Shown: positions 1 to 64,000 of the stretch, in pieces
How the letters are laid out: every line of letters starts with the position of its first letter
Numbering within the stretch: position 1 is the first letter of the stretch
NCBI GenBank assembly: GCA_052327205.1
Contig: CM126202.1
Span: 105,338,001 to 105,402,000 of the forward strand
Direction of reading: 5' to 3'
Origin: Somniosus microcephalus
Taxonomy: Eukaryota
DNA: 64,000 nucleotides
The notes under the pieces: generated by a model
The model's database searches: none
The model's input: only the letters and a program-made list of their open reading frames with translations
Told to the model about the DNA's origin: nothing
Translations under genes and position numbers: made by a program

Positions 1-1
1 T

Positions 2-129
2 GTCGGCGGGAATCTCGAGCGGTAGAGCGGGGATGTAAAAGTCCCAGAGACCAGGTAAGGCCTCACGGCGTCGGCGGGAATCCTGAGCGGCAGAGCGGGG
101 CTATAAAAGTCCCAGAGACCAGGTAAGGC
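2..129 (+). repeat. Tandem 68-bp-period monomers in the CR1 5'UTR
   Basis: GTCGGCGGGAATC..GAGCGG.AGAGCGGGG....AAAAGTCCCAGAGACCAGGTAAGGC occurs at 2-61 and 70-129. Confidence 0.9.
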
Positions 130-337
130 GTACCCGTCTCCAGTCTGGAAGGAGAGAGGTAAAAAGTAATCCAAATGTGACGTCACCAGAAAGCGGGTAA
201 GTGATTGGTTGGTAAGTACTTCTCCATTTTTAAGCTTAAATCTCTTTGGTTTATAGTTTCTAAGGTGTGATATTCACCATCTAGAATCGGGGCAGAGGAT
301 ATTTAAGAATAATAATAAATTTAATTAATTACATAGA

Positions 338-1278
338 ATGGGAGATCAGGCGATGTGTTGCTGCTGCAATATGTGGGAGCTGGTGAACACCATTGATGCT
401 CACAGTGATCACATTTGCAGTAAGTGTTGGCTGCTCGAGGAACTCCGGCTCCGTGTTGAAGAGCTGGAGTCCGAGCTTCAAACACTGAGACACATCAGGG
501 AGGGGGAGAGTTACCTGGACTCTGTGTATCACGAGGTAGTCACACCAATTAGATTAATTAATTCAGATGTAGTCCGTGGCCAGGGTCAGGATGGTGTGAC
601 TAGAAGTGAGGCAGGTACGGGGATCCAGGAGGTAGTGTTGGAGGAGCCGCAGCCCTTGCACTTGTCCAACAGGTTCGAGGCTCTTACTCCCTGTGAGGAT
701 GGAAACAGGGACTGCGGGGAGGATGAGCAACCTGGCCACAGCACCGTGGAGCGGGGGGCCATTCAAGTGGGGGGAGTTAAAAGAAATGTTGTAGTGGTAG
801 GGGATAGTATCGTTAGGGGGATAGATAGAGTTCTTTGCAGCCGAGAGCGAGAGTCCCGAAGGCTGTGTTGCCTGCCCGGTGCCAGGGTTAAGGACATCTC
901 CTCTGGACTGGAGAGAAACTTGGAGTGGGAGGGGGAGGATCCAGTTGTCGTGGTCCATGTTGGTACCAACGACATAGATAGGACAAGGAAGGAGGTTCTG
1001 CTGAGGGAGTTTGAGCAGCTAGGGGCCAAATTAAAAAGCAGAACCACAAGGGTAATAATGAGCCACGAGCGAATTTGGCTAGGACAAATAAAATCAGAGA
1101 GTTAAATGCGTGGCTCAAAGACTGGTGTGGGAGAAATGGGTTTTGCTTCCTGGGACACTGGCACCAGTACTGGGGCAGGAGGGAGCTGTTCCGTTGGGAC
1201 GGGCTTCACTTGGCCAGTGCTGGGACTAGAGTCCTGGCGGATCATATAACTAGGGCTGTAGAGAGGGCTTTAAACTAA
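338..1278 (+). pseudogene. CR1 ORF1 (Zn finger + leucine zipper + SGNH/GDSL esterase), frameshifted near 1060
   Basis: Motifs CCCC..HICSKC, LRLRVEELESELQTL, VVVGDSIVR, VHVGTND and DGLHL, split over ORFs 338-1105 and 1075-1278. Confidence 0.93.
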
Positions 1279-1316
1279 CTAGTGGGGGGGAGGTTCCTAG
1301 AGAGCAAATAATAAAA

Positions 1317-4266
1317 ATGACAACAGAGAAGGTCATAGACTTAGGTAGCAGTGGGGAAATTAAAAACCAGAGCGTGTCAGGAAGGGGCAGAAGGTATGGA
1401 GTAAAAGGTAAAGTAATAAAAAGGGCAAAAGCAGGAACTAAGTGTCACAAAACATATTTGAAAGTTCTCTATCTGAATGCACCTAGCATTCGTAACAAAA
1501 TAGACGAGTTAATGGCACAAATAACTACATATGGGTATGATCTTGTGGCCATTACAGAAACATGGCTGCAGGGTGACAATGCCTGGGAATTAAACATACC
1601 AGGTTATTTAACGATCAGGAAGGACAGGCAGGAAGGAAGGGGAGGTGGGGTGGCTATGTTAATAAAGGAAGGAATCACTAATACAGAGAAATGATATTTG
1701 GTCAAAAGATCAGGATAATGAAACAGTTTGGGTGGAGGTAAGGAATAATAAGGGGAAAAAAACACTAGTGGGCGTAGTCTATAGGCCTCCGAACAGTGGC
1801 AACTCTGTTGGACGGAGTATCAATCAGGAAATAGTTGAGGCTTGTAATAAGGGAACATCTATAATTATGGGGGATTTCAACTATCCTATTAATTGGACAA
1901 ATCAAATTGGGCAGGGCTGCCTTGAGGATGAGTTCGTTGAGTGTATTAGGGATGGGTTTCTTGAGCAGTATGTAACTGAACCGACCAGGGGGCAAGCAAC
2001 CTTAGATCTGGTCCTGTGTAACGAGATGGGATTAATTAAAAATGTCCTAGTAAAGGATCCCCTTGGAATGAGTGACCATAACATGGTTGAATTCCATATT
2101 CAATTAGAGGGTGAGAAGGTTGGATCTCAAACAAGCGTGCTAAGCTTGAATGAAGGAGACTATGAAGGTATGAGAGCGGAATTGAGTAGAGTGGATTGGG
2201 AAAATAGATTAAAGGGTAAGACGATACATGATCAGTGGTGTACATTTAAGGAGTTATTTTACAACTTCCAAAAAAAATATATTCCACTGAGAAGAAAAGG
2301 GTGTAAAAGAAAAGACAGCCATCCGTGGCTAAGTAAAGAAATTAAGGATAGTATTCGACTAAAAACAAGGGCATATAAGGTAGCCAAATCTAGTGGGAGG
2401 ATAGAGGATTGGGAAAACTTTAAAAGACAGCAAAAAATAACACAAAGATTGATTAAGAAAGGGAAGGTAGATTATGAAAGTAAATTAGCAAAAAATATAA
2501 AAACAGATAGTAAGAGTTTTTATAGTTATATAAAAAGAAAAAGGGTGGCTAAAGTAAATGTTGGTCCCTTAGAGGATGAGACCGGGAAATTAATGGTGGG
2601 AAATATGGAGATGGCAAAAACACTGAATGAATATTTTACTTCAGTCTTTACAGTAGAAGACACTAAGAATATCCCAACACTGGACAAACAGGGGGCTAAA
2701 GGGGGGGAGGAGCTAAACACGATCAAAATCACTAAGGAAGTGGTACTCGGTAAAATAATGGGAGTCAAGGCGGATAAATCACCTGGACCTGATGGCTTAC
2801 ATCCTAGGGTCTTGAGGGAAGTGGCGGTAGGGATTGTGGATGCATTGGTAATAATTTTCCAAAACTCCCTGGACTCGGCAAAGGTCCCGGCAGACTGGAA
2901 AACTGCTAATGTAACACCCTTATTTAAAAAGGGCAGTAGACAGAAGGCTGGAAACTAAAGACCGGTTAGCCTAACATCTGTGGTAGGTAAAATTTTGGAG
3001 TCCATTATTAAGGAGACAGTAACAGGACATTTGGATAATCATAATTTAATAGGACAAAGTCAGCATGGTTTTATGAAAGGGAAGTCATGTTTGACAAATT
3101 TGCTGGAGTTCTTTGAGGAAGTAACGTATAGGGGGGATAAAGGGGAACCAGTGGACATAGTGTATTTAGACTTCCAAAAGGCATTTGACAAGGTGCCACA
3201 CAAAAGATTATTGCTTAAGATAAAAAATCACGGGATTGGGGGTAATATTCTGGCATGGATAGAGGATTGGCTATCTAACAGAAGGCAGAGAGTTGGGATA
3301 AATGGTTCATTCTCAGACTGGCAATCACTAACTAGTGGTGTTCCGCAGGGGTCAGTACTAGGTCCCCAACTCTTTACAATCTATATTAACGATTTGGAGG
3401 AGGGGACCGAGTGTAACATATCAAAGTTTGCAGATGATACTAAGATGGGAGGGAAAGTAGTGAGTGAGGAGGACATAAAAAACCTGCAAGGGGACATAGA
3501 CAGGCTAAGTAAGTGGGCAGAGATTTGGCAGATGGAATACAATACTGGAAAGTGTGAGGTTATGCACTTTGGCAGGAAAAATCGTAGAGCAAGTTATTAT
3601 CTTAATGGCAACAAACTGGAAAGTACTGAAGTACAAAGGGATCTGGGGGTCCTGGTGCACGAAACTCAAAAGGTTAGTATGCAAGTGCAGCAAGTGATTA
3701 AGAAGGCCAATGGAATGTTGGCTTTCATTGCTAGGGGGATAGAATATAAAAATAGGGAGGTATTGCTTCAGTTGTACAAGGTATTGGTGAGACCGCACCT
3801 GGAATACTGCGTACAGTTTTGGTGTCCATACTTAAGAAAGGACATACTTGCTCTCGAGTCAGTACAAAGAAGGTTCACTCGGTTAATCCCGGGGATGAGG
3901 GGATGGACATATGAGGAGAGGTTGAGTAGATTGGGACTCTACTCATTGGAGTGCAGAAGAATGACAGGCGATCTTATTGAAACATATAAGATTGTGAAGG
4001 GGTTGGATCGGGTGGATGTGGGGAAGATGTTCCCGATGATGGGTGAAACTAGAACTAGGGGGCATAGTTTTAGAATAAGGGGCTGCTCTTTCAAAACTGA
4101 GATGAGGAGGAACTACTTCACTCAGAGGGTGGTAGGTCCATGGAATATGCTGCCCCAAAAAGCTGTAGAAGCTACATCATTACATAAATTTAAAACAGAA
4201 ATAGACAGTTTCCTAGAAGTAAAGGGAATTAAGGGTTACGGGGAGCGGGCAGGAATTTGGACATGA
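1317..4266 (+). pseudogene. CR1 ORF2 (APE endonuclease + reverse transcriptase), frameshift near 1690 and in-frame stop at 2956-2958
   Basis: Motifs YLNA.SI, ITETWL, GVVYRPP, MGDFN, SDHN, KSPGPDG, QHGF, YLDFQKAFD, GVPQGSVLGP, KFADD and RPHLEYC. Confidence 0.96.
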
Positions 4267-4487
4267 GTCTAGGTTCGGATCGGTCATGGCCCTGTGGGTA
4301 GCGGAGCGGGCCCAGGGGCCGTGTAGCCTGATCCTGCTCCTATTTCGTGTGTCTAATTCTGTTAGATTCAGGAGATGGTTCTGTGATAGTGGATTGGCGG
4401 TTAGGATCAGATCAGCCATGATATTGAATGGCGGAGCAGGCTCGAGGGGCCGATTGGCCTACTCCTCCTATTTCTTATGTTCTTATG

Positions 4488-4813
4488 GATGTTCCCGATG
4501 GTCGGGGAGTCCAGAACCAGGGGTCACAGTCTAAGGATAAGGGGTAAGCCATTTAGGACAGAGATGAGGAGGAATTTCTTCACCCAGAGATTGGTGAACC
4601 TGTGGAATTCTCTACCACAGAAGGCAGTTGAGGGGAATTCATTAAATATATTCAAGAAGGAGTTGGATATATTTCTTAATGCTAAAGGGATCAAGGGATA
4701 TGGGGAGAAAGCAGGGACCGGGTACTGAATTTGGATGATCAGCCATGATCGCATTGAGTGGCGGAGCAGGCTCAAGGGGCCAAATGGCCTACTCCTCCTA
4801 TCTTCTATGTTTC
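4488..4813 (+). mobile_element. 5'-truncated CR1 3' end abutting the tail of the first CR1
   Basis: Encodes MFPMVGESRTRGHSL..RRNFFTQR..WNSLP, then a 3'UTR ending TCTTCTATGTTTC. Closely resembles the reverse complement of the 3' end of the CR1 at 12393. Confidence 0.9.
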
Positions 4814-4859
4814 AACCACGAGTTGCATCAGAGCTGCACCATTCTTGTCCACATTTGAC

Positions 4860-5040
4860 ATCCACATGTGAGCACTTTTCACTGCGTAGGAATCTGGAGT
4901 GGGAACCTTGGCTCACTTTTTCCTCCCTAGACTAGGGGCACCAAGGCCAATTGTAGAGTTTCCACTGTTACCCTGGCTGAGTTGAGCTAAATGAATCCTG
5001 TGAACTTCCTTGTCTTTATGGCTCAGTTACATACTTGTAT
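4860..5040 (-). mobile_element. LF-SINE-like SINE fragment
   Basis: Reverse complement carries the TTAGCT..CTCAGCC / CTACAATTGGCCT / GGGAGG motif series shared with the copies at 36415, 40480 and 43565. Confidence 0.5.
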
Positions 5041-5530
5041 TTCAGAATATATAAGCCCCTGGTTTAGAGGTTTACTGTGAGAATTAGTCAAGATGCTTGC
5101 CATATCCACTAAATATTTTTATGAAAAACTAATTAACAATATTCCTGCCATCTACTTTCTGGGTTTTAATTCTGCCAGTCTAGGTTAGACCAGCAAGAGG
5201 AAGACTGAAAGCGTTGGAGTGGAGATTTTGTAAAAGACTTATTGTTAAAACAGATAAGAATTATGAACTACAGGAAAATGGAATGACCAGTGGAGATTCT
5301 GAGAAAGAAGTAAATGCATGACTTCTAATTGAGCAGCTGCAGTTGTTCTGCATGCTGCATTTGGAGTGGGAAGTGTCATTTTCTGAAGTAGCAGCATTTT
5401 TAGCAAATGGTTTTTTGCCATTTACTGGCTCTTTATAAGCAGGAATGGAGTGAGACCTGGCTTAAAAGCGTGCCTGGCACATTCTGAACAGCCAGAAGCA
5501 GCAGGTTAGTGATTAATGGGCAGTGGTTCC

Positions 5531-5711
5531 TGTTGTGTATGTACCTTTAAGGGAATAACTGGTCTCAGACTGCAGTACCGGCAGTGACCGCCCCTGTATA
5601 AAAGGCCCTAGCAGGCTTCTGTAGTTTCAGTTTCCAGGTTGTCTCCATTCAGTAAAGACTTGTTATAATCAACTCCTGCAGTCCGTGTCTCAATTATACA
5701 CGGACATAATA
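5531..5711 (+). repeat. 5' LTR (181 bp, TG...TA)
   Basis: Direct repeat of 10472-10653, differing by 3 substitutions and 1 indel. Contains TATAAAA and AGTAAA. Confidence 0.95.
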
Positions 5712-5712
5712 C

Positions 5713-5722
5713 CGGCGACGAG
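5713..5722 (+). promoter_or_regulatory. Primer-binding site, tRNA-Ser(GCT)-type, first base variant
   Basis: CGGCGACGAG lies directly after the LTR. TGGCGACGAG would pair with the tRNA-Ser 3' end CTCGTCGCCA. Confidence 0.75.
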
Positions 5723-6416
5723 TAAGAAACGAACTAACCTGCAACTCAGCAGCACCTCAGACGACGTTATTGAAGGTCAAAGCCAGAAGAAAGAAGAAAA
5801 AAAAATAATCCGAAGAAACTCGAGAAACGGGCGTCGACCGTGGACAACCGCCCTCCAAATCATCGAATTGAAAAGTGCAGGAGAGACTGTCGAGAGCCAG
5901 GCTTGGTTCTCCAGTCTGTGGTTTCCCAGCTAATCGGGCTGGTGGCAGGTAGTGCACTGATCCTTCCTGGGCTGCGGCGGGCTAGAGCTCGATCGGGTGG
6001 CTCTGCAACGGGGCCGGGCAGCGAGTCAGGAAGCCAAGAGAGAGAGAGAGAGGGTGGAGCACACAGGGCGCGGCCGGTGCTTCGAAGCCAGGCAGCGTTC
6101 GGACCCAAGAAGAGGGAGGGAAGTGTCCCAGAGGGTCCGCTCCACGACGGGAACGGTTCTTCAATTAACGGAGCAAATATTGAAGCGCGATAGAAAAATA
6201 AAAATACCGCGGAGAGCGGCGTTAGCAGCAGCGATCGGGGAGGCGCGAAGACCATAGGGTGTCGCCATTACAGGATAGTAAAATAAATATAATTGCCAGC
6301 AGCGGCGGGAGGCGCCATCTTAACTCGGCGGGGAAGAAGGAAAAGTGCGGGAGGCGCCATTTTGATCCATCGGGGACGAAGACAAAGCGCGGGAGGCGCC
6401 ATCTTAGATTTTCAAG

Positions 6417-9400
6417 ATGCCAAAGACTGGCGATATCACTGCCTTCGATAATGCAATAGAAGACTGGACCACGTATGTGGAAAGAGTCGAGGTATATTGC
6501 GAGGCAAACGAAATAGCCGATGAGAAAAAGGCATCGGTATTGCTAAATTTAATGGGCGCAAGAACGTACGGCCTATTGCGGGACCTGATTACTCCAGCCA
6601 AACCGAAGGCGAAGAGTTTTAACAAAATTGTTGCTATCCTACAGGAACACCTAAATCCTACACCGCTGCTGATAGCAGAAAGATTTAAATTCCACAGGAG
6701 AAATCAGCATAAAAATGAGAGCAATGCTGATTACCTTACGGAACTACGCAAGCTATCAAAGCACTGCCAGTTCGGAGCAGTACTGGCAGATACCTTACGG
6801 GACAAATTTGTCTGTGGACTCCTGAGTGAAGGAACCCAGAAGAGGTTACTCTCAGAGAAAGAGCTGACGCTAGATAAGGCTTTCAGCGTGGCAGTATCGT
6901 ACGAAGCAGCAGCAAGGAGAGCTGCGGAAATACAACAAAAGCCACAGGAATACGGCACCCACGAAATGACACGGGGATTTGCAAAATGTTATCGCTGCGG
7001 CAGAACAAACCATGACCAGAAGGACTGCTGGTCCAAGGACAAAATATGCAGGCAATGCGGAAAGATGGGACACATTGCACGAGTTTGCAGGTCTGGGAAG
7101 AAGACCAACGACAACAAAAAGGCTACTAAGGAACCGTACAGGAAAGTACAAAAGATGACGGACAGTAGTTCCGAAGACCAGATGAGCGATAGTGAATCCG
7201 GGAACAAGAGACTAAGCTGTCTCAAACTTCACAACGTAATCGCAAAAGAGGATCACCGAACCATTTGGGTCACCCTTACGATAGCAGGGTCCCAAGTCAA
7301 AATGGAATTGGATACAGGATCAGCTCTAACCGTCATGAATCGACGAGACTACGAGCGGCTATTCTCACACATACCCTTGAGAGAGACATCCATTGTCTTG
7401 AGGACGTATACGGGGCAAAAAGTATACCCCAGAGGAAAAATAAGGGTGCCTATCGAATACAGCGGCAAGAAAATACGGAAATTGTATCTCTACATTCTGC
7501 AAGATGGTGGACCACCGTTATTGGGACGTGAATGGATCAGAAAGATAAGTTTAGACTGGCACTCCATTCAGGCACTGACGGTGGCTGGTAAAAAGGATGA
7601 CGACGTCACACCTGGACGATTGTCAACAATCTTGGCTGACGCCAAAGAGGTATTTCAACAAGAACTGGGCATTCTTAAAGGCGTAACTGCCTCGATAAAA
7701 ATAGAGGAGAATGCAATTCCCAAGTTTTTCAAAGCAAGACCGGTACCATATGCAATTCGCCCAGCCGTCGAGGCAGAGCTGGAGAATCTGGAGAATGCAG
7801 GCGTGTTATCTAAGGTAGACTGGAGCGAGTGGGCGACACCCATCGTTCCTGTCATGAAGAAAACGTTAAACAATAAGTCTGAGGAGCCAAGGAAGGTTCG
7901 CATCTGTGGGGACTTCAAGGTGACGGTGAACCCAGTCCTTCACACAGTACAATATCCTCTTCCAAGGATATACGATATCTTCGCCTCACTATCTGGAGGG
8001 AAGCTTTTTACAAAAATTGACCTAGCACAAGCATATTTGCAGATGGAGGTTGAAGAATCCTCTAGGAAGTATCTCACGATAAACACTCACAAAGGTCTTT
8101 ACCAGTATAATCGACTGGTATTCGGAGTTGCATCAGCTCCGGCTATATGGCAAAGAGCGATGGAACAAGTCCTGCAAGGGATTTCGGGGACTCTGTTACT
8201 TGGATGACATCCTAGTGACAGGTGAAGATGACAGTGAACACCTTGCCAACCTAGAGCAGGTGCTCTCTAGACTACGTGAACATGGGCTGCGAGCCAATCG
8301 CCCCAAGTGCGAGTTTTTTAAGAAACAGGTATCGTATTGTGGCCACGTGATTGATGAAGAGGGGTTGCATAAGTCCCCTGACAAAATTGAAGCGGTAGTT
8401 AAGGCTCCAGCGCCTGAAAATGTGTCGCAACTGAGGTCATTCCTCGGATTGGTGAATTACTACCATAAGTTTTTGCCGAATTTGTCCACAATTCTGCATC
8501 CACTGAACGCCCTACTACGAACGGGAGTAGCATGGAAATGGAGCGATGAATGTAAGCGGGCCTTTCAGAAGAGTAAGGACCTAATCACTTCAAGAGAAGT
8601 ATTGGCTCACTACAACCCATCACTACCGATAAGACTGGCATGTGATGCGTCTCCCTACGGCATTGGGGCGGTACTGTCACATAAATTCCTTGATGGTTCA
8701 GAGAGGTCGATAGCTTTTGCGTCACGCTCGTTAACTTCAGCCGAGCGTAACTATGCCCAGATTGACAGAGGGGCCCTCAGCCTGGTGTGGGGGGTGAAGA
8801 AGTTCAATCACTACCTGCACGGTCAGAAATTTACTCTACTAACTGATCATCAACCTCTTGTCTCCATTTTCAACAGTCAGAAGGGCGTACCGATAATGAC
8901 AGCACAACGGCTACAGAGGTGGTCCCTTTTCCTAGGGGCACACCAATATGACATCGAGTACAAAGGAACTAAAGAGCATTGGAATGCTGATGGATTGTCG
9001 CGCCTACCGTTGCCGACGGTGGAAGAAGAACTGGCAGTGGATCCAGTGGAGTTTCTACTCGACTATAGTCTAATGTCTCCCTGTGACGAATGCAAACATA
9101 GAAAAGTAAACACGAAATGACTCGACACTCTCCTGGGTCTATGATTTAACAGTGAAGGGATGGCCAGCACATGGCGAACCACTGCTGCCAGCATTCTCGC
9201 CGAGAAGAGAACAGCTGTCAGTGTGCAGAGAAACCTTGATGTGTGGATCCAGAGTAGTAATTCCACCCAAATTGAAGGATAGAGTGCTCAATGAGCTTCA
9301 TGAGGGTCATCTGGGAGGGGTAAAAATGAAGAACTTAGCCAGAGCGTTTGCGTGGTGGCCGGGAATTGATAGAGAAATCGAAGAGATGACCAAGAGCTGT

Positions 9401-10369
9401 ACAGGATGCCAGAAGGTCCAAAACGCCCCACCACAAGCCCCTCTACATCCATGGGAGTGGCCCTCATCTCCATGGCAAAGGGTGCACATTGATTTTGCTG
9501 GTCCATTTATGGACTCGATGTTTTTAATTGCGGTGGATGCACATTCAAAGTGGCCAGAAGTAATAAAAATGTCCTCAACCACCACAGAAAAAACTATCAC
9601 AGTCTTACGAACCATATTCGCCAGGAATGGGCTGCCTGAACAGATTTGCTCTGACAATGGACCACAGTTTGTGTCTGAAGAGTTCCGGAGGTTCTTAAAG
9701 AACAATGGTGTTAAGCATTACACATCCGCCCCATATCATCCAGCCACTAATGGATTGGCCGAGAGGTTTGTTCAAACATTCAAGAAGGCTATCAAGGCAA
9801 TGTGTAATGAAGATATACCCCTACAACACAAGGTGGACAACTTCTTGTTTGCCTACCGGAATGCGACACATGCGGTTACCAACCAAACTCCAGCCATGAT
9901 GTTCTTCAATCGAAGACTACGATGCCGCTTGGATTTGGTTAAGCCAAACATCAGAAGAGATGTGGAGAACAGGCAGTTTCAGAATATGAATGAAAGGCCG
10001 ACCAGGAGTTTTAAGATAGGTCAACCAGTTTTGGCCCGGGACTACCGCACAGAGAAATGGCAGCCAGGAACGATCTGTACACGGCAAGGACCTCTAATGT
10101 ATACCGTGGACGTTGGAGAGAGCATTGTAAGACGCCATGCTGACCAGATTCTAGAGTCACTGGAAAACGTCAACTCCACACCACGATCTGATACACCTGG
10201 CGATGAAACCGAAGTACCAATTGCATCTACTGCAGAATCGGTGATATTGGAAGCAGACGAACCAAACAACGACATTGATCCCGACTCAAACTCGCCAGAA
10301 GAACCTGATACCCCAAAGAGGCGTTATCCAGACAGAATCAGGAAGCCTCCTCAAAGACTGAACTTATAA
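6417..10369 (+). pseudogene. gag-pol polyprotein (2 CCHC knuckles, aspartyl protease, RT, RNase H, integrase), frameshifted near 8190 and 9060-9150
   Basis: Motifs CYRCGRTNHDQKDC, CRQCGKMGHIARVC, LDTGS, RICGDFK, YLDDIL, CDASPYGIG, TDHQPL, HEGH..CTGC, HIDFAGP, SDNGPQF and NGLAER. Confidence 0.96.
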
Positions 10370-10457
10370 TTGCTTAACTTCAACCAATGTATCTAGCAAC
10401 CGTAATTGTAATTAGTTATTATTTAGTTGTTAAATGAATGTTATGTACTGTTTATCT

Positions 10458-10470
10458 AAAAGGGGAGGAA
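10458..10470 (+). promoter_or_regulatory. Polypurine tract
   Basis: AAAAGGGGAGGAA, 1 nt upstream of the 3' LTR. Confidence 0.9.
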
Positions 10471-10471
10471 T

Positions 10472-10653
10472 TGTTGTGTATGTACCTTTTAAGGGAATAA
10501 CTGGTCTCAGACTGCAGTACCGGCAGTGACCACCCCTGTATAGAAGGCCCTAGCAGGCTTCTGTAGTTTCAGTTTCCAGGTTGTCTCCATTCAGTAAAGA
10601 CTTGTTATAATCAACTCCTGCAGTCCGTGTCTCAATTATACACGGACATCATA
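10472..10653 (+). repeat. 3' LTR (182 bp)
   Basis: Direct repeat of 5531-5711, followed by TSD GTTCC. Confidence 0.95.
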
Positions 10654-10794
10654 GTTCCAAGAAGGGATTGATGTCAAGAGAGCAGAAGCAAGCATAATGG
10701 GGAGTAAAGCCTTGTGACTTTCCTGTGGATCAAGGTCAAGATGAGTTTAGCTACAAAAGTATAACTCCTTAATAATGACTTGAGGTTTCAATAA

Positions 10795-11095
10795 AGGAAA
10801 GGACTTGCATTTTTACAGTGCTTTTCACGACCACGGGACATCCCAAAGCACTTTACAGCCAATGAGGTACTTTTTGAAGTGTTGAAGAGGAGATGCATGA
10901 CCAGATAATTTTTTTTTTTTTTTAGTGATTTTGATTGAGATGAATATTGGCCAGGACATCCAGAGAAGCTCCCTGCTTTTTAAATAGTGCCATGGGATCT
11001 TTTAGCTCCACCTGAGGGGGCCTCGGTTTAAAGTCTCACTCCCTCAGTGCTGCACTGAAGCGTCAGCCTGGATTATCTGCTCAAGTCTCTGGAAT
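10795..11095 (-). mobile_element. Deu-domain SINE (SacSINE1/AmnSINE-like)
   Basis: Tail GACTTGCATTT..CTTTTCACGACC..CCCAAAGCACTTTACAGCCAATG..CTTTTTGAAGTG and body GTGCCATGGGATCTTTT; same family as the copies at 31954, 32666 and 54254. Confidence 0.75.
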
Positions 11096-12081
11096 TAATA
11101 ATCCAAATCCTGAACCTTTCTGGGATGTCAAGTGCTGTTTACTTGATTCTTTGGGAATTAGGGAGTGAAGTAGAATAATATACGTTTTAATTTTTTTTTT
11201 TTAAATACCTTTTTGCAAGGCACAGTATGATGTAAAAGTCAGTTCTTGGAACAGAGGTGAGCAAAGAACAAGGCAGATGAGTTTAAATCCCACAGTGTAT
11301 ATCTCTCAATTGTTTTAGTAGATGGTGCTGAGCTGAAGTCTTTGCTCTATGGAATCCGAAGCCCAAGGTGTGATGTTGTGTGGGTGTTTGAAAAATGTTA
11401 GTGTTGAGCTGACGTTTTTGCTTTATGGAGTCCAGAGGCGCAGTGTGTGCCACACAGTGCTGTGTTGAAGTGCAGATGCGGAATTCTCATGCTGTCAGTG
11501 GCATTCCTGAACATAAATGACTTACCATCTGTAAAGCTATTGAAAAGTGGAGACCCAGTGTTGTCAGCAGAACTCTAATATATAAAGGGTTTCAAATACG
11601 TCTTTGTCAGATATGGTTTTCCTTTTTTTGGCTCTTGAACTTTCAAAGATTAGCCATCCATGGTATAGTTAGTTTAGTTGCATGAAACATTTTCTTTAAG
11701 TCTAATCAAATTACGTGTAATTGGATTTGTAAACTGTAGAACCAAATAGCACGCAAAGGGAGTGATTTTCGCATCATACAGGAATATATGGAGAGCTCTG
11801 ATCGGTTGTGTCACTCTTGCGGAGTCCTCCAACAAAAGAACATGGTTATAAATCATCACTGGAAAAAAATCATTTCAACAGAACTTTCCACAGGAAGTGA
11901 GGTGGCTGTAGCAGGCGTTTTGCCAGGAGACCTGAAAAATCCACTGAGTCTTTGGACTGGGCAAAAGGTAAAGCAAGAGAGAGGAAATTCCCGCTCTTTT
12001 TATGCTACACAGCACAGCAGAGAACCTTTTGCCTTCATTTTATACATGGTTACTGTTTCTTCATTATGCATCGCTTATGCA

Positions 12082-12392
12082 GGGGGGAATTTTAACCCCA
12101 AAAGCAGGTTGTTTGGGGTCGGGTAGGAGTTTAAAGTGTTTAAAAAAAAAAAAAAAATTTAAAAAAACCTCACCTCCAACTTGCCCACTTCTGGTTTTAA
12201 TGGGGGTGGAGGGGCAACCAATCCACTCCTAGGAGGAGTGTCGCCCGTTTAAATATTATGAGGCTGCGTGCCTCAGATTTAACCACCGTTTCAAATTTAA
12301 CTGTGGCTGCTTGGGTTTCTCAGACCTCCGGAACCCCATCAGCTAAAGGAAGGCGAGGACTGCTGGATCCAGGAGGTAAGCGCCTTCGTACT
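12082..12392. mobile_element. Left part of a non-autonomous DNA transposon, apparently interrupted by the CR1 and resuming at about 16400-16790
   Basis: Starts GGGGGAATTTTAACCC (TIR-like) and is GC-rich and non-coding. The CR1 tail begins abruptly at 12393. Confidence 0.45.
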
Positions 12393-15300
12393 TAGAAACA
12401 TAGAAACGTAGAAGATAGGAGCAGGAGTAGGCCATTCGGCCCCTCGAGTCTGCTCCGCCATTTAATGAGATCATGGCTGATCATCCAAATTCAGTACCCG
12501 GTCCCTGCTTTCTCGCCATAAACCTTTAGCCTCAAGAAATATATTCACTCCTTCTTGAATATATTTAATGAATTGGCCTCAACTGCCTTCTGTGGTAGAG
12601 AATTCCACAGGTTCACCACTCTCTGGGTGAAGAAATTCCTCCTCATCTCTGCCCTAAATGGCTTACCCCTTATCTTTAGACTGTGACCCCTCGTTCTGGA
12701 CTCCCCGGCCATCGGGAACATCCTTCCTGCATCTAGTCTGTCTAGTCCTGTTAGAATTTTATAAGTTTCAATGAGATCCCCTCTCATTCTTCTAAACTCC
12801 AGCAAATATAAGCCCAATCGACCCAATCTCTCCTCATACGTCATTCTTGCCATCCCAGGTATCAGCCTGGTGAATCTTCGCTGCACTCCCTCCATGGCAA
12901 GAACATTCTTCCTCAGATACGGCGACCAAAACTGCAGACAATACTCGAGGTGCGGTCTCACCAAGGCCCTGTACAACTCCAGCAAGACATCCTTACTCCT
13001 GTACTCATCCTCTTGCTATGAAAGCCAACATACCATTTGCCTTCTTAACCGCCTGCTGCACCTGCATGCTTACCTTCAGCGACTGGTGCACAAAGACACC
13101 CAGGTCTTGTTGCACTTCCCCTTCTCCCAATCTATTGCCGTTCTGATAATCTGCCTTCCTGTTTTTGCCACCTAAGTGGATAACCTCGCATTTATCCACA
13201 TTATACTGTATCTGCCATGCATCTGCCTGCCATGCATCTGCCCAATCACCCAACCTGTCCAAATCATACTGGAGTTTCTCTGCATCCTCCTCACAGCACA
13301 CACGTCCACCCAGCTTTGTGTCGTCTGCAAACTTGGAGATATTACATCTAGTTCCCTCGTCTAGATCATCATTAATATATATTGTGAATAGTTGGGCTCC
13401 TAGCACCGATCCCTGCGGTACCCCACTAGTCACTGCCTGCCACTTGGAAAAAGACCCGTTTATTCCAACTCTTTGCCTCCTGTCTGCCAACCCGTTCTCT
13501 ATCCAAGTCAATCTCTTACCCCCAATCCCATGTGCTTTAACTTTACATGCTAATCTCTTATGCGGGACATTATCGAAAGCCTTCTGAAAGTCCAAATACA
13601 CCACATTCACTGGTTCTCCCTTATCCTACCAGTTACATCCTCAAAAAATTCCAGTAGATTAGTCAAGCACGATTTACCTTTTGTAAATCCATATTGACTT
13701 TGTCTGATCCCGTTACTGTTTTCCAAGTGCTCTGCTACTACATCTTTTATAATGGACTCTAGCATTTTCCCCACTACCAATGTCAGACTTACCAGTCTAT
13801 AATTCCCCATTTTCTCTCCACCACCTTTTTTGAATAGTGGGGTTACATTAGCTACCCTCCAATCCACCGTCAACCCTTTAAGTAACGTTCCCCAACCCAT
13901 CCTAGCTAACTTGCGCCTCATACCATCGTAGTTTCCTTTATTTAAATTCAGGACCCTAGTCTCTGAGTCAAATACTTCACTCTCCATCTTAATGAAGAAT
14001 TCGATCATATTATGATCACTCCGACCCAAGGGGCCTTGCACAACAAGATTGCTAATTAATCCTTTCTCATTACATAATATCCAGTCTAAGATGGCCTGAT
14101 CTCTAGTTGGTTCCTCAACACATTGGTCTAGGAAACCATCCTGTATACACTCCAGGAATTCCTCCTCCACAGTATTTTTACTAATTTGGTTAGCCCAATC
14201 TATATGTAGATTAAAGTCACCCATGATAACTGCTGTGCCCTTATTGCACGTGTCTCTAATTTCCCATTTCATGCCATCCCCAACCTCCGCATTACTGTTT
14301 GGGGGGGTCTGTATACAACTCCCACTAACGTTTTCTGCCCCTTGGTATTTCTCAGGTCTACCCATACAGATTCCACATCATCAGAGCTAATATCCTTCGT
14401 TACTATTGTGTTAATCTCCTCGTTAACTAGCAATGCTACCCCACCTCCTTTTCCTTTTTGCCTGTCTTTCCTAAATAATGAATACCCCTGCATGTTGAAT
14501 TCCCAGCCTTGGTCACCCTGGAGCCATGTTTCCGTAATCCCAATTATATCATGTCCATTTACATCTATTTGTGCAGCTAATTCATCCACCTTATTCCGAA
14601 TGCTCCTCCCATTAAGAGACAAAGCCTTCAGGCTTGTTTTTTTAACACTCTTAGTCCTTTTAGAATTATTATTTACTGCAGCCATGTTTGATTTAAACCC
14701 TTGATTTCTCTGACTGCCACTTTTGCTTTTCTCCCTCCTGTCTTTTGCTTCTATCCTTGCTTCCCTTTCCTCTGTCTCCCTGCACAAGTTCCCAACCCCC
14801 TGCCATTTTAGTTTAAACCCTCCCGAACAGCACTAGCAAATACTCCCCCTCGGACATCGGTCCCGGTCCTGCCCAGGTGCAAACCGTCCAGTTTGTACTG
14901 GTCCTACCTCCCCCAGAACCAGTTCCAATGTCCCAGGAATTTTAATCCCTCCCCCTTGCACCATTCCTCTAGCCACGTATTCATCTGAAATATCCTTCTA
15001 TTTCTACTCTGACTAGCATGTGGCACTAGTAGCAATCCTGAGATTACTACCTTTTTGAGGTCCTATTTTTAAATTTACCTCCTAACTCCCTATAATCAGC
15101 TTTTAGGACCTCATCCCGTTTTTTTACCTATATCGTTGGTACTTATATGCACCACGACAACTGGCTGTTCACCCTCCCCCTCCAGAATGCCCTGCAGCCG
15201 CTCCGAGACATCCTTGAGCCTTGCACCAGGGAGGCAACATACCATCCTGGAGTCTCGTTTGCGGCCGCAGAAACGCCTATCTATTCCCCTTACAATAGAA

Positions 15301-16400
15301 TCCCCTATCACTATAGCTCTCCCGCTCTTTTTCCTCCCGTCCTGTGCAGCAGAACCACCCATGGTGCCAGGAAGTTGGCTGCTGCTGCCTTCCCCCGATA
15401 AGCCATCTCCCTCAACGATATCCAAATTGGTATATCTGTTTGAGGGGGATGGCCACCTGGGACCCCTGCACTACCTGCGTGCGCCTGCTACTCTGCCTGG
15501 TGGTCACCCATTCCCTTCCTGCCTGTGCAGCCTTTACCTGCGGTGTGACCAACTGATTAAACATGATATCCACGATGTCCTCAGCATCGCAAATGCTCCA
15601 GTATGTATCCATTCGCAGCTCCAGCATACCACGGGGCCGAGCTGTCCTGCCATGACTTACACTTTAATTAATTTAACTTAATTTAAATCAAATTAATTAC
15701 ACTAATTACACGGTGGCATAGTGGTTAGCACTGTTGCCTCACAGCGCCAGGGACCTGGGTTCGAATCCGGCCTCGGGCGACTGTCTGTGTGGAGTTTGCA
15801 CATTCTCCCCGTGTTTGCGTGGGTTTCCTCCGGGTGCTCCGGTTTCCTCCCACAGTCCAAAGATGTGCGAGTTAGGTTGATTGGCTATGATAAATTGGCC
15901 CTTAGTGTTAGGGGGATTAAATACGTGGGGTTACGGGGATCGGGTGGGATATGTGTCGGTGCAGGCTCGATGGGCCGAAATGGCCTCTATCTGCACTGTG
16001 GGGTTTCTGTGATTCTGTGAATTAAATGATGTACTCAAGGCCCTTGGTTACTAGCACTCCCCGATACACAACAGGGACCTTAGAAACTATAACCACAAAA
16101 ATTAAGACCGTCTAAATTTTATAAACTATTAATCTTAGCTGTCAAACTATAGAGTATAAATACTCACCTGGCCGTACTCACCCAATCAGCTGCTTCCTCT
16201 TGCCCGCGTCACTTTGAATAAGAACATAAGAACATAAGAATCGTGACTTGGCTCCGGAACGCCGCTGCCGTTCTGAGAGATTGGTAAGCCTTGTACTGCC
16301 GCTCTCTCCACTCCCGACACTGGCCTCAATCAGCTCCCTCCCCTTGTGCTGACGTCACTTTTGACTTCTGACGTCACTCTTTGAAAAATCTGCCGATGCT
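12393..16400 (-). mobile_element. CR1 LINE with 5'UTR, ORF1 and internally deleted ORF2
   Basis: Tail (AGAAACAT)n on the + strand at 12393. RT fragments at 12545-13610, APE at 13607-14787, SGNH ORF1 (IVIGDSIVRG, VHISTND) at about 14810-15655. Confidence 0.95.
15709..16020 (+). mobile_element. tRNA-derived V-SINE (HE1-like) inserted in the CR1 5'UTR
   Basis: A box TGGCATAGTGG, B box GGTTCGAATCC, V-domain TGTGGAGTTTGCACATTCTCCCCGTG..GGGTTTCCTCCGGGTGCTCCGGTTTCCTCCCACAGTCCAAAGA, tail TCTGTGATTCTGTGA. Confidence 0.93.
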
Positions 16401-16828
16401 GAGTTGGTATCGCTGCCTCACCGCTTCTCCCAGGTCCGCACTGCCGCTGCCGCTGTGGTTGCTTCTTTCTGGATCCAGCGTTCCTGCCTCACCCATCCAC
16501 CCACTGCGATCGGACCACCGATCCCTTTTCCGGTCCTCAATCGCCTTCCCGTCTCCCCTCTCCAGCGCCGATGCTCCTCCGGCTCCCTAGTCCCAATCAT
16601 CCCCCACCCCGCCCCATGCTCCTCCGGCCCCCGACCATCCTGATCCCTCCCTCCCTCTCTGCGGACCAGTGCCACAGGTCTGCCAGCCTCTATCTGGCTG
16701 GCTGCGGGTGGGGAACAGAGCTTTAAAATACTAATCAGGCCCTGCCATTAAATTTGGCAGGGTCTGCGAGAAACCCATTCTCCCACTACTTTCTCCATTC
16801 CCCTGCTGCTTCCTGTGGGACTAGACAT

Positions 16829-17001
16829 GGGTCCTGAAATTCCATGGGGGTTCTGTTGGTCTTCTCCCTAAGTCTTAGCGGGAGACTGGTGGAAACCCCC
16901 GAGAAACGGCTAAACAGCTGAAAGTGACCATTTCCACTTTTTCCTCTGTGTGGCTTCCACGGTGGGAAGCCATTGGCAGCATCCTGCAGAATTTCAGGGC
17001 C
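16829..17001. mobile_element. Small MITE (Harbinger-like TIRs)
   Basis: Imperfect TIRs GGTCCTGAAATTC and GAATTTCAGGGCC. Confidence 0.55.
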
Positions 17002-19274
17002 AAGGTCTGTGAATGCTAACACAATCTGAATATGAATTTGAAAAAGCCCTATTCTGATGAAAAATTAACTACATTAATTGGCATTGGATTAAAAAAAAAG
17101 ACTTGCTCCAAATGTTGAAATATCACTGGCTTTTCATGTTGTGCAGAAGCTGACCGATAAGAACAAAGACATGCTGGTTTGTTCAAATATCAGCCTTTCA
17201 CTGTGGTGTCAAGACAAGATCATGAATAGCTGTTCTGTAAAACCATTAGCTGGATAACGAGATGTAACTGGAAGCCCAGAGAGCTGGCTGCCACACATTG
17301 CTGATTGAAGTCAATAAACCTCGTGCTTTGGCACTCTTTCCCTGTACTTCAAATATCAGCTTGTCAAAGTGCAGTAAATGTCCGTTTCTAAGTCTTGTGG
17401 GATTTACAGTAAAATTTCAGAAACAAAAGAAATTTGGAACAGGTTTTTTCAAACTGTAGTTTAGGTTTAGTTCACATTTTTGGTCACCATTACTGGTAGC
17501 GCCAGAGTGGAGTGCGTGCTGCGGACTGTTGTAAATTCATATAGTGATCATTCCTGCTTCATCTCTACCCATTCTATGCCACGCATGAACCTCCAGCCGA
17601 ACCTTGTAGTGGGCTTTAAAAAGTTCTCGCTGGAAACTGATCAGAGTTCCTTTTAATTTATAAGTCTATTTTCATGGAACACATATTAGCACAAGTTCAT
17701 TTCCTGCCTGTACTGTGTTCCAAGTTCGCCAATAGATTAAGGGTGCTGGGGCAGGCATATTCTGGGCTGACGGGAAGTCAACTATTAAAGGGATACTCAC
17801 TATGTTTTGAGAATAAATATTTATGAAAATTGAATTTATTTTCACCTTTTCCCTTCATTTTCACCATTAATTTTGATCAGTTAAAAAAAAAAATGTTTCT
17901 GCCTAAGAGTTGTGGCTGCCAGATTTTCAATTGCTGCAATTATAATTTTGAAAATGAACATTCCTGTGGTAATTCCTCTATTTTGGTGGTATTTGGAAGA
18001 TAAAGAGGAGGAATATAGGGAGGGATGTGATTCAAGTCCGATTGCAGAAGCAGACTGATCTTATCCACCCGTACAGAGAAAGGCACACCTACCTTGGAAT
18101 ATTGCAGGATAACGGTCTTTGTTGGCTCCAGTTCACTAGGGAAGTAGTGACAGTGGTGCCATCTCCTAGAATCTGCCCTTCAACTAACCTCCACCACAGG
18201 GATGGTATTGTCAGTGATTGTCAAGATCACCACAGTCCTGAATTTTTAAACGACTGTCTTATTCCAAGCTACTACAGTAGATATCCGCAATATCACCAAT
18301 CTGTGTTCACTGAGGTATCATCTTTAAATGGCTGATTCCTTTTATTTCTGGCCTGTAGCTCTTTAAGGACTAATTACATGCACTGCCTCCCCTCTTTGGC
18401 AGGCCCAACCCAGAACATCTAGCAGAATAACCTGAAGATCCAACCTATCATGTGAGTGAACTGCTCACAGCCCTCTTGTTCCACAGCTTCAGCACCAGGA
18501 CCAGAAATATACCCTAGGACAAGAATAGCTCAATGGAGATGGCTTGTGCAATTGAATCAGTTGCTAGCACTTATTGCCAAGGTTCACACATGAAGAATGA
18601 CCAGTACCCAGCACCTGTGGAATTGTACCTCAGCACAAATCACTTTGAGTAAGGGAGAAGGAGAGCAAATTGTGGGGAGTGGGGGCAGGGGTGGTGGTGA
18701 TGAGCAGAAAATGTCTATTTTGAAAGCAGCAGTAAACTTTCAGTACAAAAAGGGTGAACAATAATAAGGACCACTAGAATGTATGCCCACATTTATTTCC
18801 AAGGCATGCACTATAACAAAAGGTACAATATTTTTTGTACAACTATTCAATTCCTTTTCACCTTTTCTAGTCAGTCAGTGGTGCAATGCGTCAAATTCTC
18901 CAGCATATAATTATGGCAATTTGATGCTCTCACCCAGTGGTACATTGTTCCATCAGTGTTCATGGTCTGATTACATGCCAGTGTGGTTGATCTCGAGTTG
19001 TTTTCTCCGAGCAATGCCACATGACGTTTGATTGCTTAATTGACAACTCAACCTTTAGCCACAAGGATGAGTTTTCAGTGTGTTTGGATAAGTTTTTCAT
19101 TGGTTGAAAGTTGAAAATAGGTTTTAGGAATCATCATAACTGATGAGAATTCTAGTAAACTCCCCCACCCCCCCCCCCCCCCCCCAAATTGGTCAATTAA
19201 TTTATAACTTTTAAAGATTTTGTTTGTAACCTTGATTGTGATTTTACAGAATAGTGGACAAACCAAATCATTAC

Positions 19275-21073
19275 TATGGGAACCCACATGGGTCCTAGCT
19301 ATGCCTGCCTTTTCATGGGATATGTGGACAATTCATTGTTCCAGTCCTACTCCATTCCCCTCCCTCACCTCTTTCCGGTACATTGATGACTGTATCTGTG
19401 CCGTTTCCTGCTCTTGCCCTGAACTGGAAAATTTCATTCACTTTTTGCTTCTAATTTCCACCCTTCCTTCACCTTCACATGGTCCATTTCCGACTCTTCC
19501 CGTCCCTTCCTCGACTTCTCTGTCTCCATTTCTGGGGATAGGCTATCAACAAACATTCACTACAAGCCCACTGACTCCCACAGCTACCTGGACTACACTT
19601 CCTCCCACCCCACCTTATGTAAGGACTCTATTCCATCCTCCCAGTTTCTCCGTCTCCATCGCATCTGTTCTGATGATGCCACCTTCCATACTAGTGCTTC
19701 CGACATGTCTTCCTTTATCCTCAGCCGAGGATTCCCCTCTACCATGGTTGACGTGGCCCTCGACTGTGTCCGTTCTATTTCCCGCACTTCTGCTCTCACC
19801 CCTTCCTTTCCCTTCCCTCCCCTCCCAGAACCATGATAGGGTTCCCCTTGTCCTCACCTTTCACCCCACCAGCCTCCATATTCAACGTATAATTTTCCGC
19901 CACCTCAAGCATGATCCCACCACCAGACATATCTTCCCCTCACCTCCCCTTTCAGCATTCCAAAGGGACCATCCCCTCCATGACACCCTGGTCCACTCTT
20001 CAATCACCCCAAACACCCCCTCCCCTTCCCACGGCACCTTCCCGTGCAAGCGCAGGAGATGCAACACCTGCCCTTTTACCTCCTCCCTTCCCACTGTCCA
20101 TGGCCCCAAACACTCCTTCCAGGTGAAAGTGATTTACTTGTACAGGTAGACTATCCTTTATCCGAAAACCTTGGGACCAGCCGTGTTTCGGTTTTCGGAA
20201 AATTTCGGATTTCGGAAGGTATTTTATAAGACTAGGAAATTTGTCGGGGTGGGGGTCGGCTGGGGGTGGGGTTCGGCGGGGGGTCGGGGGTGGGGGTCGG
20301 CGGGGGTCGGGGTCGGCGGTGGGGGTCGGCGTCGTGCGTACGACTTACGCTGAACGAAAACACTTTCGGTTTTCAGAGGATTTCGGTTTTCGGAAGTGCG
20401 GATAAAGGATACACTATCCCTTATCCGAAAGGTTGGGGGGTCGGCGGGGGGTCAGGGAGAAAAGAATATCGGCCAGGCCGCTGCAGCTATCGGACGGGCC
20501 GCTGTATTGTTGGGTTCACTCTCCCGGTATACCTCCTTCACACTGCCTGGCTCGGCCTGCAATCCCCTACCCAGGAGGGAACTCAGTGACCCTCTGCCCT
20601 GCTCAGCGTAAGTCGTGCGCCACTCTGGTCATGTCGTGCGCACGACTTACGCTGAACGAAAAAACCTTCGTTTTTTAGAGGGTTTCGGTTTTCGGAAGTT
20701 CGGATAAAGGGTAGTCTACTTGTACTTGCAATTTAGTATACTGTATTCGCTGCTCACGATGCGGTCTCCTCTACATTGGGGGGACCAAATGCAGATTGGG
20801 TGACCGCTTTGCGGAACATCTCTGTTCAGTCCGTGACCTGTCCCTTTAATTCTCCGCTCCACTCCCACTCTGACCTTTCCGTCCTCGGGTTCTTGCACTG
20901 TTCGAACAAAGCTCAACGTAAGCTTGAGGAGCAGCATCTCATCTTTCGATTAGGCACTTTACAGCCTTCTGGACTCAACATTGAGTTCAACAGTTTCAGA
21001 CCATAACCTCTGCTCCTACTTTTTTTCACATGATTCTGCCATTCCCATTCACACCCCATCTAGACTCATCTTT
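19275..21073 (+). mobile_element. Penelope-like element (RT C-terminal part + GIY-YIG), decayed
   Basis: MGTHMGPSYACLFMGYV, FRYIDD, HYKPTDSHSYLDY, RVPLVLTFHP, GTFPCKRRRCNTCPF, LVYCIRCSRCGLLYIG.T, across frames. Confidence 0.9.
20143..20722. mobile_element. Tc1/mariner (Tigger/pogo-like) MITE inserted in the Penelope GIY-YIG region
   Basis: TIRs CAGGTAGACTATCCTTTATCCGAA and TTCGGATAAAGGGTAGTCTACTTG, with TA on both sides. Removing it rejoins FTCT..NLVYCIRC. Confidence 0.9.
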
Positions 21074-22438
21074 TCATAATCATAATCAACTTTATTGTCA
21101 TTGTTAGTGCACAAGTGCAGTACAACGAAATGTAGGCTTGCGGCTCCCGAGAGTGTACATTTAGATTAAGACATTTAACATTCGACATTCATTTGGCTTG
21201 TAATACATTAACATAAACATAACCATAATAAAGTGCATTGGCAGATGTGCAGGCTTTAGAGTTTATTTGTGGAGTTCAGTAGGATGACAGCCCTGGGAAA
21301 GAAGCTGTTCCTAAATCTGGTCGTTCAGGTGCGAATGCATCTGTAGCGTCTCCCAGATGGCAGGGGGGCGAACAGACTGTGGCTGGGGTGGGTAGGGTCT
21401 TTGATGGTCAGTGACCTCCGTAAACAGCGTTTCTGATAGATGTTCTCTATGGTCGGTAGCCGGGTGCCGGTAATGCGTTGGGCAGTTTTGACTACCCGCT
21501 GCAGGGCTTTCTGATCATAGGAGCTACAGCTGCCATACCATACTGTGATACAGTTCGTCAGGATGCTCTCTATTGTGCAGCGGTAAAAGTTAGAGAGGAT
21601 CAGGGGTGACAGGTTACATCCCTTCAGCCTCCTTAGGAAATATAGGCGCTGCTGGGCCGCCTTTACCAAAGAGGAGGTATTGAGGGGCCAGGAGAGGTCT
21701 TCCGTGATGTGGACTCCGAGGAACTTAAAGCTGTCCACCCTTTCCACCACAGCCCCATGGATGTGGATGGGGGTGTGACTTCTGCCTTTAGACTTCCTGA
21801 AGTCCACAATGATTTCCTTGGTTTTCTTGATGTTAAGGGCCAGGTTGTTATCGGCGCACCACTTCACGAGATGCTGGACCTCCTCCCTGTAGGCTGACTC
21901 GTCGTTGTTGGTGATCTGGCCTACTACCGTGGTATCATCTGCAAACTTGATGGTGCTGGAACCATGAACAGCCACACAGTCGTGGGTGAAGAGGGAGTAG
22001 AGGAGGGGGCTCAGCACACAACCTTGTGGGGGCCCCCGTGTTCAGGGTCGGGGCGGGGGGGGGGGGGGAGGTGTGGTTACCTAATTTGACAGACTGGGGT
22101 CTGTTAGTTAGGAAGTCCAGGGTCCAGTTGCAAAGGGAAGTGTTCAGGCCAAGAGTGTGGAGTTTGGTGGCCAGCTTGTTGGGGACGATAGTGTTGAATG
22201 CTGAGCTGTAGTCTATGAACAGCATTCTGATGTAGGTCTCTTTACCGTCTAAGTGATTCAATGCAGAATGTAGAGCAGTTGTGATTGCATCCTCCGTTGA
22301 TCTGTTTGCACGATAGGCAAACTGGTGTTGGTCAAGAGAGGCGGGAACACTGGCTTTGATGTGAGCCAGGACCAGTCTCTCTCAACACTTCATTATGATG
22401 GGTGTGAGTGCGACAGGTCGATATTCGTTCAGACACGT

Positions 22439-23479
22439 TGTAGGATTCGCAAAAATCCAGGAAAATACAGTCTACATTGTAAAACCCCTGAAATGGCCAC
22501 ATTTTATGAACACAAGATGGAGTTGGCAGATCACATGACTCATTTCAGAAGGACATACCACTGCAGTATCTTAAAGAAACCTGAATCGCCACCGATTAGA
22601 AGATTCCAGAACTGACTGTAATTGCTATGGAAAAATGGTTACAGTAGTAACAAAGTCAAAACAAAAGTATTTACACCTCAAGGTGTGTTAATTGCTAGCA
22701 AAACGCAAACCCATCTCTGAAATCACAGGGCACAGACAAAACCTATTATCTGTACCAAACTCAGAGGGACACAGGACAGATCCCATTAGTTTCATTTACA
22801 AGACATTAAAATAAAGTACCCGCTTTTGTCAAAGCAGCCTGCCCATTACTTTAACAAAAGAAAACCCCTAATTTGTCGCCAAGATGAGGGCAAGAAAACA
22901 GTATAACTGTTGGGGGAAAAGAGACATTAAAAAAAACACAGTTTCATACAGGAGCACCAAGGTCAAGGACAGTTTTAAAAACCCCGGTGAGCATAGAGGC
23001 CCAACTCCACCTAGCTGATCTAGTTGAGGTATACTGTAGAGACGGGAGGGTTTTTAATATTAAGGGCTTTGTAATTCGGGAGTGTTATTCATCCATCGTT
23101 GTGCCGTGCGCTTTCTCCACCCCCGTTTTATTATATCGCTGACCTAGAATTGATGTATTATGATAGTCAAAGTAACTCTTGTGTGTTAAATTTTAGTTCT
23201 CATTGAGAGGCGTGTTCATGATTTTTGTCTGCATTGTTTCTTCATTCTCTATGTTTTATTCTCCTTAAAAATAAAGATACCTTTGATTTAAAACTTACCT
23301 TGTCTCACCTGATCCATTTGTCTTCCGAGTCACAAGTTGGGCCAACACATCAAGGTGGTCTGGCAATAAGCCCAGTGTCTAGAACCGGTGAGGGGGAAGC
23401 GCTTCGGAACCGCTCACGAGCAGTGTGAAATCAAAAACCGATCTCGCACACCACAAGCTCGTTAAAACGACCCCTTACA
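22439..23479 (+). mobile_element. Single ~1040-bp LTR (TG...CA) of an ERV/LTR retrotransposon
   Basis: Non-Rex1 sequence splitting the Rex1 motif VPKQTA/TCLNEYRP. Starts TGTAGG, ends CTTACA, has AATAAA at 23270 and is followed by a PBS. Confidence 0.85.
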
Positions 23480-23482
23480 GAA

Positions 23483-23499
23483 TGGCGACCCAGATGGGA
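23483..23499 (+). promoter_or_regulatory. Primer-binding site complementary to the tRNA-Arg(CCG) 3' end
   Basis: TGGCGACCCAGATGGGA is the reverse complement of TCCCATCTGGGTCGCCA (vertebrate tRNA-Arg-CCG end, recalled from memory). Confidence 0.8.
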
Positions 23500-24932
23500 A
23501 TCAAAGGTATCTTTATTTTTAAGCAGTTTGCTTTGGCACAGGAATAATGGTAGCGGTCTTGAAGCATGTAGGGACTACTGCCTGGGCCAATGATAGATTG
23601 AAGATGGCGTTGAAGACATCAGCCAGCTGATCAGCACATTCTTTGAGTACCTGTCCAGGGATGCTATCGGGTCCAGCAGCCTTACGTGTGTTCACTCTGC
23701 GTAGAACACCCCTTACGTCGGAGGTCGACAGAGTGAGCACCTGGTCTTCGGGGGCAACAAGGCTTTGGTAGCCGGCTCCCTGTTGTCCCTGTCAAAGTGA
23801 GCGTAAAAGTTGTTAAGCTCCTCCGGAAGGGAGGCATCGCTAACCGGGGGGCTGGTGTTTTTGCCCTTGTAGTCAGTGATGGACTGGATGGCTTGCCACA
23901 TGCGCCGGGGGTCCGAGTTGTTGTGGAAATGATCCTCTATCCGCAGTGTCTGTTTCCTTTTGGCAGTCCTGATACCCTTTTTTAGGTTGGTCCTAGCTGC
24001 ACTGTAAGCCGCCGCGTCGCCAGATTTAAATGCTACGTCGCGTGCTTTTAACAGCGAGCGGACCTCCCCCGTTCATCCAGGGTTTCTGGTTGGGGTATGT
24101 CCTGATATATTTTTATGGGTCGTGACGACCTCAACGCAACTGTTGATGTAGAATAGCACTGTGGATACGTATTCCTCAATGTCAGTATGGGCAAACATGC
24201 TCCAATCAGTGCGTTCGAAGCAATCCTGAAGCTCCGAGACTGCCCCCTCTGGCCATACTTTCACTGATCTTACTGATGTTTTCACTCATTTGATGAACGG
24301 TTTGTATGCCGGGGCTAGAAACAGGGAGAGGTGGTCAGACTTCCCAAGGTGGGGGCAGGGAATGGCCTTATAAGCATCTACAATGCTCGTGTAGACTTGA
24401 TCCAGTGTGTTCTCCCCTCTTGTTGGGCAGGAAACATTCTGGTGGAATTTCGGGAGTACAGATTTTAGGTTTATGTGATTGAAGTCCCCCGCGACAATAA
24501 AAGCTCCGTCTGGGTGTGCAGTTTGTTGTTCGCTGATGACCCTGTAGAGGTCCTTCAGTGCTAGTTTGGCATTAGCGTGTGGTGGGATGTAGACCGCAGT
24601 GATGATAACAGCCGTGAATTCCCGGGGCAGGTAGAAGGGTCTGCACCTAACCATGAGGAATTCCAAATCGGCCGAACAGGATCTATCGATTATGTCCGTG
24701 TTAGTGCACCAGGCATTGTTCGTGTAAATGCACAAACCGCCTCCCTTGCTCTTACCGGAGTCTGCAGTTCTGTCGGCGCGGAAGACCGTGCGTCCTTCAA
24801 GCTGAATGGTGGTGTCAGGGATGCCGTTGTTCAACCAGGTCTCTGTGAAGATCATGGCGCAGCATTCCTTTGTCCTTTTCTGTGAGGAGAGATCAAGTTT
24901 GATCTCATCCATTTTATTTTCCAGTGACCGAA

Positions 24933-25076
24933 CACAGAAACCCCACAGTGCATATCCCACCCGATCCCCGTAACCCCTACACCAACACATATCCCACCCT
25001 ATCCCTGTAACCCCACGTATTTAATCCCCCTAACACTAAGGGTCAATTTATCATAGCCAATCAACCTAACCCGCAC
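24933..25076 (-). mobile_element. 5'-truncated HE1-like V-SINE inserted in the Rex1 ORF
   Basis: Reverse complement of the 3' half of the copy at 55335-55680. Splits Rex1 LANV|RSL and is flanked by AAC repeats. Confidence 0.9.
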
Positions 25077-25243
25077 AACGTTGGCCAGGAAAATACTTGG
25101 GAGGGAGGGTTTGTGTGGGGCCCTCTTCAGCCTATTTTGGATTCCGGCCCTCTTGCCCCGCTTCTGTTTGCGCTCTCTGCGCGGTCTGCGCCGACTTCCG
25201 GCTGGGGAAGGACGCCATGCTGGTCCCGGGGGTCGGGCGATTT

Positions 25244-25520
25244 TTATTTCTTAACTTGTCCCATTACCATCTCCTTTTGCTTTGCATCATCATCCGTTTT
25301 GTCTTTTAATCTCTTCTGCCTTCCATCCTATCATAGACCTTCCCTTTTGTTCTTCCCTCCCCTCTCCCCTTTCCCTGCCCCTGCACTTGCTTAAAATCTG
25401 TTACATCTCTAACTTTTTCCAGTTCTGACAAAAGTTCATCGACCTGAAACGTTAATTCTGTTTCTCTCTCCACAGATGCTGCCTGACCTGAGTATTTCCA
25501 GCATTTTCTGTTTTTATTTT
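25244..25520 (+). mobile_element. 3' terminal repeat region of the Penelope element, with a degenerate hammerhead motif
   Basis: Pyrimidine-rich segment continuing from 21073. Contains CTGACAA..TCATCGACCTGAAACG and TCTCTCCACAGATGCTGCCTGACCTG..CCAGCATTTTCTG. Confidence 0.8.
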
Positions 25521-25679
25521 AAACCAAATCATTACCCTGGACAGTTTATACTTTGCATTTAGCAGTTTTCCATTGTTGAAGGTACTGACTCTTGCCAAGG
25601 ACAGTCCCAAGGTGCCATCTGCCTTCCAGTACCGCAATTGAAGGCCATTATTAACGTGTGCTCCACAGACAGTGAGTGC

Positions 25680-25945
25680 TCACTTTTCGATTTATGGGGG
25701 AGGGGGATGCCACAGCTGAGCCTATGCTCATCTGACATCGACATGCACACTTTCCAGCGAGCATCACTTGATGGTGATCAGGAAGTGAAGGGATAGTTGA
25801 TATTTCCTCTCCTTAGCCCAGGATCACTAAGGCCCATGTTGTAACACCTCTACCAATGCAGTGGCTGAGATCAGATACTTAGCACAAACCTTGGTATTGA
25901 ACTTGGGTCCTTCCTGGTCAGTTCCATACCACACTGTAATTTTAT
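25680..25945 (-). mobile_element. LF-SINE-like SINE
   Basis: GCACACTTTCCAGC and GGCTGAGATCAG..CTTAGCACA are reverse complements of family motifs. Confidence 0.55.
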
Positions 25946-27039
25946 CTTCTGAGTAAACATGACTCTCCATCTGTGTTGTTAATATGTTTTAATATGGCTC
26001 CCTGTGTGTCTAAGGTTAAAATACACACAATTTTTTCCATGCTCCACAAACATGCAAAAGGAATTAAAACTGGATCTGCAAGGATCTAACTGGTTTGCAG
26101 TTAGCCATTTTCAGTGGCCGTGACCATGTTGCCTGCATCCACCACCAATCCAAGGGTTTCTTGCAGCATCTAATTTTGTTCTTATAATCCAAAGGATTTT
26201 GCTATTCATTGTGAGCACAATGAATCCACAAAGGTATCCTCACCACTCGGGAGACCCCAATCAGATACTGAGTTAGCTGCAGTTTCAATGGAGATGCCAC
26301 CAGTAACTCTAAGGATGATCCAGCATCCATGTAGAATGTCGTAGCAGTGTCCTTGAGGAAAGAGTCTTGTCACTTGTACATGAGGATGTTGCCAGCTGTA
26401 TCCTTTAAGATTATTGCAAGGTTTGTCCTTGAGTACCTGACCCAAAATAGCGGTTTGTCTGCAGGAACACATAAAAGAAACAAAGCAATTTAGAGGCCAA
26501 TAATGTGCTGCTTGACATCGATGGTGCTGCTATGATGTAATAATGGTCACTGAGGCCTGCTGTATGCCCATTGTGCATAACACAGGATAACGTGGGAGGG
26601 AAGTGCCTTTGATACTGAAAGCCTGTACACCAGATGTGCCTTAGCTTATTAAGGCCTCCAAAAAATTGTTAATGAGGTGCTTGTGCCACATGCGGGTCTC
26701 GGTACCTGAGCAGCCTTGCTGAAGTTCAGAGCCCATATGAAATTGGTGCTGGATGGTTGGCCGTAAATTAAGAGGGGGAAGGGTTGGTAGTTGCTACCAA
26801 CTCAGCAATTTAATTGTTCATTTCATAGTGTCTTTCGGTTTCATTATTCACAACTTCTTAAAGCTGCACATCTACCATCATCTGTTTGTGTTAGCTGAGG
26901 AAACTATAATTGAGCTCCACCTAAGCAGGACCAATGGGTACTCCCTAGCCCACCGCTTTATCTGCTGGAAGTTCTGGATGGACAAGATCAGAGGATGCCT
27001 AGGTATCCAAGATGATTGCAACCTGATGGGGCTTACATA

Positions 27040-27140
27040 ACCGTGTCCTACATTACAACAGTGACTACACTTCAAAAAGTACTTCTTTGGCTGTAAAGTG
27101 TGTTGTGAAAGCTGCTATATAAATGCAAGTCTTTCTTTCA
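27040..27140 (+). mobile_element. Deu-SINE 3' tail fragment
   Basis: CCTACATTACAACAGTGACTACACTTCAAAAAGTAC..GCTATATAAATGCAAGTCTTTCTTT. Confidence 0.75.
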
Positions 27141-29387
27141 TTGCCATGAAGCAGGTAGAAAAGTAAAGGACCATGGCCATCAGCAACCTTGTGTGAGTCT
27201 GTGAATATGCACCATGCAGGTACCTTGTGCTGGATGAGTGCTTGGCAATTGCTCTGTGGCCCATGAAATGTGGCAAAGAACAAACGCATTGACAAGGCAT
27301 GGGGTTTCCCTCTTGGACCAGCATGGTGCCAATCTGAGACCCACCGCTTCAGTGGGGTGGCTGCCTCTGTTGCACCACTATCTGCCCCAAATATTCAAAT
27401 GACCCTGTCCCTGGGATTTGGCATCAGCTGGTCACAGCAGTGGCTAGAAGTTCCACCTGCTGTATATCTCCCAGCTCCACCGGTTCTGTGTGTTTAGTAA
27501 AGCAGTACTGGAATTTGTGTAGTTCTGACATGATTCACAGATGTTACTAGTAGTAGATTTCTAAATTTTATGCAGATTGGATTTGAGCACCTCGACACCT
27601 CGGATACATCCGATATTCCTCATTACAGTGCCAACACTGCTTTAAACTTCAGTTTGTAAAAGCAGAAAGTCAATTTATGGAAGTTTTATTGCAAGTTTCC
27701 ATAAACCCAACACCTTTCATGGATTAATGTTTGTTCAGTATTGTGTACAGATAAGGGATCTCATTTAAGCAGATCACTATTTCCCACAGCTGTTCTCAAA
27801 TATTCCCTTCCTTTTTTCCTTGGATCACAGAATAATTGTATTTCAAGAAAGCAAAGTGTCTTAACTGACACTATCAAAATGATCAAACTAATTCAGAAAG
27901 AGATTTTTGTAAGTAATATTCCAATTCATGAACTTACTGTTGAAATTGATTTTTTAAAATTTTACACTCTTGATGCTCTGCTTTTTTTCTTTCCTGTTAC
28001 CCCATCCCCTGTACGTAAATGCTGGTCATATACCTTTTTTTCAGCTTTCTACTGCTACGGACTGGTAACTACATACCTAGTGGGTGTGTAGAAGTGAGCC
28101 ATTGTTCTTCTCTTTGTGTGGGAAAAACATTCTGTATTGTTCTCCACTTCACTCCATGGCCATGTTGAAATCAGCCTTGTGAGGAACTGTCAACATAATC
28201 CTGTGTGCCAGAAAGGTGTGACATAACCACATTATACATACTAACAGGTTGAGGCACCAGAAATGTTTTGTACCTTCTGCGCTTGTACTTTTTGCCCTGA
28301 ACATGCACTAGTTTTTCATAGTTTGTTCAAAAAAATACTGAAGATCAGTGTGATTAAAGTATTCTTCTTGTGAGCTTTCTCGGTTTACAATTTGTATTCT
28401 ATTAAATTGGGAACAATAATTAGAGCCCTGCAATTTTTTCATAGTCTAGCTTAAAAACAATGACTATTCTCCATATTCTGCTGATTATGAAACAGTCAGA
28501 TCCATTACACAGCCATTTACAAATCACACTGTATTCAGTTAGAGACTTCCATTTATTTTAGCATAATTCTAAATGTCTGGCCTGGAGATGAATCCCTGGC
28601 ACCAGCTCCACACCAAAATAACAGCATGAAACCAAGTGTTCTTAATAGAAAACATTGAGTGAATGCAATTAGATCAAATTCCTTTTGAAGTTCAAAGTTG
28701 TGGTGAAAAAACTACATAAATGCAAATTAACAGGAAGTTCAGTTGATAGCCTGCTGAGTGTTATGTGACATTTGGTAATTCTCATGCTCCTTTTCATTTT
28801 GAATATGCTTTAAATTTGCTCAATGTAGCGGTACTGCAGTGCGCTTTTTTCCCCTCTGTGTTTAAGGTTGTTTACAGGCAGCTGGTTGAACAAGATATGT
28901 GGGTGTAAGCTATTTTTCGTGCTGAAGAGTAAGGGTATAAGTTTTTTTGAAAAAACAACCAGTGAATATTCAAGTGCAAATCATATCCATCTTTAACCCT
29001 TAACTTCTTGAATAAGAATCCATATAGTTCATGTAGGAAGATGGTGGGACTTAGACTATAAAGATTGTGAGTATGAAAAATCTTGTCCCTGAATTTCCTC
29101 AATGTCAGTTACGCTGTTGCACTGGAAAGTTACCCCATTCACCAGCAGCGTGAGTTACACACAAGTTTCCTGGGATAAGTTACTTTAAATATTTTGGATG
29201 CAGCTCTGGTGTAATTTCAGTATAGAAACTGTGTAAGTTGCTGCGATACACACACGCGCGCATACACACCCATCCACCCCCAGGAAACTTGCGTGCAACA
29301 ATGACGTAACTCTTTACAAGTACTCTGCAGATCCCTGGCAGCAGCAGAACACTATCCACCAGCAAGGTTAGCAGCCGACAATTGGTT

Positions 29388-29912
29388 ACATAGAATTTAC
29401 AACACAGAAACAGGCCATTCGGCCCAACTGGTCTATGCTGGTATTTATGCTCCACACTAGCCTCCTCCCATCTTAATTCATCTAACCCTATCAGCATATC
29501 CTTGTATTCTTTTCTCTTGCACATGTACATATGCAGCTTCCACTTCAATGCATCTATGCTATTCGCCTCAACTGCTCCCATATGGTAGCAAAGTCCACAT
29601 TCTAACCACTCTCTGGGTAAAGAAGTTTTTCCTGAATTTCTTATTGGATTTATTAGTGACTATCTTATTTATGACCTCTAGTTTTGGACTCCCCATAAGT
29701 GGAACGATCTCCTCTATGTCTACCCTATCAAACCTCTTCATAATTTTAGAGACCTCTATAAGGTCGCCCCTCAGCCTTCCCTTTTCTAGAGAAAAGAGCC
29801 CCAGCCTGTTCAGCCTTTCCTGATAGGTATAAACTCTCAGTTCTGGTATCACCCTTGTAAATCTTCTTTGCACCTTCTCCAGTGCCTCTATATACTTTTT
29901 GTTATATGGAGG
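29388..29912 (-). mobile_element. CR1 3' fragment
   Basis: LEKVQRRFTR..LGLFSLEKGRLRGDLIEV..KNFFTQRVV. Confidence 0.9.
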
Positions 29913-30399
29913 CCAAATCACTTGACAGCATCTTTCACCCACACAATCAGTCCAGATTGGCACCATCATTCTCAAGTAGGTGCCCATTAGGCACCACGCC
30001 AGGGCAGCAGGCAGAAGCAGCCCAATAGCTTCTCTGCTGAAGACCTCCGAGCCATCCTACAAGAAGTACAAGACAGGAGCCTCACATTCCTGGGTCTTCC
30101 TTTCATTAAGCCAGACACCAACATCAGTCGTGCTGTGTGTAGGGAGCTGGCACTGCCACTGACTCCCAACCCCCTCACACCCAGGACTGATCAACAGTGC
30201 AGAAAAAAAGTGAAGGGAATCTCTGGAGTGAATTCCTGGCAAGGTTTTGCTAGACCAAAGCAATTTGCTTTGGTGTCCTCTGATAAGGTGCATAGAAGAA
30301 GGTAGGGCTGAGGTGCTGCCACTGCAGTCAATCAGTCAAATAAGAAGTCCTGCAGAATCTGCCCTCTGATGCCCTTTGCAGCTGCGAGTGAAAACACTG

Positions 30400-30890
30400 C
30401 TTGTTTTGGATCACAGATGAGCTGGACTTCCTGGGAATGAGCCCCTTCCTATTCACATGTCAGCAGCTGCTTAGTTGGCACCTTCAGTGCCACGCACTTA
30501 CCATTATGCCACCCTGAGGAATCCAGTTAGCCTGTAGAAGTCCCTGGCTCAGTGCCCCTCTCTTGTCTGGAGTGATGCTGAAGTGGATGAATTTGGCTGC
30601 TCTATAAAAGAGGGTGTCCCATCACCTGCTGGATGACCGATCCCCTGTAGCAGCCTGGAAGGACCTGGCGCCATAAAAGTTGAGCTGTTGACCCTTTAAT
30701 TGCTACAGACGGAGCAGTCGTGGCAGTGAAGTGAGTCTGCAAATCTGATGACGTTGGCAGAGATGCCTGATGGCATCGTTGGAGTGGCACCGCTGTCGGA
30801 TGTACAGCTCCTCAAACGAGGTCCTCATAGGAGGGGTGGGGCCTGTACACATGCTGGAGAGGGTAGTACCTGGTACACTTGTGTCCTCTG
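30400..30890 (-). pseudogene. Decayed PIF/Harbinger (HARBI1-like) transposase, N-terminal half
   Basis: Across frames: YYPLQHVYRPHPSYEDL, DAIRHLCQ, DLQ..TTAPSVAIK, LNFYGARSFQAATGD, KFIHF, VALK, VNRKG.HS..VQLICD. Confidence 0.75.
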
Positions 30891-31953
30891 CTATGCTGCC
30901 TGATTCTCCTGGCCTCGACACGCTACTGCTGCAACTCTTCCTGCATTAGGATGGCACAGAGTGGTCTGCCCATGTGGAAAGTCATTCCTTGTCCAAAGAC
31001 TATCTGAGGGTGAGTTTGGGGGTGGGGAAGTCAGGGGTCCCCCAAAAAATTCTGGGAAGAGAGGAAAGCACTCCAGTAAAATGCAGCTGTTAGGGATTTT
31101 AAAATGTGATGGAAGGGGGTTAAAAAAAGTTTTCTTGGAAGTCTGTAATCTCTAAGTGAAGTTGGTGCCCGCTTCCATTCACCAAAACCTCAATTACGCT
31201 TGTCTGAAGTGCTATGGGTGCTGTTGAACTGTTTTTGTCTTGGATGTAAAGTTACTCTGAATGCAGGAGTGTTGTAACCCCAGAAAACTCCCATGTACTT
31301 GTGCTGCTAGGCAAATGGGCCCTGGGGGCTTTGATAGGCATAAGACTTTCACTGTTTAAAAAGATGGATCAAATTAGCATGTAGCTCAATAACTGGGCAT
31401 AAGCGACATGACAATGGGGTAAGTGCTGAAGACAATGAGGAAATTCAGGACTATTGTGTTCTCCTTTTCTTGATCTCTCATTCATAGTCAAGCTATAGTC
31501 AACAGGATAGATTACTATAGGTTATCTGTCCAATTTTAGGACTCTGTACCTGCTGTTCAGTAGGAGGCTCCTGGGAAATAGCACTGCAGACGAGTACTGA
31601 ATCTACCTTGCTGGCTTTCTATAAATGCAAATCTTTCTTTCTTTTAAGGCAATAGAGTAGCCAAAGTGCAAACAGGTAATATTTTGATGGTTACAAGGGC
31701 TACATTATTAAAAATGTCAGCAATCTTTGTAATCTTGTACAGATTTTTTCCACTCAAGCAGATATAAGCAGTTTGCAGCCCAAGGGAAGCCTGGGTATAA
31801 ATGTCATCAGAGCTGGAATTCCAATCTGTGACTTTGTGTGAATGCATTGTGCCACTGGGCAAACTGTCCATTTTAAGTTCTTGTGCATTCTGAGCCTTAG
31901 GAAAACCTACTATCCAGAACAAAAATTGTATTAAGCTTGGTACCAACACAATT

Positions 31954-32378
31954 AGAAAGAAAGAAAGAACTTGCATTGTTTCTAGCGCCTTTCATGACCT
32001 CAGGACATCCCAAAGTGCTTCACAGCCAATGAAGTACTTTTGAAGTGTAATCACTGTTATGTAGGGAAACATGACCGCCAATTTGTGCACATCAATGTCC
32101 CTCAAACAGCAATTCTATAAATGACCAGATTATTTTGATGTTGTTTGAGTGATAAATTTTGGCCAGGATACCAGGAGAACTCCCCTACTCTTCTTCAAAA
32201 AGTGCCATGGGATCTTTCATGTCCACCTGAGGGTAGACAGAGTCTTAGTTTAGTATCTCATCTGAAAGATTCCTTCAGAGCGGCACTGAAATTTTAGCCT
32301 ATATCATGTACTCAAATCTCTGGAGTGGAGCTTAAACCCGTGACCTTCTGACTCCGAGGCAAGAGTACTATCACTGAG
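31954..32378 (-). mobile_element. Deu-domain SINE
   Basis: (AAAG)n tail and the same body as the copy at 32666-33122. Confidence 0.8.
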
Positions 32379-32665
32379 AAAACGGTGATACTGTATCTGA
32401 AAAATGGAACAAATAGATTGTATTCATATCTGACATGAGGCTACAATTTTATTTATTTATAGTTGGAGTAACACTGCTTTGCTTCAGCTGCTCTTCCCTT
32501 CCCCACTTCTATCTTCCCACTCCCTGCCCTGTTGCAGCTGAGGGGGCAGGCGGCAGGCACCCTACTCGTGGGCTCTCGCAAATGGTGGGGGGGGGGGGGG
32601 TCTGCAAGAGTTGCAGTGGGCAAAAGACTGTTCCTCTAATTTTCCATTTCCTTCCTGCATTTCCT

Positions 32666-33122
32666 GAAAGAAAAGAAAGTCTTGTATATACATCGTCTTT
32701 CACGACCACTGGACGTCCCAAAGCGGTTTACAGCCAGTGAAGTACTTTTTGAAGTGTAGTCACTGTTGTAATGTAGGAAACGCAGCAGCCAGTTTGCGCA
32801 CAGCAAGGTCCCACAAATGGCAATGTGATAATGACCAGATAATCTGTTTTAGTGATGTTGAATGAAGGATAATTTTTGGCTCGGACACCAGGGATAACTC
32901 CCCTGCTCCTCTTCAAAATAGTGCCATAGGATCTTTTACGTCCACCTGCGAGAGCAGACGTGGCCTCGGTTTAACTTCTCATCCGAAAGACGGCACCACC
33001 GACAGTGCAGCACTCCCTCAGCACTGCACTGGAATGTCGGCCTAGGTTTTTGTGCTCCAGTCTCTTGAACCCACAACCTTCTGACTCGGTGACGAGGGTG
33101 CTATCAACTGAGTCAAGGCTGA
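32666..33122 (-). mobile_element. Deu-domain SINE (SacSINE1-like), near full length
   Basis: Tail AAAGAAAAGAAAGTCTTGTATAT, body GTGCCATAGGATCTTTTACGTCCACCTG..CCGAAAGACGGCACC, and a tRNA-like head (reverse complement CTCAGTTG..GGGTTCAAG). Confidence 0.85.
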
Positions 33123-33278
33123 CACTCATTCTGCTTTGTACTCGCCCCAAAATTTTTGGTAAAATTAGTGACTGAAGTAATTTCAAATCCTGGAGATCAG
33201 GATGAACAACTTTAAAAGTTTTTATTTTTTTTAATACTTTCATTATTCCCTATACAACTTTATATATGTCCCCAAATA

Positions 33279-33612
33279 CAGGAAACTTTAGTTTATCCGG
33301 AGGTTAAATGTCCGGAAAGCTCTATCCACCGGCAAAATTCAGGAGTCGGTTCAGATAAGTTTTTTTTCTTTTCGTTGCTTTTTTTTCTCCGGTCAGGCTC
33401 TGCAAGGTCTAGCTGAAGCTGTTGCTTAGCTACAGAGACGCTTGCAAGCTACGGCTGACTGTTTTGAAGCTGTTGCTAAGCAACAGGGTTTGTTGCAAGA
33501 TACAGATCTCAGAAGCTCCGTATGTTTTAACATTAGCGCTGGTTTGTCTGGCAGTTTTGATGGGACGGCAACAGCTCGGTCCCGTCAGTGCCAGATACCA
33601 GAAAGTTTCCTG
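33279..33612. mobile_element. TA-target MITE family A, copy 1
   Basis: TIR CAGGAAACTTT / AAAGTTTCCTG with TA flanks; homologous to 55064-55737 and 58409-58741. Confidence 0.9.
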
Positions 33613-33714
33613 TATAGTGATCAAAATGGCTGCAGACAAAAGCAGAAACTCAATTTGGATCAGGAGAGTTATGTGTGCTGGTCAACATTTATCTCTCAGC
33701 GAACGCCAACAACC

Positions 33715-33882
33715 TAGATTAACTGGTCTTTAATCTCATTGCAGTTTGTGAGATCTTGCTGCATGCAAATTGACTGCCACATTAGCCTACATTATAACGA
33801 TGACCACACTTCAAAATAATTCAGTGGCCATGGGATATTATTGAGAATATGAAAGCTGCTATATAAATGCAAGTTCTTCCTT
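33715..33882 (+). mobile_element. Deu-SINE 3' part
   Basis: GCCTACATTATAAC..ACACTTCAAAA..GCTATATAAATGCAAG. Confidence 0.6.
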
Positions 33883-34448
33883 TTATTAAGCCATACAAGT
33901 CAGCAGGTGGAAATAGTTATGTTTTTCCCACACAATAACCCTTCCCTTAGCATCTAAGTATAATTTAGAATGCATGTTTTGGATAAGGCTTTGATCTAAA
34001 ATTGCATTTTGCTGATTATGCTGCCTTGAAGATTATGCTTTTATATTAAAAAAAAAATATGGTTGTAGCATGTAATTGTGAGTTCTTTGCATTAAAGTAA
34101 CTGCCTGGCAGTTAGTGCACTTCTCTAGGTGTGTAAACTGAGCTGGTACAGCAGTGTTTTACCAGGAGGCAGTCAGCAATAGGCAGTGGCTTCTAGTCTG
34201 TTTTTAAAAAAAAAAAAAAAAAAAAATTGTTCTGGAAAGCTTGAGAGATCACAAAAATGTTCTTTTATGAAAAGCAATTTACCAACTTTTGGCTCCACTG
34301 GGGTTTTAAGCCTGAAGTACTGTGCAGTCAGATTGCTGCATCATCGAGGTGTCGACCACACGTCTTTGTTGGGCAGCAAACATTTGGATGTGCCTCTGCA
34401 ATTTCAAACACACTGATTTCTGTTATACCAACAACATATCATGTTGCC

Positions 34449-35914
34449 ATGGTGTGGAGATGCCGGAGTTGGACTGGGGTGGACAAATGTAAGAAGTCAC
34501 ACAACACAACAAGGGACAAAATTAGTCTCCACTTGGAGAGGCAAGGATTAATCGGGGATAGTCAGCATGGCTTTGTCAAGGGTAAATCATGTCTGACAAA
34601 TCTGATTGAATTTTTCGAGGGGGTGACTAGGGGGGTGGATGAGGGAAATGCTGTGGATGTGGTTTACATGGACTTCAGTAAAGCTTTTGACAAAGTCCCG
34701 CATAGGAGACTGGTCAAGAAGGTAAGAGCCCATGGGATCCAGGGTGCCTTGGCGCGTTGGATCCTAAACTGGCTGAGTGGCAGGAGGCAGAGGGTGATGG
34801 TCGAAGGTTGCTTTTGTGACTGGAAGCCTGTGTCCAGTGGGGTACCTCAGGGATCGGTGCTGGGTCCCTTGTTGTTTGTGATCTACATAAATGATTTGGA
34901 TGAGAATGTAAAAGGTATGATCAGTAAGTTCGCAGATGACACGAAAATTGGTGGGGTGGTAAATTGCGAGGAGGAAAGCCTCAGGCTACAGGACGATATA
35001 AATGGGTTGGTCAGATGGGCGGAAAAGTGGCAAATGGAATTTAACCCTGAAAAGTGCGAGGTGATGCATTTTGGACGGACAAATAAGGCAAGGGAATACA
35101 CAATGAGTGGTAGGACCCTAGGAAGTACAGAGGGTCAGAGGGACCTTGGTGTACATGTACATAGATCCCTGAAGGCAGCGGAACAGGTAGATAAGGTGGT
35201 TAAAAAGGCATATGGGATACTTGCCTTCATTAGCTGAGGCATAGAATATAAGAGCAGGGAGGTTATGATGGAGCTGTACAAAACGCTGGTGAGGCCACAG
35301 CTGGAGTACTGTGTGCAGTTCTGGTCACCTCACTATAGGAAGGATGTGATTGCTTTGGAGAGGGTGCAGAGAAGATTCACCAGGATGTTACCTGGGATGG
35401 AGCGCCTCAGCTATGAAGAAAGACTAAACAGGCTGGGGTTGTTTTCCTTGGAGCAAAGAAGGCTGAGGGGGGACCTGATTGAGGTGTACAAAATGATGAG
35501 GGGCATAGATAGGGTAGACAAAGAGGAACTTTTCCCCTTAGTAGGGGGGTCAATAACAAGGGGGCATAGATTCAGGGTAAGGGGCAGGAGATTTAGAGGG
35601 GATTTGAGGAGGAACTTTTTCACCCAGAGGGTGGTTGGAATGTGGAACTCAATGCCTAAAAGGGTGGTAGAGGCAGGAACCCTCACAACATTCAAGAAGC
35701 ATTTGGATGAGCACTTGAAATGCCATTGCATACAAGGCTATGGACCAAATGCTGGAAAATGGGATTAGACTGGACAGGGATGGAGGAGCGGCGCAGACAC
35801 GATGGGTCGAAGGGCCTCTTTCTGTGCTGTAAAACTCTATGACTCTATGACCAGGTTATAGTCCAACAGCTTAAAGCTGTTGGACTATAACCTGGTGTTG
35901 TGTGACTTCTTACA
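34449..35914. repeat. Short palindromic (probably Penelope-derived) element split by a CR1 insertion
   Basis: Left arm TGTAAGAAGTCACACAACAC at 34488-34507 continues at about 35851 as CAGGTTATAGTCCAACAGCTT-A-AAGCTGTTGGACTATAACCTGGTGTTGTGTGACTTCTTACA. Confidence 0.8.
34510..35849 (+). mobile_element. 5'-truncated CR1 (RT domain to 3' tail), one in-frame stop at 35235
   Basis: QHGFVKGKSCLTNL, YMDFSKAFD, GVPQGSVLGP, KFADD, RPQLEYC; tail CTCTATGACTCTATG. Confidence 0.95.
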
Positions 35915-36414
35915 TATATCATGTTGTGACCTCCCTGGTTGATTAGAATTTGTCGCTAAAAGTACTGTGTTTCTTTTAATATGAGTGATACAGTGGCTGT
36001 AGCTGGATGGAAGCAGTTTATACCTCTCCTAGATTTCTGAACTTAACAAGAATTATGTGGTTGTCTGATAGTGTTCTTTCCAGCGTTATCTTCTACATCA
36101 TCAAAAGGTATATTGTTAGAATAAGGTGCTTAGAAATAGAAAGCTACTTATCCATTTTGATGCTGCTCTGGTCATTTACTGTTCTTGGTAGGAACCTTGA
36201 AGTTTGCATAAAATCCACATTTCAGACACCTGCTTCTCAGCGTGCTGTTTATCTGAAGAGTGCATATCAGATTTGTGCTACAGTCATCGTGCATTGCTTA
36301 TCTTTTTGAAGAGCCCTGCATGATAACTACAAGTGATTCTAGTGCTGCCGCACAGGGCTCTGAGCAGTTTGAATAGGATTGTGACCCCTAGTATGGCAAT
36401 GATGCCAGAAGAGT

Positions 36415-37490
36415 TTCCCTGATAGCTCAGTTGGTAAGTCAGTTGTTTCGGGTAGAACAGCAGATGTGCAGATCAGGACAGCCCCAGGTTCGAACCCTGG
36501 ATTGTACTGAGTTAGCTGATCTGAACTGGGATGGTTGTAGTGTGCTATAGTTGGCCTTAAAAGGAAAATAAATCAGCCGGTGTACCCACTCCTGGTGACG
36601 ATCCAGCGATTCCTACTGGAAAGTGCACTGCGAGGATTTTGTGGTAGAAATAACAGTGAGGCTATCGGCGCTCACTGTTACTGTGGAATAAATCAGACAG
36701 CAACTTCATGTCCGTACATGTGCAGTTAAACGCGGAAATCAGGAAGTTGCGGTCCGATTTGCCCTGCTCTTCCACAAGCTTTGCTGCACCGGTGCCTCAA
36801 TGAGAAATTCGGCATTAAAACACACGAAGGGCGTGAGATTGCGGTACTTACCCACTAGTTACCCACTAAACATGACAACAAAAGTTCAGGTTTGTCCATT
36901 CAAGTGTAAGTGAATTTTTAACGCCGTTTTAAGTCTTAATTACTACCAAAAATGTACTTTTACAAGTGTGAAGTCTCATTCCTTCAGAATTTAACTATTG
37001 TTGGAGATTTAAAAGAAAATTAAAATAAAATAAACTTTTTTTTTACTTCTTTCTGTCTCTTTCATCTCTCTCTCTCTCTCTCTCAATCCCATATTTCTTT
37101 CTCTCACTTTATTTATTTTGCTTTCTGTACATGATTTGGCATTGAATTAAATATACTAACTTGCATAGTCTAAACCTGGAAGTGTGTCTCAATAAGAATT
37201 CTTTAGCCTGATTGGTTGAAGAGACATGCTGTTGCTTGCCCTATCTCCCAGATCCCCTTTAGAGGGCGTCTCACTGTATCAGACTCCCGATGACCATGAG
37301 TTGGTGCTCAAACGCCCAGAAAAAGTCTGTGGGGGCAGCTGTAAGCGTACTGCAAAATACAGGCCCAAGTGTTTCGACATTGAGTGAGGACTGGTTCAGG
37401 CTTGGCTATGATGTCCCCCCACAATCAAATATGGTCCAGGCTCACAGTTAAAGAATTGCCACTTAGATGAGGTACCAGAGGGAATTTAAG
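36415..37490 (+). mobile_element. LF-SINE-like SINE interrupted at about 36630-37366 by a non-autonomous DNA element
   Basis: tRNA-like head TAGCTCAGTTGG..GGTTCGAACCC, body GAGTTAGCTGATCT..AATCAGCC..CTGGAAAGTG, resuming near 37367 (GTGAGGAC..GGCTATGATG). Confidence 0.6.
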
Positions 37491-37621
37491 ACAGTTGGCA
37501 AAAGAACTGGGGGGGGAAGATGAGTTTTTTTTTTATGCAGCAAGTTGGTATGAACTGGAACGTACTGCCTGAAAGGGTGGTGGAAGCATATTTGAAAAGG
37601 AAAAAAATTGCAGGGCTATGG
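37490..37621 (+). mobile_element. Decayed CR1 3' fragment
   Basis: F..QQVG..WNVLPERVVEA-like coding remnant. Confidence 0.6.
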
Positions 37622-38598
37622 GCAACAACAACTTGTATTTATATAGTGCCTTTAATGTAATAAAACATCTCAAGGCGCTTCACAGGAGTATTATAAGACA
37701 AAAAAAAAATTTGACACCGAGCCACATAAGGAGAGGGCCTAGGCAACAGAAGGCACGGCCACCAATGGTTGAGCGATTATAATCAGAGATGCTTAAGAGG
37801 GCAGAATTAGAGGAGCGCAGATATCTCTGGGTGTGGGGTGGGTGGGGAATGGGGTTGGAGGAGATTACAGAGATAGGAAGGGGCGAGGCCATGGAGGGAT
37901 TTGAAAACCAGGATGAGAATTTTAAAATCGAGGTGTTGCTTAACCGGGAACCAATGTAGGTCAGCGAGCACAAGGGAGATGGGTGGAAGGGATTTGGTGC
38001 AAGTTAGGACACGGGCAGCTGAGTTTTGGATGACCTCAAGTTTACGTAGGGTAGAACGTGGGAGGCCAGTGAGGTGTGTGTTGAAATAGTCAAGTCTAGA
38101 GGTGGTAAATGCATGGATGAGGGTTTCAGCAGCAAATGAGCTGAGGCGGGGCGGAGACGGGCGATGTTACGGAGGTGGAATAGGCGATCTTAGTTATGCC
38201 ACGAATATGACACCAAGGTTGTGAACAGTGTGGTTCAGCCTCAGACTGATGGTAGGGAGAGGGATGGAGTCAGTGTCTAGGGAACGGAGTTTGTGGCAGG
38301 GACCGAAAACAGTGGTTTCAGTCTTCTCAATATTTAATTGGAGAAAATTCCTGCTCACCCAGTACTGGATGTCAGACACGCAGTCTGACAATTTAGAGAC
38401 CGTGGAGGGGTCGAGAGAAGTGGTGGTGAAGTAGAGCTGGGTGTCATCAGCGTACATGTGGAAACTGATGCTGTGTTTTCGGATGATGTCGCCAAGGGCC
38501 AGCATGTAGATGAGAAATAGGAGGGGGCCAAGGATGGGTCCTTGGCGGGGACACCAGAGGTAATGATGTGGGAGCGGGAAGAGAAGCCATTGCAGGCT
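37622..38598 (-). mobile_element. L2 LINE 3' fragment with internal deletions
   Basis: FHMYADDTQLY, NFLQLNIEKTE; tail (CAA)n-CTTGTATTTATATAG on the + strand. Confidence 0.9.
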
Positions 38599-40479
38599 TC
38601 ACTTCACACATTATTTACTTCACCATTGTAATCAGATCCAGTTAATGTGGTGTCTATAAATAGCGAGATATTTTCCATTATCTTAACAGCCTCATCTTAA
38701 CAACCTAACGTGATACACTTGAGATAACATCTTAACATGTGATAGTTTCAAAGATTAACAAATAAGAATCCTTCATAGAGTTGATGTTACATGAGATAAG
38801 CATTAACCTTGCAGTTTGTAGTGGAAGATGTGACTGAGAGGGAGCCCAGACAAAAACATTAATGTCAGAAATTTAAGTTTTTCTACAGTGTTGCTTCAGA
38901 TTGGCTCTGTGGTACTGCTCGAAAGAAAAGAAGCTCCTGAAATATTTCACAAACAGCAACTTGTTCAAATTCTACAAACGTTCATATAATCTGCTTAAAT
39001 TAAATGAGGAACTCTCTAACTTAAAGCCGCTTCTAATTTTGAAGTTTTTTTTAACATCCTTTTTTGTGTTTTTTAACTTTTTAAATATAATTTATGTAAC
39101 TGACATCGTTGGACACTGGCTTAGAGGAGCACACAGTAGAAATGACGAGCAAAATATTTAAGTGTCTATCTACTGAGAGAATTCTCCACAGACTAGAATT
39201 TCATCATTGCATTACATTTATCCTACAGGTGAAGTCAGCTACCCACTGAGTTTGCTCTTGGGTTAAATATAACTTATGGAGAAATTTCTAGCCAAGTAAT
39301 CAAACCCAAGGAGCATCGCAATGCTGTCATTATTGCCTGTCATTTCAACAGTTTGTGCTCCTGAGGAGTTCATAAACACTTATTGTTAAGGTATATGGGC
39401 TAATTTCATGATCCTGCAGTCCCAGCAGGGAGACATGCTCACAGGGAATGCAGGTCACAGAATCAGAGCTACAATGTTGTAGCCGTCCTCCAACCCATGC
39501 TCCCTTCGACTGCAGCTTCCCTGTTGGGAGTGTAGAATCATGCAATAAATTCTGTAACTCTACAAATCAATAGAAATGGATACAAAAAATGTGTAACGCT
39601 AATCAAAGCACTTGTCAATGGATTGATTTGTAATAGAGGTACTGAGGATAAGACGCAGTTAAATTCCTTTAGAATCACATTTGCACTTTTCTATAATGCA
39701 CTGTTTATTTTATTTTTTTAAAGATTTTTCATTATTAGGAATACCCCACATCATCCATTATCCTTAACTGAGATGGTTGCTGGCAGAAGGAGGAACTTTG
39801 CTAGTAATCCACTGTTAAACATCTGTGAAAACACTAGTGCTTCTGAATCTCAACCTGGCTTTTGAAGAATTTATTAGAGAAACATTCTATTTGACAAAAT
39901 GCCTGTGGGTCATTACCAGAAATGCAATTAGTTATTGAAGACTGGGTTTTCTAATGTGGAAGTGCATTAGTCACTGTTAAACTCCCACCATCTGTTTAAA
40001 GCCAATTTTAATGGCCTTGTTAACTGCACACCACTTTCAAAAACTCATCAGTCCATCAGTGGTTGGTATATTCTGCTTTATTTAGAAATAAGAATGAAAG
40101 TAAATGGATAACTGCAGGAAATCCAAAATCACTGAGATGAAATGCCTGTAATTGTTGAAATTGAAGTAGAATCCATTTGAAGTAGTTCACTGATTTTCAC
40201 AAAAAAATTCCACTCCAGGGTATTTTTGTTTTCTGATTTTCATCCAATTTTTCCAGACATTTTTTGGTACTTTAATATCCTCTGATTAAAACCCAATTTT
40301 ATTCTATTGATTTTTACCTGGATTTAAGCTGAAAATGCTGCTTTCAGCTTCCTAAAAATCCAGGCTTTCTCTTCATATCCTGAATATCTAATTTGTTTTG
40401 ATTTCAAAGCAGCCTCACTCATGCTAGTGAATACTGAGGAGGAACAGTAAATGTCTCTGTGCATGAATGTGCCTATGGG

Positions 40480-40835
40480 ATGGTTGTAAGCCTTACAGAC
40501 AAGGCAGTTCTCGGCTGTGACGATACTGAGTTAGCTGGTCGGAACCAAAGTGGCAGTTGAAACACTACTGTTGGCCTCACTGTCCCTGAGTTGTGGGGAA
40601 ATCAGCTAAGGGCACTGTTCCCGATTGCTATCCAGTGACTGCTGTTGGAAAGTGCATTCTTGTGGATGCAAATGAGGGCAAGATTGGGCTCTGCTGTGAT
40701 GCCACCTTGCAGTTGAATAGCTAGCTGATTAGCATTCACTGTCGAGACTCGCACATAAGGCATAACCACTAGGGTTGAGGTATCGGATTTCTGGCAACTG
40801 GAGCACAACTTGAAGCAATGTCTTTAGGAGCGAAA
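40480..40835 (+). mobile_element. LF-SINE-like SINE
   Basis: CTGAGTTAGCTG, TTGGCCTCA..CCTG, AAATCAGC, GATTGCTATCCAGTGAC..TGGAAAGTGC, CTGTGATGCC. Confidence 0.65.
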
Positions 40836-41288
40836 GGTTGAACAGTGGGGACAGTCACTGAGTTTTAGTTTTAAAAAAATACATTTTTTTTCAGCTGGTG
40901 GGAGTGATCCTGCCAACGCAGAATGATCTGGAAAATTGGGCTTAATTTGCTCTGTGTTTTTGTGTACGGATGTCATTTTATAATGGAAATTCGTGTAAAT
41001 GACTCCTCTCTCAATTTCCTGGTCTTCACATCAGAATACCCTTTGCACTAAGCTTACCAATGCAGAATGGATGATAAAGATGTTCTGGCCTTTCAGTAAG
41101 TGACAGCTGAACTGCTGGATTTTTCATTGCTGCATCCTAAATTTTAAAAATATATATTTGATTGAGTGTTCTTTTGAGTTTTCTGGCAGTGGGAAAAAAA
41201 GTGAATGAAGGAATGGTTGCAAGTCAGAGCTGTTCCACCAAAGGGGGATTGCCGGCATCTTTCCTTACCCAAACAGCTGTGTGTACAG

Positions 41289-41902
41289 TAGCAAAATACT
41301 GCAGATGCTGGAAATCCGAAATAACAACAGAAAATGCTGGAAAAACTCAGCAGGCCAGGCAACATCTGTGGAGAGAAAATAGTCGACGTTTCGGGTCTAA
41401 CCCTTTTTCAAAACTGGAAAGGAAATGAAATAGATCGAAAGGCAGGGCTGGGAGAGAACAAAAGAAGTGAAGAGACATTAAGAGGTATTCAAAACGAGAC
41501 GAGATGGTGATACGACTAGTGGAGACAAAAGACAGCTCAGATTAGGTGTGAAATGTTCTGGCAGAATGAGAGACAGCTGCCATGTGGGAGAGAGAAAAAA
41601 AGGAGGGGGGAAGGCCCAAAACAAAGATGTGGATAAAATATAAGCAAAAATGTAATGGGGGCCGAGGTTATGATCTGAAATTGTTGAACTCGATGTCTTT
41701 TGTCTCCACTAGTCCTATCACCATCTCGTCTCGTTTTGAATACCTCTTAATGTCTCTTCACTTCTTTTGTTCTCTCCCAGCCCTGCCTTTCGATCTATTT
41801 CATTTCCTTTCCAGTTTTGAAAAAGGGTTAGACCCGAAACGTCGACTCTATTTTCTCTCCACGGATGTTGCCTGGCCTGCTGAGTTTTTCCAGCATTTTC
41901 TG
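41289..41902. mobile_element. Truncated Penelope-like element with inverted terminal repeats and a 15-bp TSD
   Basis: Arms 41328-41534 and 41694-41902 are near-perfect reverse complements. TSD CAGCTGTGTGTACAG at 41274-41288 and 41903-41917. Confidence 0.9.
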
Positions 41903-41989
41903 CAGCTGTGTGTACAGACCTAGGCACACCTACCTAGATCTGTCTTGCAGACACTTCACCTGAGGGCAGTGACTGACTTGCACCATTGT

Positions 41990-42580
41990 TGGAATTTGAT
42001 CTGCAGGTCGAGCCAATAAAAGGGATGGCCTTGCCATTGACTGCAAAAGTGATCACAACACTGAACTTGCATGCCTCCAGTTCCTTCCATGCTATCTCAA
42101 GGGTCATAGACAATATCAGTTCACAGTGTGCTGTATACAAAGGCAAACACCTTCATCCACTTATTAAATTGAAAGCAGAATGATGGTATTCCCCAAAATC
42201 CAGGGTGTTATTGATGGCATCCATGTGGCATCTACACATAATTCCATGGAATTAATCAATCACTCCATCAGTGTCCAGGTGGCGAGTGCCTAATAAAACA
42301 GGATCTTACAGCTGAATGCCCACTTCCCAGTGAGCAGTTGGGATGCTTTTATTTTAAGGCATTCCCCTGTGACTAGATTATTTGAGGGTGAAGGCAGACT
42401 GGAAGGATGTCTTTTAGGAGACAAAGACCTCCATGCTCATCCTGGCTCAAGACACTCTTGCAACAGGCGGGAGCAGCTGGTGAACACAGATAGAGTGAGG
42501 CCCCCATATAGCCATCAGGAGCATTATTGTGCACACCATGGTATCTTGGAAGATTGCATTCTTTGTTCACCTTTACAGAT
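41990..42580 (+). pseudogene. Decayed PIF/Harbinger (HARBI1-like) DDE transposase
   Basis: ALPLTAKVITTLNLHASSSF, FPKIQGVIDGIHVA, HSISVQV, NAHFPVSSWDAFILRHS, GCLLGDK. Confidence 0.85.
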
Positions 42581-43564
42581 TTAAGTACAGCAGTAATTCC
42601 AGTTTTAAGATGCAGCTAGATAGCTAACCTGCTACAATATGGTCATGCATGTAAAGCTGTGAAAGAGCTGTAAGGTTGCCTGAGTGCTTCACAGACCACA
42701 TCAGTTAAGATCTAACTGGTTGAGAGCAAACACTTTGTGACATGCATATTTTGCCCATCTACTTGTATAGGGAATTCCTGGGAAGTCTGTCTCGAGCAGA
42801 TCTTCTGAGGCTAGCAAACTGCTTCCTTTTTTTTCCCCCAAGTCCTCTGAATGGTTGACACCACATTTACCTTTAATGCCACTTCATCCTATACAGTCTA
42901 GTCTCCAGCAGGGAGGGTGCTTTGCACTGCCAACAGGGCAACTCTCCATTCACCCATTTCATGCCACAGCAATTCCACATCTGTGTCAGTAAGTGATGGG
43001 GTCTTGAGCGCCATTGCACCACTCCTTCACTACAGAAGATTTGCTTGCTCTGTTCTTCCTACTTCCAATTAACACCTTTTCTTTAAATAGTAACCACATA
43101 GCTTCAGGAGCTGCGGCTGTGCCAGATATTCCAACTACCATTCTGCAAACTTCCAGCAGGAGGCCCAATCCAGGCTGAAAGCTAGACATGCATCTTCAAT
43201 TAGAGCCAACCACATAAAATCTGGCAGGGTCATCCGTGCGCTGTATGTGTCGGCATAAAACCTTGACACAAAAGTTACACACTTGGAAAATCAGCCCCAT
43301 ATATCTGTCAGCCTAGCAGAAATTGAACATCATATGAGATGTTTGGCAAAGGCAGTTGGTAAAAAATATGGGCAAGATGTTTCCTACATTTGGGAGCATG
43401 GCACATTGAATGTGCCATGTGCAAACTCTTGCGTTGCATTCAGGGGTCACTTGGTTTCGTCCCAGTCCCAGCTGTTACGAGTCTATTCCTTGTGGGCCAG
43501 TGCAGATTTGAGATCTCAAAATATTTAGGCTTGTTGCTTTCAATTATGCCAGCTGTGTAAAACA

Positions 43565-43905
43565 ATGAGTTATTGTGCTAAATTAGCTAATCTCAGTTGG
43601 GACAGCAATAGGCTTGTTAAAATTGGGCCCACTATCCCTGGCCGAAGGAGTGGGAAAATCAGCCAGGGCTCCGGCCCCTGATTGTTATCCAGTGATTCCT
43701 GTTGGAGGGGGCACTAGTTTGGACTTGAGGGCAGAAAACAAATCAAGCGATGTACCCCATAGTCAGATAGTAAACCAATACTCACTGCTTAGGTTCACAG
43801 ATGAAGAGTAAACAGCTGAACAAGGCACTCTCCGCGGAGGTCTGCCAGTACTTATGGAACAAGAAACTAGAATGAGTCACCACACGCTGGAGAGGAAGGG
43901 AGAAA
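43565..43905 (+). mobile_element. LF-SINE-like SINE
   Basis: TTAGCTAATCTCAG, AAAATCAGCCAGGG, GATTGTTATCCAGTGA, AGGTTCACA.ATGAAG. Confidence 0.6.
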
Positions 43906-44717
43906 ATTAAATTAAACAATAAATTGCATTTTTAATTTTTTTATATTTTGAGTTTTTTTTAGTAACCATTGAGGAGCTAAATTAAAGACACAAATACTGT
44001 TAAGTTGTTTAGCAAAACTACCTCTAAAAAGCAGTTTACATTACACCCATTTGTACACAGATAGCATTCATGAATTTGTATTGGGGTCAGTTTTTGTATA
44101 TGTAGAATCCCTTAGGCTGGCTTTGCGTATATAATCCTCCTGCGAGTATGTTTAAAACTAGAAAATGCCAACACAATTTTAAAATTGTGTATGACAAATG
44201 TTTTAAATTATTTTTAATTATTTATAAAATGTCTAATTTCCCTTAGGACTCTCTCCATTTTCTTTTACTCGCTTTTATGTTGTAATTTTCTTAAGATCAA
44301 TATTTGTTTAAGCCTGGTCACAAACAAATAAAAATCTGTTTGCATTGAAGTTTTTTTTGATTACCATTTTATTTTTCATCCCATGGTTGGTCAAACTATT
44401 ATGAAAATGTTTTTATGGGCTTAACCTGGCATCAGTGAAATTTTTGACCCTTGCCTTTTTTTTAGTTGATACTAATTTATACAATATCTCTTCATCTGCA
44501 ATGTTGCCTCGTATAACCTGCCATAAGCCACATAAACTATGACTAGACTTAAAGGAAGATTGCACAAATGCATTTTTAGTTTTGAATGTATTAAAGAAAG
44601 CTATATGCTAAACCACTCGTGTGGAAAGTGATTAAATTTTCTTTCACTGCTACAGGTGAGGCTGAACGCCTTGATTTCTGCTTTTGTTCATAAATATCAC
44701 TAACATTTTTACTTTGG

Positions 44718-45390
44718 ATATACGGCCCAGAAACACGCCATTCGGCCCAACCAGTCCATGGCGGTGTTTATGCTCCACTCGAGCCTCCGTCCGTCTTTCC
44801 TCATCTAACTCTATCAGCTCAGCATCCCTCCTCCCTCATATGCTTATCTAACCGCCCCTTAAATGCATCTATACTATTTGCTTCAACCACTCCCTGTGGT
44901 AGCAAGTTCCACATTCTCACCGCTCTCTAGGTAAATACATTTCTTCTGATTTCCCTATTTGATTTCTTGGTGACTATCTTATATTGATGGCCTCTAGTTT
45001 TGCTCTTCCCCATAAGTGGAAACGAACTTTCTGTACCTACTCTATCAAAAACTTTCATAATTTTAAAGAACGCAATTAGGTCACCCCTCAGCCTTCTCTT
45101 TTCAAGAGAAAAGAGACCCAGCCTGTTCATCCTTTTCTGATGGGTATACCCTTGCATTTCTGGTAGCACCCTCTCCAGTGCCTCTATATCCTTTTTATAA
45201 TATGGCGACCAGAACTGTACACAGTACTCCCAAGTGTGGTCTAACCAAGGTTCGATACAGGTTTAGCATAACTTCCCTACTTTTCAATTCTATCCCTCTA
45301 GAAATAAACCCTAGTGCTTGGTTTGTTTTTTAGGGCCATGTGATTTTAGTGATTTGTGTATTTGTACTCCGAGATCCCTTTTGTTCTGTA
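44718..45390 (-). mobile_element. CR1 3' fragment
   Basis: LGLFSLEKRRLRGDL, KTRGHQYKI, RDLGVQIHKSLK. Confidence 0.9.
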
Positions 45391-46333
45391 TCATTGGGTA
45401 GCTCAGTGGTGTAGAGTGATGGAGTATCAATGCACTGATACTCGATAGAGTGATAAGAGTGGCAATTGTATTCTCAGACTGTGGCAGAGTGTATAGTGTA
45501 AAGCACAAATTAGATTCCAGGTGTTTCTCTACAGGGTGGGACGTGGAAATGTATTTCACCCTGACCACTGTAAACTTTTAGAACAGCACTGCCCAAGACT
45601 ATGAAGCGAGTTGTCCAAGCATCATCATTTTACAGGATAAAAGGCTTAAAGGTTGGGAATGGGGTAATATATATTGGGCCTGCAAAAAAAAAAAAAAAAA
45701 AAAAAAAAATTCTAATTCCCCAGTTCTCGCCAGTCACAGTCAACTGACACCCGTTTTGTAGCATTTATTCTAAGCCTAGTGAATGGCCCTGAATTTCCAT
45801 GCCGGTTATCCCAATCTGCTACCATAACTTGGGCAGGAGATCAGGAACTCCACAGAAATGGCTGTTTACACCATTCCGCCAGTTCTTCATTCTTGTTCCT
45901 GGAAGCTGATTCATGTATCGGCTTGTGCTACTCGGAAATATCAGAAAAACATTGCTGAAGTAGGATTTAGTTGGTATCCACAGGAAGTTTCATATTTTCC
46001 ACCATCTCAGTGATATTGTTCACGTAAAATCCATCTTTAGGCAATCGGAAGTTAACACTACTTAAATGATATAGCTAACGGCAGTTTCTTTTTTTAAAAA
46101 GCATCATTTTCAGTCCAGTAGGGTTTGAGATGGTGTGCAACAGAAAATATGGTCCATTTATCACTCCAACCACCAATAGCAGTATACTTTACCTGAAGCA
46201 AATTCGTCTAGTCTCGAGCTCTGTATTGATTCGAACCTACATTGACACAGGATGGTCATTACTTTTGAAAGCTTTAGTTCAAAATGCCATATGAGTGTGG
46301 CTGCGATATTATAGCTCCAGCAGTAGACTTCTA

Positions 46334-47161
46334 GGGCTGGATTTTGACAATGGGGACATGATGGAGGTGGGACTCCCACTTTTTGGGTTGTAGTCCCGCC
46401 TCCATCGACTTGTGACCAACCCACGCTATTTTCCCTTGATTGACCTTGTTCAGCGGGCTCAGCAGGCCAATTAAGGGACACCTGGTTACTGGGGACGTCA
46501 GTGATTGACATTTCATCTGTCAAGAGCTTTTGACAGATGAAAAATCAGCATTTGACAGCTCTGTGAAGCTGTCAACACTGACAATCTGTCTTCCAACTTG
46601 AGTCCTTCTACTCAGACTCAGTTAGAGATCTCTCCAGACCAGAAAGCAGAATGCTGCAGATTTTGACATTTCAGCAGCCATTCTGCTTTCTGTGCCGGTG
46701 AGATGAGGGACTCCCGAGACCTGAAGGAAGGAAGCCTGCAGGAGAAAGTAAAGGTAAGTAAAACTTATTAAAACACTTTACACACACCTGACACAGTTAC
46801 CTCTGCACACATGCACCCATCACTCACCTGCACAACGGACATCTTGACCCCTTCAGACCGATGGTCCGCCTCGCTAACTTGGTGTGGTTCGGAACCATTG
46901 GGAAGCCCACACTTCAGGGCTAAAAATAGGGATTAGGCAAAAAACTGCCTGTTAACTACCTGTTAACAGGCAGTTAATTGGCACTAATCCCCTTCCCGCC
47001 TCGGGAGGCGGCTCCCAGCACAGGTCGGATACCTGCCTCCTGGGACATTGGCATGGAGGTGGGTTGGGGGCGGGATGGGTTCCTGCACCCCCCCCCCCCC
47101 CCCCCCGATTCTGCAATTTTCCCACCACTCCCGCCTCCATGGGGCTTGGAAATTCGAGCCC
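46334..47161. mobile_element. Harbinger-type non-autonomous element with internal hairpins
   Basis: Imperfect TIRs GGGCTGGATTT / AATTCGAGCCC, flanked by CTA direct repeats. Confidence 0.65.
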
Positions 47162-49779
47162 CTAGACTCTCAATCGGGGGTCAGAGTTAGTGCATGGCAA
47201 TGGCAATATTATAATTCAGGCTTTTCCCCCAAAACTTTAAGCATTGTGTAAGTCAAGTATTGTACTTACGACCACCATAAAAAGGCAGTTGTCATGCGTA
47301 GACCTGCATCTTCTATGAACTGAAGCTCAGACCCTTATGTGAATGGGTTTTTGTGTTACAGGATGAACAATTACCCTTTTCCACAGTATTGTATATCAAA
47401 AACCACGGAGAAAACCCACCTCTTTGGTCAAGCTTTTGGTCACCCCTCTAACATCCCCTTCTTTGACTCAGCGTTGATTATTTTGATTGTCTCTGTGAAG
47501 CAATGTGTTTTTCTATGTTAAAGATGCTATAATAATACAAGTTGTTGAACTGCCTGCCTCATTAACTTGTCCACTTTGAAAGGCAGTGACAAACTTTATT
47601 GTTCACGCTAATGCAAATTAATTTCCAAAACAGTAGTTGCAGAAGCAGAAGACACACATAACAAGTAGTTAGTAGTACAATACTTGACTTACACAGTACT
47701 TAAACTGTTCTAAAACAGCTTACCTTCCAACTGACCATAAGCAGTACTACAGGAGATCCATTATACACATACTAGTGTATCTCCCATGGTGTTGCTCATG
47801 GTGAGTTACAGGACTCTTTAGCTGGGATTATTAAAGAACTGATTGGAACATTTACCTTTGTATAAGTAGTCAATCTGAAATGACGGTAGTTCTTTCTAAT
47901 TCAGTTTTTTAAAAAGCATACAAGTCAAAAATGAAAATTTGCATTAGCAACAAGAGCAGTAGCAGGTCTGATGTGGCAGAGGCAGAAACTTGCACATGTC
48001 TGTAATGTTAAACTGACTTGAGGATTATAACATTGTGGGAAAGGGGACAGGAGATTTCGTGGAGAGTAAAATACGAAGAAAGCATCAGTCATTGAGAAAC
48101 AAACCGTAAAGAAGAGGTAACAAGGAAATGAGAGACTGAACTCTGGAAAGGGAGAAAGATAAAAGTAAAATTAAAGAGCAAGTGACAGATTAATAAGGAA
48201 AGGATAAGTGAATAAGGATTGAGCAGAGTGATCAAATGAAGAAAAGGATATGTGAAGTTTTCCCCCCCTCTCTGTGGTGCTGAGGCATGCTGCTTTATGG
48301 TTCCACAAGTGGTGGCCATTTCTTTATGTATGAGACGGCAGAGTGAGTATTTGCACTGTAAGGCTTTTTCAAACTAGAACGAAGATGATGGGGAGTAAGT
48401 AAGTCTTGCCAAAAGGCCCCTCGATGTTGACTGGTGTTTTAGCTAGTTTATTTTCACAGGTTGCAGCAGGGGATTGTGACTTGAGTTTCTGTAAATCTCC
48501 ATCAGAATTTGCTTTCACAAGAATCGTTTAGATGATGCAAGTGATGGACTAAATGACTTGGCAGCTTAACCTTTTACTTCTAGGAAGCATTTTTATCCAT
48601 CATTCTCATTTATCTAAAGTGTGTCATTGTGGCTTGGTTGCAGGCATTCAGCAGTGCGTTGTGCATTTAGCCCACAGACTTGTGTGTGCAGCACAAAGCT
48701 CAACAGGCAGGAGATTGTTCAGCTGGGTAAACATTGTCCAGAGGTGGTTGAATACTAAAGATGTTGTTTAAACACTCCGTACTTTGTGTCGGAATCCTTT
48801 TGGGATTCAGTGGTCAGACTTTATGGAGCTTGAGGTAGAAGGACTGTAGTTAGGAGCCTGAATATTTGATGGCCATAATTAATGTTGGTGTGCTGTTGCC
48901 TTTACTGCAGTCCCCCACTGTGTAAGAGGACAAAGCTAGCTAAACCCCTCCCACAAATACCTGCACAGTTTTGTGGAGTTCTGCAATTCTGGGCTCCATA
49001 ATCACGGTGTAGGGGGGAACAGCTGTTTAAGTGCATGTTACAATTCAGATTTTTATTTAAGATAAAAATGAGAGCTAGCCACCTGGGCCATCCAAAACCC
49101 TTTACGTAAAGCGTAATCCCTATTACTTTATATGTCTTTATCATATATATTGGCACAGCTGATTAATATACAAACATATAACTTTGTTGTAACTGAGAAC
49201 AATTGTAGTGAAAAATAAGTCATAAAATGTAATATAGAGGGGAGGTTAGTGCTTTTAGATTTGGTTTTCCTCGACAAAAAGCTAACGTGGTTAAAAGAGT
49301 AACGGAGCCAGCAGATCAATTTAATGAGGTGAGAGGCGAAGATATTTTAGCCACAGGAGATTGAAGTTAAATGAATCAAAGGAACTAAGGCAAATAGCAG
49401 GGTGTTAGATAGACATAAACACATCCATCTCCTTTGGGTTGGTAGTTAGTGCAGAAAGTGTAAGAGGAAAATTGTAAGCAGGTGGAGCTCCGGTCTTGGT
49501 GAGACACAAAGGATGAAATGTAGCAAAAGTGAGGTAAAACGAGAACAGGAAATAGTAAAATAAAAAGGAAAAGTTGCAAATGTAAATCTGGATTCAGAGC
49601 AGAATGCTGGAAATGCAAGTTTAGCATATTAAGGGGAAAAGGTAGTTTATGAAGTTTCAGCTGTGTTTTAAATCAAGAGGAGACTAGTTGCAAAAGGTAC
49701 AGCATTGGTTGTGCTCGCATATTGTTCGTGATGCCAATGGAGCGAAGAAAATAAGGATAAGGGGCCTGTCATGGCTGTA

Positions 49780-50227
49780 AACAACAACTTGTATTTATAT
49801 AGCGCCTTTAACATAGTAAAACGTCCTAAGGCGTGGCACAGGAGTATTTTAAGACAAAAATTTGACACCGAGCCACATAAGGAGAAATTAGGGCAGGTGA
49901 CCAAAAGCTTGGTCAAAGAGGTAGGTTTTAAGGAACGTATTAAAGGAGGAAAGAGAGGTAGGGAGGTGGAGAGGTTTGGGCAGGCAATTCCAGAGCTTGG
50001 GGCCTAGGCAACAGAAGGCACAGCCATCAAAGGTTGAGCGATTTATAATCAGGGATGCTCAAGAGGGTAAAATTAGAGGAGTGCAGATATCTTTGTCGGG
50101 GGGTGTATGTGGCTGAAGGAGATTACAGAGATAAGAAGGGGCGAGGCCATGGAGGGATTTGTAAACAAGGATGAGAATTTTGAAAACGAGGTGCTGCTTA
50201 ACCAGAAGCCAATGTAGGTCAGCGAGC
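49780..50227 (-). mobile_element. L2 LINE 3' end
   Basis: Homologous to 53365-53800 and to the reverse complement of 60800-61240. Confidence 0.9.
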
Positions 50228-51177
50228 TAAAGTGAGAAAAGGCTGGTAGATCCCACCCAGGATGCCATGTGGTTTATCAGTGCTGCCTGCAGATAGATCG
50301 GCATGGTTGTGAACTGATTATGTATGTGTGCCAGGATTTCATATCTACCAATGGGCTCACTTCTACTGACAGCACTACTGGTGGGTCTAGACCCCGATGA
50401 TCAGCCGGCCATGCTGAAGAGCAGAGTTTAACCATGGTATCCTCAAATTCTAGCCCTCCTAAAACCTTCAGCTATGATGGACCAGAACTTGAAGAGCAGG
50501 GGTAAAAAACTGGATGAAGACCTGAACAGCGAGCGAGGGGAAGAAAAGATTATAAGAGTGAGACGAAAGTGGGTGGAAGGGAGAAAGAGAGAGATGGTAA
50601 ATGAAGTCTGGCAACCACCCCAGACACTGTAGCATCTGTATGGAACTTTGCAGCTCCTGTGATGGGATGTGTTGGTACTGCATCAAGAAGATCAAGCACC
50701 TACATTGTATTGCTTCCCTGAAAACCAGTTTAGGAAAAGCTGGCCATTTGATTGATGGGACGTGCAAATCTGAACCATCCAAATATTTCAATTCTAGAAA
50801 GCCTTTTTCAAATTCTATTTGTATTATCATGGTGGTGGGGTGCGGGGGTGGGGGGGGAAGTGGGGAAGGTGAATCTTTGTAAAATACGTGAGAGCTGGAG
50901 GTTTTGACATGTCAAATTCAGGACAACTATGCCCACAATACCTTTTTACACTTGTGCCTTTCAAACACCACCATTCATGTCTGGCCTTTTGTATAGGACA
51001 GTTACCCTGAGGATGAAAAATAGCATCAGGTCTGTGTATGTAACCTGAGGTGTTCTTTACACTGTAAATGGCCTAGAAGTAAGTGTTGTGCTGGTCACTC
51101 ATAGTGTGCTTGGACTTGGTGAATCATTAAACTGTTGCATAATGTTTGTCTACACATGATCACAGTCAATATGATTT

Positions 51178-51830
51178 TTTTTATGCGTTCATGGGATATG
51201 GGCGTCGCTGGCAAGGCCAGCATTTATTGCCCATCCCTAATTGCCCTTGAGAAGGTTGTGGTGAGCCGCCACCTTGAACCGCTGCAGTCCATGTGGTGAA
51301 GGTACTCCCACAGTGCTGTTAGGGAGGGAGTTCCAGGATTTTGACCAATCGACGATGAAGGAACGGCGATATACTTCCAAGTCAGGATGGTGTGTGGCTT
51401 GGAGGGGAACTTGTAGGTGGTGATGTTCCCATGCGACTGCTGCCCTTGTCCTTCTAGGTAGAAGAGGTCGCGGGTTTGGGAGGTGCTGTCGAAGAAGCCT
51501 TTGCGAGTTGCTGCAGTGCATCCTGTAGATGGTACACACTGTAGCCTTTGTACGCCGGTGGTGGAGGAAGTGAAAGTTTAAGGTGGTGAAAGGTATGACT
51601 CTGAGCATGACTATGTCAGGCTGTTGCTTGACTAGCCTGTGGGACAGCTCTCCCAATTTTGGCACAAGTCCCCAGATGTTACTGAGGCGGACTTTGCAGG
51701 ATCGACTGGCTGTAGCCGGTGCCGAGGTCAATGCCGGGTGTTCCCTCCGGTTTTATTTTTATTTTGTTTTGCAACGGTTTGTTACAACTGAGTGGCTTGC
51801 TAGGCCATTTCAGAGGGCAGTTAAGAGTCA
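51178..51830 (-). mobile_element. L2-group (Crack/Daphne-like) LINE: 3' end joined to a 5' fragment
   Basis: HHRRT..VCTIYRMHC..WNSLPNSTVG and tail (reverse complement GGGCAATAAATGCTGGCCTTGCCAGCG), joined near 51600 to APE-start sequence ELSHRLVKQQPDIV. Confidence 0.75.
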
Positions 51831-51837
51831 ACAAGGG

Positions 51838-52085
51838 AACGGTAGCATAGTGGTAATGTTACTGGGCTAGTAATCCAGAGGCCTGCACTAATGATCCAGA
51901 GACGTGAGTTTAAAATCCCATCACGGCAGCTGGGGAATTTAAATTCAGTTAGTTAAATAAATCTGGAATAAGGTGACCATGAAACTATCAGATTGTCGTA
52001 AAAAACATCTGGTTCACTAACGTCCTTTAGGGAAGGAAATCTACCGTCCTTACCTGGTCTGACCTATATGTGACTTCAGATGCGC
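51838..52085 (+). mobile_element. tRNA-derived SINE
   Basis: A box TAGCATAGTGG, degenerate B box GAGTTTAAAATCCC, body CTGGTTCACTAA.GTCCTTTAGGGAAGGAAATCT. Confidence 0.7.
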
Positions 52086-53362
52086 AGCAATAATTATTTT
52101 AGAATGCTGTTTATGCCTCCATGTCTTTGAACCTACTTTATTTACTTCTGTGATTTATCAGCCAGATAGATATGAAACGGAATACAGTACTTTAAAATAG
52201 CTACTGTGCAGTCCATTCAACACTTAACTTTCAAAATATACAGTAATTTACAGGACTTGCACTGAGGACAAAACTTCCTATAAATCAGTTCAGTTGGTGC
52301 ACTATGCAAGGTGAATTACTTCATGTGATACACAATGATGTTGAACCTCTGCAGCTTTTTAGGGACATGAACTTGTTTTTAAAAATAAATACAAAATGGC
52401 ACTTTATGTTCTATAGCCCCAGCTAGCAAGTTTCTGAACTTATTATCTAACTTGTCTTAATTATTCAGTTGTGTGCTATAGCCTGATGGGGAGATAGGGT
52501 CATCGCACAATCGGGTCAATGTTTTGCAGTTATCAAGGGAAAATGGACAGAATCGCAAATGTGATCCTCCAAACATGAGCAAAAGTCCTGAAATTCTTCA
52601 TATAAAATGAAATTTGACTTATTCACTTACTGTAAAATAGTGGTGCTAATTATAAACTGGTAGAATTTCAGTGTGATCATCAGAACGCTGGTAAAATTCT
52701 CGGGATTGCCATGTAACAAAAACATACGCAGGTCGCCATTAATCAATGACCTGTCAATAATTACGTGCTGTGGTAACTATTTTCACAATATGCTTTGTAA
52801 GCACTTTACACTTTTGCTACAGGGTGAGCTATGAGAGACTTTAGTTTTTCTTACATTGCTCAGAAGTTACCATTACATCTGGTAGATGCACACTTCAGAG
52901 ATCTTTTTGTTGAATACTTATTCAAATTTCTCTCTTTCACTATCCTTACTAATTCGAGTTTGTTTTTAAGGGCTGGAGTAATAGACACTTTTCTAGTCTT
53001 CCTCTGGAAATTCTTTTCGGCAGGATGATCAGAATTTTCCTGCTTTCTGATAGAAAATACTTACTGCCACGTATGTGCCCTGCAAGAGAAATAACTTTAC
53101 TCTGTCTTGCTGGAGAATCTGTATTGACTCTCAAAGCTCAGCTTTGTAAACACATTCACAACACTATATATGATGGTTGACGGGACTTCTGGCTGTTGAC
53201 GCGGTCATGGATGATATGTTCTCTTTATTGCTGGTGGACTGTTTCCTGCAGATGTTTTCTTTTGTAATATTACCATTAGTTCCTTTCCCATTATTTTCTA
53301 CTGACACCAAAAAGGGAGACACATGGGTCTCTCCCAGTAATGTGTGTCTTTCATGTGTGGAG

Positions 53363-54249
53363 CAGCAACAACAACAACTTGTATTTATATAGCACCTTTA
53401 ACATAGTAAAATGTCCCAAGGTGCTGCATAGGAGTATTTTAAGACAAAAAATTTGACACCGATCCACATAAGGATAAATTAGGGCAGGTGACCAAAAACT
53501 TGGTCAAAGAGGTAGGTTTTAAGGAGCATTTTAAAGGAGGAAAGAGAGGTAGTGAGGCAGACAGGTTTAGGCAGGGAATTCCAGCGCTTAGGGCCTAGGC
53601 AACAGAAGACACGACCACCAAAGGTTGAACGATTATAATCAGGGCTCCTCGAGGGCAGAATTAGAGGAGCGTAGATATCTCTGGGGGTGGGGGGGCTGAA
53701 GGAGATTAGAGATAGGAAGGGGTGAGTGATTTGAAAACAAGGATGAGAATTTTGAAATTGAGGCGCTGCTTAACCAGGAGCCAATGTAGGTCAGCGAGCA
53801 CAGGTGTGATGGGCAAACGGGACTTGGTGCAAGTTAGGACACGGGCAGCCGAGTTTTGGATGACCTCAAGTTTACGTAGGGTGGAATGTGGGAGGCCAGC
53901 CAGGAGTGCGTTGGAATATTCAAGTCTAGAGGTAACAAAGGCATGGATGAGGGTTTCAGCAGCGGATGAGCTGAGGCAAGGGCAGAGATGGGCAATGTTA
54001 CGGAGGTGGAAGTAGGCGGTCTTTGTTATGATGCTGATATGTGGTCGGAAGCTCATTTCAGGCTCAAATATGACACCAAGGTTGCGAACAGTGTGGTTCA
54101 GCCACAGACAGATGTTGGAGAGAGGGATGGAGCCAGTAGCTAGGGAACGGAGTTTGTGGCGGGGACTGAAAGCAATGGCTTCGGTTTTCCCAATATTTAG
54201 TTGGAGAGAATTCCACAACTGTTGGACAAGCAGTCTGACAATTTAGAGC
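53363..54249 (-). mobile_element. L2 LINE 3' fragment
   Basis: LQLNIGKTE, YFHLRNIA, LIHAFVTSRLEYSNALL, IQNSAARVL, LHWL. Confidence 0.93.
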
Positions 54250-54253
54250 AATA

Positions 54254-54652
54254 AAGAAAGAACTTGGATCTATATAACGCCTTTCATGGCCTGGGGACAT
54301 CCCAAAACGCTTTTGAAGTGTAGTCACTGTTGTAACGTAGGGAAATGTGGTGGGAAATGTGGCAGCCAGTATGCAAGGTCCCACAAACAGCAAGCAGACA
54401 AATGACCAGATCATCTGTTTTTGGTGATGTTGGTTGAGGGATAAATGTTGGCCAGAATACCAGGAGAACTCGCCTGCTCTTCTTCAAATAGTGCCATGGG
54501 GTCTTTTATGTCCATATTTATCCCTCAACCAACACCACGAAAAACAGATTATGTGGCCTTACAGTGACTACACTGCAAAAGTACTTCAATGACTGTAAAA
54601 TACTTTTTTGGACATCCTGTGGTCGTGAAAGGCATTATATAAATGCAAGTCA
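54254..54652. mobile_element. Deu-SINE pieces in inverted arrangement (54254-54512 minus, 54513-54652 plus)
   Basis: ATCTGTTTTTGGTGATGTTGGTTGAGGGATAAAT versus ATTTATCCCTCAACCAACACCACGAAAAACAGAT. Confidence 0.7.
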
Positions 54653-54654
54653 TT

Positions 54655-54863
54655 TAATATAAGAAATAGGAGCAGGAATAGGCCATTTGGCCATTCAGTA
54701 AGATCATGGCTGATCTTCTACCCCATCTCCACTTTCCTGCACTATCCCTATGTCCCTTGATTCCCTTAATATTTAAAAATCTATCGATCTCTGTCTACAA
54801 TATACTCAACGACTGAGCCTCCACAGCCCTCTGGGGTAGAGAATTCCAAAGATTCACCACCTT
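54655..54863 (-). mobile_element. CR1 3' end fragment
   Basis: ATAAGAAATAGGAGCAGG..GATCATGGCTGATC, the reverse complement of a CR1 3'UTR. Confidence 0.85.
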
Positions 54864-55063
54864 CTTTGTTTGTATACCATTAGGGACATTTTTATTGATG
54901 AACCTTTTATTACCCTATCATACTAGGCATTAATTTATACTGGGGTATAGCTGTGCTGAATCCCACAATATAGTTATTATTTCTAAGCATTAGGTGTGGG
55001 TCAGTACATAATGTGCACAAGGGATTAGGTATGTGTGGTGCTTTATATGTCTATGTATCTATA

Positions 55064-55737
55064 CAGGAAACTTTCGATTAACCAGCCACTAAATAACCGG
55101 AAATGTCGGTTAACCGGCAAAATTCAGGAGTCAGTTCAGATAACTTTTTTTTACTTTTAGTTACTTTTTTTTACTCATTTCTGGCTGTGTAAGCGTCTAA
55201 CTGAAGCTGTTGCTAAGCTACAGAGACGCTTGCAAGCTGTACTGATTGTTTTGAAGCTGTTGGTAAGCAACAGGGTTTGTTGCTTTAGACGGAGCGCTGA
55301 GCTCCGTATCTTTTAAATATAGCGCTCGATTCTCCAGCACGGTGGCATAGTGGTTAGCACTGTTGCCTCACAGCGCCAGGGACCCGGGTTCGAATCCGGC
55401 CTCGGGCGACTGTCTGTGTGGAGTTTGCACATTCTCCTCGTGTTTGCGTGGGTTTCCTCCGGGTGCTCCGGTTTCCTCCCACAGTCCAAAGATGTGCGAG
55501 TTAGGTTGATTGGCTATGATAAATTGACCCTTAGTGTTAGGGGGATTAAATACGTGGGGTTACGGGGATAGGGTGGGATATGTGTTGGTGTAGGGGTTAC
55601 GGGGATCGGGTGGGATATGTGTCGGTGCAGGCGCGATGGGCCGAAATGGCCTCTATCTGCACTGTGGGGTTTCTGTGATTGTTGATAGACCGGCACCAGC
55701 TCGGTCCCGTCCGTGCCGGATACCAGAAAGTTTCCTG
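55064..55737. mobile_element. TA-target MITE family A, copy 2 (contains a V-SINE)
   Basis: TIR CAGGAAACTTTC / GAAAGTTTCCTG with TA flanks. Confidence 0.9.
55335..55680 (+). mobile_element. Full-length HE1-like V-SINE
   Basis: Near-identical to 15709-16020, plus an extra ~37-bp GGGGTTACGGGGAT.GGGTGGGATATGTG unit. Confidence 0.93.
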
Positions 55738-56939
55738 TATAAAGTAAAAGTGATTGATATGGCAACAGTTCTGAAGTGAGTTTAAAAAAAATCAATTCCT
55801 CTGGACACTTAAAGAAGGTTGCCTTAAAATGATTTTAATCATTCATAGCTTATAAATGATGTAGGTTATGAGATGTGATGTCTGATAGCATTTATAAAGT
55901 GGTACAGTATGTTGGACCAGAGCTTATTTCCTCTTGGAATAGCATCATTTTGCTGAAACCTAACTTTGCTTAGTTATTTTTTATGCCTTTTTCTTCATGT
56001 AATGTCAATGGTTGACTTGTATGTTCATTTAGTAGTTCTCGGAAGAGATAACAAACATACCTTCATGCTTGGTGAAGTATTATCAGGGTGCAGAGTTACA
56101 GCGCAGTGAATGGAGCGCTTGTTTGCCTTTTCTACGTAGGGAATTAATATCACAAATTCTGTTTCATGAATGGCGCAGAAATGGTTAGACTTACTGGATT
56201 ATTGGCTGTGCAGCTTCGTATTCTGTAGAAAGTCGGGGGATCCATTAATTAGTACTTAGCGGAACTGAAATTGTGCCAGATTGCAGCATAGTGCACCCCA
56301 GGAGTTTGGATTGGCAATCAAACACACTATGTGAATTATTTTAGGAGCCACCACCCTTTAAAAGTATATTTGCTGCTGAAACCTTAAAATCTGGTTAGAC
56401 TGATCTGAACAAGCATTTTTTTTATCAAAGTTGTACATTCGTTGTAGAAAATTAAATGTTATTGCATATTTCAAAATCCTAACTTGCTGTACAGACATAC
56501 TTTTACAATAACTGCAGTAATTTTTTTCTTTAAATATGTGGGGCTAAATTTAAAGAAAATATGCTGAATGGGGAGATTTGACTTCACAGCCTCGTACATT
56601 CGATTTCATTCAGTGAAGGCTGACATTCAAACCTGCTAACTCTACAGAAGGTGTGATTAGTTTTTATGGGTTCTCAGCCTTGTTGCAAGGTAACGCTTCT
56701 TACCCAAGGTTAAATGGATGCACTGGTAAAATGGTAACAACGTTGACAGATTCAAAAGGGGAAAGTATGGAAGGAGGCTCATTACAGGTGCAGTATTTTT
56801 CTGTAAGGTTTAAAATTTGAACGGTTGATGTCTTTGATGAAGTTAGAAATGCTTGTCTCTACAACTATAGTTATGGACGGTTTCAGGTAGTCTTCCTAAA
56901 ATGCCTGAATGCTTTTAAATCACCTGATGGGCCTTTTTA

Positions 56940-59127
56940 AAATTCGTTCTGGGGATGTGGGCGTCGCTGGCAAGGCCAGCATTTATTGCCCATCCCTAGT
57001 TGCCCTTGAGAAGGTGGTGGTGAGCTGCCTTATTGAACCGCTGCAGTCCGTGTGGTGAAGGTACTCCCACAGTGCTGTTAGGGAGGGAGTTCCAGGATTT
57101 TGACCCAGCGACGATGCATGAACGGCGATATATTTATAAGTCAGGATGGTGTGTGACTTGGAGGGGAACTTTGAGGTGATGGTATTCCCGTGCACCTGCT
57201 GCCCTTGTCCTTCTATGTGGTATTGGTCGTGGGTTTGTGTGGTGCTGTCGAAGAAGCCTTGGTGAGTTGCTGCAGTGCATCTTGCAGATGGTACACACTG
57301 CAGCCACGGTGCGCTGATGGTGGAGGGAGTGAATGTTTAAGGTGATGGATGAGGTGCCAAACAAACAAGCTGCTTTGTCTTGGATGGTATTGTCGTCTTG
57401 AGTGCTTTTGGAGCTGCACTCATCCAGACAAATGGAGAGTATTCCATCACAATCCTGATTTTTTTTTTTAAATATTGGTTCCTGGGATGTGGGCATCGCT
57501 GTGCCTTGTAGATGGTTGAAAGGCTTTGGGGGGTCCAGAGGTAAGACACTCTCTGCAGTATACCCAGCCCTTGTAGCCGCAGTATTTATGTGGTTGGTCC
57601 AGTTAAGCTTCTGGTCAGTGGTGACCCCCCAGGATGTAGATGGGGGATTCGGCGATGGTAACCCCATTGAATGTCAAGGGATGGTGGTTAGACACTCTCT
57701 TGTTGGAGATAGTCATTGCCTGGCACTTGTTACTTGCTACTTATCAGCCAAAGCCTGAATGTTGTCCAGGTTTTGCTGCATGCAGGCATGGACTGTTTCA
57801 TTATCTGAGGAGTTGCAAATGAAACTGAACATTGTGCAATCATCAGTGAACATCCCCACATCTGACCTTATGATGGAGGGAAGGTCATTAATGAAGCAGC
57901 GGAAGATGGTTGGGCCTAGGACACTGCCCTGAGGAACTCGTGCAGCAATGTCCTGGGGTTGAGATGATTGACTTCCAACAACCACAACCATCTTCCTTTG
58001 TGCTAGGTATGACTCCAGCCAGTGGAGAGTTTTCCCCCTGATTCCCATTGACATCAATTTTACTCAGACTCCTTGATGCCACACTCTGTCAAATGCTGCC
58101 TTAATATCGAGAGCAGCCACTCTCGCCTCACCTCTGGAATTTGGCTCTTTTGTTCATGTTTGGACTAAGGCTGTAATGAGGTCTGGAGCCGAGTGGTCCT
58201 GGCTGAACCCAAACTGAGCATCAGTGAGCAGGTTATTGGTGAGTAAGTGCCGCTTGATAGCACTGTTGACGACACCTTCTGTCACTTTGCTGCTGATTGA
58301 GAGTAGACTGATGGAGCGATAATTGGCCGGATTGGATTTGTCCTGCTCTTTGTGGGCAGGACATATCTGGGCAATTTTCCACATTGTTGGGTAGATGCCA
58401 GTGTTGTACAGGAAACTCTTTGGTATCTGGCATCGACAGGACTGGCGTGGTGCCGGTTTATCAAAAAGTCCGGATTACAGAGAGGTATAGTTAAAAGGTA
58501 TGAGAGCTCCGTACACAGCAACAAATCCAGGCTTCCCTGTTGCTTAGCAACATGTGCAGGAACTCCGGCCGCAGACCAAGCATCCCTGTTGCTTAGCAAC
58601 AAGTGTAGGAGCCCCAGTTACACAGCCACAGATCCAGGAACTGCCACTAATATGAAGTAAAACTTACCTGAACCTACTCCTGAATTTTGCCGGTTAAGAG
58701 ATTTCTGGTTATTTAGGTGCCGGTAAATCGAGAGTTTCCTGTAGCTGCACTGGAACAGCTTGGCTAGAGATGCAGCTAGTTCTGGAGCACAAGTCTTCAG
58801 CACGACAGCCGGGATGTTGTTGGGGCCCATAGCCTTGGCTATCCAGTGCACTCAGCCGTTTCGTGATATCACATAGAGGGAATCTAATTGGCTGAAGATT
58901 GGCTTCTGTGATGGTTGGGATGTCAGGTGGAAGCCGAGATGGATCATCCACTCGGCACTTCTGGCTGAAGATAGTTGCAAATGCTTCAGCCTTATCTTTT
59001 GCACTTGTGCTGTTCTCTGCCATCATTGAGGATGGGGATGTTCATGGAGCCGCCTCCTACTGTTAGTTGTTTAATTGTCCACCACCATTCATGACTAGAT
59101 GTTGCAGGATAGCAGAGCTTTGATCTG
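56940..59127 (-). mobile_element. L2-group (Crack/Daphne-like) LINE, RT and 3' part
   Basis: KAMGPNNIP, WKIAQICP.HK.QDKSNPANYRSISLL, QFGF, DIKAAFDRVWHQG, VPQGSVLGP, MFTDDCT. Confidence 0.85.
58409..58741. mobile_element. TA-target MITE family A, copy 3 (opposite orientation), inserted in the LINE
   Basis: TIR CAGGAAACTCT / AGAGTTTCCTG with TA flanks; splits LFQCSY|NTGIYP. Confidence 0.9.
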
Positions 59128-61240
59128 AAAACAATTACTCTCTCTCACCCTGGCCGTTCCCCCTGGTATGGCCCTCATCTTCGCTCCCTTAATTCCAAGA
59201 GACGCAGACTTGAATGGATATGGCGGACAACTGGTTTTGCCATTCACCGCCAGATCTGGCTAGACCACATAAAACATTATCAGGTCCTGCTTTCGTCTGC
59301 CAAAATTGCTCACTATTCCAGAATCATTCTGGAATGCAAAGATCAACCCCGGCTCCTATTCTCTACTGCTAACAATCTTAAACCCCTCTCCCCTGTCTCC
59401 TCCACCCTCACCTCCGACAACAGATGCGAGGAGCTCATGGACTTCTTTATCTCTAAGATTGAGACCATTCGTTCAGCTGCCTCTGCCACTTCCCTTCCTT
59501 ACCCTAGCCCACTGGGCCAAACTTCCTCTAAGGTTCCCCCCTGCCCTAGCCCTGGACTCGCATCTTTCTCCAGTTTCTCTCCAATCTCCCCTCATGACCT
59601 CTCAACGCTCATCTTGTCCATGAGACCCACTTCTTGCTCGCTCGACCCTATTCCCACCAAACTGCTGACTACCCAACTTCCTTTTCTGGCTCTCATGTTA
59701 GCTGACATTGTTAATTGTTTTCTCTCCTCGGGTATTGTCCCCCTCTCCCTCAAATCTGCCGTCATCACCCCTCGCCTCAAAAACCTTGACCCTTCCGTCT
59801 TTGCAAACTATCGCTCCATCTCCCTTTCCTCTCAAGTCCTTGAACGTGTTGTCTCCTCCCAAATCCGTGCCCATCTTTCCTGGAATTCCATGTTTGAATC
59901 CCTCCAATCAGGTTTCCGCCCTTGCCACTGTACCGAAACGGCTCTCATCAAAGTCACAAATGACATCCTTTGTGACTGTGACAAAGGTAAACTATCCCTC
60001 CTCGTCCTCCTTGACTTGTCTGCAGCCTTTGACACAGTTGACCACTCCATCTTTCTCCAACGCCTCTCCACTATCGTCCAACTGGGTGGAACTGCACTCT
60101 CCTAGTTCCATTCTTATCTATCTAATCGTAGCCAGAGACTCGCCTGCAATGGCATCTCTTCCCACTACTGCATCATTACCCCTGGTGTCCCCCAAGGATC
60201 TATCCTTGGCCCCCCTCCTATTTCTCATCTACATGTTGTCCCTTGGCGACATCATCTGAAAACACAGCGTCAGTTTCCACATGTACGCTGACGACACCCA
60301 GCTCTACCTCACCACCACTTCTCTCGACCCCTCCACGGTCTCTAAATTGTCAGACTGCTTGTCCGACATACAGTTCTGGATGAGCAGAAATTTTCTCCAA
60401 TTAAATATTGGGAAGACCAAATCCATTGTTTTCGGTCCCCGCCACAAACACCGTTCCCTAGTCATTGACTCCATCCCTCTCCCTAACATCTGTCTGAGGC
60501 TCAACCACACTGTTCGCAACCTTGGTGTCATATTTTACCCTGAAATTAGCTTCTGACCACATATCCACAGCATAACTAAGACCACCTATTTCCTCCTCTA
60601 ACGTTGCCCGTCTCCGCCCTTTCCTCAGCTCATCCACTGCTGAAACCCTCATCCATGCCTTTGTTACCTCTTAGACTTGACTATTCCAATGCACTCCAGG
60701 TTGGCCTCCCACATTCTACCCTACGTAAACTTGAGGTCATCCAAAACACAGCTGTCCGTGTCCTAACTTGCACCTAGTCCCGTTCACTCATCACCTCTGT
60801 GTATCGCTGACCTACATTGGCTCCTCGTTGAGCAACGCCTCAATTTCAAAATTCTCATCCTTGTTTTCAAATCCCTCCATGGCCTCACCCCTTCCTATCT
60901 CTGTAATCTCCTCCAGTCCCACAACCCCCTGAGATATCTGTGCTCCTCTAATTCTGCCCTCTTCAGGATCCCTGATTATAATCACTCAATCATTGGTGCC
61001 TTCTGTTGCCTAGGCCCTAAGCTCTGGAATTCCCTGCATAAACCTCTCCACCTCTCTACCTCTCTTTCCTCCTTTAAGACTCTCCTTAAAACCTACCTCT
61101 TTGACCAAGCTTTTGGTCACCTGCCCTAATTTATCCTTATATGGCTCAGTGTCAAATGTTTTGTCTTCTAATACTCCTGTGCAGTGCCTTGTGACGTTTT
61201 ACTACAGTAAAGGTGCTATATAAATACAAGTTGTTGTTGT
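59128..61240 (+). mobile_element. L2 LINE (RT to 3' tail) nested in the Crack-like LINE
   Basis: PTSCSLDPIPT, LQSGFRP.H.TETAL, LLDLSAAFDTVDH, GVPQGS, YADDTQLY; tail ATAAATACAAG(TTG)n. Confidence 0.95.
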
Positions 61241-61580
61241 TCTTTAGCAAGTATGTAGTCCTGTGTTGTAGTGTCACCAGGCTGGCGCTTCATTTTTAGG
61301 TATGCCTGGTGCTGCTCCTCATTGAACCAGGGTTGGTCCCCTGGCTTGATGGTAATGGTAGAGTGAGGGGTATGCCGGGCTGTAACATTACAGATTGTGG
61401 TGGAATGCAATTCTGCTGCTGCCGCCGATGGCCTGCTGCTGCCAGTGGCCCACAGCGCCTCATGGATGCCCAGTTTTGAGCTGCTAGATCTGCTCGGAAT
61501 CGATCCCATTTAGCATTGTGGTAGTGCCACACAACATGTCCTCTGTGTGAAGACAGGACTTTGTCTCCACAAGGACTGTA
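61241..61580 (-). mobile_element. Upstream part of the Crack/Daphne-like LINE
   Basis: WHYHNAKWDRFRADLAAQNWASMRRCGP, TIKPGDQPWFNE. Confidence 0.75.
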
Positions 61581-63308
61581 GCAAAGGATCCTTCAATGTG
61601 TTTTGGCTTTATTCAGGCATTTGCAGACAATGTAGAATAAGGTGGTGCCAATTTCTAATAAATTGATGTATTAACTGACGACAGAAGATCACACTCCGGA
61701 GACATCAACTGTCAATGCAGGGTTGTTAGCGGATTATTTGCGTGCACAAATATTACTAATCCACATCACTGCTTTGATTCTATTTCAGTGACATATTCTT
61801 ATATTGAAATGCCCATTTAAAAATGGAAAGAGGAAATGTCAGCTCCAAATTTCCTTCGGACATTCTGGTAGATTATTCCTTGAAGGCGAGGCCACAGTGG
61901 GCAGGAAATGAAGTGGGACCTGGTGATGCCGTGTCTTTGCCCCAAAGATTAGTACCCGGGAATTTCCTCCGAGGGAGGGTGGAGGCGGGACTGGCAGGGT
62001 GGCATAATCCGCTGGAATACCTTCTGTTTCTACCTCCTAAGCCTCGAATGTATTGGACACTGTCAGGAGAACGGCAGCGAGTAGAGTACAGCAGTGTAAG
62101 TGGGGCCCATGAGTGTTCCAGGCCAGAGTCGTGGCCTAGAGTACTCCAGAAGGGAAAATTCTGCCCCACTAAAATCAGCTTTCTTATAAAGGGGGCCAAT
62201 TCCAACCTGCTACTGGCATGTTCCAAAAGTGGCCAGGGCCAAATTCTAAATCCCTCCCCCAACCTAGTGGGTGGCCAAAATGCATCAATACTGGCCCAAG
62301 CCTACTGCCAAAAATATTTACATTGTTTCACCTTGGCAGGGTCAAGACCGGAGGTCACCTGCAGTTGCAGTTCCCGCTCTACTATAGTTACAGTGGTGGA
62401 GTGGGATTACGGATATTCGGCTCCTTTCATTTTACAAACAAAATCACCTTCCATGAGTTTTGAACCAAGCGCTGCTCTTTGTGGAGAAATTCATCTTGGT
62501 TTGGCTTATTTTTCCTCTTATCACTAAAGGAATGTCATTGCTTCTCCTTCTGGCAAGACATTGAGGAAAATAATATATCATTGTACCTTGTTTGTACTCC
62601 ACAGCTGTAATATAAAACCTAGCCTGCAACATACTCTTGTCCAATTTTTTTAATATATAAAATGTATGAGAATGCATTCAATTCAGAACTGGTAAATTCA
62701 GGAATCAATCCCAAGAAAACTTGTGCAAAAGAACTATTATTCAGTCTAGGAACATTAACTTGTAACACAGTGAATACAGATGGTAAAAATGTGTGCTAAC
62801 ATTTAGCACCTCTTCACTTGACAATGCAAATGTGAAGAGAAAGACTATCAAATGGCAATCTTAGACAGATCATTTTCTTAAAAACCCAGTTAGAAGCTAA
62901 GGAAAACGTAAGTGGGTGAGTCACACTATATTTGAAGAAATTCCACACAGCACTGAAAATGGGAATACGGCAGAAACCCAATTCATTTGTACATTGCTCA
63001 GTATGTCAACACTAAAATTGTTTAGATGGCAAAACATGTACACATACGGCACTCAACCCCTCATTCCTCAATTCGGAGGCATTCCAATTTTCAGTTGCAA
63101 TCTTCTGCCTGGCTTTCAGTTGACCACTGCCAGTAACCATTATGACTCTGGTTGCCAACATATTCCAGGCGGTTTCAACACATGACCTTCTGCCTCCAAC
63201 CACTAAACAATCTTTTTTTCCCCCTCACCTCCAATAACTAATAAAGAAAAGTGTTGAAAGGAAATGGAACAAAACACACGTTTTTAGTACCGTTACAATT
63301 TTTCTCTT

Positions 63309-63387
63309 GGGTTGCTGAAAGCAGTGTCCAGGAGATTAATCTTTAATTCCTGGAGACTCCAGGACAATCTTGGATCATTGGCAACCT
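63309..63387. repeat. Tiny hAT-like palindromic MITE remnant
   Basis: Ends GGGTTGC..GGCAACCT; internal hairpin CCAGGA..TCCTGG. Confidence 0.4.
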
Positions 63388-64000
63388 TAATTATGACCAA
63401 TTCTTGTGACGTTTAACGAGATTTTACAAGGAAGCGTGTGTAAACGGTTGTGTTTTTTTTAAGTACTGCTGGAGAGGCCATTGTCTGTGTTCTGATTTGA
63501 AATTAATTTTAATTTGCAATCACAGTAAGTCCGTCTTGTCTCATAAAATTTCCATGAACGTTTTATAGCACAATTGCATAGTCGAAGCTGGCTGCAGTGA
63601 GTTGCTCTTTATAGCACAATATAGTGCTGTGGACAGTAACAGCAGGACAGGCAGGTTCAAAACATTGACAACAGAATTTGTAAATTGGATTTTTGCCATC
63701 TCTTCACTTCCGAATTGCTTCATACAGTGCTTATGATTTTTTTTTTGTCTCATGTTGTTAAGAATTCCATGAATGGGTTAAGCAAGAATAATCTCCGTTA
63801 GATTTACTTGCCTGCACTGTGGCAGTCAAGTCCACACACTAAAAGAATATTACAGTACTTGTACACTGTCTCACTTTTTACAAAATTGTTTGTTTTAGCA
63901 GTAAGGTTCTCAAGGTTCCTTTAGATAACCTTATGTGCTGTTTTTGGGTGGTGCGTCTCTGTCTGTCTAATTGCTGACTGTTTGGCAAACTCCTGAATTG

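Follow-up and report, generated by a model that had tools for sequence, protein, structure and literature searches.

We find that a complete LTR in a 64,000-nucleotide stretch of the genome of the shark Somniosus microcephalus (contig CM126202.1, positions 105,338,001 to 105,402,000; hereafter the window) is probably a solo LTR left when a full-length DNA was integrated at one end only and later underwent LTR-LTR recombination. We give this reading a probability of about 0.65. Three features of one-ended integration are present at the locus: a flush left end, a right end that retains a spacer and 17 of 18 PBS nucleotides, and a junction with microhomology where the TSD is absent.

The LTR (22439-23479, + strand) is 1041 bp long, begins with TG at 22439 and ends with CA at 23478-23479. 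It is followed by a GAA spacer between LTR and PBS (23480-23482, + strand) and by 17 of the 18 PBS nucleotides, complementary to the tRNA-Arg(CCG) 3′ end (23483-23499, + strand). The spacer occurs in all 5′ LTRs and is missing from normal right ends; when family ends are compared, the CA of normal solo and 3′ LTRs directly abuts the TSD. An antisense patch (23499-23523, − strand) comes next, and is an exact 25-nt reverse complement of LTR positions 23264-23288 (+ strand), which span an AATAAA at 23270-23275. An earlier reading made from the letters alone (the sequence-only reading) had described this LTR, GAA, 17-nt PBS and perfect 25-nt fold-back, and the sequence confirms this. It had also taken the right end to be a reverse-transcription product that includes a tRNA copy, and this is supported.

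The family PBS is 18 nt in all 28 other copies listed, so the PBS in the window stops 1 nt early. It matches a tRNA-Arg(CCG) gene that we located in the genome. The tRNA-copied tail ends 16-17 nt into the tRNA, for which the tRNA-set limit is 18 nt (counted from the mature 3′ end, base 19 is the T-loop A). Base 23499 is common to the PBS and the antisense copy and the AG at 23522-23523 is common to the insert and the host LINE, and the patch thus consists of 22 new bases (23500-23521) with a 1-nt microhomology on one side and a 2-nt microhomology on the other. The antisense match lengthens to 28 nt if one mismatch is allowed. The template sequence is identical in 27 of 31 LTR matches. The pair of 25-mer and reverse complement gives two matches in the window and none in 100 shuffles of the window.

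The sequence-only reading had asked whether intact elements carry the antisense 25-mer after the PBS. The 28 copies listed (28/28) continue with internal sequence, and the junction is unique. Intact elements never show the antisense piece at this position, and therefore the insertion is not a plain deleted provirus. A search of the genome (6.4 Gb) for the LTR end, 17 PBS bases and a base other than C returned a single match, the window junction itself. Matches to the 18-nt PBS followed by a base other than A (six), or by A and then a base other than C (two listed of three), are point variants of normal 5′ LTRs.

The 5′ end of the LTR is flush, in the same register as 26 other copies (mismatches ~2-3%). 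The PPT-side GAC or AC that is present before 3′ LTRs is missing, and no target bases are lost at this end. A flush TG end without PPT-side bases is a signature of integrase, and the clean, integrase-type left end proposed from the letters holds. With one unit fewer of a variable repeat near 22946, the LTR falls ~135 bp short of most copies. The unit is ~130-135 bp and its copy number varies (LTR lengths are 1032-1489), in one case even between the two LTRs of a single element (1163 vs 1427 bp).

The target is a LINE on the − strand, which we take to be Rex1/Babar-like. Its RT and C-terminal part form the left flank (21325-22438; Pfam RVT_1 and PF09004); it resumes at 23522-24930, with the endonuclease part further right (Exo_endo_phos). 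Identity of the left flank to other copies is 95-97%. We considered that the flanks might come from two different LINE copies and saw no sign of this, with an identity of 94-96% on both sides. Uninterrupted copies read ACGT|CAC AGCCG at the insertion point, and 29 of 29 other copies (chosen by their left flank) have ACGT or a one-base variant of it, then CACAGCC. These copies read straight through, so in the window CAC is missing and AG belongs to both LINE and patch. The ACGT that closes the left flank is the expected 4-bp TSD and is not repeated on the right. Of the earlier claim that the LINE resumes at essentially the same point with no TSD, the absence of the TSD stands; the point of resumption is refined by the 3-bp target loss.

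Just beyond the patch, positions 23524-23526 combine LINE bases with LTR template bases, as could result from mismatch-tolerant annealing or a single later mutation. The A at 23525 is found in none of 53 scored LINE relatives; three copies genome-wide have it, but otherwise have hardly any rare allele in common with the window. The ACGT target agrees with the family's bias against a first T and a last A (59 sites, a weak test). Elsewhere in the window, positions 20140-20725 hold nested direct and inverted repeats (an 86-nt pair and 27-nt inverted arms) in an RT remnant that is presumably GIY-YIG/Penelope-like.

The family itself provides the background against which the junction can be read. 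We inspected 30 LTR ends (16 solo LTRs, 11 3′ LTRs and three left unassigned); the TSD is 4 bp, exact in 13 of the 16 solo LTRs and nearly so in three. The exact last 16 LTR bases have 1135 matches in the genome, and in 287 of them GAATGG follows. These counts imply that ~290 LTRs are 5′ or internal and ~845 form right ends, of which ~555 are solo, and from them we estimate that solo LTRs make up about two thirds of the family's insertions. A second PBS type is common in the family and looks like that of another tRNA-Arg isoacceptor, presumably TCG. Tandem elements that share a middle LTR, with PPT before it and PBS after it, account for at least four pairs among 100 matches listed; such loci lie at C5:24.57-24.58M, C1:215.31M, C1:367.86M, C2:261.42M and C8:202.87M.

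One natural copy of the parent element encodes a zinc knuckle, RT, a degenerate RT_RNaseH, a second RNase_H and rve, in this order, in a gag-pol that is broken by stops. A protease has no Pfam match in this copy. The copy also contains an 819-aa env-like ORF with an RQRR motif, which had no match in Pfam, PDB or a search with PF00523 (the last at reduced sensitivity) and an atlas match of 0.84 to an unnamed entry. The parent family shares with lokiretroviruses, as described in PMC7947760, a layout in which two LTRs enclose gag, RT, two RNase H domains (the first degenerate), integrase and an env-like ORF. The lokiretrovirus Env resembles paramyxovirus F, the Mononegavirales fusion glycoprotein, according to the same source; the searches above gave no such match for the env-like ORF of the parent family. 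Cartilaginous fishes are not among the hosts given in the abstract of PMC7947760, whereas the parent family sits in a shark genome. The dual RNase H and the env-like ORF suggest that the parent family is lokiretrovirus-like. In pairwise comparisons its RT scores best with foamy-virus RT (177 bits) and MLV RT (158-161), with Ty3 at 120.

Other right ends of the family show the same class of aberration. Two screens for non-internal sequence after GAATGG, each of which catches ~3/4 of random continuations, gave five and four matches. Shorter remnants were sought in three further screens (10, 21 and six matches), and siblings were judged by reading both flanks. Among these 37 short-remnant matches are six 5′ LTRs with a mutated PBS, 10 insertions with a normal TSD that starts GAA, three with a one-base TSD mismatch and one ambiguous case (all four left uncounted), seven that were not assigned and 10 loci (nine events) scored as aberrant. 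In all we count 12 aberrant right ends, including that of the window LTR, among ~845; the screen took exact-match LTR ends only, so this share of ~1-1.5% is a floor. The 11 siblings keep the spacer and 0-8 PBS bases, vs the 17-nt remnant of the window, by far the longest. Seven of the 12 are on two-LTR elements and five on solo LTRs, a solo share that is not above the ~555/845 of the family (n = 12, a small sample).

Five siblings have a re-copied LTR tip that ends in CA and a perfect 4-bp TSD (one with antisense U3, four with sense U5 or its last bases). The two-LTR element at C6:126.72M has GAA, eight PBS nucleotides and TACA, with the TSD GTAG. A second two-LTR element (C1:134.695M) has GAATG, an A and a 21-nt antisense copy of the U3 tip, with the TSD ACCA. 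Two further two-LTR elements, at C35:137.5M and C5:137.95M, have GAATG and GAAT, respectively, followed by a re-copied sense U5 tip (TSDs ATGT and CCTG); the C5:137.95M event is present also at C5:139.03M. The fifth case, at C12:21.27M, is on a solo LTR. The TSDs are flush with the re-copied tips, so the copying preceded the action of integrase, the one antisense case included.

The TSD is absent from seven of the 12 aberrant ends: that of the window LTR, three clear siblings and three weaker ones. A two-LTR element at C3:250.79M keeps GAA, with a TG microhomology, its TSD gone and its target flush; solo LTRs at C2:310.08M and C14:35.92M also have no TSD. Comparison with related repeats indicates that the target resumes flush after GAA, GAATG or GAAT at these three loci. 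The weaker siblings without a TSD are at C3:245.05M, C16:18.96M and C8:244.4M. Three of the 11 siblings are weak in that two are just two bases off the expected TSD and one has a putative 5′ partner.

Right ends that keep the spacer and PBS bases occur on two-LTR elements and hence are ends of full-length DNA. From the seven of 12 aberrant ends that are on such elements we infer that the DNA inserted at the window was also full length. In this course of events, the tRNA primer would have been removed too late, and the plus strand of the right end would have run through GAA and 17 tRNA bases. The 3′ end of this tail may then have acted as a primer, through a 1-nt homology, on plus-sense LTR sequence close to the poly(A) signal, with 22-25 nt copied. 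Integrase would have joined the U3 end alone, after ACGT. The right end, which has no terminal CA, would have been joined via the AG microhomology, with removal of the would-be TSD and CAC, and recombination between the two LTRs would later have taken out the interior. This last step leaves no mark, so we infer it from family statistics only.

The patch may date from before integration, as a product of RT, or from repair, as a product of a Pol theta-like host polymerase, and we consider the two about equally probable. The sibling at C1:134.695M favors RT: its antisense copying took place before integration, so RT was probably the copier there. The short length of the patch and its ending in microhomology favor host repair. 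The sequence-only reading had proposed snap-back synthesis and end joining; closure of the right end by an LTR-templated patch and microhomology is supported, and snap-back by a host polymerase is one option.

That same reading had the insertion as a captured, LTR-only strong-stop DNA. Plus-strand synthesis would have halted at strong-stop, the U3 end would have turned double-stranded and been joined by integrase or the free DNA captured at a break, and the PBS end would have folded back and been end-joined; the rest of the element would have been lost at once, with no later recombination. We now consider this origin doubtful. The same class of right end is carried by two-LTR elements, solo LTRs are only five of the 12 aberrant ends, and without a solo excess a separate LTR-only route is not called for (n = 12, small). 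If free DNA had been captured, a left end not made by integrase would be expected, and a flush TG without PPT-side bases is seen. To our knowledge, integrase does not act on strong-stop DNA that is free and single-stranded. We looked for a pre-formed fold-back of the strong-stop end toward the template and found none (z = 0.55), and the priming homology is only 1 nt. Long PBS remnants are also carried by whole HIV-1 proviruses described in PMC2797772. In favor of an LTR-only molecule, the element sequence ends 1 nt short of the tRNA-set strong-stop position, the inverted patch requires a single-stranded plus strand, and dead-end plus-strand strong-stop DNA builds up in Ty1 and Ty3 particles, as reported in PMC5371799. 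Two observations count against the full-length route: the 17 nt adjoins the strong-stop position (18 nt) and fits an LTR-only intermediate equally well, and the patch ends after 25 nt, whereas the copy at C1:134.695M runs to the U3 tip.

An ordinary solo LTR of a normal provirus is rejected, as the window has the spacer and PBS and no TSD. Nor does it seem at all probable that break-induced deletion with templated insertion later stripped a normal provirus of its interior, 3′ LTR and TSD, together with 3 bp of target. Break repair typically yields inverted, templated patches with short microhomology; a two-LTR element at C12:37.44M, which has an internal deletion and an 800-bp inversion with one inversion breakpoint inside the PBS, shows that breakpoints sited in the PBS exist. 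However, later deletion requires two breakpoints that each lie within a few bases of a landmark, with 10 kb between the two landmarks, for which a rough uniform estimate gives ~3e-7. An assembly artefact at a boundary between repeats is the least probable of the accounts. Positions 23501-23524 are uncovered by contigs of five public runs, but each run contains at most 0.57 of the region's words and is therefore uninformative here; the two LINE flanks are colinear, and many contigs carry sibling junctions of this class.

One-ended integration of full-length DNA has close parallels in cultured cells. The HIV-1 3′ junctions described in PMC2797772 have the unprocessed dinucleotide and two, four, 11 or 15 PBS nucleotides, with 1-4 nt of microhomology, an intact 5′ junction and repeats of 3, 2 or 0 bp; the MLV junctions are similar. 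Like the window, these HIV-1 and MLV junctions have a spacer and partial PBS after the 3′ LTR, extra bases, and a short or absent TSD (PMC2797772). The reported frequency of ~0.5-1.4% in repair-proficient cells is similar to the ~1% in the shark family (PMC2797772). Those cases are whole proviruses in cultured cells, whereas the shark insertion is a germline fossil and a solo LTR, and unlike in the HIV-1 and MLV cases as described in PMC2797772, its inserted bases can be traced, to the LTR in antisense.

PMC5041404 describes ASLV end mutants and INSTI-treated HIV-1 in which, as we propose for the window, integrase joins one end and host enzymes the other; the join can include additional viral sequence, in either orientation, and a deletion of target. 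The cause in PMC5041404 is experimental (engineered ends or a drug) and the most frequent outcome is a large host duplication, whereas the window loses just 3 bp. PBS insertions are also listed at HIV-1 2-LTR circle junctions, where an unremoved tRNA primer leaves PBS at the U5 end of the linear DNA (PMC5618025), although these are circles and not integrated. The dead-end strong-stop DNA of Ty1 and Ty3 has an LTR and a tRNA-copied run like that of the window, but consists of particle intermediates (PMC5371799). Integration of such a molecule is shown neither in PMC5371799, as far as its account of these intermediates goes, nor at the window.

The window junction type is thus already known from HIV-1, MLV and ASLV cell culture, and the natural germline example is new. 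We found no endogenous examples of window-type junctions in the open-access literature, and no paper there on template-jump end repair before integration in endogenous elements. A broader and rather unlikely possibility is that the RT of this family routinely rescues bad right ends by jumps from the tRNA tail to the LTR, that integrase inserts those with a restored CA tip in the normal way (as in the five germline cases with a perfect TSD), and that LTR-only strong-stop DNA without a CA can be fixed in the germline by one-ended integration. If this were true, solo-LTR-like insertions would arise without any provirus stage. The five siblings with a re-copied tip and a perfect TSD indicate that end repair by template jumping can precede integration. 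Solo LTRs that have no TSD need not stem from recombination between elements or from later deletion, and the shark genome preserves a natural germline series of aberrant junctions, which amounts to ~1% of one family's insertions.
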